Source of the DNA: a virus
Lineage: Duplodnaviria; Caudoviricetes
Reading direction: 5' to 3' (one strand)
DNA length: 64,000 nucleotides
Virus record (IMG/VR): IMGVR_UViG_2974623408_000001
Coordinates: 58,564-122,563 of that record
Within the stretch, counting starts at the first letter, position 1, and each line of letters opens with the position of its first letter. Positions 1 to 64,000 of this stretch are shown here, piece after piece. A program made the position numbers and the translations under genes. The notes under the pieces are model-generated. The model had not been told where the DNA came from, did no database searches, and worked only from the letters and a program-made list of their open reading frames with translations.

Positions 1-305
1 TTTCAGCAACTTCCTACACTAAAACTGGATCGGTAATTACACATTCAAACGCCACAACTAGCAGCGGAACGAGCGTGACGCCTTCTGTCTCTCCTGCAGG
101 TTCTAACGGAATTGTAGTTGGTGGATTCAACTTTGGTGCCAGCTCAGGTGAAATAGGTTCTGTTACTTCAAACGGAGACTTGAGAGTAAGATACCGACGA
201 ACTTCCGGAAACTGTCTGGGAGTATCCGACCGTTCTAGCACTCCGATAACACTGACTACGCCTTCGTCCGGAAGCTGGACTGCTATAGGAATTCGTCTAG
301 TCTAG
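1..305 (+). CDS. C-terminal part of a probable minor tail protein (truncated by window edge)
   Basis: S/T/G-rich beta-type sequence ending GSWTAIGIRLV*, directly upstream of the endolysin. Confidence 0.5.
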   Translation, partial: SATSYTKTGSVITHSNATTSSGTSVTPSVSPAGSNGIVVGGFNFGASSGEIGSVTSNGDLRVRYRRTSGNCLGVSDRSSTPITLTTPSSGSWTAIGIRLV

Positions 306-369
306 TAAAGATGCTGTAGCAGTTTGGTAAACGTACAGTAATTCTGTACTACTTTCATTGGAGACATTC

Positions 370-1434
370 ATGGCTGATCCAATTTGGCTCGCCGACGTTT
401 TACGTGCAGCTGGACTACGATGTGAAATCTATCCAGGAGCGTTCAACAACGGTCACGGCGACTTCGGAAATATATGGGGTGTCGTCGCACATCACACAGG
501 CAGCAACAACGCGTCAGCTGGTTCGATCGCGCGACACCCGTCCCTGGGTCTTGCATCCCAGCTACACTTATCACGTTCAGGTGTCTACACACTCTGCGGT
601 GTCGGTATCGCGTGGCACGCGGGCAGCGGTTCATGGCCTGGACTACCAACCAACGGAGCAAACCAGTACACCATCGGTATCGAGGCAGCCAACGACGGAA
701 CATCAGGCTGGCCAGCAGCGCAGTACGACGCATACGTCCGTGGTGTAGCAGCGATTCTCCGACGACTTGGGCACAACGAGTCACGTGTGATCGGCCACAA
801 GGAATGGGGCAAGGTCCAGGGTAAGTGGGACCCCGGAGGCATCGACATGAATCGATTCCGCGCGGACGTCAAACGCCACTTGTCCGGTGCTGCAGCGCCA
901 GCACCGAAGCCCGTCAATCTGATCGACCAGTACGCTGCGGACAAGAAGAACGCGTGGATTGGCAAGCGCGTCAATCCAGCCAAACTGAGTGTCGAGAAGG
1001 TGTGTCCTGACGGTAAGGGACGCTGGGTCGAGTACGAGAATGCTCACCTGTACTACCACCCATCCGAGGGCGTACACGCTATTCCACATGCTGACCCTGC
1101 CATTACAGGTTCAGGGTTGTTTGAGACTTGGGGCAAAGACTACCGCTGGGAGGGTGGACCGCTCGGGTATCCTGTGCGCGACTTCACCAAGCTACCTGAC
1201 GGCGCGGTGCAGTCGTTCCAGGGAGGAGTTCTGTACCGAAAGGACGGAGCTTCACAGGGGTTCTACGTCACCGGAAAGATTGGTGATCGTTGGGCTTCCG
1301 AAGGATACGAGAAGGGACCACTCGGTTACCCTGTCTCGAATGAATACCCGTACGATAAGGTTGGCAGACGCCAGGACTTTGAGCACGGTTCACTATTGCA
1401 CCACCCATCCGGCGCAATCAAAGTAGAAAGGTAA
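370..1434 (+). CDS. lysA: Endolysin (lysin A): N-acetylmuramoyl-L-alanine amidase plus LGFP repeats
   Basis: MADPIWLADVLR start; amidase motifs HHT, AWHAG, IGIE, GHKEW...KWDP; C-terminal GPLGYP/FQGG LGFP repeats. Confidence 0.93.
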   Translation: MADPIWLADVLRAAGLRCEIYPGAFNNGHGDFGNIWGVVAHHTGSNNASAGSIARHPSLGLASQLHLSRSGVYTLCGVGIAWHAGSGSWPGLPTNGANQYTIGIEAANDGTSGWPAAQYDAYVRGVAAILRRLGHNESRVIGHKEWGKVQGKWDPGGIDMNRFRADVKRHLSGAAAPAPKPVNLIDQYAADKKNAWIGKRVNPAKLSVEKVCPDGKGRWVEYENAHLYYHPSEGVHAIPHADPAITGSGLFETWGKDYRWEGGPLGYPVRDFTKLPDGAVQSFQGGVLYRKDGASQGFYVTGKIGDRWASEGYEKGPLGYPVSNEYPYDKVGRRQDFEHGSLLHHPSGAIKVER

Positions 1435-1439
1435 GAACA

Positions 1440-1673
1440 ATGGGCGTTTTCGGTTACAAAGTATCTGAAATCCGTAAGGCAGTTGTCTCTGTTCTCGGCT
1501 TCGCAATCATTCTGATTACGTCGCTTGGATCGGAGTTCGGCGCGTGGTTCTCGAACGACACTGCCTTGACTATCAACTCGGTTGTCGGATTCCTGACAGC
1601 TGTATCGGTGTATCTCGTGAAGAACGAGAAGACTATCGATGCTCTTGACGGTGTAAACGTTCACCGTAGATAG
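1440..1673 (+). CDS. Holin
   Basis: 77 aa, two hydrophobic segments, RKA..V and VYLVKN motifs, directly after the lysin. Confidence 0.75.
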   Translation: MGVFGYKVSEIRKAVVSVLGFAIILITSLGSEFGAWFSNDTALTINSVVGFLTAVSVYLVKNEKTIDALDGVNVHRR

Positions 1674-1675
1674 TC

Positions 1676-2113
1676 ATGAATATAGATCAGGCCAGACGTA
1701 AAGTAGAAGCCGCGGAAGAATTCATCCACGGCTCTACTCTGGTTCTTTCATTGTTCCAGATTGTCTACGGTCTGATCCTGATATTCAAGGGCACCGGGTT
1801 ATGGACTGCTGATATCTACAGGGTAGCAGCGTCCGTACCTGGTGCTCCCACGTCCTGGGGAATTGTCAGTGTACTCCTAGGAGTTATGCTCTACATTACG
1901 CAACGAAAGAAGTATTATAGGCTAATCAAATGGACGTGTAGAGGGTCCGCAGTGTGGGCGATGTGGTTAGCAATTGCGTTTACGATTAGTGGCTTCACAA
2001 CGGAAGATCAAGAATACGACTGGACGAGTGCAACCCCACTAGCTGTGTACAGCACTTTCGCTCTACTGTTCATCCTTAGAGAACGTTTAGCGAGAGCATG
2101 GGAGACGTCATGA
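1676..2113 (+). CDS. Multi-pass membrane protein (lysis cassette)
   Basis: Four hydrophobic segments; closely coupled to the holin. Confidence 0.7.
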   Translation: MNIDQARRKVEAAEEFIHGSTLVLSLFQIVYGLILIFKGTGLWTADIYRVAASVPGAPTSWGIVSVLLGVMLYITQRKKYYRLIKWTCRGSAVWAMWLAIAFTISGFTTEDQEYDWTSATPLAVYSTFALLFILRERLARAWETS

Positions 2114-2595
2114 GAACACCCTGGTCTGATTACGTCGACCGACGCGATGGATTAAGCAAGCACGACAGACATTTTCGAAAAGTAAGTTCGGGTAGCTATC
2201 CGTACTACCGTCTTAGTGCTCTCTTGCTTGTTCTTTCGGCATTGATTCAATTTCACAAAGTACCTGCCAGTGTTGAACAGATCATGCCGGAGTACTTCTA
2301 TTACGTGAACCCGGCTCTCCAGCTATTGGCTGGTGTATTGATCGCCGCTGGACTATACTACAGACGAGACATCATCGGACTGTACATTGAACGGTCAGGT
2401 GTTGTCTTCGGTGCCACAAGCATGCTGGTGTACAACTGGATCGTGTTCAAGTATCAAGGATTCCCATCGGCACCTGGCGTGTGGCTGACGATCGCGTTCG
2501 GGCTGTACTGCGTATATCGTTTCTTTGAAAGCACGCGCGACATCAGAAACTTGGAGCGTATAGCGGAGCAGATTAAAGCAGAAAAAGAGGCGTAA
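2098..2595 (+). CDS. Multi-pass membrane protein (lysis cassette)
   Basis: About four TM segments; overlaps its neighbours. Confidence 0.7.
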   Translation: MGDVMRTPWSDYVDRRDGLSKHDRHFRKVSSGSYPYYRLSALLLVLSALIQFHKVPASVEQIMPEYFYYVNPALQLLAGVLIAAGLYYRRDIIGLYIERSGVVFGATSMLVYNWIVFKYQGFPSAPGVWLTIAFGLYCVYRFFESTRDIRNLERIAEQIKAEKEA

Positions 2596-2972
2596 TGAAC
2601 GGCGCAGCCCTAATACAATTCATTGCAGCCATTGGTGGTTCGGCGGGTTTAGCCACACTCATTTCTGTTATCGCTTCACGTCGCAAGAACTCGGCTGAAG
2701 TAGCTGAGATTTGGAACAGACTAACCAAGGATGCTCTCGAACGCGAAGAGAAAAGCAAGAACGAGATTCGTGCAGAGCTTGAGGCCATGCGTCGCGAACG
2801 CGACGACATCAAAGCACAGTTAAAGTCGAACGAACAGCAAGTTCGTACCTGCGGTCACAAGTACGACAGGTTGGCCGGTCTAACACGGCGCTTGATACTA
2901 GAGATGCCTAACGAAACGAAGAGAGCTGAGTACGAAGCGGCTCTCAAGTTTATTGATGACTCAGTGGCGTAA
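2595..2972 (+). CDS. Single-TM coiled-coil protein (lysis accessory)
   Basis: N-terminal TM with GGSAG, followed by a charged heptad region. Confidence 0.65.
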   Translation: MNGAALIQFIAAIGGSAGLATLISVIASRRKNSAEVAEIWNRLTKDALEREEKSKNEIRAELEAMRRERDDIKAQLKSNEQQVRTCGHKYDRLAGLTRRLILEMPNETKRAEYEAALKFIDDSVA

Positions 2973-3206
2973 CGTCGACCCATTCCCAGGCTCCACCCAT
3001 GAACGCTTCGTCCACGTCGATACCTTCGACTGGACGATAGCGGTACTCAGTGGCCCATTGACGTCCACATTGTGGGCACACCCAGGGTTTTGCGTGCCAC
3101 ATCATGAGAAACCACCTCGGACGCTGTGGGCACGGTGTCTCTGAGGTGCAGAGACGTCTCTTAAACATCATCGTCGCCTTTGGCTACTACTCGTATGACA
3201 ACCGAC

Positions 3207-3239
3207 AACGCTGTGAGCACCACGAGTGCACACAGCGTT
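3207..3239. terminator. Hairpin between convergent transcription units
   Basis: AACGCTGTGAGCAC-CACGA-GTGCACACAGCGTT imperfect inverted repeat. Confidence 0.5.
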
Positions 3240-3264
3240 ATCAGCAGTCCTAGTTCAGGAACAG

Positions 3265-3600
3265 TCATGTGATCCGGATGGTTGTAGACACTGACGGTTC
3301 TTTGTTGTACTGATCGTACGGCAGATCGGGATGATCGGCACGCAGTTTCTTCCAGTCGGTCCCGGTTACGAGTGATTCGTACACGGTCCCGAGTACTTGC
3401 TCGCCCTTCTTCAGCACCACGTCATGGTCGTCACCGATGAGGTCGAGCAGGACGTCCTTGGCCGTCTCTTCCTCAGATGTGAGTCGCTTTTTCTCGTCCC
3501 GTATTTCACGGATGCGAGCGATCGCGTCCTCCATCTCCGGTGTGACCTGAACCGCTGCGCGGTCGATGTTCTTGTCAGAAGGGGGCTTCGTCATCGTCAT
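3265..3600 (-). CDS. Hypothetical coiled-coil protein (start uncertain)
   Basis: ORF 3265..3654 with phage-like codon usage. Confidence 0.55.
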   Translation of the reverse strand: MTMTKPPSDKNIDRAAVQVTPEMEDAIARIREIRDEKKRLTSEEETAKDVLLDLIGDDHDVVLKKGEQVLGTVYESLVTGTDWKKLRADHPDLPYDQYNKEPSVSTTIRIT

Positions 3601-3808
3601 CCTCCACACCCAGCAAATCCCCGAGTCGATCGGTTTCCTCAGCCATGATGTCACGAACGTGCTCGCTGATGAGACCAGTCTCCTCCAGTCTCAGGTACGC
3701 CAGCGCAACGGCTGACAACACCTTGAACATGTGCTCGTTGCCTGCGTCTCTGTTGACTTGTTCGACGAAATCGGAATCCTTGACTCCGACGTCCACCAAA
3801 CTGGTCAT
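3575..3808 (-). CDS. Small acidic hypothetical protein
   Basis: MTSLVDVGVK...DDDDEAPF; ATGA coupling with the VWA gene; GAGG RBS. Confidence 0.55.
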   Translation of the reverse strand: MTSLVDVGVKDSDFVEQVNRDAGNEHMFKVLSAVALAYLRLEETGLISEHVRDIMAEETDRLGDLLGVEDDDDEAPF

Positions 3809-6072
3809 ACTCGTCCTCCTCGTGCGTTGCTGATGGCTTGCTTGATCGCTGTGGCTACACGGTTGACGTGATGCTCGACGAAATCGTTCGTGTTCGCCCG
3901 GTCCTGATCCAGATCGATCTGGACGTGTGCGGCCCCCGGAGGACACACCAGCAGATTGTTCCACTTCTGGTTCTTGGGTTCGCGTGTGATCCACACGACC
4001 GCGACGCCTGCTTGGTTCAACCGTCGCACCCATTCGGTGGCGCGTCCCTGCTCGCCTCTCATGACGAAGAAACCGTCAGTGATGACGAACAACAATCGTA
4101 CGCCGCGTCCGCCGATCAGGTTCAGCATGACATCGAGTGTACCGATACCCTGGTCGAACGACTCGTGACCCTGATGCGCAGGAATCTCGATGCGATCTGT
4201 CGGGAATTCTCCGGGACGGAGCGTGGGTACGACGACTTCACCGAAGGCGACCGTCGCAACGCGACCGTTGACCTCGTGGACCGCGCGTGAGAGCACCCAC
4301 GACAGGGTCGAGCTGAAGTGTGTTGCCCATCCCTGCGAACCGGACACGTCCGTGGCGACACCAACGGTCAACGGCGGGTTCAAATCCACCGTGGTCTTGT
4401 TGCGCTTCCACGGTTCGCTGGTCGGGATGCGACCGGTGCTTCGCTCCGCCGCACGCTGGACCGCAGCGCGTCCGCGCATACGACCCGGAGGTACGGTCGA
4501 GTTCACCTTAAACTTGTCGCGACCGATCAGCGAAAGCTTCTCCAGCTCACGCGCCAGTTTCTGAGCGATGCGCACCTCACGGGTGTTCACCTTCATTTTC
4601 TTGGCGCTGGAGTACCGCCACGATTCCTTCTCGTCCTTGAGCGTCTTGGCCATGGACACACGCGATGGTGTCGGTCCGGCCGGGTCCCAGTCGGTCTCGG
4701 CATTCGGGTCCTGGATCGCCTTACCGATCGCCTTGTCGACCGCGTCGGACAGAGCTTTGGTCCAGTCGGGTGTGCCGTAGCGTTCGCTGGACTTGACGGA
4801 CATCGGACCACCATGCTTGTCCTTGCTGTCGCCCTTACCGACACCCGCTTTGCCTTCGATCACACCACCCTTCTCATCGGTGGGATCGATCGCGATGCTC
4901 GAGATTTTACCCTCGCCGCAGGTGCAGGACTTACCCGAGCCCTCACCTTCGCCACCTTCGCCTTCGCCTTCGCCGGCTCCCTTGCCCTTGCCCTCGCCTT
5001 CTCCTTCGCCTTCCCCGTCTTCACCCTCGCCGCTTCCACCTTCACCGTGGACAGGGCATTCACCCTCGCCTTCGCCTCCGCCGCCTCCGGGACGTTCCTC
5101 CTCCGGAAACAGTTCCTTCCAGCGGTCGACGCAGTCGATGGCTTCCTTACCACCGTCGGCGTTGACGTCAGGGATGGCGACGTAGTCCTTCCAGATTTGT
5201 TTCATCGCCAGCAGCTTGGGCTTGGTCACGATGTCCTCGACCATCGACTCAACCTTGGTCAGCTCGTACGGCAACAGCGTACGGGTCTGAGCACGGCCGA
5301 GCATGAGTGTCGAGTTGAGTGCGATGGCAGCCGCGTCGATCTCACCGCCGTGTTCGCCAGCGTCCATGGCTTTGGACATGTCCGCAGCGAACCGGACAGG
5401 GTCGACGACGATCGGTAGAGCGATGCGCAGGAACCGACGTCCGCGTGCACCACCGATGCGCTTGACCTGAGTGTCCTCGCAGCGAAGCTCCTCGAACATG
5501 GTCATGATCTGTCGACCGTACCCGTCCAGCTTCTTCGTGAAGAAGTGCGACGACAGGAAGTTGGACGACAGGCTGTGACCGGTCTCGTGGATGAACACAC
5601 CGATGATCTGCAGCGCGATGAACGTCTCGAGGTCCAGGTACTCGTCGGTGCGGTACTCGTACGCCTTCCGGATACCACCCATCGACGTGTAGAACTCACC
5701 CGGCTTCTTCGAACCACCGCGTCCGAGTGAGACGCGTGTCGAGTCGTTGAGCATGTCGATGACACTGACCACACCGTCGATCACGGACTGGCTGGGGACG
5801 TACATGTCACCCTTGCGGATCGATCCGCGAGTCTTGCGAATGCGGTGCTGGTTCTCTCGGTATACCACGCCAAGGTTGATGCAGATTTTACGCGTCATCG
5901 GTGTGTACCACGCGGCCGGGTACTCTGCCCAGTTGTCCAGCGTGTGATCGATTGCGAACGCGATGACGTTCTGCGGGTCGACGAGCAGGTGGGTGTTGAC
6001 GAAATCGCCCAGCGCTCGAGACAACGCGAGCAGGTGCTTCGGTGACTCGGGGTGGAGCGTTGACATACTCAT
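3805..6072 (-). CDS. VWA/CobT-like protein with HExxH metalloprotease motif
   Basis: HETGH ... FEELRCE; Gly/Glu-rich linker; C-terminal DVSGS MIDAS motif and ITDG. Confidence 0.85.
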   Translation of the reverse strand: MSMSTLHPESPKHLLALSRALGDFVNTHLLVDPQNVIAFAIDHTLDNWAEYPAAWYTPMTRKICINLGVVYRENQHRIRKTRGSIRKGDMYVPSQSVIDGVVSVIDMLNDSTRVSLGRGGSKKPGEFYTSMGGIRKAYEYRTDEYLDLETFIALQIIGVFIHETGHSLSSNFLSSHFFTKKLDGYGRQIMTMFEELRCEDTQVKRIGGARGRRFLRIALPIVVDPVRFAADMSKAMDAGEHGGEIDAAAIALNSTLMLGRAQTRTLLPYELTKVESMVEDIVTKPKLLAMKQIWKDYVAIPDVNADGGKEAIDCVDRWKELFPEEERPGGGGGEGEGECPVHGEGGSGEGEDGEGEGEGEGKGKGAGEGEGEGGEGEGSGKSCTCGEGKISSIAIDPTDEKGGVIEGKAGVGKGDSKDKHGGPMSVKSSERYGTPDWTKALSDAVDKAIGKAIQDPNAETDWDPAGPTPSRVSMAKTLKDEKESWRYSSAKKMKVNTREVRIAQKLARELEKLSLIGRDKFKVNSTVPPGRMRGRAAVQRAAERSTGRIPTSEPWKRNKTTVDLNPPLTVGVATDVSGSQGWATHFSSTLSWVLSRAVHEVNGRVATVAFGEVVVPTLRPGEFPTDRIEIPAHQGHESFDQGIGTLDVMLNLIGGRGVRLLFVITDGFFVMRGEQGRATEWVRRLNQAGVAVVWITREPKNQKWNNLLVCPPGAAHVQIDLDQDRANTNDFVEHHVNRVATAIKQAISNARGGRV

Positions 6073-6110
6073 GTGAGTGTCTCTCTGTCAGAGGTTCTGG
6101 GTGGTGTCGG

Positions 6111-6794
6111 TCACTTCTTGGTGAGTGACTTGGTGATGACGTTCTTCTCGAGTTTCGAGTCGATCGTTCCGTCACCGAACGCGAAGCGGACGAGGTCGAA
6201 GATGATCGACTCGGGATCGATCTTCTCGTCGGTGATCGCGGACTTGGAGAACAGCTTGTCCAGGGCGGGGTCGACGGCCTTGGTCAGATCGCTGTACATC
6301 TTGTGGCCGAGGTCGTGGATGCCTTTCATGGCACCGCGATCCGAGTTGTCCTCGATACGTTCACGGTCCTTCTCGGCGAGCGTGATGAGTAGCGGGGTGT
6401 CGACCGGCGCGTAGATGATCTCTGTGCTGCCCTCGTGGGCGAAATTGAGACCGTTGGTGACCATGGCGATCTGCACCGCGCTCATGATCTCGCCGAATGC
6501 CTCGACGGGTGTCGCGGTCTTGAAGTCGGGTCGTCCGACGTGTCCACCGTAGGTGGAGATGCGGCCTTCCTCCGCCTTCTTGACGGTGAGGGTGGTCGAT
6601 GCGGTCGACCGCATGATCGCTGGCCCCGCTGCGGTGATCGAGAATCGGCTGACCTTGACGCGTGAACCGGACGGGTTGAGGGTGTAGTACTCGAAGTGGA
6701 ACGCGGATGCGATGGTGCTCCGGAACCGGTTGATCGCCGGGAACGAGTCGTGTTCGATCGGGAAATTGCGGATGTTGTTCGTCTTGATGGTCAT
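6111..6794 (-). CDS. Hypothetical protein
   Basis: High-GC3 ORF with its own upstream promoter. Confidence 0.7.
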   Translation of the reverse strand: MTIKTNNIRNFPIEHDSFPAINRFRSTIASAFHFEYYTLNPSGSRVKVSRFSITAAGPAIMRSTASTTLTVKKAEEGRISTYGGHVGRPDFKTATPVEAFGEIMSAVQIAMVTNGLNFAHEGSTEIIYAPVDTPLLITLAEKDRERIEDNSDRGAMKGIHDLGHKMYSDLTKAVDPALDKLFSKSAITDEKIDPESIIFDLVRFAFGDGTIDSKLEKNVITKSLTKK

Positions 6795-6832
6795 GAGTTT
6801 CTCTCTGTGTCGGTGTTGTCGAGTGTAGTTCA

Positions 6833-6864
6833 ATGATAACGCGGGATGGTAGAGATGTAAACCC
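6833..6864 (-). promoter_or_regulatory. SigA-like promoter
   Basis: GGG-TTTACA-17 nt-TATCAT. Confidence 0.7.
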
Positions 6865-6921
6865 TATTTTTCCATCCCGCGTTAAATCATTGCGTTGTAA
6901 TTCTTCTTGTTGTCGCTATTG

Positions 6922-8424
6922 TCAGATGCTCAGGCCGGCGATCACGGTACCGAACGTCGAATTGATCGAGTCCTGGTACATCTTCCGGTCGGCTGAGTCA
7001 GCCGACGAGATGAAGTTGGACAGCGCGGTCGCCTCGCCGAACTTGTCCTTGATCTTCTGGTACGCCAGCAGCTCTCGGGTCTGAGGCGCTTTCATGACCT
7101 GACCCTCCTGCACCTGTCGTGCGAGATGCTGGGCGACCCGGATGATCTTCGAGTCCACCCCGAGCTTGGACAGCATGCTGTAGTCGGTCGTGACCTCGAT
7201 CTGCATCGAGAATCGCGACAGGAGAGCGTCCGACATGATCGCACCCGGGACGTCCGGGTTACATGCGCCGACGATGTAGAAGCCTTCCTTGGCGTGGACG
7301 ACACCGCGGGACGGGTTGGCCGTCACGTTGACCTCGGCGCGACCGTCCATGACCGAGTACACGACGGCCATCATGCGGGTGTCGATGAGCGCGACCTCGT
7401 CGATGAGCAGCGGGACGCCGGATTCCATGGCCTTGACGAGCGGACCGTCGACCCACTCGAACCGATCCTCGACCTGGATGTACGTACCGACGAAGTCCGA
7501 TGTCTCGGTGTCGGCCGTACCCTCCATCGTGATGATGTTGGTGAACGCGGCCTCCGCGAGTGCGGTCTTACCGGTACCGGGAGGTCCGTACAGCAGGGTG
7601 AAGATGCCGGCGTCACGTGCGGACTGCAGTGCAGCCACGTCGTGGTAGACCACGCGATTCTGGTTCTTGATGTTGACGGTCGACGACGACAGACGACGTG
7701 GGTAGTACAGGTCGCCGTTGGGTCGTGTGATCGGATCGGTCGAACCGAACACCTCGGTGTTGGGTGCGTCTTCCAGGTCACCGTTGTCGACGACGTACGT
7801 GTCCAGTGGACGAGGCGGGTTGGTGTACCAGCGACCCGTCAGGACGTCAGTGACCACGTCCTTGACCTCGACCTCGTACACCGTGCCGTTGATGTTCCAC
7901 TCGTCCTCCTTGACCTCGGCGTTCTTCCACGCCGACTTGGTCTCGAGACCGCTGAACCCGTTGTACACGTACCAGGCCCACCGGAAGAAGTCACGCATGT
8001 CCTCCTCGCCGTGCACCTTGGAGGTGTCCTCCTTGTACCGGTCCTCGTGGACGTCGATCTTGAGGTCGTTGATCACGGAGTCGGGATGCCACCCGAACTC
8101 ACCCCACGACACACCATCGTTGATCTTGTGGAAGACGAGGAAGTTCCAGAGCAGGTCGTTGCTGAGCTTCTCGACCTTGTTGGCATTCTTGTACTCCGGA
8201 ATCTTATCCGGATCGTACATCACCGTGGTGGTGATACCGTACTTGTACGTCTTCTCGCTCGAGAGACGACGGGGAAGCACGATCGAGACGAGCTTGCCCT
8301 GCTCGGCCTCATCGAGGTCCTCACGTGCGACCTCGATTTCGGTCTTGCCGCGTGTGCACTTGGCCACCTCATCGTAGGTGATGGGTGAAAACCAGTACAG
8401 GTCGGTGTCGGACGGGCTTGTCAT
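6922..8424 (-). CDS. MoxR/CbbQ/CobS-type AAA+ ATPase with long N-terminal extension
   Basis: Walker A GPPGTGKT, Walker B LLIDE, WVDGPL, ACNP, ALLSRF. Confidence 0.9.
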   Translation of the reverse strand: MTSPSDTDLYWFSPITYDEVAKCTRGKTEIEVAREDLDEAEQGKLVSIVLPRRLSSEKTYKYGITTTVMYDPDKIPEYKNANKVEKLSNDLLWNFLVFHKINDGVSWGEFGWHPDSVINDLKIDVHEDRYKEDTSKVHGEEDMRDFFRWAWYVYNGFSGLETKSAWKNAEVKEDEWNINGTVYEVEVKDVVTDVLTGRWYTNPPRPLDTYVVDNGDLEDAPNTEVFGSTDPITRPNGDLYYPRRLSSSTVNIKNQNRVVYHDVAALQSARDAGIFTLLYGPPGTGKTALAEAAFTNIITMEGTADTETSDFVGTYIQVEDRFEWVDGPLVKAMESGVPLLIDEVALIDTRMMAVVYSVMDGRAEVNVTANPSRGVVHAKEGFYIVGACNPDVPGAIMSDALLSRFSMQIEVTTDYSMLSKLGVDSKIIRVAQHLARQVQEGQVMKAPQTRELLAYQKIKDKFGEATALSNFISSADSADRKMYQDSINSTFGTVIAGLSI

Positions 8425-8463
8425 TGTTCTCCTTGGTTCGTGTTGTCGAAGCTGTCAAGAACT

Positions 8464-8495
8464 ACAGTATCACTGGGACGCGTGGTTGTAAACCC
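8464..8495 (-). promoter_or_regulatory. SigA-like promoter
   Basis: GGG-TTTACA-17 nt-TACTGT. Confidence 0.65.
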
Positions 8496-8546
8496 TAGAT
8501 TTCTATAAAATTTAGCAAATTTAAGTTTTAACTTAGTAAACTCAAG

Positions 8547-8927
8547 TTACGGTCTGTTCTCAGGATCGACAATGAACTTGCTGCGCGGTGGAATGAACAC
8601 CTTGCCACCCCACACGCCCTGTTCGTCGTGCGTCTTCGCCCAACGGTAACACTCTTCACGTGCGGGACAGCCCCTACACACAGCAATGCCCAGCGCGTGA
8701 CGTTTACGTTGGTCGACTTCGCTTTCGCGATGGATGTCGAAGTCCCACAAGGGCTGCTTCCATCCAACACATCGACCGTCCGCAAGGTCAGGCGCTGAGC
8801 CTTTGGTGAACCAAATCGGATCGTGTCTTCGACGTCTTATTGCAGATACGTCCGGAATTTCTTTCGGAACGCTGCGACCGTCTTCCCATCTGCGTACTGG
8901 TCCATCCGCACGTACTTCTTTATCCAC
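8547..8927 (-). CDS. whiB: WhiB family transcription factor (start uncertain)
   Basis: C...CRGCPAREEC and GVWGG motifs. Confidence 0.88.
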   Translation of the reverse strand: MDKEVRADGPVRRWEDGRSVPKEIPDVSAIRRRRHDPIWFTKGSAPDLADGRCVGWKQPLWDFDIHRESEVDQRKRHALGIAVCRGCPAREECYRWAKTHDEQGVWGGKVFIPPRSKFIVDPENRP

Positions 8928-9193
8928 TGCTCAATATCCTCTGGCTGGGCGTGAAAACCATGGTCGAGTCTATGAGTCGTGAAGCATTCGTAGGCGATGG
9001 CAACGATGACACAGTCAGCGAACCAGTCGTCTTTCTTTTCTCGTGTCCGATGATGGGCTCCGGCGTATACCATTTGATTGGCATCCTCCTCGCCGAACCG
9101 TGCCGCGAACATGTGGTACAACGGAGAAATATCCGCGACCTGTTCTGGGGTCAGTTCGGTAGGATTAGCCTCGTCGTTGGTACGCCGTGCCAT
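8837..9193 (-). CDS. Hypothetical protein
   Basis: ORF coupled to the stop of the methylase-like gene. Confidence 0.55.
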   Translation of the reverse strand: MARRTNDEANPTELTPEQVADISPLYHMFAARFGEEDANQMVYAGAHHRTREKKDDWFADCVIVAIAYECFTTHRLDHGFHAQPEDIEQWIKKYVRMDQYADGKTVAAFRKKFRTYLQ

Positions 9194-10509
9194 TATATTG
9201 CCTCTCGTATGTCAAATGTCTGGTCGTGCACTGTGTTCTTCGTGTGGTCCCATTCGATTTCCCACCGCGCGGTGTGCTTGTACGCGTTGGTGATGTCCAC
9301 TTTGCGTTCGCGATCACCAATTTCTTCACCGAGGATTGTACCTGGTGTGCCCATGAACGCAGCGTGCACCCACGTCCCCAGCCATCGTCCAGCGTCCACT
9401 GGTACGCCCTTGCCTGGACACGCGGAGAGTTTCTTGTACTCACGTGCGGGCCACAACGTCCAAGTGTCAGGGAAACCCTGCAATCTGAAACACTCTCGGT
9501 GTGTGAGTAGACGGTCCTCAGCGTAATGCACTGACATCGTTGGACCGGACCCTGTTACCACACGTCCCATCTTATCAGGATTCCACATCATGGTCTGATT
9601 CATGCCCATGCTGAACCCCTTGGCCACCAGCTTGTCTACCTGACGCTGCCATTCGTGTGGCAACGGAATGCCTGCCCTGTACACCGCGCGCAACGCATCC
9701 TCGGTTGCCATGTCTGGCACCCACGGTACTCCTGCTGCGCGAGTCTTTTCCATGAGCTCCTGGTACCACGCTGACTGTCGCACGGTGAAGTGTCCATCAA
9801 CACCGTCAGGTGCACGACGCGGCAACGACCACCATGTAGGTGGTCGCTTATACTGTTGCTTGGCTGTGCTCATCGTCAGCCCTTCAAGGTCACGCACGCA
9901 GTCGCCGAAACGTGTAGTTCGTTCTGGCTGTGCGTATTCCACACCAAAGGGGATACGGCTGTACACCACGAACACACGACGACGAACGGACGCACCACCG
10001 AGACTGGCGTTCGACTGCATCAACCAGATCAGGTCGTACTTCTTGCCAGTCTCTTCCTCTAACCGTGCTCTCGCATCAACGTAGTACTGACGCCCAGTGG
10101 TGAATGCCTGTTGAACCGACTCGATCGCGATGATGTCAGGCGACTTACGCATGAACGTAGCGTAATCGAAGACCTCGTCAGTGCACGCCATAACCTTTGC
10201 GCCAGCACCTCGAAGATCTTTCCGAGTAAGCGTAGACCACGCGCTACAAGGAGGGTTGGCAGTGATAAAAGGTGCTGAATGTCTCTGCCATTTGCGTGTG
10301 TCTTTGGTGAAATTGTCTTCCCAATCCCATCCGAGTAGGCGACGATTACCACGAACGACTGGCGCACCCAGGTCGAGTGATCCTGTACGGTGCACCAGTC
10401 GAAAGTCGTTGGAACTCTGGACGATACCCAGCTCCATGCCGCCACCCAAACCGTTGACGGCAACCATATCAATTGTCACTGGGCCACACCTGATCCATTC
10501 CGTGTCCAA
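9193..10509 (-). CDS. Divergent DNA cytosine-5 methyltransferase-like protein
   Basis: NPPCSAWS (motif IV), IESV (ENV-like), RRRVF (motif VIII), RLLTHRECFRLQGFPD (IX/X); motif I degenerate (VNGLGGG). Confidence 0.8.
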   Translation of the reverse strand: MDTEWIRCGPVTIDMVAVNGLGGGMELGIVQSSNDFRLVHRTGSLDLGAPVVRGNRRLLGWDWEDNFTKDTRKWQRHSAPFITANPPCSAWSTLTRKDLRGAGAKVMACTDEVFDYATFMRKSPDIIAIESVQQAFTTGRQYYVDARARLEEETGKKYDLIWLMQSNASLGGASVRRRVFVVYSRIPFGVEYAQPERTTRFGDCVRDLEGLTMSTAKQQYKRPPTWWSLPRRAPDGVDGHFTVRQSAWYQELMEKTRAAGVPWVPDMATEDALRAVYRAGIPLPHEWQRQVDKLVAKGFSMGMNQTMMWNPDKMGRVVTGSGPTMSVHYAEDRLLTHRECFRLQGFPDTWTLWPAREYKKLSACPGKGVPVDAGRWLGTWVHAAFMGTPGTILGEEIGDRERKVDITNAYKHTARWEIEWDHTKNTVHDQTFDIREAI

Positions 10510-10735
10510 TCATTACGCAACAACCTGCTATAGCTGCGAGCACAGCCACAACGCACAACCACACCAGCGTTATCTTACGTGTGTACTTCCAGTAACTGAT
10601 GTCTGGATCACCGCAGGTGCAACGGTCTTCTTTTCGCCATCTCGCGTGCTTGTCAACGTGGTTCATGTGCGCTATCATCATGATAAACAGCCACAGAGCG
10701 ATCAATAACGGCGTTGCACCTGCGATAATCCAAAT
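10469..10735 (-). CDS. Small two-TM membrane protein
   Basis: Two hydrophobic helices around a CxC loop. Confidence 0.5.
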   Translation of the reverse strand: MWIIAGATPLLIALWLFIMMIAHMNHVDKHARWRKEDRCTCGDPDISYWKYTRKITLVWLCVVAVLAAIAGCCVMIGHGMDQVWPSDN

Positions 10736-10739
10736 CATC

Positions 10740-11333
10740 TTATTGTCCTGGTAATTTCTCGTCGAGACCAAGCTCGAGTTCCTTGGTCTTACCGCACGAT
10801 GAACATGCAATCACATGGTGCATGTACATGGAACCATCATCCGAATGCATCGCACGCTGTGACATCCACGTGTACGCACCTGGACGATCTAGCTCACGAC
10901 GACATCCGTTGCAGCGGTTGTTATTTGCGCTGTAACCTGACGCTTGACGTGCGCGGTTACGCTCTACCTTCTCGGCGTAGGCGTCCCAGTATTCTTCGTC
11001 AGTTGCACCAGCTGCCAGTAGCGCGTTCGCAACAAAATGGTTGACGTCCACCATTTCACCGATGAACTTCGCTTTGTTGACTTCACCTGGTTCGTCCTTG
11101 GACCAAGGCTTCCAGTTGACCTCATCAAGAGCCTCAACCAATTCCGCTACGGCTGCAAGGATGTTCGTCCGGAAAGCCTCAGCTCTTGCTACGCCCTCGA
11201 GTGCTCCCCAGTCCCTTCCGTACGCTTCCTTTTGCAGTCGATCGGTTTCGCTTAGCCACTTTGCTGGGTCCACTGGACTCTCCCTTGGGTCGTACCGCGT
11301 TGATGAGTGCGTCCCAGGTGTCAATGTGTCCAT
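10740..11333 (-). CDS. All-alpha dCTP/dUTP pyrophosphatase (T4 gp56-like) with C-terminal Zn ribbon
   Basis: ELVE..WKPWS..EMVD..HF..Y.EK..RN..RQ..GY pattern; CxxC...CxxC tail. Confidence 0.8.
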   Translation of the reverse strand: MDTLTPGTHSSTRYDPRESPVDPAKWLSETDRLQKEAYGRDWGALEGVARAEAFRTNILAAVAELVEALDEVNWKPWSKDEPGEVNKAKFIGEMVDVNHFVANALLAAGATDEEYWDAYAEKVERNRARQASGYSANNNRCNGCRRELDRPGAYTWMSQRAMHSDDGSMYMHHVIACSSCGKTKELELGLDEKLPGQ

Positions 11334-11547
11334 GGCTCTTGCCCGTCATGAGCTTTGCCAGCGTGTTCGGATTAATGCCCGAACGCTTGCTCAGCTCCGA
11401 CTTCGAGATACCTTCTCGCTGCATGCCGTTCACGACAAGCTCCACGAGTAGTTGTTGCAGCGACGACACAGATTCCGCATACTTTTCTTGCCGACCACGT
11501 CGGTACGCAGCAGTCTGTGACTTGTACTCGCTGATGTGCTTCGCCAT
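11179..11547 (-). CDS. XRE-type HTH DNA-binding protein
   Basis: GISKSELSKRSGINPNTLAKLMTG. Confidence 0.75.
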   Translation of the reverse strand: MAKHISEYKSQTAAYRRGRQEKYAESVSSLQQLLVELVVNGMQREGISKSELSKRSGINPNTLAKLMTGKSHGHIDTWDALINAVRPKGESSGPSKVAKRNRSTAKGSVRKGLGSTRGRSKS

Positions 11548-11559
11548 TATTCTATCTTT

Positions 11560-12816
11560 CTAATCTACCGATAATTTCAAAGCTTGAAGATACGCCTTCG
11601 CCGCACGTCGCGGGTCGTGTGCCTCTTCAAGTATTTTCCTGTTGCTCTTCGCTTCCCATGTTACACTCTCGGGAATAGGAGCTACCGTATCCAGCTTTGG
11701 TTTCGATGCCATGTCGCGCATCACCTCAGCCAGCGGTGCGTACGTAGTTTTGTACGCGTCAGGTCTCAGATCAGCTCGGATCGCACGCGCACCGCGCATG
11801 ATCTTGTAGCTGTGTTCAGGCATGGGTGTGACCGCTGGTCGTTTCTCGCCGTACATGTAGTCCGGCCAGTCGTTAGGTGCGATCACATTCATGCCTGTTT
11901 CGAGTGCTTCCATTGTCGAATACTCTAGATGCTCGGCGCCGTACTTCCACGGTGTGCAGTTGACGAACGTCGATGCAGACAACAGTACACCTTTCCGCTG
12001 AGCAGGTTTGAACTCCCCGGTGTAGACGAGGGTGGATTCACTGCCAGGATGAGTTGCAGACCACTTGCCGCACATCCACTTCGCAGCGACACCCTTCTCA
12101 CGTTCACGGGTGACGTGCCATCCCCACTCTTCGAGCATCAAAGACACATGCCCGATCTGAGGTCCACCTGGCATTTCCATGGGAGAGCCTGCGATTCGTC
12201 CCCAGTACGCTTTGTCAGGAGTGATTTCTGTGAGTCTGTGCATCGCGCACGCGAACGCCACGACGCCCTTCGACGGGCTGGTTCTGCCTGCGAACAGGAA
12301 GTCGTATGGTCTACCCTGGATTGGTGTGTAATGGTTTCGCAGATCAAGGTTTACAGTCCACGGCAGTACCGTCTGTTCCCAGTGGCAGTCGTCCCAAATA
12401 CGGGCGGACGGCCAGAAATGCACGTACGATCCACACCATGCTGGCGCTAACTTGGTGCGTTCGTGTCGTTCACGCACGTTGGCTGTGGCTGAGTTACAGT
12501 GGTTGGCTGATACCCATTTGGGAATGTCAGGGTTCGTCAACAACACGTCAAGAAGATCGCTCTTGCACCCGTAGAACGTGTCGGAAAGGATGAGCCCATC
12601 GTACTGTTGCAGTGCGCCAACGATGTCGTCCTTCTTACCGAGAATGATTGGGTCGAAACCCAAGTCGTCCGACTCTGCACGGTAGATACGTCGAGTGTCT
12701 GGTGCGAGAATGTCGAACTCGATGTCCATCGCCTGCAGACCTGACTGCAGATACCAGAGTGCTGTGCGTGAACCGCCAGCATCCACAGGGGACATCAACA
12801 CCAGACCGATCTTCAT
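11560..12816 (-). CDS. GT-B fold glycosyltransferase
   Basis: N-terminal DAGGS; FAGRTSPSKGV; EHLEYSTMEALETG (Ex7E). Confidence 0.85.
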   Translation of the reverse strand: MKIGLVLMSPVDAGGSRTALWYLQSGLQAMDIEFDILAPDTRRIYRAESDDLGFDPIILGKKDDIVGALQQYDGLILSDTFYGCKSDLLDVLLTNPDIPKWVSANHCNSATANVRERHERTKLAPAWCGSYVHFWPSARIWDDCHWEQTVLPWTVNLDLRNHYTPIQGRPYDFLFAGRTSPSKGVVAFACAMHRLTEITPDKAYWGRIAGSPMEMPGGPQIGHVSLMLEEWGWHVTREREKGVAAKWMCGKWSATHPGSESTLVYTGEFKPAQRKGVLLSASTFVNCTPWKYGAEHLEYSTMEALETGMNVIAPNDWPDYMYGEKRPAVTPMPEHSYKIMRGARAIRADLRPDAYKTTYAPLAEVMRDMASKPKLDTVAPIPESVTWEAKSNRKILEEAHDPRRAAKAYLQALKLSVD

Positions 12817-13526
12817 ACCTTGCCGTTCTCTCTTGCTCTGCCGTTCACGTCTGACACGCTACCGCTCAGCTGTGTCACAATCTGCGGCGCGCATCTGTAC
12901 GATGGCGTGTAGTCGAACAGACCGTGCCATGCATCATCGGACGTGGCGTCTTCCTTCTGGTACAGTGCCAGCAGATACTCAGCAGCTGGACGTGTCAGCT
13001 CGTAGCAGTGTGCACCGTAGTACGCACTCCTACCATTCAACTGCTTCCACGAACCTTGTCCACCACTGGCCCACTGATCGTCATCCGATTTGAAGCCGAG
13101 CATCAGCAGTCCACCCCAGCCAACAAATCCAGCGTTCTCAGGTGGCGTGTCGATACGGATGAACATGTCCGTGCGGATCGCGGCGTCGTCCTCCATGATC
13201 ACGAACCGCTCGTAACCGAATTCCAAACCTTCTTGCACCGCTCTGGCATGGGCGCGGAGTACACCCAGACACCCTGCCGAGTGTTGCAGTATCTTGTCGC
13301 TATAGCTGGTTCGTGGTGGTGACCCGTGTCGCTTGTGCAGTCGTTTGCGCGTGAACTCTTCGAGTTCGTCTCGACTAAACTCAGAGCCTTCCACCCCGGG
13401 TACACGGTAGGTCTGTGCAGTCCAACCCCAAGTGCTGCGTCGATCCATGAACGCTTGACGTTTGTCGCTGCGTGAGTCGAGGTTGATCCAGAACAACGGA
13501 AGGTCAGTCAATCGAGACTGATTCAC
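12813..13526 (-). CDS. GT25-like (GT-A) glycosyltransferase
   Basis: INLDSRSDKR, GCL..LRAH, IMEDDA, GAHCY motifs. Confidence 0.85.
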   Translation of the reverse strand: MNQSRLTDLPLFWINLDSRSDKRQAFMDRRSTWGWTAQTYRVPGVEGSEFSRDELEEFTRKRLHKRHGSPPRTSYSDKILQHSAGCLGVLRAHARAVQEGLEFGYERFVIMEDDAAIRTDMFIRIDTPPENAGFVGWGGLLMLGFKSDDDQWASGGQGSWKQLNGRSAYYGAHCYELTRPAAEYLLALYQKEDATSDDAWHGLFDYTPSYRCAPQIVTQLSGSVSDVNGRARENGKV

Positions 13527-14533
13527 AGCAAGCCCTCCAGTACCTCGATAACGTGCTGCTTGGTGGTGTACTCGGTGAGCAACAGTTCAGCCTGTTGTTT
13601 CGCCAGGTCCTCACGTTGTCCGGCGTGCATCGTCTCGACAGTCTGCGGTAGAGCCTCGAACGGAGGACCGAACTCAGGTCCCAGCACACGCCAGTTGGCG
13701 CACACTGGTATGCCAGCACGTGCAGCCAGGAAGAGCTCTGGTGACCACGTAGACCCCGGGATCAGGCATCCCCAGGCATGTTCGAGCACGTCCCACGCTG
13801 TGCGAGGCACGAACTCGACGGGCCACTCGAACTCACCCCATTCTTTGACCGTCGCCTCTGGTTGATGCAGTGTGCCCCAGTACGGATCGTCACCTGGGCT
13901 ACTCTCCAGCTCGCGACCGAACATCACCGAGGGGTCGAACGTCACAGTGTTGAACGCAGCAGCGTTACAGATCTTCTGGCTCGCCGCGAAACCCAAGTCG
14001 AACGTCCACGCCGGCACGAGCATTGGTGGGTACCAGTCCCAGTCACCGTGCAGCATGTCGATCGCTTGCAGGTGTTTGCCCAGCAGCGCTGGATCACCCA
14101 CAAGCATATGGTATTCTTTGCGATAGCTGAAAAACGGCTTGGTGTACTGCATCGGGTTCGTGGTGATTGTACGAATCTCGCTGCCGATCTTGCCTGTGCC
14201 CGTGTCATCCAGGTAGAGACACAACCTGTCGCTGTCCACCTCGAGTGTGTCTACGATGGCATCCATGGCACCGTACGCGTAACCGCAGCCGAGACCTTTG
14301 AGCGGCCCGATCCCGACGAAGACTTTGTCGAAACCTTTGATGTCATGTTCCTCTGTCAACGAGTACGGACGCACATCCACTATGTGCCCGCGATCACGCA
14401 GCGCAGAAGCCATGGCACCAGCCACTGTGAGTCCAGTTTTCTTACTGGACTCGTGTGTCTGACCAGCTGTCATGCCTGTGACAAGGACTTTAGACAACGC
14501 TTTCCTCGCAATCACCACGGTGCCAGCCACCAC
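13523..14533 (-). CDS. Putative glycosyltransferase-like protein (paralog of 14683..15762)
   Basis: KVLVTG and FVGIGP..G..Y..GAMDA shared with the neighbouring ORF; operon context. Confidence 0.55.
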   Translation of the reverse strand: MVAGTVVIARKALSKVLVTGMTAGQTHESSKKTGLTVAGAMASALRDRGHIVDVRPYSLTEEHDIKGFDKVFVGIGPLKGLGCGYAYGAMDAIVDTLEVDSDRLCLYLDDTGTGKIGSEIRTITTNPMQYTKPFFSYRKEYHMLVGDPALLGKHLQAIDMLHGDWDWYPPMLVPAWTFDLGFAASQKICNAAAFNTVTFDPSVMFGRELESSPGDDPYWGTLHQPEATVKEWGEFEWPVEFVPRTAWDVLEHAWGCLIPGSTWSPELFLAARAGIPVCANWRVLGPEFGPPFEALPQTVETMHAGQREDLAKQQAELLLTEYTTKQHVIEVLEGLL

Positions 14534-14682
14534 CGAGACCGCACTCCTCGCACGCTGTGTCCTTGTCGTTCATGGACATATACAAGTCCTCATGTGCTTG
14601 AACCGCAGCAGCCCGTTCTTTCTCAGTGCGATCGCACTCGTGATCGTGATCCGGGCATCCGTAACACGCGCAACAATAATCG

Positions 14683-15762
14683 TCAGATGACATCGATATC
14701 TGCTTTAGCCCGCAGGTAGGCCTCTTCGAGTTTCTGCAGAACAGAAGCCTCGGGTTCGATACGTGCTTCATATTGAGCACGTTGTGCGTACGCTGTATCC
14801 AGAAGCTGGTTGTCGTTCATTGCTTCCAGATCGGCACACGATAGTCCGTACGCGTCACCGATGATCGATAACTCAGCTGGGTCACCGATCGTGATGGCAC
14901 CTGCACGGCTGATGAAATCGTACCGTGTTCTCCACCATCCCGTGTTGTACATCGGTGTGCGTGTGCACACACCAGCCCAGCTTGTACGGTACAGTTCGTT
15001 GATCTGTTTCTCGGTGGGGCGTGTCACCGTGGTGCGCTCAGAATCCTTGCCGTGCGTGGCCTTGCTGCCGAAGTCGTTGACCTCCCAGCCCATGCCCAGC
15101 TCTGAGATGTACTTGCTGTAGTCACCCAGTGCAGCCACGGTGTACTTGCGTTCCTTGATGCTCCAGTCTGGCTCTGGAATGTCCCACGTGGCGGTCGTCA
15201 CAGACGTCGGATCGAGTGTGCAGATACGTCGTGCAGGTATGTGCGAACTGATCTTCGTTCCGTCACGTGACGGATCGGTGTGCCACGTCTGCATCGGCAC
15301 CAGTGTCTCGGGCCACGGCCGGTCACGAAAGTTGACCAGGATATCCCGCAAGTAATCGATGTGGTGGGCACCCCAGGTGAAGTCAGTTCGGTTGAACAGG
15401 AACTGCTTCGTAATGTTGTGCGGGTACTTGATCACCGTAGCGATACTCGTCTTGAGCAGGTGTGTCTGCCAGTCGGTCACGTAGAACAACAGCGCGCAGT
15501 TATGCTGACGTGCCTTGGCCACAGCGTCCAGCGCCCCGATGAAGTACCGCGAACCGACAGCGTTGAACGGACCCAATCCGACGAACATGAGATCGGCAGC
15601 ATCCAGATCGTCGTCGTTCGTGGCGACCATCATCGGCTGGTGTGAAACTTCCCAGCCCATCTTTCTGCCAGCACGGACGAGACCTAGAGGTAGTGACTCG
15701 TACCCGACGCGCGAGTTACCGCGCGCCGCGTCAGCTGAAAACCCGGTGACAATCGCTTTCAC
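14683..15762 (-). CDS. Putative glycosyltransferase-like protein (possibly T4 BGT-like fold)
   Basis: KAIVTG, FVGLGP..G..Y..GALDA, GWWRTRY; first gene of the GT operon. Confidence 0.55.
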   Translation of the reverse strand: MKAIVTGFSADAARGNSRVGYESLPLGLVRAGRKMGWEVSHQPMMVATNDDDLDAADLMFVGLGPFNAVGSRYFIGALDAVAKARQHNCALLFYVTDWQTHLLKTSIATVIKYPHNITKQFLFNRTDFTWGAHHIDYLRDILVNFRDRPWPETLVPMQTWHTDPSRDGTKISSHIPARRICTLDPTSVTTATWDIPEPDWSIKERKYTVAALGDYSKYISELGMGWEVNDFGSKATHGKDSERTTVTRPTEKQINELYRTSWAGVCTRTPMYNTGWWRTRYDFISRAGAITIGDPAELSIIGDAYGLSCADLEAMNDNQLLDTAYAQRAQYEARIEPEASVLQKLEEAYLRAKADIDVI

Positions 15763-15763
15763 T

Positions 15764-16033
15764 TTAGTCCTTGTTGTCGGCTGGCTTCGCGACCTTCTGA
15801 ACGATGGTGACGAACTGATCGACCGCCTGGAGTGCTTCTCTGGCGTCGAACCTCGGGATGAACGGATCGCTCCACGGGTTACGAGTGTTGTCGAACGGAC
15901 CCTTGAACGGACCTGGGTTCTTGCGTTCGAGTTCGGCGATGCGGCTCAGCATCTTGGTCTGCGAGACCTGTAGATTGAACAGCTGCTCTTCCAGCTTGCG
16001 AATCTTCTTCTGCAACTTTTTCTTGGATGACAT
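15764..16033 (-). CDS. Small coiled-coil hypothetical protein
   Basis: MSSKKKLQKK with AAGGAG RBS. Confidence 0.6.
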   Translation of the reverse strand: MSSKKKLQKKIRKLEEQLFNLQVSQTKMLSRIAELERKNPGPFKGPFDNTRNPWSDPFIPRFDAREALQAVDQFVTIVQKVAKPADNKD

Positions 16034-16077
16034 TGTTTCTCCTTGGTCGATGTCTAGGTTCATTGTAACCAAGAAAA

Positions 16078-16099
16078 CCCGTGCTGTAAACAGCACGGG
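16078..16099 (-). terminator. Intrinsic terminator
   Basis: CCCGTGCTG-TAAA-CAGCACGGG hairpin followed by TTTTCTT on the minus strand. Confidence 0.7.
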
Positions 16100-16213
16100 C
16101 CTTCCAGGTTCCTAGAAACTATCTCCACATCACCATTCTCCACAGTACAGTGGCAACTGCACCAGCGAGTGCGGACAACGACGCGACGCCGACCCAAGCG
16201 AGTACGGTAGTCA

Positions 16214-16840
16214 TCAGTACCAGTGTCCCTGGTTGAGGTAGCCGTTCAGGGCAGCACCAGCGTGGCCCAGGTTCTTGTGGATAGGCGACGGTGAATCACA
16301 GACGATGTCGCGACCCAGGTTGCAGCGATCTGTGACAGGGATTCGACCCATCTTCATCGGACCCCACCATGTGTAGAACGGTAGATGCGGTAGTCCAGCT
16401 GCCTCAATTCCACCGTAGCCGTTGCGTGACAATGGTCGACGCGGGTTACCGTACAGGTATACATGGATGTTGTAGTTCATGCGTGGATCAGTCTGCCACC
16501 AGTCTGTGGCTCCTGTGGCTGCGCTGGCACCGAGGCTGTACGCGTAAACCTCAATGCGTGTTCCTGGGCATCGTGCGCGCAGTGCGTGCGCTTCACGGTC
16601 CAGTTTGTTGCGGGCCTCCACACGTGAGACGTTTCCTTGGAACACGTCCGCGCGATAGGTGATGTTCATACGGTTGGCGCGGTTACCGGGGACATTGGCA
16701 CTGGCTGTGTCGCCGTTACCTCCGACCGCATAGCGTTGAACGGGTTGGCATGGTGCAGCGTGCGCTTGTCCAGCTGGTACGAGTGTGAGTCCTAGAACGA
16801 TGACCAGTAGTGCAAGTGTTGACGCGATCAGACTTCTCAT
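16214..16840 (-). CDS. Secreted cutinase/PE-PPE-like serine hydrolase
   Basis: Signal peptide ending AHA; AYSLGA nucleophile elbow, YGNP, DIVC, C-terminal His. Confidence 0.8.
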   Translation of the reverse strand: MRSLIASTLALLVIVLGLTLVPAGQAHAAPCQPVQRYAVGGNGDTASANVPGNRANRMNITYRADVFQGNVSRVEARNKLDREAHALRARCPGTRIEVYAYSLGASAATGATDWWQTDPRMNYNIHVYLYGNPRRPLSRNGYGGIEAAGLPHLPFYTWWGPMKMGRIPVTDRCNLGRDIVCDSPSPIHKNLGHAGAALNGYLNQGHWY

Positions 16841-17140
16841 CGCGTGTCTCTTTCGTGTGATTGGATAACCAGGGTCCTGGTTATCGTCATCATACGATAC
16901 TTGTCAAGGCTTTGTGCTCAAGGTCACATGAGTTTTTTCTGACAGTCTGGGCATCCGCACGATTCAACGTGCCCGCACGAACAAAACAAGCAGGGTTCGT
17001 AGACTTGTAGTCTACGACCCGACGGTCCACGTAAGTATTCGAAGTGCAGATGCTGCATGAATCCGTGTTCGCAGTCACCGCATGGCATGGCGTCGCACAC
17101 GGTGCTCAATTGATCGATCACAACTTCATCCTCTGAAAGT

Positions 17141-17249
17141 GCCGGGTACTAACCCTCGTACCACCGCGGCCTGTCCCTCTGACGTTACGCGACGCGGCTA
17201 TCAGATTCTTTTTACCACGGAGCTCTGGATGGGGTTCCAGAGTACCGGC
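17141..17249 (-). ncRNA. Unidentified structured RNA at the 3' end of the tRNA island
   Basis: Terminal pairing GCCGGTACT/AGTACCCGGC; internal stems CTCTGGA/TCCAGAG, CCGTGGT/GCCGCGG, TCTGAT/GTCAGA. Confidence 0.45.
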
Positions 17250-17251
17250 TG

Positions 17252-17323
17252 TGCCAAGGGAGGGACTTGAACCCCCTGCTCTCGGGCTTCAACCGAGCGC
17301 TTTACCGTATAAGCTACCAAGGC
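17252..17323 (-). tRNA. tRNA-Phe(GAA)
   Basis: Cloverleaf; anticodon arm CTCGG-TTGAAGC-CCGAG. Confidence 0.9.
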
Positions 17324-17401
17324 TTGGGCCTCATTTAACGTCTGGGCCATGGACGGTTGCTGTTGAGGCGCGACCTCAACATGGCGTCTGCAACGAGACC
17401 G

Positions 17402-17475
17402 TGCCCCTTGGAGGATTCGAACCCCCGCGGTCCTTGGGTAGAAACCAAGCGCTCTGTCCGCTGAGCTAAAAGGGC
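17402..17475 (-). tRNA. tRNA-Arg(TCT)
   Basis: Cloverleaf; CTTGG-TTTCTAC-CCAAG. Confidence 0.9.
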
Positions 17476-17634
17476 GTATGAAATTATTCGGTGTATTGCG
17501 ACTTTACGTGACCGAACTTGTCGATGTGAGCGTGGTCATGATTCTTGCGTATTGCGCAGACACGATCTTCTACAAACGTGCCCTTGCTGGTGACCAGCTT
17601 TTCTGTCCAAGTGTATCCGCATATCTCTTCCACG

Positions 17635-17706
17635 TACCCCGGGAGAATTTCGAAATCTCGACCCGCTGGTTAAAAGCCAGCTGCTCTTCCTCTGAGCTAC
17701 CGAGGC
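17635..17706 (-). tRNA. tRNA-Lys(TTT)
   Basis: Cloverleaf; GCTGG-CTTTTAA-CCAGC. Confidence 0.9.
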
Positions 17707-17819
17707 TTGTCATGAAGTCGCGCGTTATTGCTCATTTTATAGTGATGATAGCGCGTTATTGCTACACCCGTCGGCCTTCACCGAATCACCACGACAGGCC
17801 TTCACCTGTACTTCATGAG

Positions 17820-17895
17820 AGCTCCCTGTCGGACTCGAACCGACAACCTTCGCTTTACAAGAGCACTGCTCTGGTCCAAATTGAGCTAAGGGAGC
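17820..17895 (-). tRNA. tRNA-Thr(TGT)
   Basis: Cloverleaf; loop CTTGTAA. Confidence 0.9.
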
Positions 17896-17958
17896 AAGTG
17901 CGAGGTATGCTCTCGCTTGCGAGACTTCAACTCGCTTTGCCGATTTTCACGGTCCACA

Positions 17959-18023
17959 CTCGAGAGCTACCCCAGCTTCACCCACATGGTGCAGGTGACC
18001 AGTGTCGAACTGGCTTCCTCGAA
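17959..18023 (-). ncRNA. Circularly permuted tRNA-like module (T-arm, acceptor hairpin, D-like arm)
   Basis: TCGAG-GAA-GCCAG TTCGACA CTGGT-CACCTGCA CCA TGTGGGTG-AAGCTGGGGTAGCT-CTCGA. Confidence 0.6.
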
Positions 18024-18030
18024 CTTGTCG

Positions 18031-18102
18031 TACCGCATGAGAGAATCGAACTCCCGACACTCGGTGTGTAAAACCGATGTTCTTCCACTGAACTAATGCG
18101 GC
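18031..18102 (-). tRNA. tRNA-Val(TAC)
   Basis: Cloverleaf; TCGGT-TTTACAC-ACCGA. Confidence 0.92.
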
Positions 18103-18494
18103 TTGCACAGACTTACATGACGAAGACTTGCATACTTATGCGGAAATACTCTTCCACAATCACAAGTTACAGGTCCAGCTTCGACAACGATTTGAGTTCG
18201 TTTCGAAGCTGCCTCACGTTGTCTCGCTGTGCGTTTGTCACCGTGCGCAACAGTCTTTACAACGTGACAGTCATGACATCGAACAACACATTTAGCGAGC
18301 TCAGCTTCGCGACGCGCTGCTGACCAGCTCCAAATACGATGGTCGATTTTAAGACTAGGATCGACATGATCAAGCTGTAGGTTTTCAGTTGTATTGCAAT
18401 CTACGCAGACCTTGTCAGCGAACCATTCATCACGACGGCGTGCTCGCCATTCACGCTGATACTGGCGCTGTTTATCAGGGTCTTTGTAGGCCAC
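18093..18494 (-). CDS. HNH endonuclease
   Basis: CVDC..LQLDHVDP...CVVRCHDCH; stop codon lies inside tRNA-Val. Confidence 0.88.
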   Translation of the reverse strand: MAYKDPDKQRQYQREWRARRRDEWFADKVCVDCNTTENLQLDHVDPSLKIDHRIWSWSAARREAELAKCVVRCHDCHVVKTVAHGDKRTARQREAASKRTQIVVEAGPVTCDCGRVFPHKYASLRHVSLCKPH

Positions 18495-18495
18495 G

Positions 18496-18569
18496 AACGG
18501 GTGAGGAGATTCGAACTCCCACGTTCAGTTTGGAAGACTGACATGCTAACCGTTAAACATCACACCCGC
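18496..18569 (-). tRNA. tRNA-Gly(TCC)
   Basis: Cloverleaf; TCAGT-CTTCCAA-ACTGA. Confidence 0.92.
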
Positions 18570-18610
18570 ATATTCAATTGTACCAATTAAGCGCCTCCGC
18601 TAGGAGGTCG

Positions 18611-18688
18611 TACCAGCGACGGGACTCGAACCCGCGACGTACCCTCCTTGAAAGGGAGGTTGCCCCTTACCGTCAGAGCAACGCTGGC
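18611..18688 (-). tRNA. tRNA-Glu(TTC)
   Basis: Cloverleaf; CCTCC-CTTTCAA-GGAGG. Confidence 0.85.
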
Positions 18689-18689
18689 C

Positions 18690-18764
18690 TGGCACGGACG
18701 TGAGGAATCGAACCCCAGACATGTGGCTTTGGAGACCACCGTTCTACCACTGAACTACGTCCGC
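18690..18764 (-). tRNA. tRNA-Trp(CCA)
   Basis: Cloverleaf; GTGGT-CTCCAAA-GCCAC; CCA encoded. Confidence 0.92.
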
Positions 18765-18843
18765 TTGGAGCCGTTCGGTAACAGCGTCGTACGTACTGAA
18801 ACCTGGGTGGCGAGCCCTTGCACACATCGTCATGTGTGTGACG

Positions 18844-18918
18844 TACCCCGTATCGGACTTGAACCGATGACCCGCTGTTTAAGAGACAGCTGCTCTAAAC
18901 CATCTGAGCTAACGAGGC
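18844..18918 (-). tRNA. tRNA-Lys(CTT)
   Basis: Cloverleaf; GCTGT-CTCTTAA-ACAGC. Confidence 0.92.
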
Positions 18919-18942
18919 TTGGTGTATTTCGTTGTTGATACC

Positions 18943-18975
18943 ATCATGACACGGGTCGAGTAGGTTGTCAACCCC
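18943..18975 (-). promoter_or_regulatory. SigA-like promoter inside the tRNA island
   Basis: GGGG-TTGACA-17 nt-CATGAT. Confidence 0.6.
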
Positions 18976-19153
18976 TATTCAGAATTTAATCTGGCTCGTT
19001 CCTTGACGGCACCCTGACCTGTACCGAGACGTTCATCCAGCACAGCGATCTGTTCCTCGTTCGTACGCTCGGCACGTTTCTTTTGGTAGTACTCTGCGTT
19101 GGCTTGTCGGAATCTCTTAGCTGGGTCTGGCATGTAATCTCCTTGTCTAATGT

Positions 19154-19228
19154 TGGACGCCGGTGCGGGAGTCGAACCCGCCTAAACTGGTTTGCAATCA
19201 GTCACCTTTGCCGCTCGGACAACCGGCG
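19154..19228 (-). tRNA. tRNA-Cys(GCA)
   Basis: Cloverleaf; loop TTGCAAA; U73 and CCA. Confidence 0.9.
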
Positions 19229-19278
19229 TGAGGGCAGACTATTATTCTCATCCCGCCTGCCATGGGACATGTTCAATA

Positions 19279-19983
19279 TTACTGCAACGGAGTGAAGTTT
19301 ACAACACCCTGAGGTGCTGCGTCAGCCAGGATGTTTCCGATCGCTGAGAAACGACTAGGAAGCATCGCACTAGTCACCCCTATCAATCCTGCGGATGATC
19401 TGTTCGGTAACGGAGCGTCGTACACAGCGCCACCGGAGTCACCTGGTAGAACAGGTGTTGTTCCTTCGAACGGGCTACCTGTTCGCGTGACGAAACCGCA
19501 TGTCTCTCGTGAGATCTGACCGAACTTGCAGAAATGCCACAGGAATCGTGGAGCCTGACCGATTCGGTTGATCGCAACACCATTGGGTGTCTTGTTGCTG
19601 ACAGCTACCCCGTCAACGATCTCGAAGAACGCGCCGTCACGACTGATGTTCTGCGGAGACTTGGTGTAGATGTCAGGAAATCCCGTTGGCTTCGTGACGA
19701 AGTGACCCACGGTGACACCTGATACCTGTACCACGCCGTTGTCTGGGTTGTCAGCCTGGATACAATGACCCGCGGTGAGACCAAGTAGTCGTCCGCTGGC
19801 GTCGTGTCCAATTGCAGCGATGCTGCAGATTGTTCCTCCGCCGGTCAACCCACCGTCAATTTCGATACCCATTCCAGGTCGAAGTGTCGGTGGAGCAGCT
19901 GATGCCGAGGCTGGCATCAGGAAAAACAGCATACTGAATACGATTGATAGAACTACTAGGATGCGTTTCACATTAAACTCCAA
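19279..19983 (-). CDS. Secreted S1 (chymotrypsin-like) serine protease
   Basis: Signal peptide ending ASA; TAGHC, D, GDSGG catalytic triad motifs. Confidence 0.9.
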   Translation of the reverse strand: MEFNVKRILVVLSIVFSMLFFLMPASASAAPPTLRPGMGIEIDGGLTGGGTICSIAAIGHDASGRLLGLTAGHCIQADNPDNGVVQVSGVTVGHFVTKPTGFPDIYTKSPQNISRDGAFFEIVDGVAVSNKTPNGVAINRIGQAPRFLWHFCKFGQISRETCGFVTRTGSPFEGTTPVLPGDSGGAVYDAPLPNRSSAGLIGVTSAMLPSRFSAIGNILADAAPQGVVNFTPLQ

Positions 19984-20019
19984 GTGCGATAGTGAATTGC
20001 ATCACCAATCGTACACGCG

Positions 20020-20105
20020 CGGAGAAAGCAGGGGTCGAACCTGATGCCCTTTCGGGCACAGCCGGTTTAGCAAACCGGTGCTACAACCGTGTAGCTTCAT
20101 TCTCC
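20020..20105 (-). tRNA. tRNA-Ser(GCT)
   Basis: Cloverleaf with long variable arm. Confidence 0.88.
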
Positions 20106-20108
20106 AAG

Positions 20109-20189
20109 TGCTCCTGGTGGGAGTCGAACCCACAAGCCCGAAGGCTACCGATTTTAAGTCGGCTGCGTATGCCATTCCGCCACAGAAGC
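20109..20189 (-). tRNA. tRNA-Leu(TAA)
   Basis: Cloverleaf with variable arm AGCC-TTCG-GGCT. Confidence 0.92.
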
Positions 20190-20580
20190 CTTGCATCTAC
20201 GTGTCGACGGCGTTCCCGATGATGTATAGGGACGCGAGGATACCGATCACCGCGAAACACACACCGAACCAGCCCCAACCGGTGTTACTTCCTCCGTCGA
20301 GTATTGTCGAAATGTTCCACAGTAATGTTCCTGTGTTCGCCAGCAAACAAATGACTCCGAACAACAACCACATGTCAATCTCCTCTTATCTTGTCGTCAT
20401 GCTTGTCACATATCCAGTGCCAGAACGAATGATTATTCGTGTCATGCACGTCCCCATTTTCATCCATGCGTGTCTGATAACTCAGATCAAACACCTCATG
20501 TGCGATGGTGTCGATCACGCACCATGGTGACCACCATCCGCAACAGAAAAAGAAGGGAGGTGTTAACTTTGAGAGCATAT

Positions 20581-21030
20581 TCATTCAGTATCCATGTAAA
20601 GATAATGATCGCGAAGTCGACGTTCGACCTTACGAATTCTGTCGTTGGAATCGAACCATTCGACCATCGTGCCGAACGTGCATACGGCAGCAATGATCGT
20701 GAGAATCACCAGACCGAGACACATGCCAAACACGGTGTCACCTTTGTCCACCGATGCAGAATCACCGTAGCCCTCGAATCCCCACGAGATTACCGTGTAC
20801 CAGAGAAAAATCACTGTGATGGAGAAAGCAGTACTGAGTCCACTCAAACTCTTCCACAGTCGTCGGTAACGTCTCAGGTCATCCAGCTCATCCTGGATTC
20901 CCTGTTCCACGCGTGCGTTGGCGAGTGTCTTGCGTGTGTCCATGTCAAGTGCTTTCATAGGTTTCGGGGTACGCTTAAACTTCTTCTGGAGGTGTCGGAA
21001 CATCTCCTCGTCGAGGTCTTCTATACCCAT
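20581..21030 (-). CDS. Two-TM membrane protein
   Basis: Two hydrophobic segments; RBS-like AGGAAGAG. Confidence 0.6.
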   Translation of the reverse strand: MGIEDLDEEMFRHLQKKFKRTPKPMKALDMDTRKTLANARVEQGIQDELDDLRRYRRLWKSLSGLSTAFSITVIFLWYTVISWGFEGYGDSASVDKGDTVFGMCLGLVILTIIAAVCTFGTMVEWFDSNDRIRKVERRLRDHYLYMDTE

Positions 21031-21457
21031 GACTCTTCCTGTATGGTGCTTCAGGTCGGTAACCCTTACGGTACACTCTGGAGTGATCCACAGTCAATGG
21101 TACTCGGTGGTATTCTTTCCACGCACCGTAGGCGTTCGCGTCGATCTCTTCTTTGCGACCCCAGAATGTCCAGTCACCGTGCTTGCCGCAGTACTTACAA
21201 GCCCACTTGCGTTGCATGAAAAACGATGGTCGTTCCTCGAAGATTCGTTCGCCGTTCTCTTCACGAACACGGTGCGCTCTGCGGCTGACTCGCTCTTCGT
21301 GGACGAGAACCATCTCGTGGTTGCCACCCTTGTTTCGTTTGCACTTCTTGGAATCCCACCGGCGCTTGTGTTTGGCTTCCTCAGGGTCCATCTTAGCGTG
21401 TCGGAAGACCTTAGGATTTTTGTGATCCGGAAGCGTTGACGGTTCGTCCCAGCTCAT
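20975..21457 (-). CDS. Basic hypothetical protein with CxxC
   Basis: MSWDEP start preceded by AAGGAG RBS. Confidence 0.55.
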   Translation of the reverse strand: MSWDEPSTLPDHKNPKVFRHAKMDPEEAKHKRRWDSKKCKRNKGGNHEMVLVHEERVSRRAHRVREENGERIFEERPSFFMQRKWACKYCGKHGDWTFWGRKEEIDANAYGAWKEYHRVPLTVDHSRVYRKGYRPEAPYRKSHGYRRPRRGDVPTPPEEV

Positions 21458-21475
21458 GTGTACTCCTTCGTCGAG

Positions 21476-21549
21476 TAGTCCCGGTGGGATTCGAACCCAC
21501 AACATCTTCCTTTTGAGAGAAGCGCCTCTGCCGATTGGGCCACGGAACC
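21476..21549 (-). tRNA. tRNA-Leu(CAA), short variable loop
   Basis: CTTCT-CTCAAAA-GGAAG; class I architecture. Confidence 0.85.
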
Positions 21550-21619
21550 TTATAGAGACGAAAACTATTTGTATCAAACACGCGGTCGCCTCAATCGCGC
21601 TCTTCCTGCAGGAAATGTA

Positions 21620-21731
21620 GTGACGATGGTCGAGGATTTGAACCTCGGTTGAGATGAGCTGGCCAGCTGCATCTCAGTTCCCACGAACATCCACGGAGTC
21701 GAACCGCCACACGCGCCAGTGTCATCGTCAC
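21620..21731 (-). ncRNA. Non-canonical five-armed tRNA-like RNA
   Basis: 9-bp terminal stem GTGACGATG/CATCGTCAC, two TTCRA loops, two extra hairpins. Confidence 0.55.
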
Positions 21732-21733
21732 CG

Positions 21734-21816
21734 CGGAAGACGGAGGACTCGAACCCCGTGGCTTTCACACCACGCCCGCGTTCGAAACGGGCTGCGCTAC
21801 CTTACGCACGTCTTCC
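21734..21816 (-). tRNA. tRNA-Ser(CGA)
   Basis: Cloverleaf with long variable arm; G73. Confidence 0.85.
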
Positions 21817-21876
21817 TTCAGCGACCAGCTTTGTCTACGTGCCGAACCCATTAGGTACTGGTGCATGACGAACGCG

Positions 21877-21959
21877 CGGAGAATAGAGGAGTCGAACCCC
21901 CGGAATGTCTACCGTATGGCTGCGTTCAAAACAGCCTGCCCACCGTGGGCATATTCTCC
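21877..21959 (-). tRNA. tRNA-Ser(TGA)
   Basis: Cloverleaf; GCTGT-TTTGAAC-GCAGC; G73. Confidence 0.82.
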
Positions 21960-22008
21960 AGGAAAATGATCAGGCGCATACCGTAGCGCTATCCCGATCA
22001 TCGTGATG

Positions 22009-22079
22009 CTGCTCCACAAGGATTCGAACCTCGATAGCTGTATCCAAAGTACAGCGGCTTGCCATTAGCCGATGGAGCA
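22009..22079 (-). tRNA. tRNA-Gln(TTG)
   Basis: CTGTA-CTTTGGA-TACAG; U1-A72. Confidence 0.9.
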
Positions 22080-22156
22080 TGGGGTGAACGACGGGACTCG
22101 AACCCGCTAAACTCGGGATCACAACCCGAGGCTTCGACCACTTTAGCTTCGTCCAC
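22080..22156 (-). tRNA. tRNA-His(GTG)
   Basis: TCGGG-TTGTGAT-CCCGA; C73 and CCA. Confidence 0.92.
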
Positions 22157-22158
22157 AG

Positions 22159-22232
22159 TACCGCATACGGGGCTCGAACCCGTCGTCTCAAGATTGAGAA
22201 TCTTGCGTGTTAACCAACTACACTAATGCGGC
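22159..22232 (-). tRNA. tRNA-Glu(CTC)
   Basis: CAAGA-TTCTCAA-TCTTG. Confidence 0.92.
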
Positions 22233-22666
22233 TTGCTTTTCTTACGTCTCCACGTAGGAGTTTGTGCGTGACAGTTCGGACAGAGAATGCGTAGGTTCTC
22301 TAATCGATTGTCAGTGTTATCGCCATTGATGTGGTCGAGCTCTAATGGTGCTGGCTCACCGTTCCACTCAACGATACCACAACGCTCACACTTTGCTTCT
22401 TTGACACCATCTTCGATCAGTCTAGCTCTAAGGTTTTTTACAAACTTACCTTTAACGAGTGACTTCTCGATTGAACTTCGTGTCTTGTTTCCTTTGTTCC
22501 ATGATTGTCCAAGAAAATGAGTGTAGTTTATACGTTCACGATCAGCCACGATGCGAGCGTAACGCGCACGTGATTCGTGTCCTAACAATCTACCTACTTC
22601 GTTCCACGATTTCGACTGCGCAATGGCGTTGCGCAACTCGTCAAGCGTGTACGTTCTTGGCATCAT
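22223..22666 (-). CDS. HNH endonuclease
   Basis: CERC..LELDHINGDNTDNRLENLRILCPNCH; stop codon lies inside tRNA-Glu. Confidence 0.93.
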   Translation of the reverse strand: MMPRTYTLDELRNAIAQSKSWNEVGRLLGHESRARYARIVADRERINYTHFLGQSWNKGNKTRSSIEKSLVKGKFVKNLRARLIEDGVKEAKCERCGIVEWNGEPAPLELDHINGDNTDNRLENLRILCPNCHAQTPTWRRKKSKPH

Positions 22667-22670
22667 AGAG

Positions 22671-22745
22671 TGCTCCCGGAGAGATTCGAACTCGTCACTG
22701 TCACGGGCCTAAACCGTGTGCCTCTGCCAGTTGGGCTACGGAAGC
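22671..22745 (-). tRNA. tRNA-Leu(TAG), short variable loop
   Basis: CACGG-TTTAGGC-CCGTG; class I architecture. Confidence 0.85.
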
Positions 22746-22869
22746 TTGTTGGGAGTCCTCCCGAGGTCATATCCGGACCTCGGGAGGCGCTAAGTGTTGT
22801 GATACACGTTCCCAATAACGTGCGCTCATTCAAGAGCAGCATTTCCACATGACAGTCATTCACAACGAC

Positions 22870-23240
22870 AACACATTTAAGATCCACAGTCAGTTTAAAC
22901 GCGTGACTCGTTTTGCCATTAAACTATCCGGCCACGTGGAGGCCGGAGCAAGACTCGAACTTGCATGGGTCACGTAAGGTGCTGTGATCAGTCGATTTGC
23001 CATTTACTGTCGGTTGCTTGAGATTAGAGCGATAACTTCAATTTCATGTCTTGGCCGTTGCCTCTACCGTTGGGCTACCCCCGCATGTGGTGCAGGGGGC
23101 TGGATTCGAACCAGCACTGTACAGCGTTGACTCACATTGAGTTTCAATCTGAATCTCTGTGTGGCTATGGCCACACCATCCGGTGCTCAACCGGAAACTT
23201 GTGGGCAGACTATTTATGGTGCGCGGTCTGCCAGCGCGAC
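22870..23240 (-). ncRNA. Long ncRNA with two circularly permuted tRNA-like modules (22902-22974 and ~23048-23131); ends approximate
   Basis: Each module is T-arm (TTCGA), then a closed acceptor hairpin with CCA in the loop, then TA and a D-arm. Confidence 0.75.
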
Positions 23241-23244
23241 CCGA

Positions 23245-23979
23245 TCAGTCGGCGAAGACGAAGTCGACGATCTTCTCACCGACGTGCTTGTCCTCGATCT
23301 GATGCATGTTCGCTTCCTCGCGGGCGAACTTCACCGCTTCGCGGAGCTGCTCCACACGGTCGGCGTACTTCTTGACCGTGTCGGCCGGCAATGCACCGGA
23401 GAACTGAATGGTCGACCAGTAGCCGACGACGACGTCCTCGTGGAACAGCTGGACCTGTGCGGGATGCTTGTCCGTGGCCTCGGCGAGTACGTGGTTGCGT
23501 GGGACCTTCTTCGTACGAGTGGTCTCGGTGACGTCGGTCGCGTACACGCCCGTGTTGTCGTCGTAGGTCCACTTCATGGCCGGGTCGAGCTTGGGGAGCT
23601 TCGACACGAAGGTCGCGAGGTCTTCGAGCTGCTTCTCCAGGAAGAGCAGGTAGGTCACGGGAACACCGCTGGCGATGACCTCGGTACCGACCTTCACGTC
23701 GGCCTTGGCCTCGGTGTTGCCGACTTCCTTGGTGAGCACGACGTCGAACAGTCGCACGAGTGCGTCGTTCATCTCGCCGATGACCGTGTGTGCGTCCTTC
23801 TGGACGAGCGTGCGCTCCGATGGGAGCTTGTCACCGTCATCGTCCTTGGGCTTGTAGGTCCGGCTGATGCCCGACCACAGCGGCGACTTCTGGATGACGT
23901 GGTAGACGTCGGTCTTTCGGCGCTCGGTCTTGCTCTTGAGCCCCTTCTCGATCGCAACCAGCTGGTTGAGCAATGTCAT
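23245..23979 (-). CDS. Conserved coiled-coil hypothetical protein (recalled as the widespread DUF7873-like family)
   Basis: LNQLVAIEKG, GISRTYKPKDDDG, YLLFLEKQL, RTKKVPRNHV, EATDKHPAQV, VKFAREEAN; AAGGAG RBS. Confidence 0.85.
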   Translation of the reverse strand: MTLLNQLVAIEKGLKSKTERRKTDVYHVIQKSPLWSGISRTYKPKDDDGDKLPSERTLVQKDAHTVIGEMNDALVRLFDVVLTKEVGNTEAKADVKVGTEVIASGVPVTYLLFLEKQLEDLATFVSKLPKLDPAMKWTYDDNTGVYATDVTETTRTKKVPRNHVLAEATDKHPAQVQLFHEDVVVGYWSTIQFSGALPADTVKKYADRVEQLREAVKFAREEANMHQIEDKHVGEKIVDFVFAD

Positions 23980-24026
23980 GATTCTCCTTGTCTGAGTTTC
24001 AATGTGTTTCGTTGTGGTACATGTCA

Positions 24027-24055
24027 ATGATGACACACAGTGAATGTGATGTCAA
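24027..24055 (-). promoter_or_regulatory. SigA-like promoter for the 23245..23979 gene and its ncRNA
   Basis: TTGACA-17 nt-CATCAT. Confidence 0.55.
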
Positions 24056-24059
24056 CACG

Positions 24060-24134
24060 CGCTCCGAACGGGATTTGAACCCGCGATCCCTCGCTCGACA
24101 GGCGAGTGCTTTTGGCCAGCTAAGCTACCGGAGC
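24060..24134 (-). tRNA. tRNA-Asp(GTC)
   Basis: CTCGC-CTGTCGA-GCGAG; G73. Confidence 0.9.
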
Positions 24135-24167
24135 ATTGATGCGCAGGTCTTTGTAAGACCTGCAGCG

Positions 24168-24239
24168 TGGACCAGAGGGGAGTTGAACCCCCACCTAACT
24201 GCTTGCAAGGCAGCCGCTCTACCGTTAAGCTACCGGCCC
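24168..24239 (-). tRNA. tRNA-Ala(TGC)
   Basis: G3-U70 pair; loop CTTGCAA. Confidence 0.92.
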
Positions 24240-24321
24240 AGATACCTGACGAGTCTCTGTGTGTGCCGCACTATCGTCAGGGTTAGTCACTACCACGAAA
24301 GGGGTGATGGTAGTAACAACG

Positions 24322-24403
24322 TGTGCCGAACCGGAATCGAACCGATCCTGCGTGTAACGCAACGGGGTTACAGCCCGTCTGAACCACCAGGTTCTTCCGA
24401 CAC
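24322..24403 (-). tRNA. tRNA-Tyr(GTA), atypical D-arm
   Basis: ACGGG-CTGTAAC-CCCGT; variable arm TGCGT-TAC-ACGCA. Confidence 0.8.
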
Positions 24404-24405
24404 AA

Positions 24406-24889
24406 GGCGGGATACCGTTTCAGTAGGTCGTATCCCAGGTCACTACACAGTGACACACACACGAGGCTATTCCTCACCCGAGGGCTCGAAGCGTTCTGTT
24501 TCACACGCGGTCGGGGTCTTCAGTCACCTCGTACGACGCTGTTGCGTCTTGCCTGTGTGCAACTTGTTGTGAGTGTACAGGTACTCTCGCTTGGTTACAC
24601 GTGGTGGACATACACTGTCCGTTGGTGGCAGGGCTAGGCTGCGCTTGGTAGCAGCTTCACACTTACCCCTGTCGAGTGCATGTCGAGGACAATGGTCCCT
24701 TGGTCCAAGCACTAGCGATGCGTCTCCATTCGGAGCGCTGTTCGGTCCGCTCATAGCTTCACCTCCTTACGAATCGTAAGGAGCCTTAGCCTGTGTCGAT
24801 GTACTCCATGTGTCTGACCTTTCTTCCATTTGATGGACCCGCACTGCGTCTTGCTTTCATCCGGATTCAAACCGGCCATGCGGATCCCT
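24406..24889 (-). ncRNA. Large structured ncRNA candidate (ROOL/GOLLD-like)
   Basis: ~485 nt between tRNA-Pro and tRNA-Tyr, no credible ORF, several stems including GGATCCGCA/TGCGGGTCC and terminal GGGATAC/GTATCCC. Confidence 0.6.
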
Positions 24890-24890
24890 G

Positions 24891-24966
24891 TCGGGATGGA
24901 GGGATTTGAACCCCCGATATCCTGTACCCAAAACAGGTGCCTTAGTCCAAACTAGACGACATCCCG
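24891..24966 (-). tRNA. tRNA-Pro(TGG)
   Basis: CCTGT-TTTGGGT-ACAGG; C1-G72, A73. Confidence 0.92.
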
Positions 24967-25008
24967 TGGTGTGCTGCCCGTCTACCGATTAAGGCTAGGA
25001 CAGCAACG

Positions 25009-25082
25009 TGCAGATGGAAGTAATTGAAACTTCGACCTCGACTGTATCAGAGTCGCGCTCTAACCAACTGAGCTACATCTGC
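25009..25082 (-). tRNA. tRNA-Ile(GAT)
   Basis: CGACT-CTGATAC-AGTCG. Confidence 0.88.
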
Positions 25083-25591
25083 CTGCGTATGTTGCAATTA
25101 CCGCACGACAAAACCAAATTGTCAACTGCGTTGTCGCAACCGTTACCATTTAAATGATCCACAACTATCTTTCCGTGCAGCGATAAAGGCTCGCCGAATA
25201 ACCATGCGATGACGTCCCCGCACCAATAGCACTCGTGTGGTCCTTCTCCGTAATGATCGTACGCTACTTTAGTATGTTCACGTATCCAATAACCCGTAGG
25301 GTGAGCACCAGGATGCGTTCTAACTTCATAACCTACAACCATTTTGTATCCTCCAGCGTCATTCACATGTGTCGGATACGCGCATTCGTGACTACAAAAC
25401 CGAGACTTGCCACGATTCGCTGCAATCAACGTACCACATCGGTCGCAACAACGTTGGCGCGCAATTCGCTTAGCTTCTGTCCAAATTTCACGACAATCGG
25501 ACGAACAAATTGCTCGGTTGCCTTGTCGAGTAAAAGTCTTGTCACAGACTACACACTGGCGTTTCTTTCCTTCGCCACGTTTAGTTCCCAA
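25073..25591 (-). CDS. HNH endonuclease with N-terminal Cys-rich Zn modules
   Basis: CYWC..VDHLNGNGCDNAVDNLVLSCGNCN; stop codon lies inside tRNA-Ile. Confidence 0.88.
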   Translation of the reverse strand: MGTKRGEGKKRQCVVCDKTFTRQGNRAICSSDCREIWTEAKRIARQRCCDRCGTLIAANRGKSRFCSHECAYPTHVNDAGGYKMVVGYEVRTHPGAHPTGYWIREHTKVAYDHYGEGPHECYWCGDVIAWLFGEPLSLHGKIVVDHLNGNGCDNAVDNLVLSCGNCNIRRQM

Positions 25592-25608
25592 TGCTTTTAC
25601 CTTTCAAG

Positions 25609-25684
25609 TGGTGGCGGAGGTGGGATTCGAACCCACGGCCTCCAGGTTATGAGCCTGGCGAGCTACCGACTGCTCTACCCCGCA
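25609..25684 (-). tRNA. tRNA-Met(CAT), initiator-like
   Basis: 1-72 mismatch, AGCAGTCGGTAGCTCG D-arm, CAT anticodon, CCA. Confidence 0.85.
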
Positions 25685-25685
25685 G

Positions 25686-25757
25686 TGCTAATGGGTGGGA
25701 TCGAACCACCGACGACGCCCTTATGAGAGGCGCGCTCTACCACTGAGCTACACTAGC
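25686..25757 (-). tRNA. tRNA(CAT), elongator Met or Ile2
   Basis: CGCCT-CTCATAA-GGGCG. Confidence 0.88.
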
Positions 25758-25769
25758 TTATGTGTTGCG

Positions 25770-25843
25770 TGCTGGATCAAGGAATTGAACCTTGTCAGGA
25801 ACCTTATAAGAGTTCTTCCGTCATACCGTCCGGACCATCCAGC
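25770..25843 (-). tRNA. tRNA-Ile(TAT), atypical D-arm
   Basis: GAACT-CTTATAA-GGTTC; T-loop TTCAATT; A73. Confidence 0.7.
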
Positions 25844-25847
25844 AAAG

Positions 25848-25918
25848 CTACTCCACAAGGATTCGAACCTCGATTAACTGAGTCAGAGTCAGTCGTCTTG
25901 CCGTTAGACGATGGAGTA
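25848..25918 (-). tRNA. tRNA-Gln(CTG)
   Basis: ACTGA-CTCTGAC-TCAGT. Confidence 0.92.
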
Positions 25919-25992
25919 TTAAAGGAAACTGTTGAGCGAACACCAACAAGAGAAAGGAGACACCACATCAACCCTGCTCAACAGTTTCCTCG

Positions 25993-26066
25993 CACCCACG
26001 GAGAGATTCGAACTCCCGACAACACAGGTTCGTAGCCTGTTGCTCTATCCACTGAGCTACGCGGGT
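25993..26066 (-). tRNA. tRNA-Arg(ACG)
   Basis: ACAGG-CTACGAA-CCTGT. Confidence 0.92.
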
Positions 26067-26067
26067 A

Positions 26068-26596
26068 TGGTGGAGCCGAGGGGAATTGAACCCCTGTCCA
26101 AATGCTTGATCTTCATGCTTTCTACGTGCGTATCTGGTTTTAATACAACCCACCGGGTACGTGCAGGCGTGTACCTCACGGGCACATCTTAAGACCTACA
26201 TACACCAGCAAACCGGTCGGGAGGTTGTGCATTGAGTTTCACACCCCGGTCAATGCACTAACACCAAGGTAAATCCAATCTAATGCTAGCCTTAGTTAAT
26301 CCAGGATACATCGAGCGCTAGCTACCTTATATCCAGGTCCTTATCAGACTAGTGCAGCCTCGTTGGCGTAAGCCTCGATCTCTGCGATGTCTGAATCGGA
26401 AACTACAACATCAGCTTCTGCGTTTGTTGTTTAGTTGCATACGCTTTAGACCAATTGTCTGCTAGGAGTCGAACCTAACTTTTCCTGCATAAGGAACTGC
26501 TAACCATAGCTGCAGACTTGGTCACCGTGGTATCATCAACCATCACACGGGCACGCTTACAAGAGTCACTTACAGATGTCGAAACCTGTCGGCCCC
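26068..26596 (-). ncRNA. ssrA: tmRNA
   Basis: 5' GGGGCCGACAGGTTTCGAC; 3' GGGGTTCAATTCCCCTCGGCTCCACCA with G3-U70; tag ORF AEADVVVSDSDIAEIEAYANEAALV**. Confidence 0.93.
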
Positions 26597-26672
26597 TTGA
26601 GGATGAAGTTGTCAATCACGAGCGCGAGGTCCTCTAACTTCAGAGGTCCGCTACACTAAACATCAGTGTTCG

Positions 26673-26747
26673 TGGCTGGCTATGCAGGATTCGAACCTGC
26701 ACCTTACTCCTTAACAGGGAGCCGCTCTGCCGTTGAGCTAATAGCCA
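26673..26747 (-). tRNA. tRNA-Asn(GTT)
   Basis: GCTCC-CTGTTAA-GGAGT; G73 and CCA. Confidence 0.92.
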
Positions 26748-26779
26748 TTGCGTTTTTGTTTGTTCAACGTGATGAGTTA

Positions 26780-26812
26780 AACATAACGCGGTTGGTTCTG
26801 GATGTCAACCCC
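26780..26812 (-). promoter_or_regulatory. SigA-like promoter heading the tRNA island
   Basis: GGGG-TTGACA-17 nt-TATGTT. Confidence 0.7.
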
Positions 26813-26850
26813 TTCTTGAAAAGTTTTTTCTCGGTACCTGTTGTTGCAGG

Positions 26851-27114
26851 TCAGCTGGTGTGCTGGTGCCAGTCGCCAACCTCTGTGGAATCGAACGTGC
26901 GATCGTCCACGCGAATCCAATCGGTGCGACACTCGCCGTCATCGTTGCGCACGATGCAGTCACGAAGCTTGAGATTGTTCTCGAGCATCGTCTTGCCGTA
27001 CATCTTCCACTTGTCTTTTTCGATGACCTCACCCGAGTACAGGGTGTCACCACAGCCGCTCAACAAAAGCACGATTGCGGCTGCTGCTCCGATGACTGCG
27101 GCTTTCACTTTCAC
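26851..27114 (-). CDS. Small lipoprotein
   Basis: Lipobox LLLSGC after a hydrophobic signal. Confidence 0.7.
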   Translation of the reverse strand: MKVKAAVIGAAAAIVLLLSGCGDTLYSGEVIEKDKWKMYGKTMLENNLKLRDCIVRNDDGECRTDWIRVDDRTFDSTEVGDWHQHTS

Positions 27115-27730
27115 CAGCGTGATCCTTGTGTCGCCAGACTGTTGAGTCGTTCGGCGAGCTCACGTTCGCCGCAGCGAGCCAGAATGGCAGCAGCTTCGAG
27201 TATCTTGGACAATTCGTTGTCGTTGAGGTACTTCATCAGACAATTCCCTTCTTCGTCAGCTTGTAGGTTCCCCACGACCCGCCGGCGATACCCACCACGA
27301 GCATGAACAGTTCGAGCATTACTTTCCTCCCTCCTTGTGTGCTTCGATTGAGGCGATGAGGTCTTTGTACATGGGCGATTCCATGAACTCGTCCACCTGA
27401 CGGTCACGCTCTTCACAGGCCGCCTTGAACGCTTCGACGTCCACGTTCATCTCTCCGGTGTCGTCGTTGAACGTGCCAAACTTGACAACAGTTCCGTCGG
27501 GAAGTGTTGTGCCCATTTCGACTTCGTCACTCATGATGGACGCACCTTCACTGGCTTCACGGTCTGATGTCCGGACGCGTCGATCACTGGCGTGATGAGT
27601 GTCCCGAGTGGATTCTCGAGAGACACTTGGTAGTTGTCGTCGAAAGGTCGCACACACACCACGGTGTGAATGTTTCCGTAGCCGAACGGCGCGTCCACGA
27701 TGACTTGATCACCAATTTTGGGTACGTAGG

Positions 27731-28114
27731 TCATCGGTACACCGCTGCCTTGGTTCCGATGAACTCGTGACCGGCGCTGCCGTAGATGACGATGCCCATC
27801 TGTCGATACAGGTCGGGTGTTTCCTTGGCGAACCACGGGATGTTCCCGACGGTCATTCCGTTGTCCCCGTCGTCACCGATTCCTTCGTCGCAGTAGGCGA
27901 TCCAGGTGTTGGGCTTGATCTGTCGTTGCGCGACGCAGATTTCGTTTTCGAGTTCGTCGATCAGCTCGCCCGCATTGTAGATCACGTCGTTGGGGTTGTC
28001 GTAGTCAGGTTTCGGGAACTCGCGTTCCAAATACTGACGACCCGCTTCGAAGTCGATGACGTACTTGCCCGTGTCCAGGCTCTTGACCTGGGCTTCGATC
28101 AGATAGGTGATCAT
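27731..28114 (-). CDS. Hypothetical protein
   Basis: Overlapping start/stop coupling with neighbours. Confidence 0.6.
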   Translation of the reverse strand: MITYLIEAQVKSLDTGKYVIDFEAGRQYLEREFPKPDYDNPNDVIYNAGELIDELENEICVAQRQIKPNTWIAYCDEGIGDDGDNGMTVGNIPWFAKETPDLYRQMGIVIYGSAGHEFIGTKAAVYR

Positions 28115-28344
28115 TGAATCTTCCTCATCCTGTCGAGCGGGACGTCTCTGAGGTCGACGGGATAGTCGTCACCGTTCAGCAGCTCGTCGTACATGTCGTC
28201 ATCCATCCAGTACACGTCTGCGTCGGGAAAGACGGTCATCAGTGTCTCGATGTTCAGGTAATCGGGCTTGGCACTTTCCTTCAACGCGCCGTCCACGTAC
28301 CAGGCATTGAAGTAGTCGTGCCCGATGAATACTTGGTCACTCAT
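28111..28344 (-). CDS. Acidic hypothetical protein
   Basis: AAGGA RBS; coupled to the next ORF. Confidence 0.6.
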   Translation of the reverse strand: MSDQVFIGHDYFNAWYVDGALKESAKPDYLNIETLMTVFPDADVYWMDDDMYDELLNGDDYPVDLRDVPLDRMRKIQ

Positions 28345-28498
28345 GTGATGTCCTTGTCAAAAAGTCGAGTTTCTTCTGTGGGATGCCATACCGGCCGGTT
28401 TTTTCCCGGCGACGATTTGGACGCTATACAAGGCTTTCGGTTTCTCTGTCGCCCTGTCATCAATCACTATACGCGCTATTGCGCGATTGTCAACCCTC

Positions 28499-28807
28499 TC
28501 AGTTCGACTCCTCGTAATTGTCGATGGCGTCACGCATGTTGGTTCCCTCGGACACGACCCAGTCGTCCTTCACGCCGTCGTCGTCGGAATCGACGTGAAT
28601 GTGGATTCGCTGATTCTCGGGCTTCCGCGGTCCGGGCTCGTGACCGGGGTTCGCACCGCTGGTCGACACGATGGGAGGTGGGCACGGCGCGAACTGGCCA
28701 TTTCCGACGTCCATGCGACACGGATCGGCCGAGGCGACTGTGGCCCCGACGAAGGTGAAGGCGAAAACGGCGCCTGCGGCGAATACTGCGTTGGTGAGCT
28801 TTTTCAT
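28499..28807 (-). CDS. Small secreted protein
   Basis: MKKLTN...TVASA signal peptide; TTGACA promoter upstream. Confidence 0.6.
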   Translation of the reverse strand: MKKLTNAVFAAGAVFAFTFVGATVASADPCRMDVGNGQFAPCPPPIVSTSGANPGHEPGPRKPENQRIHIHVDSDDDGVKDDWVVSEGTNMRDAIDNYEESN

Positions 28808-29414
28808 GTTGTTTCTTTCTGTCGAGTGTTTCACGGTGTTGTGCGGTTGCGGTTTGCGTGTTGCACAGTCATTAATATACACGTTGCTACAGCGTTGTCA
28901 ACCCCTTGACTTGTCTCGGTGGGATCAAGCGATGACGCCCACCCGGGATGCCGTACACGAACTTCTTTCTGTGCGTCACCATCTCAGGCAGTATTCGACC
29001 GCTATGGCGCATGATGCACACGTAGAAGCCGTCGACGAATTCCACTTGAGTGCGAATGTCACGCTCAGTCGACTTTCGGTGTTTTCCCTTGTAGCAGCGT
29101 TTTTTCACCGTCTCAGCCTTTCCAGCAGTCGTGTGCTCATGGTGTTTTTGCGCGGATCGTTGATGGACGCGTCTGTGAAGTCCTCAGCGCGCAACTGACG
29201 GCCTAGACGCTTTTCCAGATGTTCGATGCACAGCATTCCATCGGTCGAGTGCATGGCGTACAGCCAGAGCTCGGTTTTCACGAAGTAGAACTCGTGCATC
29301 TTACCCGTGTCTACACCGCAATCTGCGCAGAGGAAGCGCTTGCGTCGACGGGTCGATTTGCTTGACATGCAGATGATCATAACGCAACGTGCGCGACTGT
29401 CAACCAACAAAAAC

Positions 29415-29437
29415 ACCGCTACCCGAAGGTAGCGGTG
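29415..29437. terminator. Intrinsic terminator (possibly bidirectional)
   Basis: AAAAA-CACCGCTACC-CGAA-GGTAGCGGTG-CTTT. Confidence 0.8.
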
Positions 29438-29464
29438 CTTTGATCCGTTCTGACGGCGATTAGA

Positions 29465-30145
29465 TCAGAACGGAGGTGGGGGAGGAGTGTCCGACGAGTC
29501 AGACGATGCTGCTGCAGTCGCCTGTACGACAGGTTCATCCTTGATCGCAGGTGTCTCAGCCTGTGTCACACGCTCTGGCTCCGGTGTCGATGACACAGCC
29601 GCGCTCTTCACTTCGGCGTTACCCGAAGCAGTGGGACCAGGCGCTGGCTGCGCTCCTGGTGTGACACCACCCGAGGCACGCGGTGTGCTTGCAGACGATG
29701 CAGTCACCGGAGTAGGTGGAACCGGGCTAGCTACGCTTCCACGAGATGTGCGAGCGAAAGCCGCGATCTCGTTTCGGTCGTTTCCCTGATACTGCTTGAC
29801 CTTGATCGAACCGCGGAATTCCTTGCCTTCCATCGCCTGTGCCACGTTGTGGTCAGACGGGTTGGTTGCGAAGAACGAGCGATCGATCCCGATAGCTGCC
29901 ATCTGACGGAAGAAAATGTTCAGCGCCTGAGGGTTTTCAGGCGATACGACCATGTTCGACCATACGCGACGACCCTTGTGAGGTCCTTCGACAACCTCGC
30001 ACGTAATGGCGAACATTGTCTTGCCGCTGGATGCTTGCTTCGGCTCTGACTTGATGATTTTCAAGTCGTAATCTGCTTGCGGAAGCGCCTTGAAGTCTGT
30101 ATCTCCAGCGTCTTCGACAAGATCTGCCCATGATTTCATCGGCAT
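29465..30145 (-). CDS. ssDNA-binding protein (DUF669-like OB fold)
   Basis: ALPQADY..GKTMF..GPHKGRRVW; disordered tail ending PPPPF. Confidence 0.75.
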   Translation of the reverse strand: MPMKSWADLVEDAGDTDFKALPQADYDLKIIKSEPKQASSGKTMFAITCEVVEGPHKGRRVWSNMVVSPENPQALNIFFRQMAAIGIDRSFFATNPSDHNVAQAMEGKEFRGSIKVKQYQGNDRNEIAAFARTSRGSVASPVPPTPVTASSASTPRASGGVTPGAQPAPGPTASGNAEVKSAAVSSTPEPERVTQAETPAIKDEPVVQATAAASSDSSDTPPPPPF

Positions 30146-30226
30146 AATTTATTACCTCTCATATTTTTGTTATTTTCCTAATGGAACCTCAGCGGAGTTA
30201 GTAGCTGAGGAAGCTATATTTCGATA

Positions 30227-30937
30227 TTACACTCTTGGGCCGTAAATGGCTTCAAGAATACCTTCTACGGTCGGGTTATCGATATACCCTGGTAGGCGTC
30301 CACCGACGCGTTCACCTGTTTCGTAGATCGAGTTCTTGCCGATCAGCATACGGTGAACCTCGTGAACACCCGAATCGTCGGTCCACGAATCGACATGCAT
30401 AGCACCCATGATGTCGAACAGGTACGGCAACATCGTCGCGGACTGACCTTGTGCGAATGGCTTGAGAACGCCGTTTACGTCCTTCGACATCGCAACCAGG
30501 ATAACCGATTCCAGTGGTCTGGTCGGGTGCATGGTCAGGTCGCGAAAGTCACGCATGAGACCCATGAACTGACGCAAAACGTCGCCCCAGTCCTGTGTTC
30601 GCATCTGTTCGCGGTTCGAAATGTGATCCACAAGCCGCTGCTGCAACTCTGAGATCGAATCGATCACAACCGATACGAACGGGTGTGAACCTGCCTGCAA
30701 CCACGCGTACGCCTTCTTGACGTCCTCGTACGTGCGAATAGGTACAACAGCAGTATCCCATGTACCGTCATCAGCAGGCGGCGCTTCAGAAGGGTTCCAA
30801 ATCTTCTTCTTGATGTCGAGGAACTTTGTACCGCCCTCAATATCAAGGTAGAGCAACGGTTTCGGCGAGGTAGCAGCAAATGTGCTTTTACCGGCTTTCG
30901 CACCACCGTGGAGCAAAATGGAAATGGATCTATCCAT
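30227..30937 (-). CDS. AAA_24/Sak4-like recombinase ATPase
   Basis: HGGAKAGKST, LDIEGG, VVIDSISE, QDWG. Confidence 0.85.
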   Translation of the reverse strand: MDRSISILLHGGAKAGKSTFAATSPKPLLYLDIEGGTKFLDIKKKIWNPSEAPPADDGTWDTAVVPIRTYEDVKKAYAWLQAGSHPFVSVVIDSISELQQRLVDHISNREQMRTQDWGDVLRQFMGLMRDFRDLTMHPTRPLESVILVAMSKDVNGVLKPFAQGQSATMLPYLFDIMGAMHVDSWTDDSGVHEVHRMLIGKNSIYETGERVGGRLPGYIDNPTVEGILEAIYGPRV

Positions 30938-31446
30938 GTCTATTTGTCCTCTTTTCGTTATGGATTAATCGTATCACGCTTTAACAGCTTTAGCGCCACA
31001 TAATTGGCAATGCGTTCCTGTTGCGGAAACTGGTGATCCCACATTTGCCAGACATCCACTAAGTCGTACAGATCGCCTTGATCTGTCCACAAAGTGACGC
31101 CTAGGCAGCTTCCGATGTCGAGCAAGTATCGGTGTAGCGGACATGTGCTGTCGCCATACTGGGCGTACACATACTCTTCAGTTCGATTGACGCGAATGTC
31201 ACCAGATGGTCCAAGATACGTGTATCCAGCCCCGTACCACGTTCCGTGTAGCCGACGAAACTTAATCGGCCGCTGGCTTGACAAGTTTCCACTTCATCGG
31301 AAAAAGATCTTCCATTCGTGACCAACTGTTGTCGTCCACGGTGACCCATATCTTGCCGCACTGATCACACCGCCAGGGTCGATGACGATACCGCCAAAGA
31401 AAGTGTGTTGGCCGGTACGGGCAAGGGTTGTGTTCGCAGCACACTA

Positions 31447-32466
31447 TTACCATGTGACTGGTTCCTCAACGTGTTCAAGTAGTTCGGCAGCCTTGTCCTC
31501 GTAACGCTCGTGAGGATCACTCTGCACGTAAAGATCGGCGATCATGTCTTCGACGCGTGAACCGTCGTCCATCATCTGGTTGACGTCCGTGAAGATGGAC
31601 CAGCGATTGCTAGCGTTGCCGTTTGGGTAGGCGACCACACGATGATCGACTCCGCGATCGAGCGCGTCTACGACCCGCATATAGTCCGCTAGCGTTCCCC
31701 ACAACTGATTGTAGAAGTTGCGCAAACGAATCTCGTTGTGGTGAACATCGACGTGCGTGTAGAACGGCGGTTTTGCGTTCGTAGTACGCTTTGTCTTGCG
31801 CAGCAACACGAATCGCGCACCCTGCAACGCGAAGTCAGGGTCGCTCTGGCCGTTGAGACGTTCCAAAGTCATGTACGTCAGCAGCTGTTCGCTGCGCGGT
31901 GCCATGCGTGTCATGAACGGAATGGATGATGTTGTCTTCCAGTCCACGACAAGGTTTTGACCCGTAAAAGTATCTCGAGCGCGAAGATCAATCTTGCCAC
32001 GAAGTTCAATCGGCGTGCCGTTAATTTCGAATGTGTGAGACAGTTTCTCTTCAGCACCGAGTACTTTTAGGTTAGAGTCTGCGGCGGTCTCTTCGAGCCA
32101 TTCCACATACCCTGTCAGCATGATGCGTCCCAACTCAGCCTCATCACGCCAAGCCTTCTCATCGAACACAACACCAGAGGCACGAATATCTTCGAGCTCT
32201 TGTTCTGCGATGGACAGATACGCCTCTACCAAGTCCTGAGATGCGCCGTAATAAGCCTCTAGAGCAGAGTGGACACGAGTACCCAGACGTAGTGGTCCGT
32301 ACACGGGCTGGTTCTTGGGACGCAAGCCAAGAAAACTCCCGAGATACCACTCGCGACGGTCAGCTTTGAACAAGCTGAGATCAGACTGAGACACTCTGAT
32401 ATGTCCGTCTTTGGTACGCGGTATACGCGATTCTAGACTACCGAAATGCAGAGCTTTTTCTGTCAT
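31447..32466 (-). CDS. Cas4/RecB-like PD-(D/E)xK exonuclease
   Basis: LGTRVHSALE, GKIDL, VVDWKT, QLLTY. Confidence 0.87.
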   Translation of the reverse strand: MTEKALHFGSLESRIPRTKDGHIRVSQSDLSLFKADRREWYLGSFLGLRPKNQPVYGPLRLGTRVHSALEAYYGASQDLVEAYLSIAEQELEDIRASGVVFDEKAWRDEAELGRIMLTGYVEWLEETAADSNLKVLGAEEKLSHTFEINGTPIELRGKIDLRARDTFTGQNLVVDWKTTSSIPFMTRMAPRSEQLLTYMTLERLNGQSDPDFALQGARFVLLRKTKRTTNAKPPFYTHVDVHHNEIRLRNFYNQLWGTLADYMRVVDALDRGVDHRVVAYPNGNASNRWSIFTDVNQMMDDGSRVEDMIADLYVQSDPHERYEDKAAELLEHVEEPVTW

Positions 32467-32984
32467 AGTTCCTCACAAAACTTACAGCCTGGCTTCACAA
32501 TACCACGACCCACATGCCATTTCTTGTGGGTTGTCTGCGCCAGCGCAGCTCGAGTATTCGGATGTGCAGGCTTGCCGCGTTTGTGGTCACCTGTCGATTT
32601 GGCGACACGTTTACGGTACTGTCTGCCTTCTTCAGTCTCATGAAATCGCTTGAGTCCTTCGATGTGCGCTCGTTTCACATCTTCACGATTTCGTCTCTCG
32701 CTGTACACGTGTGCGTTCGCTGGGTTATGTTCCATGTTCAACAGCGGTCCGTGTTTGAGAGCCTCAGCAATGTACGCTTTTTCAGCTGAGTAAAGAAGTT
32801 CGTCGTGTACCTCGACGAAAATCTTCATTTCAGGCATTCCATGTTTCTGGATATGCTGGCACAGCAAAGAACTACGCGTCTTTGCAGCGTGTTTGTGACG
32901 AGCGTAGCGGGCACCAGGATCAGCGCATGATCCAACATAGATCAAACTATCCTGATGGTACAAACCGTAAACTACGCCCACCAC
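32463..32984 (-). CDS. GIY-YIG homing endonuclease-like protein
   Basis: GVVYGL..IYVGS..R..H..EK.YI..LLN. Confidence 0.7.
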   Translation of the reverse strand: MVGVVYGLYHQDSLIYVGSCADPGARYARHKHAAKTRSSLLCQHIQKHGMPEMKIFVEVHDELLYSAEKAYIAEALKHGPLLNMEHNPANAHVYSERRNREDVKRAHIEGLKRFHETEEGRQYRKRVAKSTGDHKRGKPAHPNTRAALAQTTHKKWHVGRGIVKPGCKFCEEL

Positions 32985-33210
32985 GATGAATCAGTCCTCT
33001 TCGCTGTTTGGTCCCTGACGGATGAACTCAACGTCGTGTAGGTCGACGCTCAGTGTCTCTCGCCCATCGAACACCTGCAGGTTGTCGTTCTCGTCCAGGC
33101 GCACGAATGCACCGAAGATCGAACGCCCGCCGTATGTTACGACTTCCAGCTGTCGTCTACGAACGACACCCTGTGGCAATCCACGCATGATTTCTCCTTG
33201 TTTCTTCTTT

Positions 33211-35130
33211 TCATTCACCCGCAATGAACTTCTTAAGGAGTTCACGATCCTTTAGAATTGCTTCAATGCGGCCGTCTTTTTCTTCGAGGGCGAGTAGCTG
33301 GGCTTCCTCGATTGTCCCTTCGGACACGTAGTCGATAATCGTCACCTTGTCCGATTCCTGACCGATACGGTGCGATCGGGAAAGCGACTGTTTCATCGCT
33401 GTGGACGAATAACTACGTTGTAAGAACACATTAACATCGGCAGCGGTCAATGTCAGGCCGACACCACCTGCCTGGATGGTCACCAGAATGTACTTGAACT
33501 TCTTGTTCTGGAAGTCGTCAATGTTCTGCTGGCGTTCATCTGTGCTTTGTCCGCCGACGATCAAACCGTGGTCGATCTTCTTCTTGGTCATCTCGGTGGA
33601 CAACAGATCGATTAGCTGTTTCGACTGTGCAAAAACGACCACACTAGATTCACCAAAGTCTCCGTTTTGGACGTCTTCCAGAAATGCCGTGATCTTGTTC
33701 GATGGCATGCACAATGCGAATCGTGGGTCCATCGCTTCTTCGTCGAAGTCGTCGCCGATGGCTTCGACCTCTTCCCACGACAGCTCGTCAACCTTTTTAG
33801 GGTCGTACGGGATTTTCTTGCCATCCGGGTCAATGAACTCAGCATATGAACTAGCAAACTGCAGTAGTCGTGTCGCCTTTGACAGTGGTGACGCAGCGGC
33901 AATCGTACCGGTGCTACTATCATCCAGCTCGGCTAGAGCTTCTTTCACCATCTGCTTGTACGCTTTGCGTTGCGGAGGTGACAGTGGGATGAATCGTTGC
34001 TCACGAATGATTGGTGGCAAGAACGGTAGAACGATCTTTTTGAGCATACGACGTGCCAAAGGCTTCGTGACAGCTTGGAATTCCTCCTCGCGATCCGATC
34101 GTACACCATTGATCTGCATTATGCCCCACGAGTTATATCCCATGTCCGCGTAGCGATCGATAAACCGTACTTTGGACGGGAACTCGTTCGGGCGAAGATA
34201 GCGAAGAATGAACCAGTAGTCGTCCATGTTATCTTGAATTGGTGTTCCCGTGAGCGCATATCGATAACTCGCATTCTTCGAAACTTCCCAAATGGCGCGT
34301 GTTTGTTTCGAAGGTGCAAGGATACGATGGGCTTCGTCAACGACGACGGTGTTCCAATCGATCTGATTGAACTCCCTCTCATGAATTTCACACTTTTCAT
34401 GTGTCACTCTTTCGTCAAGTCCACCGCAGGGTACGCATCTCTGCAACGCCTGGTTGCCGTAGGACGCCAAACGCGAATGCTTGTGCATCTGTTCGTAGTT
34501 CGCGATATAGACGTGTGCTTTTGATTCCAGAGCCTTACGGCGCTGGACTGGTGATCCTTCGAGAACCTTGATGATCAGTCCGGGCCACCATTTCGCCCAC
34601 TCACGCGCCCATGTCGTCTTGACCGAGTTGGGTGCGACGATCAGGGCCGGGAAGATGTCCGTACGTCCACCTCGGTGAAGTGTGCGCAGTGCTGTAATCG
34701 CCTGGGCGGATTTACCTGTACCCGTTTCGTCGAAGATGCCACAGCTACCTGAGATAGCCATGTACGCCGCGCCTGTCGGCTGGTGATCGAACAGTTTCAG
34801 TTCATCCTTGATCGTTTGCGCGATCGGCACGTACGGGTGAACGTCGTCAAGATCATCGAGTGTGAGACTCTCACGAATCTTGGAAGCAGGTTGCAGCACG
34901 GTGTTGAAATACTCGTGCGACCATCGTGTCAGCTTGTCGTCGAGTTCAAGTCTGTCACCAAACTCGGCGCGCATCTGCAGACACGACGACCATGCGCGAG
35001 GAAGAATCCAGACCTTGTCTTTGGCTGACCATTTACGAGCAAGAATACGCTGTACAGCATCCTTGTCCGTGAACTCAGTTTTGAGCAAAATCTTATCTGG
35101 GTAAGCGTCATCTAAATACGCAAGAGGCAT
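33211..35130 (-). CDS. SNF2-family DNA helicase
   Basis: DETGTGKS, DEAH, LTGTP, GGVGLTL, SRSHRIGQ. Confidence 0.92.
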   Translation of the reverse strand: MPLAYLDDAYPDKILLKTEFTDKDAVQRILARKWSAKDKVWILPRAWSSCLQMRAEFGDRLELDDKLTRWSHEYFNTVLQPASKIRESLTLDDLDDVHPYVPIAQTIKDELKLFDHQPTGAAYMAISGSCGIFDETGTGKSAQAITALRTLHRGGRTDIFPALIVAPNSVKTTWAREWAKWWPGLIIKVLEGSPVQRRKALESKAHVYIANYEQMHKHSRLASYGNQALQRCVPCGGLDERVTHEKCEIHEREFNQIDWNTVVVDEAHRILAPSKQTRAIWEVSKNASYRYALTGTPIQDNMDDYWFILRYLRPNEFPSKVRFIDRYADMGYNSWGIMQINGVRSDREEEFQAVTKPLARRMLKKIVLPFLPPIIREQRFIPLSPPQRKAYKQMVKEALAELDDSSTGTIAAASPLSKATRLLQFASSYAEFIDPDGKKIPYDPKKVDELSWEEVEAIGDDFDEEAMDPRFALCMPSNKITAFLEDVQNGDFGESSVVVFAQSKQLIDLLSTEMTKKKIDHGLIVGGQSTDERQQNIDDFQNKKFKYILVTIQAGGVGLTLTAADVNVFLQRSYSSTAMKQSLSRSHRIGQESDKVTIIDYVSEGTIEEAQLLALEEKDGRIEAILKDRELLKKFIAGE

Positions 35131-35158
35131 TAGTCACCTTTTCTTAACGTCAGATGTT

Positions 35159-37339
<2,181 letters not shown>

Positions 37340-37343
<4 letters not shown>

Positions 37344-39130
37344 TGTTTAGCCCATCGCTCCATTGGATGTCCGCATTCTGCGGGCAGCGGCACCGAGAAA
37401 TCTGTATTCGTCATGCATTCACTGATTGTCTCGCGGATTTCAGTGACGTCACATTCCTTCGGTATAGAGAACAGTACCTCATCGTGCACGGGGACGCACA
37501 TTAGACTGGAAAGACCGCTCATATCGAGATTGACAAGCGATTCCTTCAAAACTTCAGCACATGCGCCCTGTACGAGATAGTTGCCTGCACGGTAGGTGCT
37601 ACCTGGATCGATGTATAGACGTCTACCAGTGTGAGTTGTTACGTACGGACGTTCACCGCTCCGAGCCATTGTTTCCATGGTTGAGATCAATTCTCGGTTG
37701 AATCTGTTGAGTCCCGGGTATCGTTCATCGAACGCTTTAGAGATTTCGCGCATACGCGCTTCTGGTATCCCAGCAGACTGTGCTTGTTTCGCAATACCCG
37801 CACCGTAATTGCGTGCGTAAATCAGTGTCTTCACTGTATCGCGACGTGGATCCTTTTTCACCATGTCGGGATCATCAAAAATTTCTTGGCCGATCTGAGT
37901 AAAGACGTCAGGTCCGATAGAATCAGCTTGATTGAACGCGGCTTTTAAGCCAGGATCACCGCAGAGTGCGGCAATGTACCTGAACTCGATCTGATCGCTA
38001 TCCGCAGACAGCAACATTTCGTTATCACCGTGTGGTATGAAGCAACCACGAACTGTAGTTTCTGTACGAGACAACGTCTGTAACGCTGGCTGCGTAATTG
38101 ACATACGCCCAGTTCTTGCAGCAATAGTGTTGATGTTCGGATGCACGATGTCGCCAGAGTTTTCACTGTATCGAATGAAGTTATCCAAGTATGTGCCCAC
38201 GATTTTGTCAGCTTTTCTGGCCTTCAAAGTGATGTCGGCGATTTCGTGACCTTGTTTAGCGTACGCTAAAAGGTTTTCCTCGTCCATTTTGGGAAAACCT
38301 GAACCGGTCCATTCAAGAATTGGAATACTGTTGTCTTTAAACCACTGGCCAAGCTGACGGCTCGACGACAGCTTTATGCCGTATTTCTTGAGACCCCATT
38401 CCATTGTTTTTTCAACATACTCAGCAAGTTGGTCGCGCTTTTGTTTGCAATACTCTGGATCAATGCGCATTCCTTTGAGTTCCATGTTGGTACAAATGCG
38501 ACGAGCTTGCATTTCCAGATCGTACGCTGATTTAAACTGCCCACTAATCACGTGACTCATACGTCTGTACAGTCGCGCGGTGAGAATCACGTCAACGCCG
38601 GAGTATACGCGATACGCCGGTGCATCCATGGGAACGGTTTCCCAGTCCGTGCCTGTGTTTTCAAACGTTGCATCCAGCATACGAGAGCCAGCCGTTGCAG
38701 CACTTCCAAATATCTTTTCAGACACTGGCTTAAGTCCCGCTGGAGCTTCATTGTCGTGTAGTCTGTGCGCAATCATCGTGTCGTGCGTGTGACTCCACGG
38801 CAGTTGAATACCGGGCATCTGCACAGCCAACCACTTGTAGTCGAACGCACAGTTATGGAGAGCTATCTCACCTGTATACGTCTCAAGCACTTCTCGCACA
38901 AGACCGGGCCAACGTTCGGCGTCAATAACCCATCCGCCGTTCACGTCTCCGAACTGAGCAAGACGAATCCTAGAATTTGCAGCGTACGGATCAATACCGG
39001 TAGTCTCAGTGTCGAACGCCAACACATCCCGTTTTTCACCGAGCCAGCGCATGAATTCTTGTGCATCTTCAAACGTGTCTACAGTTCCAATAGTGGTCTT
39101 ATTTAGAGGCAGTTCTTCCGGCCACGGCAC
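37340..39130 (-). CDS. Family A DNA polymerase with 3'-5' exonuclease
   Basis: DTETTG, HNCAFD, TGRMS, DSDQIEFR, KTLIY (Tyr at the E. coli 762 position), VHDE. Confidence 0.95.
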
Positions 39131-39629
39131 TATCTACACCTACAATTTCTACATGACACTTTTTCAAATACTCTACCACATTTTGTGGATCACGGTGGGC
39201 GTCATTTCCCGTTATGTACACAATATACGTGATTCCAGAGGCTACAAGCGCTTTTGCGCATGAAATGCACAGAGAGGTCGACACATATGCTTTCGCATTC
39301 GACATACGCGAACGATCAGAACGTGCGATAGCGTTTATCTCAGCGTGAGATGAGGGACAGTCGCTGTACGATTGATCGCACGAGTCAGGATTTTTCGCGC
39401 GTGGACACCAATCACTGCAATGTTCGGATGGTACGTCAAATGCCGGCGCTGGTCCATTGTAACCGCACGCCAGCATTTGATTGTCTCGAGAGACAAGAAC
39501 ACAACCTACTTGGGCACGATCACAGCGGGATCGTTGTGCGATTGTCTGGGCCATTTGAAGCCAGACCTCGTCCCACGTGATTCTAGAAGCGCGTGACGGC
39601 GTCTCGTCCGCATCTGTAAGCACGGTCAT
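39099..39629 (-). CDS. dCMP deaminase
   Basis: RSRC.R.QVG, GYNG, HAEINAI, LCISC. Confidence 0.9.
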   Translation of the reverse strand: MTVLTDADETPSRASRITWDEVWLQMAQTIAQRSRCDRAQVGCVLVSRDNQMLACGYNGPAPAFDVPSEHCSDWCPRAKNPDSCDQSYSDCPSSHAEINAIARSDRSRMSNAKAYVSTSLCISCAKALVASGITYIVYITGNDAHRDPQNVVEYLKKCHVEIVGVDSAVAGRTASK

Positions 39630-39945
39630 AGTCTGTATGCATCCAAGTAATAGTCGAATTGAGTGGGGTCACGCGTTTTATCATCATCGGGTGGCCACAG
39701 TAGTCACATGTGCCGCGTATCTTGCATAGCACGTCCGTAGTTGTGACGATCATGCTATTTTCAGCTCTCTAGATGAGCAGACTGTTTCGCAGGTTTCCGG
39801 TGTCTGCCACTTTACGCGAACCCAGAGATTACTGCTATCTCCCTGCCATTCACGTGTAAGTTCGGTGACATGTCCAACCCAGCGATGGTCTGCGTAGAAC
39901 TGAACGCGTGCCCCTAATTCCAGTTCATCTTCGATCGGCACGACT

Positions 39946-40320
39946 TCACTTGTCTCCACGCCAGTCCCAACCATCTTCGGTTTTGACAACGGTGTAATAC
40001 CCCGGGCGTTGCGGCGCGACAGTAAGCGATGAGATGTGCTTATCCAGTTCACAGTTGAACAACTCATTCTTGTGACGTTCGATGAGAGGGTGGACGATCG
40101 CGTAACCGTACGGGGTCAACTTCACCCAGTGGTGTACCTGTGGCGCGTTCAACAATTCGTGTGTAGCTTTCGGCTTGTCGCACGTTTCTTTGTTGCCGCA
40201 CAGGATGATTCCGTCAGGGTCGAGAACGAGCGTTTCTTGATCACAGTTGATGCATCGACCTTGAACCTTGTGGTTGCGGCGAATGATCTGTTCCATGATC
40301 TGTTCTTCACTTATCTCTAG
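39946..40320 (-). CDS. Hypothetical Cys-rich protein (start uncertain)
   Basis: VQGRCINC..ILCG..C..HPLIER. Confidence 0.55.
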   Translation of the reverse strand, partial: LEISEEQIMEQIIRRNHKVQGRCINCDQETLVLDPDGIILCGNKETCDKPKATHELLNAPQVHHWVKLTPYGYAIVHPLIERHKNELFNCELDKHISSLTVAPQRPGYYTVVKTEDGWDWRGDK

Positions 40321-40324
40321 AGTG

Positions 40325-41209
40325 TCATTCGACGGAATGAAGACTGGTTCGTGTCCCGGCTGCAGAATCACTTTCGACTGTTTCAAGTCTCTTAGCGATG
40401 TTTCGCTGAAGCCCTGTACCGGTTGATGTGAGGGCTGGGACTGTACCAAGAAGAGCGTTTTTAGCTTCTGCACGAATTTCATCGTACGACCACCCTTTGC
40501 GTGCCAGTGGATTCACCGAATAGTCGATGAAGCGTTCAAACGGCTTGGCGATGAACTCTTCTGCTTTCTCCACGTCACGCTCGTAGATGTGCATTGAATG
40601 CACGAAATGAGTGTAGGAACCGAGACTGTAACCCAACGCTTCGGCGAACGTTGCCTGTAGCAGTGTGAACTGCGTGAAGTCGGACGATGCACCCAGCCAA
40701 ATGTCGTTGCTACGCATGGTCACAGTCATGTTCAAGTGGTTGCTGCGTACGCGGAAACCGATTGACACGGTACATGGGTGATCGCTGTGCTTTGTGTCGC
40801 CAGCGTCCAGTTCTGGTGACCACAGAGTGAGAATGGCCTGGCGTGTTTCAGGATCGTCTTTCAGCATGTTGAAGATCTTTCTCATCTGATCCCCGTGTGC
40901 TGCACGTGCGCCATAGTCACCGTAGTGATCGGTGTACGTCATCATCTTGGGCCAGCAACGATCCATCAAACGCGGTACCGCCACACTACCGATGAGTTGC
41001 GCACCCTCCATCATCCCGAGTAGGGGTGACAAGCCAGGGCGTTTCGGTACCAGCAGGCGTGGATGATCCACGCTCACAACGTAATTCTCGATCTCACGAG
41101 TCATGCCACCACGTGAATCGACAGGGGTACCCCACTCGATCAGGTCGTGCACGATCGCTGGATACGCGCTGTAGAAGTCGTCTGATACTCTCGAGAATAC
41201 GTGTGTCAT
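40325..41209 (-). CDS. Thymidylate-synthase-fold enzyme, likely dCMP hydroxymethylase
   Basis: SRG, DYG.R, TRQA, DHPCT, MRSNDIWLGASSD (Asp at the ThyA Asn177 position), SMHIY. Confidence 0.82.
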   Translation of the reverse strand: MTHVFSRVSDDFYSAYPAIVHDLIEWGTPVDSRGGMTREIENYVVSVDHPRLLVPKRPGLSPLLGMMEGAQLIGSVAVPRLMDRCWPKMMTYTDHYGDYGARAAHGDQMRKIFNMLKDDPETRQAILTLWSPELDAGDTKHSDHPCTVSIGFRVRSNHLNMTVTMRSNDIWLGASSDFTQFTLLQATFAEALGYSLGSYTHFVHSMHIYERDVEKAEEFIAKPFERFIDYSVNPLARKGWSYDEIRAEAKNALLGTVPALTSTGTGLQRNIAKRLETVESDSAAGTRTSLHSVE

Positions 41210-41369
41210 TTTGCACTCCGAAGTGTTTTCCAAAGATCGTGGTACATGGTTTGGCAGTCGCCGCATTTCCAACCGCGTACATGATACTTCTTGTTGCAAC
41301 CGAACATGTTGCGTCCACGGCACGGCCAAAGTTCTCCGCCGTGTGTGCGAGAGTACTCTTTGGTGTGAA

Positions 41370-42152
41370 CTACGATTGACATTCTGACGCCGTCATTCTA
41401 CGAATCAAATAGTCTGCAACTACCTCTGGTTCATGACAATACACGATGTCACGGTCCCAGGTCTCTGGTTTGTCGAAAATTTCGCTGTACAGACGTGGTC
41501 TATGATGCTCGAGTGACGATAGCAAGCACGGCTTGAAAAACTCCGGTACGATCGGCGCATGCTTGATGTCGTCCTCGATGCCCTCGTGTGCGTACAAAGG
41601 CATCGCCAGGAACGACGCTAGCGACAGACTAGCAAAGTCGCGTGCGAACGTCAGGTACCGGCCGTGAATGTTGCGCAGCTGGTCGTCACGTTCGCCGTCG
41701 ACCTCATCCAGGTATGGGTCGTCACGACCTCTGGATCGTTCGATCAATGTCTCGACACTCGGGGTCAGTGTCACGGTCATTCCGTCCGCACGTGCGATCA
41801 CGTCATCGAACTTTTGAACGCCGTGGGGACCCAGGTCACCGAAACCGTCGATGTTCGTGTCAGGGCGAAATAGTCCACCGTAGATCGGCGAGCCCCAGTG
41901 TGCCCTGTCAAGAACAACCAGATGGTCTGCGTTCTTAGGTGTTGCACCCCATTCAAGGAACGGTTGCGCTGTTTCCTTGAGTAGACGTCGATAGCACATA
42001 ACCGAATAGTCGGCTACCGATTGACCGTCACGTCGATCCGGTGGTGGTCCGATGTGAACCAGTTTGGCGGGGCCACGATCCCAACGATTGACGATCGTTT
42101 CAGCCAATGTCGATTTGCCCGCCCCGTCTGGAGCTTCAAGCGCGAGAATCAT
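41370..42152 (-). CDS. dNMP kinase (thymidylate-kinase-like)
   Basis: LEAPDGAGKST, VLDRAH, R..D lid. Confidence 0.8.
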   Translation of the reverse strand: MILALEAPDGAGKSTLAETIVNRWDRGPAKLVHIGPPPDRRDGQSVADYSVMCYRRLLKETAQPFLEWGATPKNADHLVVLDRAHWGSPIYGGLFRPDTNIDGFGDLGPHGVQKFDDVIARADGMTVTLTPSVETLIERSRGRDDPYLDEVDGERDDQLRNIHGRYLTFARDFASLSLASFLAMPLYAHEGIEDDIKHAPIVPEFFKPCLLSSLEHHRPRLYSEIFDKPETWDRDIVYCHEPEVVADYLIRRMTASECQS

Positions 42153-42327
42153 GCTTTTTCCATATGTGTCGAGATTTCGTCACCTTCGCGACGTTTCACT
42201 ACTATTGTATCGCCCTGACGAATGCGAACCACGATCATGAACTCTGCGTCGTCGCCTTCGGGTGAGTCGGGATCGTACTCAGGCGTGCCGATCACATGCC
42301 GGTACAACTTGTGAGTCTCGTCGCTCA

Positions 42328-42894
42328 TCATAGTTTACTGGATTCCGACGCCATTTCAGCATCGTGCTCGCCGGCGTTACGAATCAACGTCTGAGCGAGG
42401 AACGACAGCATCTTCGTGTCGTTGCGTCGTGTGTGTAGCGACTCGACCGCTTCGGCTGCTGTGGCGCACACAGCGATCCAATGACGGTCAACCTCGATAC
42501 GCAACGAGGCCGGGTCCTCAGCAAGCGACTGACGCACGTCTGGGCGACAGAACGGGCACGGCTGACGATCCTCAACCCGGATTTCCTCGGGCTTGACGTC
42601 AGGTGCACCCGGAAGCTGCTTGCCTGCAATCTGATCACAGTTAATCGAATGGACGATCGCACTCACGCCGATTCGATGCAGCACGTAATACCCGCCATCT
42701 GTGCGGTACGCTTCGATTTCGGTCCAGCGGGGTCGACCTTCACGTTCGCTTGACACACTCGATAGGCGAACACCGTTGAATTTCACGGTGCGGCTGCCGT
42801 CATTGAACGTCCACTGCTTTGATTCGAGGTCGGAACCGTCGTCACCAAGGTCTGAGTACTCAACCAGTACGTCAGGGTTGTACGCTTTACTCAT
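42328..42894 (-). CDS. Hypothetical protein
   Basis: RWTEIEAYRTDGG..H..C..CPFC; GGAG RBS. Confidence 0.6.
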   Translation of the reverse strand: MSKAYNPDVLVEYSDLGDDGSDLESKQWTFNDGSRTVKFNGVRLSSVSSEREGRPRWTEIEAYRTDGGYYVLHRIGVSAIVHSINCDQIAGKQLPGAPDVKPEEIRVEDRQPCPFCRPDVRQSLAEDPASLRIEVDRHWIAVCATAAEAVESLHTRRNDTKMLSFLAQTLIRNAGEHDAEMASESSKL

Positions 42895-42964
42895 ATGAAC
42901 TCTATTCTCCAAATAGCACAACAATCTTAGTTGTCAAGTATCAACAATAATTGTATCGCTATTC

Positions 42965-43525
42965 TTATGTCGCGCCTGCAACACGTCGGCGTTCGCGCTG
43001 TTCGCGTTGGCGTTCGCGATTCTCCATGATGAACTTGTGACGCCACGCCAGTTCTTCACCGGTCAAGTCACCGACCAGTTTGCTGACACGATCCGGGTCG
43101 AAGAACTCGTCCAGTATCTGCTGCACGTCTGGGGTCAGCGAAAAGTACACAGCCGCAAACATCACGTGGTCCATCGAAACCATTCTGGTTTTCAGGCTCA
43201 ACGACGGGCGACGTTTGAACTGTCGCGGCTTGATTTCCTTACCGGTACGGTGCCGGATTCGTTTTCTTTCCGCTTCGGTGTGGGCATTCTTGCACGAAAT
43301 GCAACGTTCTTCACCGAGGCGAATGTGTCGGTAATATCCACGATCCGTACCGCATATCACTTCAGGAATTCCACGGCGTTCGCGCAGTTCTTTACGGTTC
43401 TTCCGTGTCTGGACACTGTGCGCTTTTCTGCATTCGACGCAGGTTTCTTCCAGCATACGAACGTGTTTGTTGTATCCGGCGTTGGTACCGCATTGTTCTC
43501 TAATTATCGAGGGTTTCTTCGCCAC
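42965..43525 (-). CDS. Protein with two tandem Cys/His Zn-finger-like repeats
   Basis: CGT..GY..H.R..E..C..C..AH present twice. Confidence 0.65.
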   Translation of the reverse strand: MAKKPSIIREQCGTNAGYNKHVRMLEETCVECRKAHSVQTRKNRKELRERRGIPEVICGTDRGYYRHIRLGEERCISCKNAHTEAERKRIRHRTGKEIKPRQFKRRPSLSLKTRMVSMDHVMFAAVYFSLTPDVQQILDEFFDPDRVSKLVGDLTGEELAWRHKFIMENRERQREQRERRRVAGAT

Positions 43526-44068
43526 TGTTTTCCTTTAAACACTTATTCCAGTAGTCAAGATATTTATCTTGTTTAGACTGCTTTTCTGCTATTACCGCGT
43601 TAGGGTCACGGTAATAGCAGATTGCAACCAAACCAAATTTGAGCTGGTACTTACTCGTAAAGATCGTCATCCTGATTGGTGATTTCCCATCCGACGATGT
43701 TTTTCCATGCGAACACACGACGCATACCGTGCGGGTCGCCAACCGTCTCAAACGACAGATAGTTACCGCGTTCGTCGCATTCGAGAGTGTGACGTTTCAA
43801 TTTGTACCACGCACCGTCAGCGCACAGGATGGCCGAGATTTCCTCGTCCATCACCAGTTCGATACCCGTGCTTGTTTCAAATACTTCTTTTATCCCGGTC
43901 ATACCATCGCTCCTGCAACCGCTAATCCGAAACCAACAAGGCACAGCAGGACGCCAACGATAGATATACCCGTCGCTGCCTCGGAACCATTCGCTGAGAA
44001 ACTAGCCATTGTGCACAACAAACCCAGCACGGTGAAAACCCACCAGATACTGGCCCAATCTTCTAGTG

Positions 44069-45388
44069 TCATGACATATCCCATTCTTTCAGCATGAAAC
44101 GAGTCATCATGCTTCTATATTTACCCGGTCTGTCCAAATGGTAGGGCGGGTCAGTTAGTTTCGCACTGATTTCAGTGCACATGTCAAAGTACAATGACGG
44201 AAAAATGGCGTTGGTTGACGGGTCAGCATGTTCATCCCCACCTTCCGCTCTCCACATCTCGTACATTGCCCCGTTGACAACTTCATCCTTGAAACAATAG
44301 TCAGCCGCACGGCCGAGAACGTCCACAAGGAAGTTGTTGCGACCCGTTTCACCGTGGGTCAGTTTCACGCGTTGTTCTGGTAAACATCCATGATACGCGT
44401 AATATTCGACGATTCGACTGGCAGCGCCATCCACGCCATCCAGCAATTGCTGGCACAGGTCTTCGTAACCGACGGTTCCGCCCAGACCGACACCAAGTGT
44501 TGAACGGTACTTGTCCTCCATGTCGAGGTTGTCTGCCCATGTACCGCGGCCGACGGCGGTTACTGTTCGTAGCGGACGGCCGGGTGTCGACTCACGCAAC
44601 ACGGATGCCATTCGTGACCATGTCGCCGGGTCCCACACCTGCAAATACAACGGTGACTCATCGACGCGTGCGTAGTTGACGCCTGATTTATGCAGAGAAG
44701 GCGCAGCGATGACGCCACCGGTACGGTCCTTGAGGTCGACACCTGGGTAGCGAGCGAAGCTGGATCGCAACTTTTTGAGACCACTCCACACCGAACTGTC
44801 CGCGATACGGTAATAGTAGTGGAACCCGCCGTCACTCGTCGCGTAGTGGAATGTGTCGCGCAAGTTCACGATCTCGCGAACGTCGTTGCACAAGCGCTCA
44901 AATGATTCTGTGCCACCACCACGAGGATCGATGTCGAGTACCAGTGTCTGTGTTTCTTCGCCGACGAGAGGGTAAACGTTGTACGGCTTGTCCGCCCAGA
45001 CACGGTCGGCGTCTTCCCGACTGCGGATGTGGAAATTCTTGGTGGCGTAAAAGCCTGTCTCTACCGGATGTTTACCGACGTTGTCGCAGGCGATACCGCT
45101 GCCGCATGAACACGACTGTTCCGCCTCGACCAGACTGGTACGGACCGGGTAATGGGCGTACGTCACCGTCAAGCCGAGTGCGGTCACGTACCAGAGAGCT
45201 GCGTTCCGAAGTGTCGTGACACGTGCATCTTGTGGGGTCGGTTCCGACGTCTGAGCGGGTGTCTCCCGAACGACCGGATCAGGTTCGCGTATCGCTACAG
45301 GTTTCACCTCGGGTATTGCTGCAGGCTGCGCTACGGTGTTCCCCATGAACGGTGGTGGAGGTGCAGATGTCACAGTGTCGAGCTCCAT
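44069..45388 (-). CDS. Bifunctional primase/polymerase (Prim-Pol) domain protein
   Basis: CSCG..C..GKHP, VLDIDPRGGG, GGFHYYY, PGVDL, APSLHKSG. Confidence 0.87.
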   Translation of the reverse strand: MELDTVTSAPPPPFMGNTVAQPAAIPEVKPVAIREPDPVVRETPAQTSEPTPQDARVTTLRNAALWYVTALGLTVTYAHYPVRTSLVEAEQSCSCGSGIACDNVGKHPVETGFYATKNFHIRSREDADRVWADKPYNVYPLVGEETQTLVLDIDPRGGGTESFERLCNDVREIVNLRDTFHYATSDGGFHYYYRIADSSVWSGLKKLRSSFARYPGVDLKDRTGGVIAAPSLHKSGVNYARVDESPLYLQVWDPATWSRMASVLRESTPGRPLRTVTAVGRGTWADNLDMEDKYRSTLGVGLGGTVGYEDLCQQLLDGVDGAASRIVEYYAYHGCLPEQRVKLTHGETGRNNFLVDVLGRAADYCFKDEVVNGAMYEMWRAEGGDEHADPSTNAIFPSLYFDMCTEISAKLTDPPYHLDRPGKYRSMMTRFMLKEWDMS

Positions 45389-45979
45389 CGTGTAGCTGGT
45401 GTTACGCGCGTTTGTTCACGATATGCCCGTTACCAGCTCCAGTCACCATCGCTGATGAGTACGCAAAAAATCATAACCTGCAAAATTGCGAGCAGGAGTA
45501 GCAGGGTCATCAAAGAAATGCTGACGATGCCCCAGAACACACCGTGATCTGCCGGGCCTGTTGACATAAGTAAAGCCCACAAACCGATTGTTGCGAGGAA
45601 CAGCAGAATTTCGTAGCGGCCTTTGAGGCCAAGGATGTGGCGAATCAACCAAGGTGCGTCAGTGTCTTCTTCGTAAAACTTCATGTCAAGTGTGTCTTTC
45701 TTTGTCTAGTCGTCGTCGTCTTCTTCATCGTCGTCATCGTCGTTGTCACGACGGTTGGCGAAACCGAACGGCATCGTGTCTGAGGTTACAGAACCGCCAT
45801 CTCGGGGTCCGTCGTCGTCGCTGCGTTCGTGCATCACGAGTGTGAGTGGTTGATCCTCTGAACCGTCAGGTGATGGCGCGTCGTTGTCACCCATTTCAAG
45901 ACGGAAACGGAACACTGTGACACCGAGGAAACGCAGCGACGATCGTACGAACATGAGTTCACGATACGCCTGTCAGGTG

Positions 45980-46822
45980 TTACCGAAACTCGATTCCTTC
46001 AATGTTGTCGACGCCCTTGATTTTTTCCACGCCGAGAGGATTGTTTGCAGGAAACTCTTTGTCGGCCATTTTCTCCGCAGTCGTCACGATCTGCTCACCC
46101 AGCATCTTCGGTGACTTGCCCTCTACCGGGATGATGTCTTTCTTCACTTTCATGGGCTTCTTGAAGAACGGCTTTTTCACGATGGTCACGGTGACGATCG
46201 GTGTGCCATCGTAGCTGTCGAGTTCTTTCTTCACCAGCCACTGATGCTTTTTCGGCAGCTTCGGCATTTCCAGTGCTGCCGGTGCTGGTGCATCTTCCTT
46301 CTTGCCGTCGTCGCGCTTGTCTGTTTCGATCATTGTGCGTGTGCCTCCTGTCGATGGGTCATGAACGATTCGTGTCTTGCGTGTCGAAGCCTTGGCTGCC
46401 TTCTCTTCCAGGTCCTCGACCTTCTTTTCGAGGTCCTTACGAATCGACGCGTACGACCCTGGTCGGTAGACCATCCCGGGGCGTGGATGAGACGAGGGCA
46501 ACGATGGCGGAAACTCGAGCTCGCGTGCACGAGCCAAATCTTTGAGAGCCCGGTCCATCGCCTCAATCTGCTTACGGGTTTTTACTTCTTCTTCGTCGTC
46601 TTCGTCGGCAGGCGGGTCGACGTCATCCGATTCTTCCATCTCCCACGAGGAACTGAAGTCGCGCCAGCCGGCATCTTCCTCGTCGTCGATGTCGTCTTCG
46701 TCGTCTACCAATTCGTCCGTGTCGTCGTCTTCGTCCCAGGCGTCGGCGAAGTCGTCGGCGTCGAAGTCTTCTTCGCGATCGTCGTCGAACTTATCGGCAA
46801 GAGCGTCTGCGTCGTCAATCAT
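45980..46822 (-). CDS. Protein with extremely acidic N-terminus and basic C-terminus
   Basis: First ~80 aa dominated by D/E. Confidence 0.7.
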   Translation of the reverse strand: MIDDADALADKFDDDREEDFDADDFADAWDEDDDTDELVDDEDDIDDEEDAGWRDFSSSWEMEESDDVDPPADEDDEEEVKTRKQIEAMDRALKDLARARELEFPPSLPSSHPRPGMVYRPGSYASIRKDLEKKVEDLEEKAAKASTRKTRIVHDPSTGGTRTMIETDKRDDGKKEDAPAPAALEMPKLPKKHQWLVKKELDSYDGTPIVTVTIVKKPFFKKPMKVKKDIIPVEGKSPKMLGEQIVTTAEKMADKEFPANNPLGVEKIKGVDNIEGIEFR

Positions 46823-46944
46823 TTTCGTGTCCTGTCTATCTGCGGTAACTTCCCTGACAGCGAATGCAGAGTTTGCTTATCTGCAATCCGTCAACGTGGT
46901 AGAATTCCCACCGGTGGAATCCCATCCAGCATAACACCCGCATG

Positions 46945-47430
46945 TCAGTATCTCGAGTAGTACTTCGACGCGGCTACCTCAGCCTGCTTGTGCTCCTCCA
47001 CCGCGGCGTCGTACGCTGTCTTGATGATGTCGTAGTCGGTCGACTTCTTCGGTGTCTTGTTCAACATCTTCCAGAGGTCGTTGACCTGTTTCTCGGCAGC
47101 GTCACGGGCAGCGACCTGGTCGTGATACTCCTTTTCCGCCGGGAAAATGAACGAATAGAAACGCTGCAATGGACCGTTGCCTGTACCGTTCTTGTACGCG
47201 TTCGCGCACAACGCAAACAACGCTACGAGTGGTACACCGCCGAACACGAGTGAGAACACAACCGGCATGATGATGTAAAACTTGTCGTCGCTCTTGCCGT
47301 CGCGATAATCCATGTCGTACTTCGACGGTCGCGAATTTTTGAACGCCATGTCGAGCCAGCGAATCGCGAATGGAGCGGCGATGATGTTGGCGGCGACGAT
47401 ACTGAGAAAAACGATCATTCCTGCGTCCAT
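46945..47430 (-). CDS. Membrane protein
   Basis: Two TM segments and a coiled-coil tail. Confidence 0.6.
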   Translation of the reverse strand: MDAGMIVFLSIVAANIIAAPFAIRWLDMAFKNSRPSKYDMDYRDGKSDDKFYIIMPVVFSLVFGGVPLVALFALCANAYKNGTGNGPLQRFYSFIFPAEKEYHDQVAARDAAEKQVNDLWKMLNKTPKKSTDYDIIKTAYDAAVEEHKQAEVAASKYYSRY

Positions 47431-48672
47431 TACAGGGGACCTCCTAGAATTGGTGGGACGTACGACTCCAGTAGGTCTTCGATCGCTTCGTCCGTGAGTT
47501 TGGCACGGAACGTGTGTTCCACGATACCGTGCATGGTGTGGATCACGCCTTTGAAGGCGAGACTTTCGGCGGCCTTACGTGACGTGCGATTGTCACCGCA
47601 CGTCCACCAGGTGTGGCCGAGTCGGGTACGGGCGACGAGCAACTCGTACAGGAGTTCTTCACTCGGGGTCAGATTGAGATCGTCGACAAAGTTGCTCATC
47701 GCGACTCCAGATACGGCTTGTACTCGTTGTCGTGCCAGATGTCACGCGCCGGTTTCGACGAGATTCTCGCGATCGTAGCTGCACGCAAGTACTCGCCGAC
47801 GTAGCTCTGCAGAACGACTGCTGGAATCACCCGATGATCCATGCCATCGCTTGCGACTTGTAGTTCTTTCATCGACATCGCAGCGCTGCGAATCGTTCCG
47901 AAGTCGATTTCGTACGTGTCGCCATCTGTCAGGTCGACAACCCGCACTTTGTTGCCGGGCCGCTCGATGAGCGTGAACTCGTTGTCCTCGTCGATGTGTC
48001 TGGGGACGGTCATGATGCTTTGTCCTCCCTGACTTCCTTGTACCAGTCGGCGTACTCCTGGGCGGTCTTGTTCATCACCTTCACGGTGGTCGAGGCCTCG
48101 ATCGCTGCCGCGACAGCCTCATCCCACGTGAACCGGTGCATGGTGGTCCAGTACTCGGTGCGCGACGATGGTCGTGGTTCGTGATGCCACGACTTGTTCT
48201 TGTGACGCGACAGGCAGTCACCGCCGGGTTTTGTCACGGCCCATTTGTCGTCACCGCGGTATTCGACGTAGATCGCCCACATCCATGCGTTGTCCATCGT
48301 GTCGTCGAGACACTTGGCGAGGACCCGTGTCTTCACGCACAGAATCTCGACGTCATCGCTGTGCTTGGGTTTTCGATGGAGTCTCATGACTCCGCCGCCA
48401 GCTCTCTGGCCCGTTTCTGCAGCTGATCCACGACGGCCTCACGGACGGCCAGGATGTTGTCGGGCTTGTAGAAGAAGTCGTCGAAGAGTGCGTCCACGTC
48501 CTCCAGCGGGACGATGAACGACAGGGTGACGACCCCGTCCTTGACTTCGAAGTCGACGTCCAGGTCGAAGGCTTCTTCACCCTCGGCGAGGTCGACGTCG
48601 TAGTGTGGTCTTTCGGTCATGTCAATCCTTGTCCAGTGTTTGTCAATGTGTCGATGTCACGTGATGATCGTA

Positions 48673-48996
48673 TCACTCACCCTGCAGGTACGCAATGGTC
48701 TTGCGGAAGTTGGTGTGGAGCCATTCGGGTGTGTCCTCGGGCAAACTCCTAACAACAACGTACGGTGCGTATCGACGATGCCGATCGGAACTGTCCAACC
48801 ATTCAGAAATAGCGTGCCATGAAGTGTCGTTACTGTACCATTTGCCTGTCTGTCGTATCATCCGAACCTGCACGTTCCCGTCAACCAGTCGGGTCTGCCA
48901 GATGTCACCGTCTCTATCCTGATACCAGCGCGGGCCTTGCATCTCGATGATGTCATCCACGCACGGAACGTCCAGGCGATTCAATTCGACGATCAT
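48673..48996 (-). CDS. DRDGDxW-motif protein, paralog 3
   Basis: WYQDRDGDIW...RYAPY. Confidence 0.6.
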   Translation of the reverse strand: MIVELNRLDVPCVDDIIEMQGPRWYQDRDGDIWQTRLVDGNVQVRMIRQTGKWYSNDTSWHAISEWLDSSDRHRRYAPYVVVRSLPEDTPEWLHTNFRKTIAYLQGE

Positions 48997-49406
48997 TCCG
49001 TAACTCCGTACACGTTGAAAAGGTAGGTTCTGAAATGGGCAGGTACATTCTCCTCCGCCGCTAACGTGCGGGGCGACATCATGTAGTAAGGCGCGTATCT
49101 GGACATCCAGAGCAGACTGTCCTCATCCGTACGGGTGTCCTCGATTGCTTGTTTCAACCATTCGGTGTGCTCGACAAGATTTTCACCAATGGACGACTTC
49201 CCGATCCATGTCCGTGGCGCACCCGCCACCACGCCGATGCAGTGAACTGTACGGGTGCAGAATCGAAGCTTACCCGCCCTGTTCACAACCCGAACAACCT
49301 CCCAGACGTCGCCGTCACGGTCCAGGAAAAACCCGCGTAGAACGTTGAACTCGTCGGGCGTGGTACGGCTGTAATGCATCGCTGTGTTGTTGTGCGTGAG
49401 GATCAT
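48993..49406 (-). CDS. DRDGDxW-motif protein, paralog 2
   Basis: FLDRDGDVW...RYAPY. Confidence 0.6.
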   Translation of the reverse strand: MILTHNNTAMHYSRTTPDEFNVLRGFFLDRDGDVWEVVRVVNRAGKLRFCTRTVHCIGVVAGAPRTWIGKSSIGENLVEHTEWLKQAIEDTRTDEDSLLWMSRYAPYYMMSPRTLAAEENVPAHFRTYLFNVYGVTE

Positions 49407-49762
49407 GACAGTCTCTTCCTTTGCACCACACGCAACGCCGTCTTGACCACCGCGGGTGCGCCGCCGTACTGTAGCTCTGACGCCAGGTCCTTGTCCGATA
49501 ACGGCGTGAACGGTGCATATGCGCTGAAGTTTTGTCGTGTCATCCTGGAAACCGTAGTCCACGCCCGGTCTGAATCATCCACGTACCAGTCCGGCCCGAT
49601 CTTCAATACGCGGTATTGAACTCCCGTGCCTCTGTTCGTGGTGCATTCGCGCGTCAACCAGTAATCACCTTGACGATCGGCGTACATTTCGTACGGCTTC
49701 GCACGTGTCCAGTCGAAGAGAACACCGCGACTTTCAAGAAACTTTCGCCACGTGTGTATCAT
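49403..49762 (-). CDS. DRDGDxW-motif protein, paralog 1
   Basis: YADRQGDYW...AYAPF. Confidence 0.55.
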   Translation of the reverse strand: MIHTWRKFLESRGVLFDWTRAKPYEMYADRQGDYWLTRECTTNRGTGVQYRVLKIGPDWYVDDSDRAWTTVSRMTRQNFSAYAPFTPLSDKDLASELQYGGAPAVVKTALRVVQRKRLS

Positions 49763-51215
49763 TTTACCCCTCCACCAGCGGCCATTGACCTGGGTGCAAC
49801 TCGTAAAGCCAGAAACCGGCGTCAGCTCTGCCCACCGTTTCCCAAATGTCAAGAGCGTTTTCTTCTGTCATGGCGTAACACCATTTGCGGTTTGGCAATC
49901 GACGCAGGAACTGTCTGCGACTGGTGATCACAGACTCGACGTCGTACGCCACTCCTTGCTCTGACCAGAACCAGCGTTGACGTTGCGACAAATGTCGAAT
50001 CATTCGCCCAACCACTCCTTCCAGACTCCGGTTTCTTCCTTGTCAATGTACGCATTCCAGCCGAAATCAAACCTGTCTTCTTCGCGCAGCATATAATAGC
50101 AGCGGAGTGCTTGTTCCCTGGTCTTTGCGTACAACCATCTGTCGTTCGGCAAACGATACGCCGGAAGAAAATCGTCGTACTTGAGGCTGGATGACGTCAG
50201 TACAGCCGTCACGTCGGCTGGAAGTTCAGATGTCGAGTGGAAAACTCGCGGCTCCGGCACGAGCTGAATCATCGGATCGCCTCTGGGTGCATGTGTGCGT
50301 AATACATGTGGTCGTTTGCCTGCTGCAACGCACCCGACCCATCCTCACGTTGCCACGACCAGGACATGCCCACGTACGTGCACAGATCGCAGGTGAACCG
50401 CCACTTGTACGGTACCTTCTTGCCGTTGTGCCACTGGTGCGACTTGTACACGCGAACAGGTCCACGTTTACGATGTCGCACGGGTCCGTCACTGGTATTG
50501 GCGAACACCGGGATGTCACGCACCCACCCCTCGGTGTGCAACTTCCAGCGCGCCCAGTGACCTGACAGCGACATGTACACGACACGATTGTCGTACGTCG
50601 GAAACATGTCTTGGAAGGAATGCTTACTCATCAATTCGTTCCTTCCACACGTACGAGCCGGTGTGGCGGGTAGGGTTTGCTTGTTGCGTAGAGATTCCAG
50701 CGCACCCACACTTGTTCGCCGTCAACTTTCGTGACCTGGCCTCCCCACTGAGTTCTTTTGTGCGCGACGAGATCGCCAACCTGGAACGTGAATACGTCCA
50801 TCACACACCCACACTTTCGTGATGCGGACCGACGTGACCGTCGATCAGCTTGCACCTGGCACCTACGTCACGCAGAAACGCACCGCACGTGCCGAACTCC
50901 AGGACCAGTTTCTCTCGCGCACGGCGAAGGCGGTAGATTTCCGCGTCCATGGTTCTGACCTGAGCGACGATTTCTGCGCGCTCTGCGTCGCGCGCAATCT
51001 TCTTGACGACTGCCGTGTCCTCAATCATCTATGTACACCTCCCACTCAGTGGCGATCGGGTCACGACCGATCTCAACCTTGGTGACCGGAACGTTCAGAC
51101 GCTTGGCGATACGTCGCTGAACGGTCACCGGTCGTTCGGTGGGGTGCCTCACTGGTTCCGTGAACATGGTCATGATGTCTCCTTGTCGATGGTGTCTGTC
51201 GTTGTCGATGTCACT

Positions 51216-51248
51216 ACAGTATCATGGTGTACGACAGCGCGCAACCCC
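51216..51248 (-). promoter_or_regulatory. SigA-like promoter
   Basis: GGGG-TTGCGC-17 nt-TACTGT. Confidence 0.65.
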
Positions 51249-51326
51249 TGAGTGGTAGTAGAAACTAGGGAAATTCTTTTATGTATTAAAAGATACTTAT
51301 TTATACAAAGATTATTCTAACTAATA

Positions 51327-51392
51327 CAAGCGTATTCAAGTGTTAATCACAGGTAATACCAATGTATTTCGCTGTGCACTTGAATACGCTTG
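51327..51392. repeat. Perfect 16-bp inverted repeat in an AT-rich island
   Basis: CAAGCGTATTCAAGTG ... CACTTGAATACGCTTG. Confidence 0.85.
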
Positions 51393-52976
51393 CTGATGTC
51401 ACTGTATTAAAATGTAAAGTTTAATACTTTTTAATAATAAGAAAAACTACTTAGAAAAGTAACCTTGCGCTGGAAAATAAAGCGTGTCACCTTTTCTTCT
51501 TGTGCTTGTGCGCGCCCTTCTTGTCTATATCCACAGCCCACATCGGCGGGGTCTTTGCTGGCTTTTTGATCGCAGGGTGTGACGGCTCAGGCTCAGAGTC
51601 TTCGCGGGTGATCTCGCCGCCCCAAGTAGTGACCTTCGTGTGTACGTGTGATGTGTGCGGAGCAGGTGTGATGACCCACGGTGAGGTTGTCGTCGTGGAC
51701 GTATGGCGGTAGAACGCACCCGCGGCTGGAGACATCTTGCCCCACGCCTTCGGCCACACCGTTTCAGAGTCGAAGATTATACCGCCGCTGGGCCATTCGA
51801 TCTTGCTGGCACGTCGACGGGCGCGCATGATTTCGGCTATCTCTGCGTGTTGTTCTATCATTTGTCCAAACCAAACTCTCGGCGTAGTAGTGTAAGGTAC
51901 ATGCGGGCCTCATCCAACTTCAGCTGCGCCATGTCGACATCTATCCTGTCTGCGTAACCGTCCTTCCAGGAGGCGTACACTCGCGCAAACTCTGCTTGGG
52001 CTTCGTTCACCTTGAACTGCTGTTCCCGCAATTCCAGATGTGCACGCCGTGCCCGGTAATCTGCATAGACTGCACGAATCTTTGTCGTTGTCTGAATCAT
52101 AGCGGATGCACCGTGCCGTACTTCTTCATGCGTCGTACACTTTCCTCGATCAACCGGGACACCGAGTCGGCGTCCATCTTGAGTTGAATGGTGACATCCG
52201 ACTTTCTCATCGCTTCCTGTATGTCACAATGCATCTGGATCAATTGCGATTCCTCCCGTCATGGGGCGGCGCATTGCTTTGCGTAACGCCTCGGCTACTG
52301 CCTTGAAGTCTTCGGCTGTTTTCTTGAAGGCCACACCCGCCTCGCTCAATGACGCGTCTAGCTCTTTGCCAGCGAGATCAATCGCCGCTGCCCTGATTTC
52401 ATCGTGGGTGTGGATCATAGTTTCTTGCCTAACTTGATGAGTAGAATAAGCGGCCACGCTGTTATAGCAAACAAGTGCATGGCAACAAAAGCATCCTTGT
52501 CATTCCCGACCACCTCGGTGAACGACTTCCAACGGTCACGGTGTTCCTGCCGTGACATGAACGCCAGCGGTGTGAGTGTCAGGATCAGGCCGATGACAAA
52601 GTACAGAATGAGGAGATCAAACATCACTTCACCCATCTCATCTGAGCTGGCAGCCAGTGTTCGGTTTTATACGGGTAACCGGGATTCGTCACTTCAGGCA
52701 TGTTGTAGACGTACTCGTCTGCCATGGCAAGCTCAATAAATCTTACAGGTTCAAAGTTTACGTTCGGATGGTCAATCAACTCAACCATAAGTTCGACAAA
52801 CTCCTTGCTGGCTCTGGCAACAAGTAGGTTGTTCGGGCTGGGTTCCACGGTGAGTTTGCCGTACACCTTCTGCTCTCGGGTCGCGAGATAGATCTGCAAG
52901 TTCAATGGCGTCACCATCCTGCTTGCTCGAGTTTCGGTTTGAATGCGCTTTAAAGCCATATCGAGTAGATCTGACA

Positions 52977-55181
52977 TCATGCTACCTTTGGTCGTAGATT
53001 GATACGCACGATCGGTGCGCCTCGCCCTCCGGCTGGACGAGCCTTGTCACGACGAATCTTGTTCAAGTCCTCGAGCGCTTTCAGGTAGTGCTCGAGATGG
53101 TCTGCCTGTCGCTTGTTGAACTGCCGCTTCAGATCACGCTGCTTCATCGGCATAGGCTCATCGTTTTCGTCCAGGTTCGCTTTTTCGTTCATGACGTCGA
53201 GAATTCTATGGTACACGCTGCGTAGATCGTCGTCGCTTGTCGTGTGAACGGCGAACAAGTAGTGCTCGGTCAACGAGTCCACCACTTTCATTGCTGTTGC
53301 CAAATACTTCGACTCGATTTCGACCGCGCGTGGGTTGTCGATCAATGTCAGCGCGGTAGCAATCTGCAACGCACGAGCCGGTGACTTGGACACCCACGAC
53401 TTGATCGCGTCGTAACGGCGACCTGTGCGTTGTTCGCGTGCCCGTGCCCGGCACCACTTCACGTACTCAGTTGCAGGGCCGACGTCGGTTTTCTTAGCCA
53501 GAATAAGACGTGGCTCGATTTTCTGGTCTTCTCTCCATGTCAGCGGCGGCGATGACGCACGAGCATCCGCCTGTCGCTGTATTCCTTCCTGGATGTGTTC
53601 GCGTGCAGCCATGTTGATTTTTCCCACAGCGTTTAACCACGCGTCACGGATCGCAGGCTCGGTCGGGTCCTCCGTGAACGTACGCTCAGACGCCATCGAT
53701 TCGGTGTAGACCACACTGAAACGCGGGATGAACCCGTCGTCCTGGGCGTCCTGATTTTCTGCGATGTACTTATTGAACGACTTGATCTGCGTCATCACGC
53801 ATGTGTTGAGTGCGGGTTTATCCACGCTTGCACCTGTCGTGGTTTTACGCGCAACCTCGATCGGGTCACCGGACATAGCCAACAGCAACGTCTGACGGTC
53901 GTCGATGAGCGCCGTACGGCCTGTCGCCTTGAAGATACTTGTGTCCGGTGAGGTGATCGCCGTCATCCCGGTCCAGCTGTTGGCGATGTGCTGCACAATC
54001 GTCGGGTTGTTGGCGTTGTCGAGTGTTGTGGGCCACGACTTGAAGTGGGAGTTTTCCCAGTAGTCTTTCTCGAACTCGCAATCGTCAATGGTTCTCATCG
54101 ACGTCCATTTGCCTTTACCTGTGCCTGTGCCTGTTGCTGTCGGCGAAACCGGTGTCGCAGGGCCACGTGAACTACTGCTGGTTGTCTTAGTCAACGCTGC
54201 CAATTCACGATCAACCTCACGAGCACGTTGTCTGCGTAGTTTGGCCTCGATACTGTTCTGGTCGATGGCGAATTTCTTGTATTCTGCCATCGCAGTTTTG
54301 AGTATCTGATTGAAGATAGCAGATTTACGTTCACCAGAGTCAGCGAGGACTGCAAAGTTCAACACGAATGGTTCCGAGTATTTACGGAAGTCGTCCTGAA
54401 TCCATATCGTATTCAGTGCGGCGCAGGCAATGGTACTCAATACCACACCCGTTACCGCGTCGGCTGCCACTTCTGTCGCGCGTGCAAAATCCTTGATGTA
54501 GTCACGTAACGCGGCAGGGAACTCGTCGATAGGAATAGGCGCAGGCGTTGACCGGAATGGGATGTCACTGCCCCACACATCGTCAAATTCTTGCCATTTC
54601 TTGGCTACCGAGCTGGCGATTGCTTTTGCTTCGTCGGTACTGTACTTCTTCTCGGCAGTCGTCATCATGGAACACAGGTTTTCAACCCACTCACGGTCCA
54701 GGTGCCCGTCCGCTCCTGCACGTTGAATCGTGTAGCCCTGGTATTTGATGTCATCGGTGATTGTCTGGGCGTAGTAGATGGGCCACAACGTTGCAGCGAG
54801 TGAGCTCAGCGAGACGGCACCCGCTATCACCATGGCTGCCAGTTCGTACCATTCGAGTTTGAGTGACGGGTTGGATGCAACGGGCATCGGTGTCACGTCG
54901 TCGTCGTTCGGCATCACCGTGTCGGTTGGTGCCGTGCGTGCCAGTCGTACGTAGTCGACACCGTACATTTCGTTTCTGTACTTCTTCGACAACCTCGCCC
55001 ATTCATCAGCGATGTCACGAACACCGTGCACGTCAGCTGGCGCATAGGATGGTTTGTCACCCAGGCAGATGGCCTGGCACAGTATGTGCGTCCATTTGTA
55101 GGTGGACGGGACCAGGTCCTCGCTGTACTCCTTGACGCGTGGTAATTGTAGGATGTGGTCGATCACTGTCGGTGCGGTCAC
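52977..55181 (-). CDS. DUF3987/YfjI-like replicative helicase-associated protein
   Basis: FPAALR..A..A, LADSGERKS, GDPI.VARK, DGFIPRF, RAL.IA. Confidence 0.75.
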   Translation of the reverse strand: MTAPTVIDHILQLPRVKEYSEDLVPSTYKWTHILCQAICLGDKPSYAPADVHGVRDIADEWARLSKKYRNEMYGVDYVRLARTAPTDTVMPNDDDVTPMPVASNPSLKLEWYELAAMVIAGAVSLSSLAATLWPIYYAQTITDDIKYQGYTIQRAGADGHLDREWVENLCSMMTTAEKKYSTDEAKAIASSVAKKWQEFDDVWGSDIPFRSTPAPIPIDEFPAALRDYIKDFARATEVAADAVTGVVLSTIACAALNTIWIQDDFRKYSEPFVLNFAVLADSGERKSAIFNQILKTAMAEYKKFAIDQNSIEAKLRRQRAREVDRELAALTKTTSSSSRGPATPVSPTATGTGTGKGKWTSMRTIDDCEFEKDYWENSHFKSWPTTLDNANNPTIVQHIANSWTGMTAITSPDTSIFKATGRTALIDDRQTLLLAMSGDPIEVARKTTTGASVDKPALNTCVMTQIKSFNKYIAENQDAQDDGFIPRFSVVYTESMASERTFTEDPTEPAIRDAWLNAVGKINMAAREHIQEGIQRQADARASSPPLTWREDQKIEPRLILAKKTDVGPATEYVKWCRARAREQRTGRRYDAIKSWVSKSPARALQIATALTLIDNPRAVEIESKYLATAMKVVDSLTEHYLFAVHTTSDDDLRSVYHRILDVMNEKANLDENDEPMPMKQRDLKRQFNKRQADHLEHYLKALEDLNKIRRDKARPAGGRGAPIVRINLRPKVA

Positions 55182-55819
55182 TGAGACGCCTCTTCTTTCG
55201 CTGCTTCTTCGATCTCTTCGTTGCGTCGTTGTTCTGCTTCCGGTGACGGGCCGTAGGTTCGAACGGCGTACTCGGTAGTTTTGCCGTTGCGTGTGCGGGT
55301 TCGTGTCTCGGTGTGCTCTACGATCTCACCCCAGTGGATTAGGTCGTGAAGAATAGGTTCCACGTCACACGTCGGGAACCGCTCCTGCAACTGATGCAGC
55401 GACAACGGCGCCGTCATTAGTTCACGGTCGCGATACACGGTGCTCCAGACTACCTCTCGTTGGACCGCCTCGGCCCGTTCATACTTGAAGTAGGTGTCCA
55501 GTCGTTCGATGTCGCGGCGCTTGACTCGTGGCACTTTGATCTTCGGGTTCGGGTTGAACGGGTCGTAGATCGCCACGCTGTACGGACCTCGGCTTGCACC
55601 GTCGAGTGTGCGAATGGCGATGGCACCACTCACCTCGAGTGTCGTCAGGTTGTCTTTCATGTGTTCGCGTTGAATGCGTGACAGCTTCGGGCGAATGTCG
55701 CGCAGCGTGACGTAGCCGTCGGGTGAGTTGCGCACCAATTTGAGGATGCGCTCGTGCATGTTGGCAACGAGTTTGGGGTCGCGTTCTAAGTCAGTTTTTG
55801 ATGTCATACCCACCATCAT
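55178..55819 (-). CDS. Putative winged-helix DNA-binding protein
   Basis: Two HTH/wing-like segments; coupled to the helicase-like gene. Confidence 0.5.
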   Translation of the reverse strand: MMVGMTSKTDLERDPKLVANMHERILKLVRNSPDGYVTLRDIRPKLSRIQREHMKDNLTTLEVSGAIAIRTLDGASRGPYSVAIYDPFNPNPKIKVPRVKRRDIERLDTYFKYERAEAVQREVVWSTVYRDRELMTAPLSLHQLQERFPTCDVEPILHDLIHWGEIVEHTETRTRTRNGKTTEYAVRTYGPSPEAEQRRNEEIEEAAKEEASQ

Positions 55820-55859
55820 ACGTGTCTCTGAGTCTCGTGTGAGAACAGGGTTCAGCGAT

Positions 55860-56280
55860 TTAGTTGACCGCCTCTATAAGGAAGGTCCTTAGCATAGTAG
55901 TAGAAGAATAATAATAATAATATAGTTTCTACTATTACCTATATAGAGGCAATGTTAATCTTGTGACTCACTGTCGTGAAGTGCCTGACCTGTGATGTCA
56001 TCCTCCGACTAAGGTTGCAAAATAAGTGATTCTCTGTTTTCAATAACTATTATTCGCCTTTCGTCGTCCAGCATACACCTGTGATGTGTACATGGACAAC
56101 TCCAGAATTGTGAACACATTGGTGTGGTATACACCGTGAAAAAAGATGAATAACACTTATTGATGTCAGGAAAACCACTTATTTCGCAACCTTGAAGAAG
56201 GGTGGTTCAGTAACACATTTTTGCGTGCTTTGACGACAAAGAAAGTGTCATCGGGTAAGGGAAAAATGACCTGTGCCGTG
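55860..56280. other. AT-rich intergenic region with inverted repeats; candidate replication origin
   Basis: GCCTCTATA/TATAGAGGC; AAGGTTGCAAAATAAGTG (56011) with near-perfect reverse complement (56176-56193); AAT repeats. Confidence 0.5.
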
Positions 56281-56369
56281 GGCAGAATTTGCGTCGTTGA
56301 CTAGGGTGGGTGAAAGTGGAATTTGTCAAGTGGACAGGGTTTGTCGTACGCGCGCGTAAAGGAGGTCAC

Positions 56370-56804
56370 CTGATGGGTGAGATGCACACCGGCTGGGGCA
56401 GACAGACGGCCAGGTGGAGAGCAGACCCTAAAAGATGGTCTCTGACCTCTGGAGCGGTGATTCTAGCCATTTCTAGGGCTTCTACGGCAAAAGAGCCGCC
56501 ACTCACCGCGTCACAGATAGTAGAAGCGGTGTTAAAAACACCCGAACCTTATAAGACAGCAGAAGATCATGAGATTTGGGAAAAATCGCGCCTTCTACTG
56601 GATTCTCCGGCTGAGATACTTGATTTATTGAGTGTATTGTGCGGTGAGGGCGAAAACTACCCAGAAGCGCCTGTATATACAGACGGCACGGTGTTTATGC
56701 TCACAGAAGCGGGTAAAGCAGCCGCCGAGCAGATGGATTCAGACTGGCGCCAGTACTGCGGCAAGAGACTGGCTGAGAAGCCCGCCGGGATACGGGCACT
56801 CTAG
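56370..56804 (+). CDS. Hypothetical protein (winged-helix-like)
   Basis: AAGGAGG RBS; start approximate. Confidence 0.5.
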   Translation: MMGEMHTGWGRQTARWRADPKRWSLTSGAVILAISRASTAKEPPLTASQIVEAVLKTPEPYKTAEDHEIWEKSRLLLDSPAEILDLLSVLCGEGENYPEAPVYTDGTVFMLTEAGKAAAEQMDSDWRQYCGKRLAEKPAGIRAL

Positions 56805-56866
56805 AAATGGTTATTAACAATGGTCATTTAGTCGATTTATGGTTAATACCATTGTATCATTGTGTT

Positions 56867-57469
56867 ATGGCTAAACCAAAACGCATTAAATCATTTACTT
56901 CTACCGACGAATTGAACGCAGAAATCACCCGGTGGGCTGGTTATTACCGCATTTCTGAATCAGAACTAATACGTAATACCCTAGATTCCTTCGTTAAGCG
57001 GTGCGAAAAACAATGCGCTGACAACGGCACATTACCGCCGCCAGCCGTACCGCCGTTGCCCGTGCCTCAAAAGGGGAAGGCGTGGATATACGGGTTATAC
57101 CTCGATAACCAGTGCTTTTACGTTGGTCAGACCACTAAACTCTACACTCGAGAAGGTCAACATCGAACAAAATACGGTGCTGATTTCGATTTTGAAGTGC
57201 TAGAAGAGGTTAATAACCACGAAAAATTAGATGCTGAACAGGATTGGATTCGTCATCTTCAGGCGCAAGGACACAAGCTCGATAACAAATGGTACCGCGG
57301 ACCGGGCCGAAAACGAGAAGGTATTACCCGCGATCCGATGATGCCACCGTGGGAGGAGCCTTGCTATATCTGTAATGATGGCACATGGCATCCGCCTAAG
57401 AGCAAAAATGAACTCGACAAAGAAGCAGAAATTGCGTCGTTGTTTAAAGGCGAAATAGCCGGGCCGTAA
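56867..57469 (+). CDS. GIY-YIG-like nuclease with N-terminal ribbon-helix-helix-like segment
   Basis: WIYGL..FYVGQT..R..QH..E..WI..LDN; ISESELIR. Confidence 0.65.
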   Translation: MAKPKRIKSFTSTDELNAEITRWAGYYRISESELIRNTLDSFVKRCEKQCADNGTLPPPAVPPLPVPQKGKAWIYGLYLDNQCFYVGQTTKLYTREGQHRTKYGADFDFEVLEEVNNHEKLDAEQDWIRHLQAQGHKLDNKWYRGPGRKREGITRDPMMPPWEEPCYICNDGTWHPPKSKNELDKEAEIASLFKGEIAGP

Positions 57470-57480
57470 GGAAAAATGAA

Positions 57481-58929
57481 ATGACAGGAAAAGCAGAATC
57501 TGCGTCGTCGTCTGAGACAGCGTTACCCCGCAAAGGCACAGACGTCCAAATAGATGCGCCCTTGTGGGAGTGGGCTCCGCCCTTCAAAGGCACCAAGCGC
57601 TCGCACCAGTCCGCCCGGGAAAAGGCGAAGGCGACAACATGGCTAGACACCAGAGACCAGCGGTGGTGGATCAACGCCAAGCATCTCGAGGGTCTGCCGC
57701 CCAAGCGTGTACTGCGCACCAAGTTCACCTACCGCCAGTTCCTTCACTTGCTCTGGACCAGCTCTGAACTGTATGTCCATGCCCGTGTTGCTTTTGAAAC
57801 TGGGACGCCTATCACCGAACTTGACGCGTCTCGAAAAGCAGAAATTTCGTCGTTGCGCAAGCGCCTGCGTCCGGTGAGAAACTTCTCCAAGCTGGTGCTG
57901 AACGGCGGCCCTGAAGGGCAATGGCTGGGCAAAACCCTGCGCCCTGAGGATGTCCATGAGGAGGTCGTCAAGCTGCACGCGAGCGGGTCACCAGGCTTCG
58001 ACGCCATGACCGTTGCGGCATCGTCAACGGCATGGGAAATGTTCGCCGAGGACACCATCTCAGTCGAGGAATACGCCCTCCTGAAGCAGCGTAAAGACCT
58101 TCCCGGTGTCCAGACCAAGGAAGGCTACGACCTGCACCGGCTCGCGAAGCATGCCGCCCGTGCCGAGACTAGCCTGGTTAGGGCAGAACCGCACACCGTC
58201 CGTGAGTACATGCCTGACACCGGGATGTACGCCGGCGTCGGGTCTGAACTGGCCAAGAAGATCACCAACCCGCTCGAGGCGAGTGGCGTCGTCGACCCTG
58301 CCACGGGTGAGATCAAACACGTACGGTGCCAGTTCGTCTTCACCCGTGACGTCCTCGAGGCGATGGGCAGCTCGGTTGTGCACCGTGACGTCAAAGAAAA
58401 CTCACAATGCGCGAACATGGCTGTGCCTGGGACGATCAGATGTGAGATGCACGGTGGCCTGTACGCGTCACCGGATGAGACCCGCCGTCTGGTTGTGTCC
58501 AGCCAGCTGAAGATGTTCACCCTGGCCGACCAGGCTGTCGCTACGATCGCTGACATCATGATGCATGGCACAAACGAGGCCACCCGACTGCGTGCCGCTG
58601 AGACCATTCTGAACCGCTCCGGGATCACCGAGGGTAACGACTTCGAGATGCCTTCGCTCGAGGGCAAGAAACAGGGCGCCGGCGAGGATGCCACCGACAA
58701 GATCAAGCGACGCCTGCAGAAACTGGCGAGCGTCACCGATGAGGACCTGGAGCGTATCCGTGCCGAGCGTGACGAGCGTACCGCTCAGCAGCGTGCCGAC
58801 CATGAACAGCACCGTGCCCCCGGTCACGAGGTGATCGAGGGCGAGGTGGTTGAAGGGTCAGCCGAAGTGGGCCCAGATGAACGGGAGGGCGGCGATGGTA
58901 CCGCCGATCACACCGGCGATGATGAGTAG
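57481..58929 (+). CDS. Putative terminase small subunit (HGG Zn module plus C-terminal oligomerisation helix)
   Basis: RC..QC..AVPG..RCEMHGG; TRLRAAETILNRSG; long N-terminal extension. Confidence 0.5.
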   Translation: MTGKAESASSSETALPRKGTDVQIDAPLWEWAPPFKGTKRSHQSAREKAKATTWLDTRDQRWWINAKHLEGLPPKRVLRTKFTYRQFLHLLWTSSELYVHARVAFETGTPITELDASRKAEISSLRKRLRPVRNFSKLVLNGGPEGQWLGKTLRPEDVHEEVVKLHASGSPGFDAMTVAASSTAWEMFAEDTISVEEYALLKQRKDLPGVQTKEGYDLHRLAKHAARAETSLVRAEPHTVREYMPDTGMYAGVGSELAKKITNPLEASGVVDPATGEIKHVRCQFVFTRDVLEAMGSSVVHRDVKENSQCANMAVPGTIRCEMHGGLYASPDETRRLVVSSQLKMFTLADQAVATIADIMMHGTNEATRLRAAETILNRSGITEGNDFEMPSLEGKKQGAGEDATDKIKRRLQKLASVTDEDLERIRAERDERTAQQRADHEQHRAPGHEVIEGEVVEGSAEVGPDEREGGDGTADHTGDDE

Positions 58930-59028
58930 CGTCATGTCACCTCCCTCGTAGTGCGATCCAGTAGATGAGTGCCATGACTCCGCACCATCCGACGAACAAA
59001 AGCACGTCGACCCAGTTGATGTCGTGCA

Positions 59029-62000
59029 TTACGGCTCCACGATCGATCGGAGGGTGTACTCGATGTCACCGGCGCGAGCTGTCCAAATCCAGACGAATGA
59101 CCCGTTGGTGACCCTGTTCGGTGTCTGTCGTTGCCACCGTACGGCGTCGTGGAGCGCTACGCGTCGTGCGTCGGCTTGCCGCCGGTACGAGTCGATCACA
59201 CCGGGTGACCGATGGGGCAGGAGCGAGGAATCCACGGCGTTCTGCACTTCGTCGTTGATGTACGCGACGACCGAATCCTTGGCGGTCTGCCAGTCGTCGG
59301 TTGTGGCGATGTTCACGTGGCACATGGCGGCGTGTTCGTCGTTGCTCGGGTTGACGTGGTCACGGGTGCCGTAGTACTTGGTGGACATCACGCACCCCGG
59401 ATTTCGTCGATCTTCGCCTGGGCGATGACGTTGTTGGCTTCGTCCCGGAGCACGTACAGCGACGTCGTGCCAGCCATGCCGTGCTCTTCGAAACCCAGAG
59501 CCTGCGCCGTGTTGAAGGCGTGGACGAACGACTCGCACGTGGTCGTGGTGGTGATGATGTCCTCATCCGTCGGGACGATGACGGTCAGGAGGTGTGGTGT
59601 TGCCATTGTTTTTCCTTTCGTGGTGTTTTTGTTGATACGATGATCGTATCACGTCACAACGCGGAGCGCAACCCCGTAATCTCTTCGTATTCCTGCAGTG
59701 TGATCACTCTGCACGCGATAGCACCGTGCAGCATGGCGTTGTAGGCGCCGTGCAGCGTGTCGTTGACGCCGCTTGTGATCTTGATACGCTCGATCCGCCC
59801 GTCGACACGGGTCCTGTAGTCGATGCTCCACAGCCACGCGGCACACGGGATGTTGTCCTCGTCGAGCGTGATGTCGTCCAGCTCGATGGCTGCCGTGTAC
59901 AGGTCCCCTTCGTCGATGCCGCCCTTCAGTACGGTCGTGAGGGTCTTGTCCCCGATCGTTTCCCAGTCCATGATGTTCTCCTTATGTTGTCGTTGCTGCC
60001 GTGAACGCCACGATGACGATCACGATGAGGGCGAACCAGAGCCAGTCGTTCACACGACCTCCTTGATCTCGTCGATCAGCTCGTCCCCGACCTGCTTGCT
60101 GTCGTCGCTGACGTCGCCGCCCATGTAGATTTCCCTGATGTAGTGAGCCAACACGTCGCGCGTCGTCGCGTACACCCGGTACACGGGTGTGCCTTCGCCG
60201 GAGAGGGCGTGCTTGTTCGGGATGGGCACGAATGACATCGTGCTGTCGTTCACGTCGTCCTCACCCGGGTCGTTCGCCGAAAACGGGAGGTCGATGTACA
60301 CGGTCATGACGGGCTCGCCGTACCAGTTGGCGGAATATACTGCGTGCATTGTGGTGCCTTTCGTGGTGGTGTTCGTTGTTGATGCATTAATCCTATCACG
60401 CACACGTGCACAGCGCAACCCCTCATTGCTACATTACCGGCCAGTAACATAGCGAAACCCCCGCCGGGGAGAACACCACGAAAACCCCGGCGGGGGCCGC
60501 CCTGCTCGACGCGCCAAACGGCGCGGAGCGGGTCTAGAAGGGCATCACCTTCTTGGCTTGACGGTACATGCTGGTCTTGGCACGCGGTTTGCGTGGCTTG
60601 TGCTGGCTCAGTTCGTCCGTGAGCCCGTACGTGAACGATGTCCCGAGGGCGAACGCCTGGCCCGCTGAGCGAGCCATGCGATGTCGTCTGTTGCCCATCA
60701 CGTCACCACGTGATCCGTGCGATCGCGGGCGATTCGCCGCCGTCGTTGTACACGTGGAACGAGCCCACGGGGTCCTGCGACTGGAGGCCCCAGCCCTGGT
60801 CGTGAACGAACCGGCTGAGGTTCTCCTCGGCGAACAGGTAGTTGGTGTGCGTCTCCTTGAAGAGCACGCGATTCTGGTGGTTGATCACCGTGGCTGTGAA
60901 CATGTTGTCTCCTTCGTTGGTGTTTGTGTGGTGTTCGTACGTTCATCGTATCACGCGGGGCCACGATGCGCAACCCCGCGTGATGCAATCACCGTACGAG
61001 GTCGACCAGCGTGCCGATCCAGTCGCTGTAGGCGATCTCCTCCATCTCAGCGGCGTCGAGCATCGCGCTCTCGTGATCGCAGTCAGCCTCGTCGAACATG
61101 TCTTCCGGTCGCACCGTCCCGATGAGGTCGTTTCGATGCGTCAGGGCGGCCAGCATGCCGCACCCGTTCGACCAGATGGTGATGAGCACGTCCTTGTAGC
61201 CGTGTGGCTCACCAATCGTCACCTCGGCGTAGTGCGAGGCGCCGCGGGCGCGGTAGATGACGGCGATGTTGTCCCAGTTGTCGACGATCGTGGTGGCGTT
61301 CAGTGGTGCGGTCATTGTGGTGTCCTTTCGTTGTCGATGTATTCATCCTATCACGTTCGCACGTGATGCGCAACCCCTACGCTGGCTCCCGCACGATGGT
61401 CAGCTCGCCGCGATACACCTGGTCCTGCAGGGCGCTGACGTCTGTGACGGCCTTGGTGCCGTTGCTGTACGTGACCCGCACGGCGCGCCCTGAGCGCTCT
61501 GCTACGAGGATATTGCCGTTGCGTTCACGGTACCGGCTGGTGGTGATCATGTCAGAATACCTCCGCGATCTCGTCCGCGATGACGGCGAACATGAGGAAC
61601 AGTGTGGTGATGGTGATGATGAGTGTGGCTGTGGTGTTCATGCATTAATCATAACACGCCCCACAACGAAACGCAACCCCCGATCTGGTGTGATCAGGGG
61701 TTGCGTGGGCGGCCAGGCCCGAGAGCTCAGTAATCCTCCTCATCATCGTCGCCGAAGGCGAACGTTTCGTACGCGCTGATCTTGCCCCAGCTGGCGCCGT
61801 AGCGATTGTCCTTGTCGTGGGTGACGACGATCGCGTCCTCGCCGAAATCGCCGATCGCGTTCTCGACGGCCGCCAGCAGGTCGCCCAGCGTCATGCGGGA
61901 TTCGGCCTGGTCGGCGGCGTAGCCGCGGTTGGCGCTGACGTTCATGACGGCGTAGGTCTGGTCGGACATTGTGGTGCCTTTCGTTCGTGGTGTGGTGTGT

Positions 62001-63863
62001 TTTTGTTTGTACGTTGATCATATCACGGGGGCGCGTCAAGCGCAACCCCCGTGATATGCGATTGTCAGCCCAGCTGGAACGTGGGCGTGGCTGCCTTGAC
62101 GAGGCTCACCTTCGGGGCCGGGGCGAAGGCGATGCGCTGACGCGCGTTGGCGAGGCCCAGCAGCACCGCGTTGCGCACGCGATCCTCGGTCGCGCCGTAG
62201 CAGAGCGCCTTGGCTGCAGCCCGCTGAATGCGCGTGATCTGCGCGTCGAAGGCGTCGCTCATCGCGTACGTGCCCTGCTTGAAGGCGATCAGCTCGCGAT
62301 GACGCTCGACATGAACGGCGACCCGGGCGACGTTCTTGCTGGCTCGATTGCTGTTCGGGCCGACGGGCAGCCCCGCGTCGATGCGATCATTGATCCGGGC
62401 GGCCGCCTCATCGATGGCGTCGGCCACGACGGCCTGGGCGATGATGGCGTTCACGTTGTTGGTGGTGATGGCGTTCATTGTGGTGCCTTTCGTTCGTGGT
62501 GTCGATCGTTTTTCGATCTGGTATAACCATATCAAGCCCCAGCGCAACGCGCAACCCCTATTTGGGAATTACAACGAACGTTGTCACGTAAAATTTTTTG
62601 CGCAGCCTATTGCGCAACGCGCCCACGCTTGATAGGATTGTGTCATGACAACGAACACCAGCCCCCGCCACACGCGCTACGACATCGACCCGCGCACCGG
62701 ACGTTACCACTGCGATGAATGTCATTGCTTCCTCGCCGAGGGCGACGCGTACCACGACATCGGTCACGACGAGGACGGCCCGTACGCCGACCTCATCATT
62801 GACTGCCGCAATTGCGGCCACCACCAGATGGTGCGCCCCCTGACCCGAGAGGACCGCTGACATGCGCGCCCTTCGCCGGCTCTGGACGAGCCCGGAGCAG
62901 CGCCGCCTTGAGCATCTGGCCGCCTCATTCGAGTCCAGAATCCAGCACCCCGCCTACATCGCACAACGAGAAAGGGAGGCAGAAAAGATCGCCCAGTGGC
63001 TGAACCAGCGCCCCTAGCGGCGCGTACTAATAGAAGGCACGTGCGCCCTACCCCAGGGCTGATGCCCGGGGCAAGGGCGGGCGCTCTCAGCAGCGACGAC
63101 AGACACCAAAAGAAAGGGTTGCGAAACGCACGAAAACACGATATGATAGACGTATGAACACAAACACCAACCCCCAGCCCACCGCCTACGATCTGGCCCA
63201 CCTCACGGACACCGTGTCCGAGGACGGCACCACCTGTGAGTGCGGGCAGGACGTATCAGACTGTGCGGCCACGCCCAACACGTGGAGGGAGACCATCTGA
63301 GAGCCCGCCCTGGGGCGCCCTACTATAAGGGTGCCCTAGGGGCAAGGGCCCTGCCACCTACAGGGCAGCATGCCCTGCCCACTACCACGGCAGCGATGCC
63401 TGGTTGGTACACAGGGCACTAATTTGTGTCGTGTGCAGAAGCACTATTTGCGTCGTATGCCTGCAGGGGTAGCACCACCAGGGTGGTGGGTGGCAGGACC
63501 TGGGAGTACCAGGGTGGCAGTGCCCCCTGGGCAGCAGGGCGGAGGGCAGGCAGGCAGGCAGGCGAGTGCCCCACCCTGCAGGCGCAGGGCAGGGCAGCTG
63601 GTGCCTCAGTGGAGCTTCGTGATCACGATGCGGGTGCGACCGTCAATCGTCGTCGTCGTGAACGTGCGTGCCTCTGCGTCGTACACAGGCGCCGCGTCGA
63701 TGACATCGAACTCGCCGCTGTCGTACACCTCGTGCAGGGCAGCAGCGACGTCGGCCACGTAATAGTGGTAGCGATTGTTCGGGTTGACGACGCTGGTGAC
63801 GGCGATGCTGGCGCCGAACTGGCTGAAATCGGCGGCGAGCTGGGGGCGGGCGTGTGCGGTCAT
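59029..63863 (-). other. Array of small hypothetical early genes, most with their own promoter and leader
   Basis: ORFs 59388-59606, 59654-59971, 60050-60349, 60703-60903, 60989-61315, 61727-61969, 62065-62478, 63606-63863 with GAAAGG/AAGGAG RBS. Confidence 0.7.
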
Positions 63864-63935
63864 TTCGGGCTCCTTGGTGGTGTTCGTTTTCGTTGTACGT
63901 TTATCGTATCACGCCAGCGCGCAACGCGCAACCCC
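59643..63935. promoter_or_regulatory. Repeated promoter motif (GGGG)TTGCGN-17 nt-TANNNT, 10 copies
   Basis: Minus-strand -10/-35 at 59643/59666, 60390/60413, 60945/60968, 61345/61368, 61648/61671, 62017/62040, 62526/62549, 63903/63926; plus-strand -35/-10 at 62610/62633, 63119/63142. Confidence 0.85.
60458..60496 (-). terminator. GC-rich hairpin with large loop, probable terminator
   Basis: CCCCCGCCGGGG-AGAACACCACGAAAA-CCCCGGCGGGGG. Confidence 0.6.
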
Positions 63936-64000
63936 TTTGCCATAAAAAATTCGACATTTGCTAAAGTGAAATCGCTCGCGGCGGCGCCTACGGGCGGCAC

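Follow-up and report, generated by a model that had tools for sequence, protein, structure and literature searches.

When a protein-coding gene ends on a stop codon located inside the downstream tRNA gene, the question arises whether this overlap is a selected link between nuclease synthesis and tRNA processing, or whether the gene ends where its neighbour happens to supply a stop. This question is posed by three HNH endonuclease genes (named HNH1, HNH2 and HNH3) in the window, i.e. the whole stretch of 64,000 nucleotides that was analysed, the source of which is a Godonkavirus-like Gordonia phage with a 96% identical relative, phage Phendrix. Considering that RNase P cleaves at tRNA position 1, it is plausible from textbook RNase P biology that maturation of the downstream tRNA would deprive the HNH RNA upstream of it of its stop codon. 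The initial annotation had proposed a selected RNase P/tmRNA limiter of the nucleases tied to U8-A9-G10 of the tRNA, with the capture of a ready-made stop, through insertion beside a tRNA 5' end, as its fallback.

Three HNH genes ending inside tRNA genes

The tRNA array of the window (17251..26747) contains 30 tRNA genes and a tmRNA with a few interspersed open reading frames (ORFs), as determined by ARAGORN and Rfam, and is colinear with the Phendrix array. All 30 tRNA genes and the tmRNA are on the minus strand, as are all other features for which coordinates are given below, and 16 of the 30 tRNAs carry TAG at positions 8-10. The presence of a phage tmRNA in the same island was confirmed: it was missed by ARAGORN, both in the whole window and in the excised region, and is called by Rfam (RF00023, 90.3 bits) at 26068..26596, approximately 500 nt upstream of the HNH3 gene, with a tag frame reading ...AEADVVVSDSDIAEIEAYANEAALV followed by two stop codons (frame end ...IEAYANEAALV). 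In the Phendrix annotation, the array has six ORFs that are not HNH genes, all of which have kept stops of their own, 7-507 nt ahead of the next tRNA. The public sequencing runs listed for this stretch comprise four DNA entries, each with a small share, and no RNA run.

With the tRNA borders set by ARAGORN and Rfam (66-70 bits for the three tRNAs concerned), each of the three HNH ORFs extends exactly 10 nt into the tRNA that follows and ends on the TAG at tRNA positions 8-10, as had been noted, and each starts close to the preceding tRNA, at 0, 3 and 17 nt from its 3' end for HNH1, HNH2 and HNH3, respectively. HNH1 (18093..18494; 133 aa; phrog_4234 HNH endonuclease, profile match 8e-33) has a GTG start that is flush with the 3' end of tRNA-Gly; its last Zn-finger Cys is specified two codons ahead of the downstream tRNA, and its tail, K-P-H plus TAG, is encoded by positions 1-10 of tRNA-Val(tac) (18030..18102). 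Relatives of HNH1 were absent from a single-protein IMG/VR scan, and the family was recovered by an alignment-based scan; its alignment displays conserved D-H...C..C..CH columns, and 24 of 80 loci of this family are located within 50 nt of a tRNA, typically just 3' of it.

HNH2 (22223..22666; 147 aa, ATG start) is a relative of T5 hegA/F-TflIV and matches phrog_10822 (2e-40) as well as the Pfam profiles HNH_3 and HNH (PF13392 and PF01844, both above cut-off). Its stop lies at positions 8-10 of tRNA-Glu(ctc) (22158..22232), which supplies the tail K-P-H plus TAG. In at least 60 IMG/VR homologues the family C-terminus reads ...CPNCHAQTxTYRGKNKK before the stop, while HNH2 itself reads ...TWRRKKS+KPH, its family-type end being ...RRKKS. 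A reading in which the HNH2 frame continues through a spacer that was already present is not favoured, the RRKKS tail being the natural C-terminus of the family; alternatively, the spacer of Phendrix at this site could be a remnant. Among 80 loci of the HNH2 family, 49 are situated within 60 nt of a tRNA, typically just 3' of it, and in 44 of these 49 the tRNA is tRNA-Leu(taa).

HNH3 (25073..25591; 172 aa) matches phrog_1271 HNH endonuclease (2e-16) and, weakly and below cut-off, PF13392 (HNH_3). It has a TTG start preceded by a Shine-Dalgarno-like GAAAGG motif, and its tail R-Q-M plus TAG overlaps tRNA-Ile(gat) (25008..25082), positions 8-10 of which form the stop. No relatives were retrieved in a single-protein IMG/VR scan, and the survey of this family covers a tblastn search against phages, in which the best matches are at most 38% identical.

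Profile matches together with an HNH/Zn-binding core place all three proteins in the HNH superfamily. The ORFs are full length and encode proteins of natural length, in which both termini are typical of the family and the HNH/Zn motifs are intact; the tRNA contributes just the last 2-3 residues. The three proteins had been called dissimilar, which is largely correct: the sequence of HNH1 is unrelated to the other two, and HNH2 and HNH3 have no more in common than a 47-aa catalytic core at 40% identity. The statement that all HNH genes share this arrangement is true within the window, but not for the 122.6-kb genome, elsewhere in which a fourth HNH gene has its own TGA stop and no nearby tRNA.

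Filled and empty sites in two related phages

All three HNH genes are absent from Phendrix, in which the corresponding empty sites read Val, 1 nt, Trp for HNH1; Glu, 14 nt, Leu for HNH2; and Ile, 1 nt, Met for HNH3. This is the sporadic presence/absence that characterizes free-standing homing endonuclease genes, and given the 96% identity of the two phages it implies that the three genes have been recently gained or lost. Flank replacement was also found: segments 18109-18759, 22259-22717 and 24824-25608 are diverged, while their surroundings are 97-100% identical to Phendrix, and neighbouring tRNAs have been replaced alongside each HNH gene, most other tRNAs of the array being 100% identical between the two phages.

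The first replaced block (18109..18759), delimited by blastn against Phendrix, tRNA identities and alignment, consists of HNH1 and the upstream tRNA-Gly, tRNA-Glu(ttc) and tRNA-Trp, which are just 67-91% identical to their Phendrix copies and arranged in a different order. At the second block, the tRNA-Leu(tag) immediately upstream of HNH2 (22670..22745; 80% overall identity to Phendrix) is chimeric, its first 28 nt being those of Phendrix and its other 48 nt, from the anticodon stem onwards, having diverged; judging from the alignment, the switch at ~22718/22717 marks a putative co-conversion or recombination junction. The third block (24824..25608), based on blastn and tRNA identities, encompasses HNH3 together with two tRNAs downstream of it, tRNA-Ile(gat) and tRNA-Pro(tgg), with 65% and 74% identity to Phendrix, respectively, and yielded no blastn match to its 190-nt Phendrix counterpart.

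HNH1-3 are predicted to be active nucleases with tRNA genes as their targets. The functionally meaningful partner of these nucleases is probably not the TAG but the tRNA genes, which would be targeted and replaced through homing with co-conversion of adjacent tRNA alleles, as for T4 SegB. The replaced blocks also bear on a second explanation of the overlap, according to which an HNH gene and the tRNA it overlaps move as one unit that replaces the resident allele, the overlap making nuclease and resistant tRNA inseparable. HNH3 conforms to this expectation, its overlapped tRNA-Ile(gat) and the next tRNA-Pro being foreign and part of one replaced block. However, the tRNAs overlapped by HNH1 and HNH2 (Val and Glu-ctc) are 100% identical to those of Phendrix, the upstream tRNAs having been replaced instead, and the HNH2 family is linked to the upstream tRNA-Leu and not to the downstream tRNA. 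This explanation thus fits one of the three loci at best and is considered rather unlikely overall. HNH1 and HNH2 have the same 14 nt (GCAAGCCGCATTAG) at their ends; a shared mobile end was considered and rejected, since 13 of these 14 nt (CAAGCCGCATTAG) are present at both empty Phendrix sites, which assigns the sequence to the tRNA units themselves (a common acceptor stem plus a recurrent CAA leader).

Stop positions in other phages and the origin of the overlap

A survey was performed of about 45 HNH-tRNA junctions in other phages, with 25 overlapping the tRNA and 19 stopping upstream of it; junctions were de-duplicated by eye, so that their independence is approximate, and ARAGORN 5' ends may err by 1-2 bases for odd tRNAs (e.g. 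a 90-nt tRNA-Ile(tat) call in S-CRM01). The overlaps of the 25 independent ORFs are +1, +6, +10 (6), +11, +15 (6), +18, +19, +21 (2), +23, +39 (3), +52 and +135, the commonest being +10 and +15, while the 19 homologues with upstream stops end 0-34 nt ahead of the tRNA, examples being Francesca gp94 (0), Flabslab gp167 (-5) and Myrna gp144 (-10). The stops of these homologues hence span -34 to +135, as expected of a first in-frame stop filtered for short overlap. Overlaps of more than 45 nt are depleted (2/25 versus an expected fraction of 0.49, p=1.6e-5), which indicates that short overlaps are what survives. As to starts, the gap to the upstream tRNA 3' end is 0 nt for PegLeg gp117 and Francesca gp94, as for HNH1, and 3-4 nt for PEi26 and HNH2. 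Among the surveyed loci, Sixama gp151 corresponds to the C-terminal half only of an HNH2-like protein, an HNH-like ORF of Mareelih runs through an entire tRNA-Tyr and is annotated as a misc_feature only, and unannotated or misannotated features were encountered in Myrna, PEi26, PD114, Mareelih and, for its start codon, PegLeg.

A random-frame null derived from 173 actinophage tRNAs gives a probability of 0.17 for a stop at +10. The proposed enrichment of the TAG 8-10 frame was not borne out in other phages, in which +10 accounts for 6 of 25 overlaps (24% versus 17%, p=0.25), and a limiter selected around U8-A9-G10 thereby fails the comparative test. For the window itself, the probability that all three genes use +10 is ~0.005 with random frames, ~0.09 given a short overlap and ~0.014-0.027 with the frequencies from other phages. 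Use of +10 by all three is a mild coincidence and not a signal.

The overlap is probably a product of compaction, whereby free-standing HNH homing genes squeezed between tRNAs capture whichever in-frame stop comes first in the tRNA that follows. Three unrelated or distantly related HNH genes would have invaded, or would persist in, minimal spacers of the tRNA array, and selection would preserve both the nuclease domains and the tRNAs on either side while spacer DNA is lost, so that each ORF would come to be flush between two tRNAs. An HNH ORF devoid of its own stop would then run on to the first stop that its frame meets in the downstream tRNA, which for one reading frame of three is the near-universal U8-A9-G10. 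The fallback of the initial annotation is in line with this, being supported by the empty sites of Phendrix, by natural C-termini at the tRNA border and by the scatter of homologue stops. Two observations still weigh against compaction as the cause: the three out of three at +10 is somewhat unlikely under each null (see above), and 28 of 47 tRNA-proximal HNH genes, the three of the window included, have no stop outside the tRNA, an arrangement that is not usual among bacterial genes and that may be due to selection instead of neutrality.

The same 28 of 47 genes would fit a selected throttle, in which RNase P cleavage yields a non-stop HNH mRNA, untagged full-length nuclease is made from unprocessed precursor only, and any other product receives a tag from host or phage tmRNA and is degraded, keeping a potentially toxic nuclease low. 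The anatomy is also compatible with it, with a stop 10 nt inside the tRNA and a phage tmRNA nearby. Nevertheless, a conserved or enriched stop-removing arrangement, as in programmed non-stop systems of the arfA type, was not found among the surveyed junctions, given that +10 is unenriched and that the 19 close homologues with upstream stops have retained stops of their own. Moreover, the scatter of stops matches that of a first in-frame stop, tail residues drift with the tRNA sequence (NPV in the Norvs homologue versus NSV in that of PhinkBoden, along with the tRNA acceptor stem), and tmRNAs occur in many tRNA-rich actinophages irrespective of HNH layout, all of which renders the throttle improbable.

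A low probability likewise attaches to a broader version, in which tRNA maturation defines the HNH mRNA, output is throttled by a race that ribosomes run against tRNA processing, tmRNA disposing of whatever loses, and any stop within the tRNA is selected, not specifically TAG 8-10. Inter-tRNA HNH genes of tRNA-rich phages would in that case be trimmed to a bare ORF, with most stops inside the next tRNA and some starts flush with the upstream tRNA; 3' processing of the latter would generate a leaderless or near-leaderless message, a type translated well by actinobacteria, from which RNase P would delete the stop. That the HNH ORFs are decaying pseudogenes which have lost their original stops and their expression, making the overlap meaningless, is very unlikely: homing endonuclease genes often degenerate after fixation, and the Sixama half-protein and the Mareelih ORF fit such decay, but the three ORFs of the window are intact and full length, and their presence here but not in a 96% identical relative, together with the replaced flanks, points to recent mobility.

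That phage tRNA arrays harbour homing endonuclease genes is already well known, and the TAG coincidence is within chance. What the window and Phendrix provide is a filled/empty site pair for three different HNH genes, and with it a system for tRNA-targeted homing and nuclease-driven turnover of the tRNA repertoire. Over half of the surveyed tRNA-proximal HNH genes have their stop within the tRNA that follows, and such genes will be truncated or dropped by annotation pipelines in which coding sequences may not overlap tRNAs. Loss of the stop upon tRNA maturation, if it occurs, would offer an inexpensive, testable example of translation competing with tRNA processing.

Comparison with known systems

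Messages bounded by tRNAs or processing sites, for which maturation decides whether a stop codon exists, are found in mitochondrial tRNA punctuation and in E. coli arfA. In the mitochondrial case polyadenylation completes the stop codon, and in arfA RNase III makes the cut and regulation has been demonstrated, whereas processing would delete the stop of the window HNH genes.

The closest parallel for the mobility of these genes is SegB, a free-standing GIY-YIG homing endonuclease of the T4 tRNA cluster which, according to the SegB passages of PMC2330249, is absent from the close relatives T2L, RB1 and RB3, cuts within tRNA genes and is preferentially inherited, neighbouring tRNA genes being co-converted in the process. 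The window genes resemble it in their presence/absence pattern and replaced flanking tRNAs, but belong to the HNH type, with cleavage and homing demonstrated for SegB and predicted for the window; those passages make no mention of an overlap between segB and a tRNA gene. Among the coding sequences of tRNA arrays, HNH genes are described as the commonest, and a role in the diversity of tRNA repertoires has been ascribed to them (PMC5966550, PMC6582537), the HNH passages of both papers leaving stops inside tRNAs unmentioned, and a literature search for a phage endonuclease stop codon inside a tRNA retrieved nothing relevant.

T5 hegA/F-TflIV (AAS77121) shares 36.6% identity with HNH2 (residues 4-138) and immediately follows tRNA genes in the tRNA region of T5. 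It is larger, however, at 227 aa, carries an additional domain at its C-terminus, ends on a stop of its own and is followed by protein genes without tRNA overlap. Homologues of HNH1 are located in tRNA arrays of mycobacteriophages and Mycobacterium (cluster M PegLeg gp117 and the cluster C gp167 type), with 58-68% identity across the N-terminal 81 aa. The layout of PegLeg gp117 is that of HNH1, its GTG being flush with the 3' end of tRNA-Asp and its stop being inside tRNA-Glu(ctc), yet this stop is a TAA at +15, and the cluster C genes end 5 nt ahead of the tRNA.

Anatomy of the tRNA array and its nuclease genes

The array comprises 30 tRNA genes on the minus strand (17251-26747; ARAGORN and Rfam), among which three HNH ORFs are found on the same strand. 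HNH1 (18093-18494, 133 aa, GTG start), HNH2 (22223-22666, 147 aa, ATG start) and HNH3 (25073-25591, 172 aa, TTG start) each terminate at a TAG that constitutes positions 8-10 of the downstream tRNA, being tRNA-Val(tac), tRNA-Glu(ctc) and tRNA-Ile(gat), respectively, which agrees in every particular with the initial annotation. Their starts lie, as had also been noted, close behind the 3' end of the preceding tRNA, at a distance of 0 nt for HNH1 (tRNA-Gly), 3 nt for HNH2 (tRNA-Leu(tag)) and 17 nt for HNH3 (tRNA-Met). The reported dissimilarity of the three proteins holds as well, since they are HNH endonucleases of separate families (phrog_4234 for HNH1; phrog_10822 with Pfam HNH and HNH_3 for HNH2; phrog_1271 for HNH3): the likeness between HNH2 and HNH3 is confined to a 47-aa catalytic core with 40% identity, and pairwise comparison of the three proteins returned no match of HNH1 to either. 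A fourth HNH gene of the same genome, located outside the window (G000:C1:18070-18723 of the complete 122.6-kb genome; PF01844, 51.7 bits; 217-aa open frame), differs in having a TGA stop of its own and in being tRNA-free for 1.4 kb around.

The presence of a tmRNA in the same array was confirmed by an Rfam match to the full model (26068-26596, minus strand, 90 bits), with a tag frame ending in IEAYANEAALV followed by two stop codons; ARAGORN made no tmRNA call at this position. This tmRNA is 529 nt long, compared with approximately 400 nt annotated in Mareelih and approximately 435 nt in Flabslab, and its tag terminates in ALV and not in the usual LAA-type degron. Among the tRNAs, tRNA-Leu(caa) (21475-21549) and tRNA-Leu(tag) (22670-22745, minus strand; Rfam score only 40.8 bits) are only 75-76 nt long and, being so short, are devoid of the long variable arm usual in bacterial tRNA-Leu. 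The tRNA at 20020-20106 (minus strand) was assigned to tRNA-Sec by Rfam (RF01852, 55 bits, cut-off 47), whereas ARAGORN calls a tRNA-Ser with anticodon GCT, so that an ordinary tRNA-Ser with a long arm is the most likely identity. The trinucleotide CAA precedes many tRNAs at positions -3 to -1 in Gordonia phage arrays (the window, Phendrix and the compared loci L002, L005 and L006), even where no upstream tRNA CCA end is present, and contributes to the final codons of HNH1 and HNH2; it may represent a conserved 5' leader for processing. The array also encodes a 263-aa protein (23245-24036, minus strand), a full-length DUF7873 member (E 3e-101) that is kept in Phendrix as gp144.

Empty sites, replaced flanks and protein termini

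Gordonia phage Phendrix, a Godonkavirus, has an array with 96% identity to this one, in which most tRNAs are 100% identical between the two (blastn and a per-tRNA identity table) and from which all three HNH genes are absent. At the corresponding Phendrix sites the tRNAs abut, with 1 nt separating tRNA-Val from tRNA-Trp, 14 nt separating tRNA-Glu(ctc) from tRNA-Leu(tag) and 1 nt separating tRNA-Ile from tRNA-Met. Each HNH gene is contained in a replaced block: HNH1 together with the upstream tRNA-Gly, tRNA-Glu(ttc) and tRNA-Trp, which show 67-91% identity to Phendrix in a different order (18109-18759); HNH2 together with the last 48 nt of tRNA-Leu(tag), of which nt 1-28 match Phendrix exactly and the remainder has diverged, placing the junction at nt 28 (22259-22717); and HNH3 together with the downstream tRNA-Ile(gat) and tRNA-Pro, foreign alleles of 65% and 74% identity (24824-25608). 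Such sporadic presence combined with replaced flanks is the hallmark of homing endonuclease genes of the free-standing type. It could also be envisaged that nuclease and overlapped tRNA travel together as a cassette, an explanation that accounts for part of the data, as the tRNA-Ile overlapped by HNH3 is indeed foreign, but does not suit HNH1 and HNH2, since the tRNAs that these overlap match the Phendrix copies exactly.

Divergence from Phendrix (63-89% identity) was also observed for tRNAs without an adjoining HNH gene, namely tRNA-Phe (17251-17323), tRNA-Tyr (24321-24403), tRNA-Gln(ctg) (25847-25918) and tRNA-Asn (26673-26747); tRNA-Phe, tRNA-Gln(ctg) and tRNA-Asn show 91-96% identity to Sixama or Mareelih alleles. 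The array is a mosaic, its tRNA alleles having been exchanged between phages of the Godonka-, Sixama- and Forzavirus groups.

Most of 80 homologues in the HNH2 family end in CPNCHAQTxTYRGKNKK, and 63 of 79 carry 11-13 residues beyond the CPNCH motif; HNH2 itself ends in CPNCHAQTPTWRRKKS-KPH and its homologue in Gordonia phage Norvs in TWSRKKS-NPV. In HNH1, a C-terminal CxC...H...C finger, common to an unannotated homologue in E. coli phage PD114, places its final cysteine two codons ahead of the tRNA. HNH1-3 are therefore of natural length, the tRNA supplying only the last 2-3 residues and the stop. The tail, which is NPV in Norvs and NSV in PhinkBoden, shifts with the tRNA-Asn acceptor stem and thus merely follows the tRNA. 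At the other end, the HNH1 GTG aligns with the family N-terminus (V/M-x-YKDP...) and directly abuts the upstream tRNA, an arrangement identical to that of the PegLeg homologue.

In Phendrix, tRNA-Leu(tag) and tRNA-Glu(ctc) are separated by a 14-nt spacer, CGCAAGAAAGAACA, which is very similar to the final codons of HNH2, CGTAAGAAAAGCA (R-K-K-S), the two being set apart by a 1-nt indel (window 22233-22258 versus Phendrix 6472-6498). Since these spacer-like codons encode the natural C-terminus of the HNH2 family, the 'empty' Phendrix site may once have held an HNH gene whose deletion left this scar, instead of having escaped invasion altogether.

Stop positions and the origin of the overlap

Stop positions were surveyed in every reachable HNH homologue with a same-strand downstream tRNA, in phage records and IMG/VR loci, where +n denotes a stop codon ending n nt inside the tRNA and 0 or -n a stop ahead of tRNA position 1. 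This yielded 25 independent run-in junctions, at +1, +6, +10 (six), +11, +15 (six, including Sixama gp134, PegLeg gp117 and Vibrio phage D69), +18, +19, +21 (two), +23, +39 (three), +52 (EFDG1) and +135 (Mareelih, the ORF crossing the whole of tRNA-Tyr). The +10 junctions are those of Norvs/PhinkBoden (tRNA-Asn), Sixama gp151 (tRNA-Leu), Edwardsiella phage PEi26 (tRNA-Met), S-CRM01 and two IMG/VR contigs, and three of the six stop with TGA or TAA, not TAG. At 19 more junctions the gene has its own stop 0-34 nt ahead of the tRNA, e.g., Francesca gp94 (0), Flabslab gp167 (-5) and Myrna gp144 (-10).

As a null, 173 tRNAs from six actinophage arrays were each read in all three possible frames of entry up to the first stop encountered, giving P(+10)=0.17, P(+15)=0.07 and P(overlap >45 nt)=0.49. 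The +10 position is not enriched among the 25 junctions (6/25, p=0.25), the result that the initial annotation had said would speak against its reading; within overlaps of ≤25 nt it accounts for 30% of junctions compared with an expected 45%. Overlaps exceeding 45 nt are strongly depleted (2/25, p=1.6e-5). The stop pattern is that of the first in-frame stop with long overlaps purged, +10 and +15 being modal because the D-arm region holds the earliest stops. The occurrence of +10 at all three window junctions (p of approximately 0.005 for random frame and tRNA, approximately 0.09 given a short overlap, and 0.014-0.027 with empirical frequencies) is unremarkable, being a post-hoc pick from a very large scan.

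Maturation of a downstream tRNA would leave the upstream RNA ending at position -1 without a stop codon, and such RNAs are substrates of tmRNA. This premise of the initial annotation is biochemically sound and applies to all 28 overlapping junctions, beyond those at +10. The selected RNase P/tmRNA limiter of nuclease output that had been tied to TAG 8-10 is, however, not supported by the comparative data: about as many homologues have an external stop as lack one, stop positions match the null, and phage tmRNAs are found in tRNA-rich actinophages whatever their HNH layout (Mareelih, Flabslab, RobinSparkles). A generalised version, with tRNA-punctuated nuclease messages whose starts are flush with the upstream tRNA and which are possibly leaderless after 3' processing, is considered improbable.

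Capture of a ready-made stop, the fallback of the initial annotation, fits both the tight packing and the match of the stop distribution to a first-stop null with long overlaps purged, and the common TAG stop is explained by such capture under tight packing. Most likely, homing nuclease genes repeatedly invade tRNA-array spacers because tRNA genes are, we infer, their conserved targets. With selection acting on the tRNAs and on the nuclease domains, and with spacer DNA dispensable, deletions would then reduce the unit to nothing but the ORF; loss of its own stop, by deletion or point change, would be tolerated if a tRNA stop followed within a few codons. In an IMG/VR homologue at +1 (L125) the G of the TAG is also tRNA position 1, and this homologue and those at 0 or -1 represent one possible step toward stop capture. 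The six non-HNH array ORFs (Phendrix annotation) have their own stops 7-507 nt ahead of the next tRNA, which fits the overlap as a property of recently wedged-in nucleases. The anatomy, empty sites, replaced flanks, natural termini and stop distribution are observed; nuclease activity, tRNA targeting and compaction as the cause are inferred.

In public records, run-in HNH genes are unannotated in Myrna (L089 3935-4333), PEi26 (L104 401-871) and PD114 (L094 339-794), and the start annotated for PegLeg gp117 (L091 501-902) falls 21 nt past the homologous GTG; these missing or shifted annotations probably stem from rules avoiding CDS-tRNA overlap.

Relation to known tRNA-array nucleases

Both the HNH1 and HNH2 families are tRNA-associated in general: 40 of 80 IMG/VR loci of the former are located in arrays of at least 3 tRNAs, and 49 of 80 of the latter lie ≤60 nt downstream of a tRNA, which is tRNA-Leu(taa) in 44 of the 49. 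According to PMC5966550 and PMC6582537, HNH genes are also the most frequent CDS in the tRNA arrays of mycobacteriophages and mycobacteria. T4 SegB, the characterised homing endonuclease of a tRNA cluster, is described in PMC2330249 as cutting inside tRNA genes and co-transferring neighbouring tRNA genes; HNH1-3 resemble it in their sporadic presence and replaced tRNA flanks, whereas cutting and homing would be expected of them by analogy. With HNH1-3, known kinds of tRNA-array homing endonuclease gain three new members.

Follow-up and report, generated by a model that had tools for sequence, protein, structure and literature searches.

The window, a stretch of 64,000 nucleotides of viral DNA, comes from the 122.6-kb genome of a Gordonia phage with direct terminal repeats at its ends, whose nearest relative among those listed is Gordonia phage Phendrix of the genus Godonkavirus. 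On the minus strand, 30 tRNA genes form an array (17.2–26.7 kb of the window), and a tmRNA gene (26068..26596) lies within it. The tmRNA, its parts and its immediate neighbours described below are all encoded on the minus strand. Within the array, the tmRNA is directly preceded by tRNA-Asn (26673..26747), and tRNA-Arg(ACG) (25992..26066) begins 1 nt past the encoded CCA of the tmRNA. The sole promoter-like site of the tmRNA area, TTGACA-17-TATGTT (26780..26808), which is a consensus match only, is found upstream of tRNA-Asn, and neither a promoter-like nor a terminator-like site was found inside the tmRNA. Elsewhere in the window, at 21615–21735, there is a two-T-arm RNA that looks like a tRNA devoid of its anticodon; its refolding gave −48.6 kcal/mol with a z-score of −2.4. 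A search of the phage genome for RtcB, SmpB, the CCA-adding enzyme family and RNA ligase found none of them. Therefore, any processing of the transcript would fall to host enzymes.

The tmRNA gene is complete, of the one-piece (standard) form and 529 nt long. It is matched by Rfam model RF00023 over model positions 1–374 with 90.3 bits, above the gathering score of 47. The earlier note had described this gene as long for its class, which agrees with the complete Rfam call of 529 nt and with the lengths of ten relatives (399–444 nt). The acceptor stem comprises 7 bp, in which GGGGCCG (26590–26596) pairs with CGGCUCC and the G3-U70 pair is included. The 3′ half of the tRNA-like domain (26068..26099), delimited by the Rfam alignment and the sequence, consists of the T-arm GGGG-UUCAAUU-CCCC, the 3′ strand of the acceptor stem and an encoded CCA. 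The tag reading frame (26344..26421), (A)AEADVVVSDSDIAEIEAYANEAALV followed by a stop, was assigned from the sequence, the alignment and homology to the tags of Forza, L032 and L063 as called by ARAGORN. It ends in ...IAEIEAYANEAALV and UGA, and the conserved frame closes with ALV and a stop. The resume codon is probably the GCA at 26419–26421, as judged from its position 11 nt past pseudoknot 1 (PK1), the alternatives being GCU/GAU 2–3 codons later. In the tmRNA of E. coli, PK1 and the resume codon are likewise separated by 11 nt. The gene order is collinear with the standard model over the full length, with no circular permutation. Standard one-piece tmRNAs (SsrA, RF00023), such as those of GMA2 and Forza, share with the window tmRNA the same G3-U70 acceptor stem, T-arm and helix 2, and the GMA2 and Forza tmRNAs also have the same PK1 11 nt before the resume codon, the downstream pseudoknots and the tag (...AEIEAF/YAN...LV).

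The window tmRNA is not called by ARAGORN. As removal of the insert in silico does not restore a tmRNA call, and as the insert-free GMA2 tmRNA is missed as well, the insert described below does not by itself account for the miss. The equivalent stretch in the GenBank record of Phendrix is unannotated. The gene is clearly a tmRNA, to which an unusual domain has been added. Its core (the acceptor stem with G3-U70, the T-arm, CCA, PK1, the spacing and the tag frame) is intact and, on the basis of its sequence, looks functional.

What sets this tmRNA apart is an insertion of 77 nt (26447..26523; tmRNA nt 74–150), which has the shape of a tRNA and is restricted to one lineage. The sequence quoted in the earlier note was located here, on the minus strand at 26523–26447. 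The PK1 region of the window tmRNA measures 105 nt, compared with the approximately 20 nt expected by the RF00023 model. Regarding the distribution of the insert, related phage tmRNAs were located with Rfam, which gave ten tmRNAs besides that of Phendrix, from at least four lineages: GMA2 (412 nt), Forza (404 nt), three IMG/VR contigs (399, 423 and 433 nt) and five metagenome contigs (422–444 nt), these last eight having been found by a pattern of the tag-coding region. All of them (GMA2, Forza, L030, L031, L032, L063, L082, L039, L053 and L069) are insert-free, and all ten align on both sides of the site with a single clean gap of 77 columns. At the junction, an ancestral ...CAC(A/G)GU directly followed by AAG(C/U)G... 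has become ...CACGGU[77 nt]AAGCG.... Since ten relatives of several lineages and the bacterial consensus are without the insert, insertion is the parsimonious direction of change. The GMA2 and Forza tmRNAs differ from the window tmRNA in having neither the 77-nt domain in the PK1 loop nor the approximately 40 further nt, which in the window tmRNA are dispersed over the PK2–PK4 region.

Among the tmRNAs compared, only those of the window phage and Phendrix contain the insert. The tmRNA is 97.5% identical to the unannotated Phendrix stretch, and the insert differs at one base, which changes the outermost stalk pair from G-C to G-U and thus keeps the pairing. As the two genomes are 95–98% identical over the whole 15–36 kb area of the window, the near-identity of the insert is uninformative on selection, and at approximately 97% identity here the two phages count as one sample. 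Further searches did not enlarge this sample. An exact 23-mer of the insert had no match in viral contigs, a pattern for the 5′ part of the tmRNA retrieved 13 loci, none with a tmRNA, and the SNF2 helicase as a query retrieved no related viral loci. The tag-coding pattern yielded the three viral and five metagenomic tmRNAs mentioned above, and the insert is present in 0 of these 8. Alignment with other actinophage tmRNAs, a comparison suggested in the earlier note, therefore leaves the insert as a gap in 10/10 relatives, with Phendrix alone sharing it.

The position of the insert can be specified with respect to the two stems of PK1. Stem 1 is formed by CCGUG (26546..26550) and CACGG (26525..26529), the latter separated from the insert by a single U in the alignment. 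This stem is 100% paired in 10 distinct sequences, and three of its five pairs change on both sides. Stem 2 is formed by GGUUG-AUG-AUAC (26530..26541) and GUAU-G-CAACU (26433..26442), the latter lying directly downstream of the insert. The counterparts of these strands are GGUCG-AUU-GGAC and GUCC-G-CGACC in GMA2, and GGUCG-AUU-GAGC and GCUC-G-CGACU in Forza, so stem 2 covaries with GMA2 and Forza, and the PK1 stems change in a compensatory way. In the alignment of 10 distinct sequences, 84% of the PK1 cells are paired, compared with 65% in shuffled alignments (0 of 500 shuffles as high), and this pairing signal is lost when the partner columns are slid by 1–3 positions. The same layout of PK1 strands surrounds the site in 12/12 sequences. 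The alignment thus places the insert in the connecting loop that leads from the 3′ strand of stem 1 to that of stem 2, and the insert's own stalk rejoins both ends of this loop. The earlier note had spoken of a second tRNA-like domain grafted into the PK1 region; the comparison corroborates this in the form of a discrete, lineage-specific insert of 77 nt within a PK1 that is itself intact and covarying.

The fold of the insert was predicted with ViennaRNA as a closed four-way junction, composed of a stalk with an acceptor-like stem and of D-like, anticodon-like and T hairpins. A 91-nt stretch folds at −28.3 kcal/mol (z = −2.3), and when the insert is folded alone, almost every pair of its five helices has a probability above 0.9. 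The stalk pairs GACCAA (26518..26523) with UUGGUC (26449..26454) over 6 bp (p = 0.72–1.0), its 3′ strand being preceded by an AA bulge (26455–26456). The acceptor-like stem pairs GUCUGC (26512..26517) with GCAGAC (26457..26462) with p of at least 0.97. The D-like arm GCUA-UGGU-UAGC (26499..26510) has a stem of 4 bp (p = 0.91–0.95), and its 4-nt loop preserves the GG, and the anticodon-like arm UUCCU-UAUGC-AGGAA (26482..26496; p = 0.74–0.99) persists in the full-length fold. A variable stretch of 4 nt separates this hairpin from the T-arm UAGG-UUCGACU-CCUA (26463..26477), which has an optional fifth pair, U-G, and p of 0.83–0.91 alone and 1.0 in the full-length fold. Among 3000 dinucleotide shuffles, six gave closed three-hairpin junctions with at least 25 bp and six matched the observed energy, but no shuffle combined the two. 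The pair probabilities and the failure of all 3000 shuffles to match both shape and energy indicate that the predicted tRNA-shaped fold is not due to chance.

The predicted fold upholds only a part of the cloverleaf that had been proposed from the sequence. The junction and the canonical T-arm are present; the 7-nt anticodon loop is not, the D-loop has only 4 nt and the acceptor-like stem 5–6 bp, not 7. The anticodon-like loop had been read as seven nucleotides, UU-AUG-CA, but the fold gives the 5-nt loop UAUGC, and a loop of 7 nt would need the opening of a U-A pair that has a probability of 0.91. In the full-length context, the nested minimum free energy (MFE) structure drops the stalk, acceptor and D helices in favour of pairing between the 5′ half of the insert and tmRNA nt 298–326. 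The cloverleaf-constrained fold is less stable by only 3.9 kcal/mol, of a total of about −178 kcal/mol, in a calculation that ignores pseudoknots.

Regarding its similarity to tRNA, the insert has four helices in the tRNA order. In genuine tRNAs, the GG of the D-loop pairs with the T-loop. The D-like arm of the insert, with its 4-bp stem and UGGU loop, retains this GG and lacks the equivalents of A14 and A21. The T-arm, (U)UAGG-UUCGACU-CCUA(G), is canonical, with a G53-C61 closing pair and a U54-U55-C56-R57-A58 loop. Its 11-nt sequence GGUUCGACUCC recurs unchanged in the T-arms of several tRNAs encoded by the phage itself and also matches the T-arms of tRNA-Arg and tRNA-Gln of other phages. 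The acceptor-like stem has 5–6 bp rather than 7, and both of its strands continue into the 6-bp stalk; the insert has neither a free 3′ end nor a CCA. The anticodon-like loop departs from the tRNA pattern of 7 nt with U33 and a purine at position 37, since it has either 5 nt or 7 nt with C37. Standard ARAGORN does not call the insert as a tRNA; its -mt mode for reduced tRNAs returns a 62-nt cloverleaf with a 5-bp acceptor stem and a 2-nt CA linker. The RF00005 model has no match to the insert at E-values up to 10. The best match within the tRNA clan is tRNA-Sec, which scores 16.8 bits against a gathering score of 47, and it aligns the D-arm (with the UGGU loop) and the T-arm.

A donor for the insert was looked for among tRNAs. 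Against the 30 tRNAs of the phage, the best similarity is 13.5, which falls inside the range of tRNA-versus-tRNA comparisons (10.9 ± 5.6) and counts in favour of its tRNA-like nature, and the insert is no nearer to any of these tRNAs than they are among themselves. No second copy of the insert was found in the window. In other phages, only T-arm matches to unrelated tRNAs were obtained, and a genome scan returned mainly a Pelagibacter tRNA, whose common part with the insert is the T-arm only. The insert is tRNA-shaped but is not a tRNA gene. Most likely, it was derived from a tRNA or from one of the many tRNA-like elements of the phage.

These features can be accommodated by a mechanism in which a tRNA-shaped module of about 77 nt would have entered the PK1 connecting loop of an otherwise ordinary tmRNA in the Godonkavirus lineage only. 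Because it is closed by its own 6-bp stalk, the module would be expected to fold locally, during transcription, into a four-way junction of its own; it would be transcribed, and able to fold, before its distant partners exist. PK1, helix 2, the alanine-accepting domain, the resume-codon spacing and the tag frame would be left untouched. The module would then form a protruding domain, in which the GG of the D-loop and the T-loop may form a tRNA-type elbow. In our estimate, the chances are about even that the insert is such a self-contained expansion domain, derived from a tRNA, which remains part of the mature tmRNA. Counted against this reading were the nested full-length MFE, which lacks the stalk, acceptor and D helices, the scores of all tRNA covariance models below their thresholds and the presence of the insert in only two, nearly identical sequences, as well as the position in the tRNA array and the possible clash discussed below.

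A possible adaptive role of a retained domain is suggested by the path of PK1 through the ribosome. H38, the A-site finger, is the element that contacts the elbow of the A-site tRNA. Behind the tRNA-like domain, PK1 enters the space between the subunits, comes to rest on the A-site finger and assists in loading the resume codon (PMC8363625, PMC13692277); translocation draws it between the subunits to the tip of H38 (PMC8363625). A recent simulation study proposes that nominal affinity of PK1 for H38 is enough to anchor the message, and the replacement of PK1 by hairpins is tolerated (PMC13692277). Speculatively, an elbow of the tRNA type carried by PK1 could provide such a contact with H38, and the module may act as an extra docking surface where PK1 meets H38 after translocation.

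The main alternative, of which the earlier note had already raised the two-piece outcome, is that the insert is a processing cassette, at which host RNase P and a 3′ tRNA-processing activity nick the tmRNA or excise the module. The product would be a two-piece tmRNA made from a non-permuted gene and broken inside PK1, perhaps together with a mini-tRNA-like RNA of 62–65 nt. The two halves would be held together by the acceptor stem, helix 2 and PK1 stem 2, with or without the GACCAA/UUGGUC stalk, depending on where the cuts fall. Elements that RNase P might recognize are present (the T-arm, the D-loop GG, a G+1 paired to C and an A at the discriminator position), and the tmRNA belongs to a polycistronic tRNA array in which RNase P must cut every tRNA, so that an embedded mimic would meet the enzyme. 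A tRNA-sized appendage might also clash when PK1 enters the intersubunit space, a clash that its removal would relieve (PMC8363625). There are precedents as well. Permuted tmRNAs are split into two base-paired pieces by tRNA-processing enzymes, and one permuted tmRNA is on record whose intervening sequence contains an intact tRNA-Ala gene (PMC11915505); the cleavage of an M. smegmatis YrlA RNA, described below, also speaks for this reading. As in the permuted genes, the window tmRNA has a tRNA-type structure in the precursor, where tRNA-processing enzymes could cut, and its pieces, if cut, would also stay base-paired. However, the order of the window gene is not permuted, the insert lies in PK1 and not between the acceptor and coding pieces, and it is a reduced tRNA mimic, in contrast to the high-scoring tRNA of the permuted tmRNA.

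For a retained domain, the nearest precedent that has been studied is the tRNA-like domain of YrlA, known from actinobacteria and mycobacteriophages. Like the insert, the YrlA Y RNAs contain an acceptor-like stem, a D-like arm and a T-arm inside a larger actinobacterial or phage non-coding RNA (PMC4201824). TruB modified the T-loops of these tRNA-like domains, and RNase P cut only the M. smegmatis RNA, a tRNA mimic in a larger RNA to which CCA was also added; the authors ascribe this cleavage to its 7-bp acceptor stem, which is a major determinant for RNase P, and the YrlA and Yrn1 RNAs without a 7-bp stem remained uncut (Chen et al. 2014, PMC4201824). YrlA is a separate RNA in which a Ro60-binding stem replaces the anticodon arm, whereas the insert has four arms and its host RNA is a tmRNA; no sequence similarity between the insert and YrlA was found beyond the T-loop. 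The T-arm of the insert has the minimal features that TruB is known to need. As the acceptor-like stem of 5–6 bp continues into a paired stalk, the insert is most likely a poor canonical RNase P substrate, to judge from the same comparison. The short stem, set against the 7-bp determinant, argues somewhat against canonical cleavage. The acceptor/T stack has 10 bp (6 + 4 or 5 + 5) and not 12, the would-be leader is wholly paired with the trailer, and CCA is not encoded. A proven substrate of RNase P and RNase Z is mascRNA at the 3′ end of MALAT1, which has a 7-bp acceptor stem and single-stranded flanks. Both mascRNA and the insert are reduced cloverleaves in a longer transcript, but the stem of the insert has 5–6 bp and leads into a paired stalk. 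Processing at the insert is considered unlikely, although it is the most probable of the alternatives.

It is also conceivable that the insertion is real and its resemblance to tRNA coincidental, the insert being a generic, closed multi-helix expansion with a T-loop-type hairpin. T-loop motifs are common to many structured RNAs. The absence of any tRNA model at threshold (no RF00005 match, and tRNA-Sec at 16.8 bits against 47), of a standard ARAGORN call and of a donor tRNA in the searches would all be expected in this case. The four helices, however, follow the tRNA order with near-tRNA lengths, the first hairpin loop contains GG, the 11-nt T-arm sequence is that of the phage's own tRNAs, and shape and energy together were reproduced by 0 of 3000 shuffles. 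Coincidence has accordingly been given only a small chance.

A slightly smaller chance is assigned to a decoy or sponge function, in which the module on an abundant, stable RNA would titrate a tRNA-binding factor. The target could be a host defence nuclease directed at tRNA, a tRNA-modifying or tRNA-binding protein, or a partner of the other tRNA-mimic RNAs of the phage. The occurrence of other anticodon-less tRNA look-alikes in the genome, for example the two-T-arm RNA mentioned above, and the full set of 30 tRNAs would be consistent with such a function. However, the anticodon-like loop is non-canonical in either form, 5 nt or 7 nt with C37, and anticodon nucleases would therefore be poorly mimicked.

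That the tmRNA was inactivated by the insertion and is now decaying appears very improbable. The missing ARAGORN call, which persists with the insert removed, and the lack of annotation in the Phendrix record could be taken as signs of a dead gene, but G3-U70, the T-arm, CCA, PK1, the 11-nt spacing to GCA and the conserved tag frame are all intact, and ARAGORN likewise misses the insert-free GMA2 tmRNA. The least probable of the alternatives is a conformational switch, in which the 5′ half of the insert would pair with the PK2 region (tmRNA nt 298–326) as it does in the unconstrained full-length MFE; the advantage of 3.9 kcal/mol comes from a calculation that disregards the pseudoknots in which the partner region is engaged, 43.5% of shuffled inserts form a duplex with the downstream tmRNA at least as good as the best one of the insert (−45.9 kcal/mol), and the local cloverleaf, once transcribed, can fold first.

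We return to the retained, tRNA-derived expansion domain as the preferred reading, and to its place among the known forms of tmRNA genes. In the 2025 expansion of the tmRNA database, three gene forms are distinguished, namely the standard form, the form with a group I intron in the T-loop and the permuted form, and nothing like a tRNA-shaped domain inside PK1 is recorded in that survey (PMC11915505). A search of the tmRNA literature likewise found no description of a tRNA-like domain in PK1. The genes with group I introns are comparable to the window gene in being standard genes with an intervening element, but these introns span hundreds of nt, splice themselves and occur only at four subsites of the T-loop (PMC11915505), whereas the insert has 77 nt and lies in PK1. 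The Rfam model Intron_gpI had no match in the window, and the insert shows no intron features. If processing at the insert were true, the gene would represent a fourth form of tmRNA gene beside the standard, intron-containing and permuted forms.

For phages of this kind, the finding has a practical side, in that their tmRNA escapes ARAGORN and is absent from the GenBank annotation of Phendrix. The insert also extends a pattern, as the phage has several anticodon-less tRNA look-alikes. Furthermore, a natural tmRNA with a tRNA-sized appendage at PK1 offers an experiment that is already set up: either a bulky elbow at this site is tolerated by the ribosome, or even put to use, or the appendage is removed and a two-piece tmRNA would arise by a new route.

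The tmRNA gene of the window (26068-26596 (-)) was not called by ARAGORN, and its call was still absent when the 77-nt insert was removed in silico; the insert-free tmRNA of Gordonia phage GMA2 was likewise not called. The GenBank record of Gordonia phage Phendrix carries no tmRNA annotation, and the interval from tRNA-Arg to tRNA-Asn is empty there (11523-12128 of L033, the Phendrix stretch, corresponding to 83522-84127 of the record). Beyond the insert, the window tmRNA contains approximately 40 nt more than its relatives in the PK2-PK4 pseudoknot region (window ~26100-26343 (-), tmRNA nt ~254-497), where PK2 seems, as judged by eye, to use the pairing of GGAUAUA with UGUAUCC as well as a pairing of the palindrome GCUAGC.

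A 14-codon ORF, MQEKLGSTPSRQLV, opens inside the insert (window 26482-26449 region (-), tmRNA nt 108-152); its start is the AUG contained in the anticodon-like loop, and its stop is the UAA that directly follows the stalk. This ORF has no obvious ribosome-binding site, and chance alone would produce one of such length in roughly half of cases. The insert also has GGUUCGACUCC in common with one T-arm-type hairpin of an anticodon-less RNA located elsewhere in the window (21615-21735 (-)), in which a closing stem of 10 bp bears two such hairpins and the predicted fold has -48.6 kcal/mol (z = -2.4).

Regarding the surrounding tRNA array, a 172-codon ORF (25073-25591 (-)) separates tRNA-Ile(GAT) from tRNA-Met in the window, whereas the two genes adjoin without this ORF in Phendrix (L033 ~11060). 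Alignment of the two arrays revealed several more gaps, which suggest mobile insertions. A promoter-like site, TTGACA-17-TATGTT (10/12 matches), is located directly upstream of tRNA-Asn at 26780-26808 (-), and the tRNA-Asn/tmRNA/tRNA transcript of the array could start there.

A tmRNA family specific to phages is marked by an acidic, conserved tag (...TEADFAEIEAFAN...LV or AV), which differs greatly from the ...YALAA tag encoded by the tmRNAs of actinobacterial hosts. The family members with this tag, namely those of the sequences designated L007, L009, L030-L032, L039, L053, L063, L069, and L082, are distributed among three genera of Gordonia phages, 145-167 kb IMG/VR contigs, and metagenome contigs.
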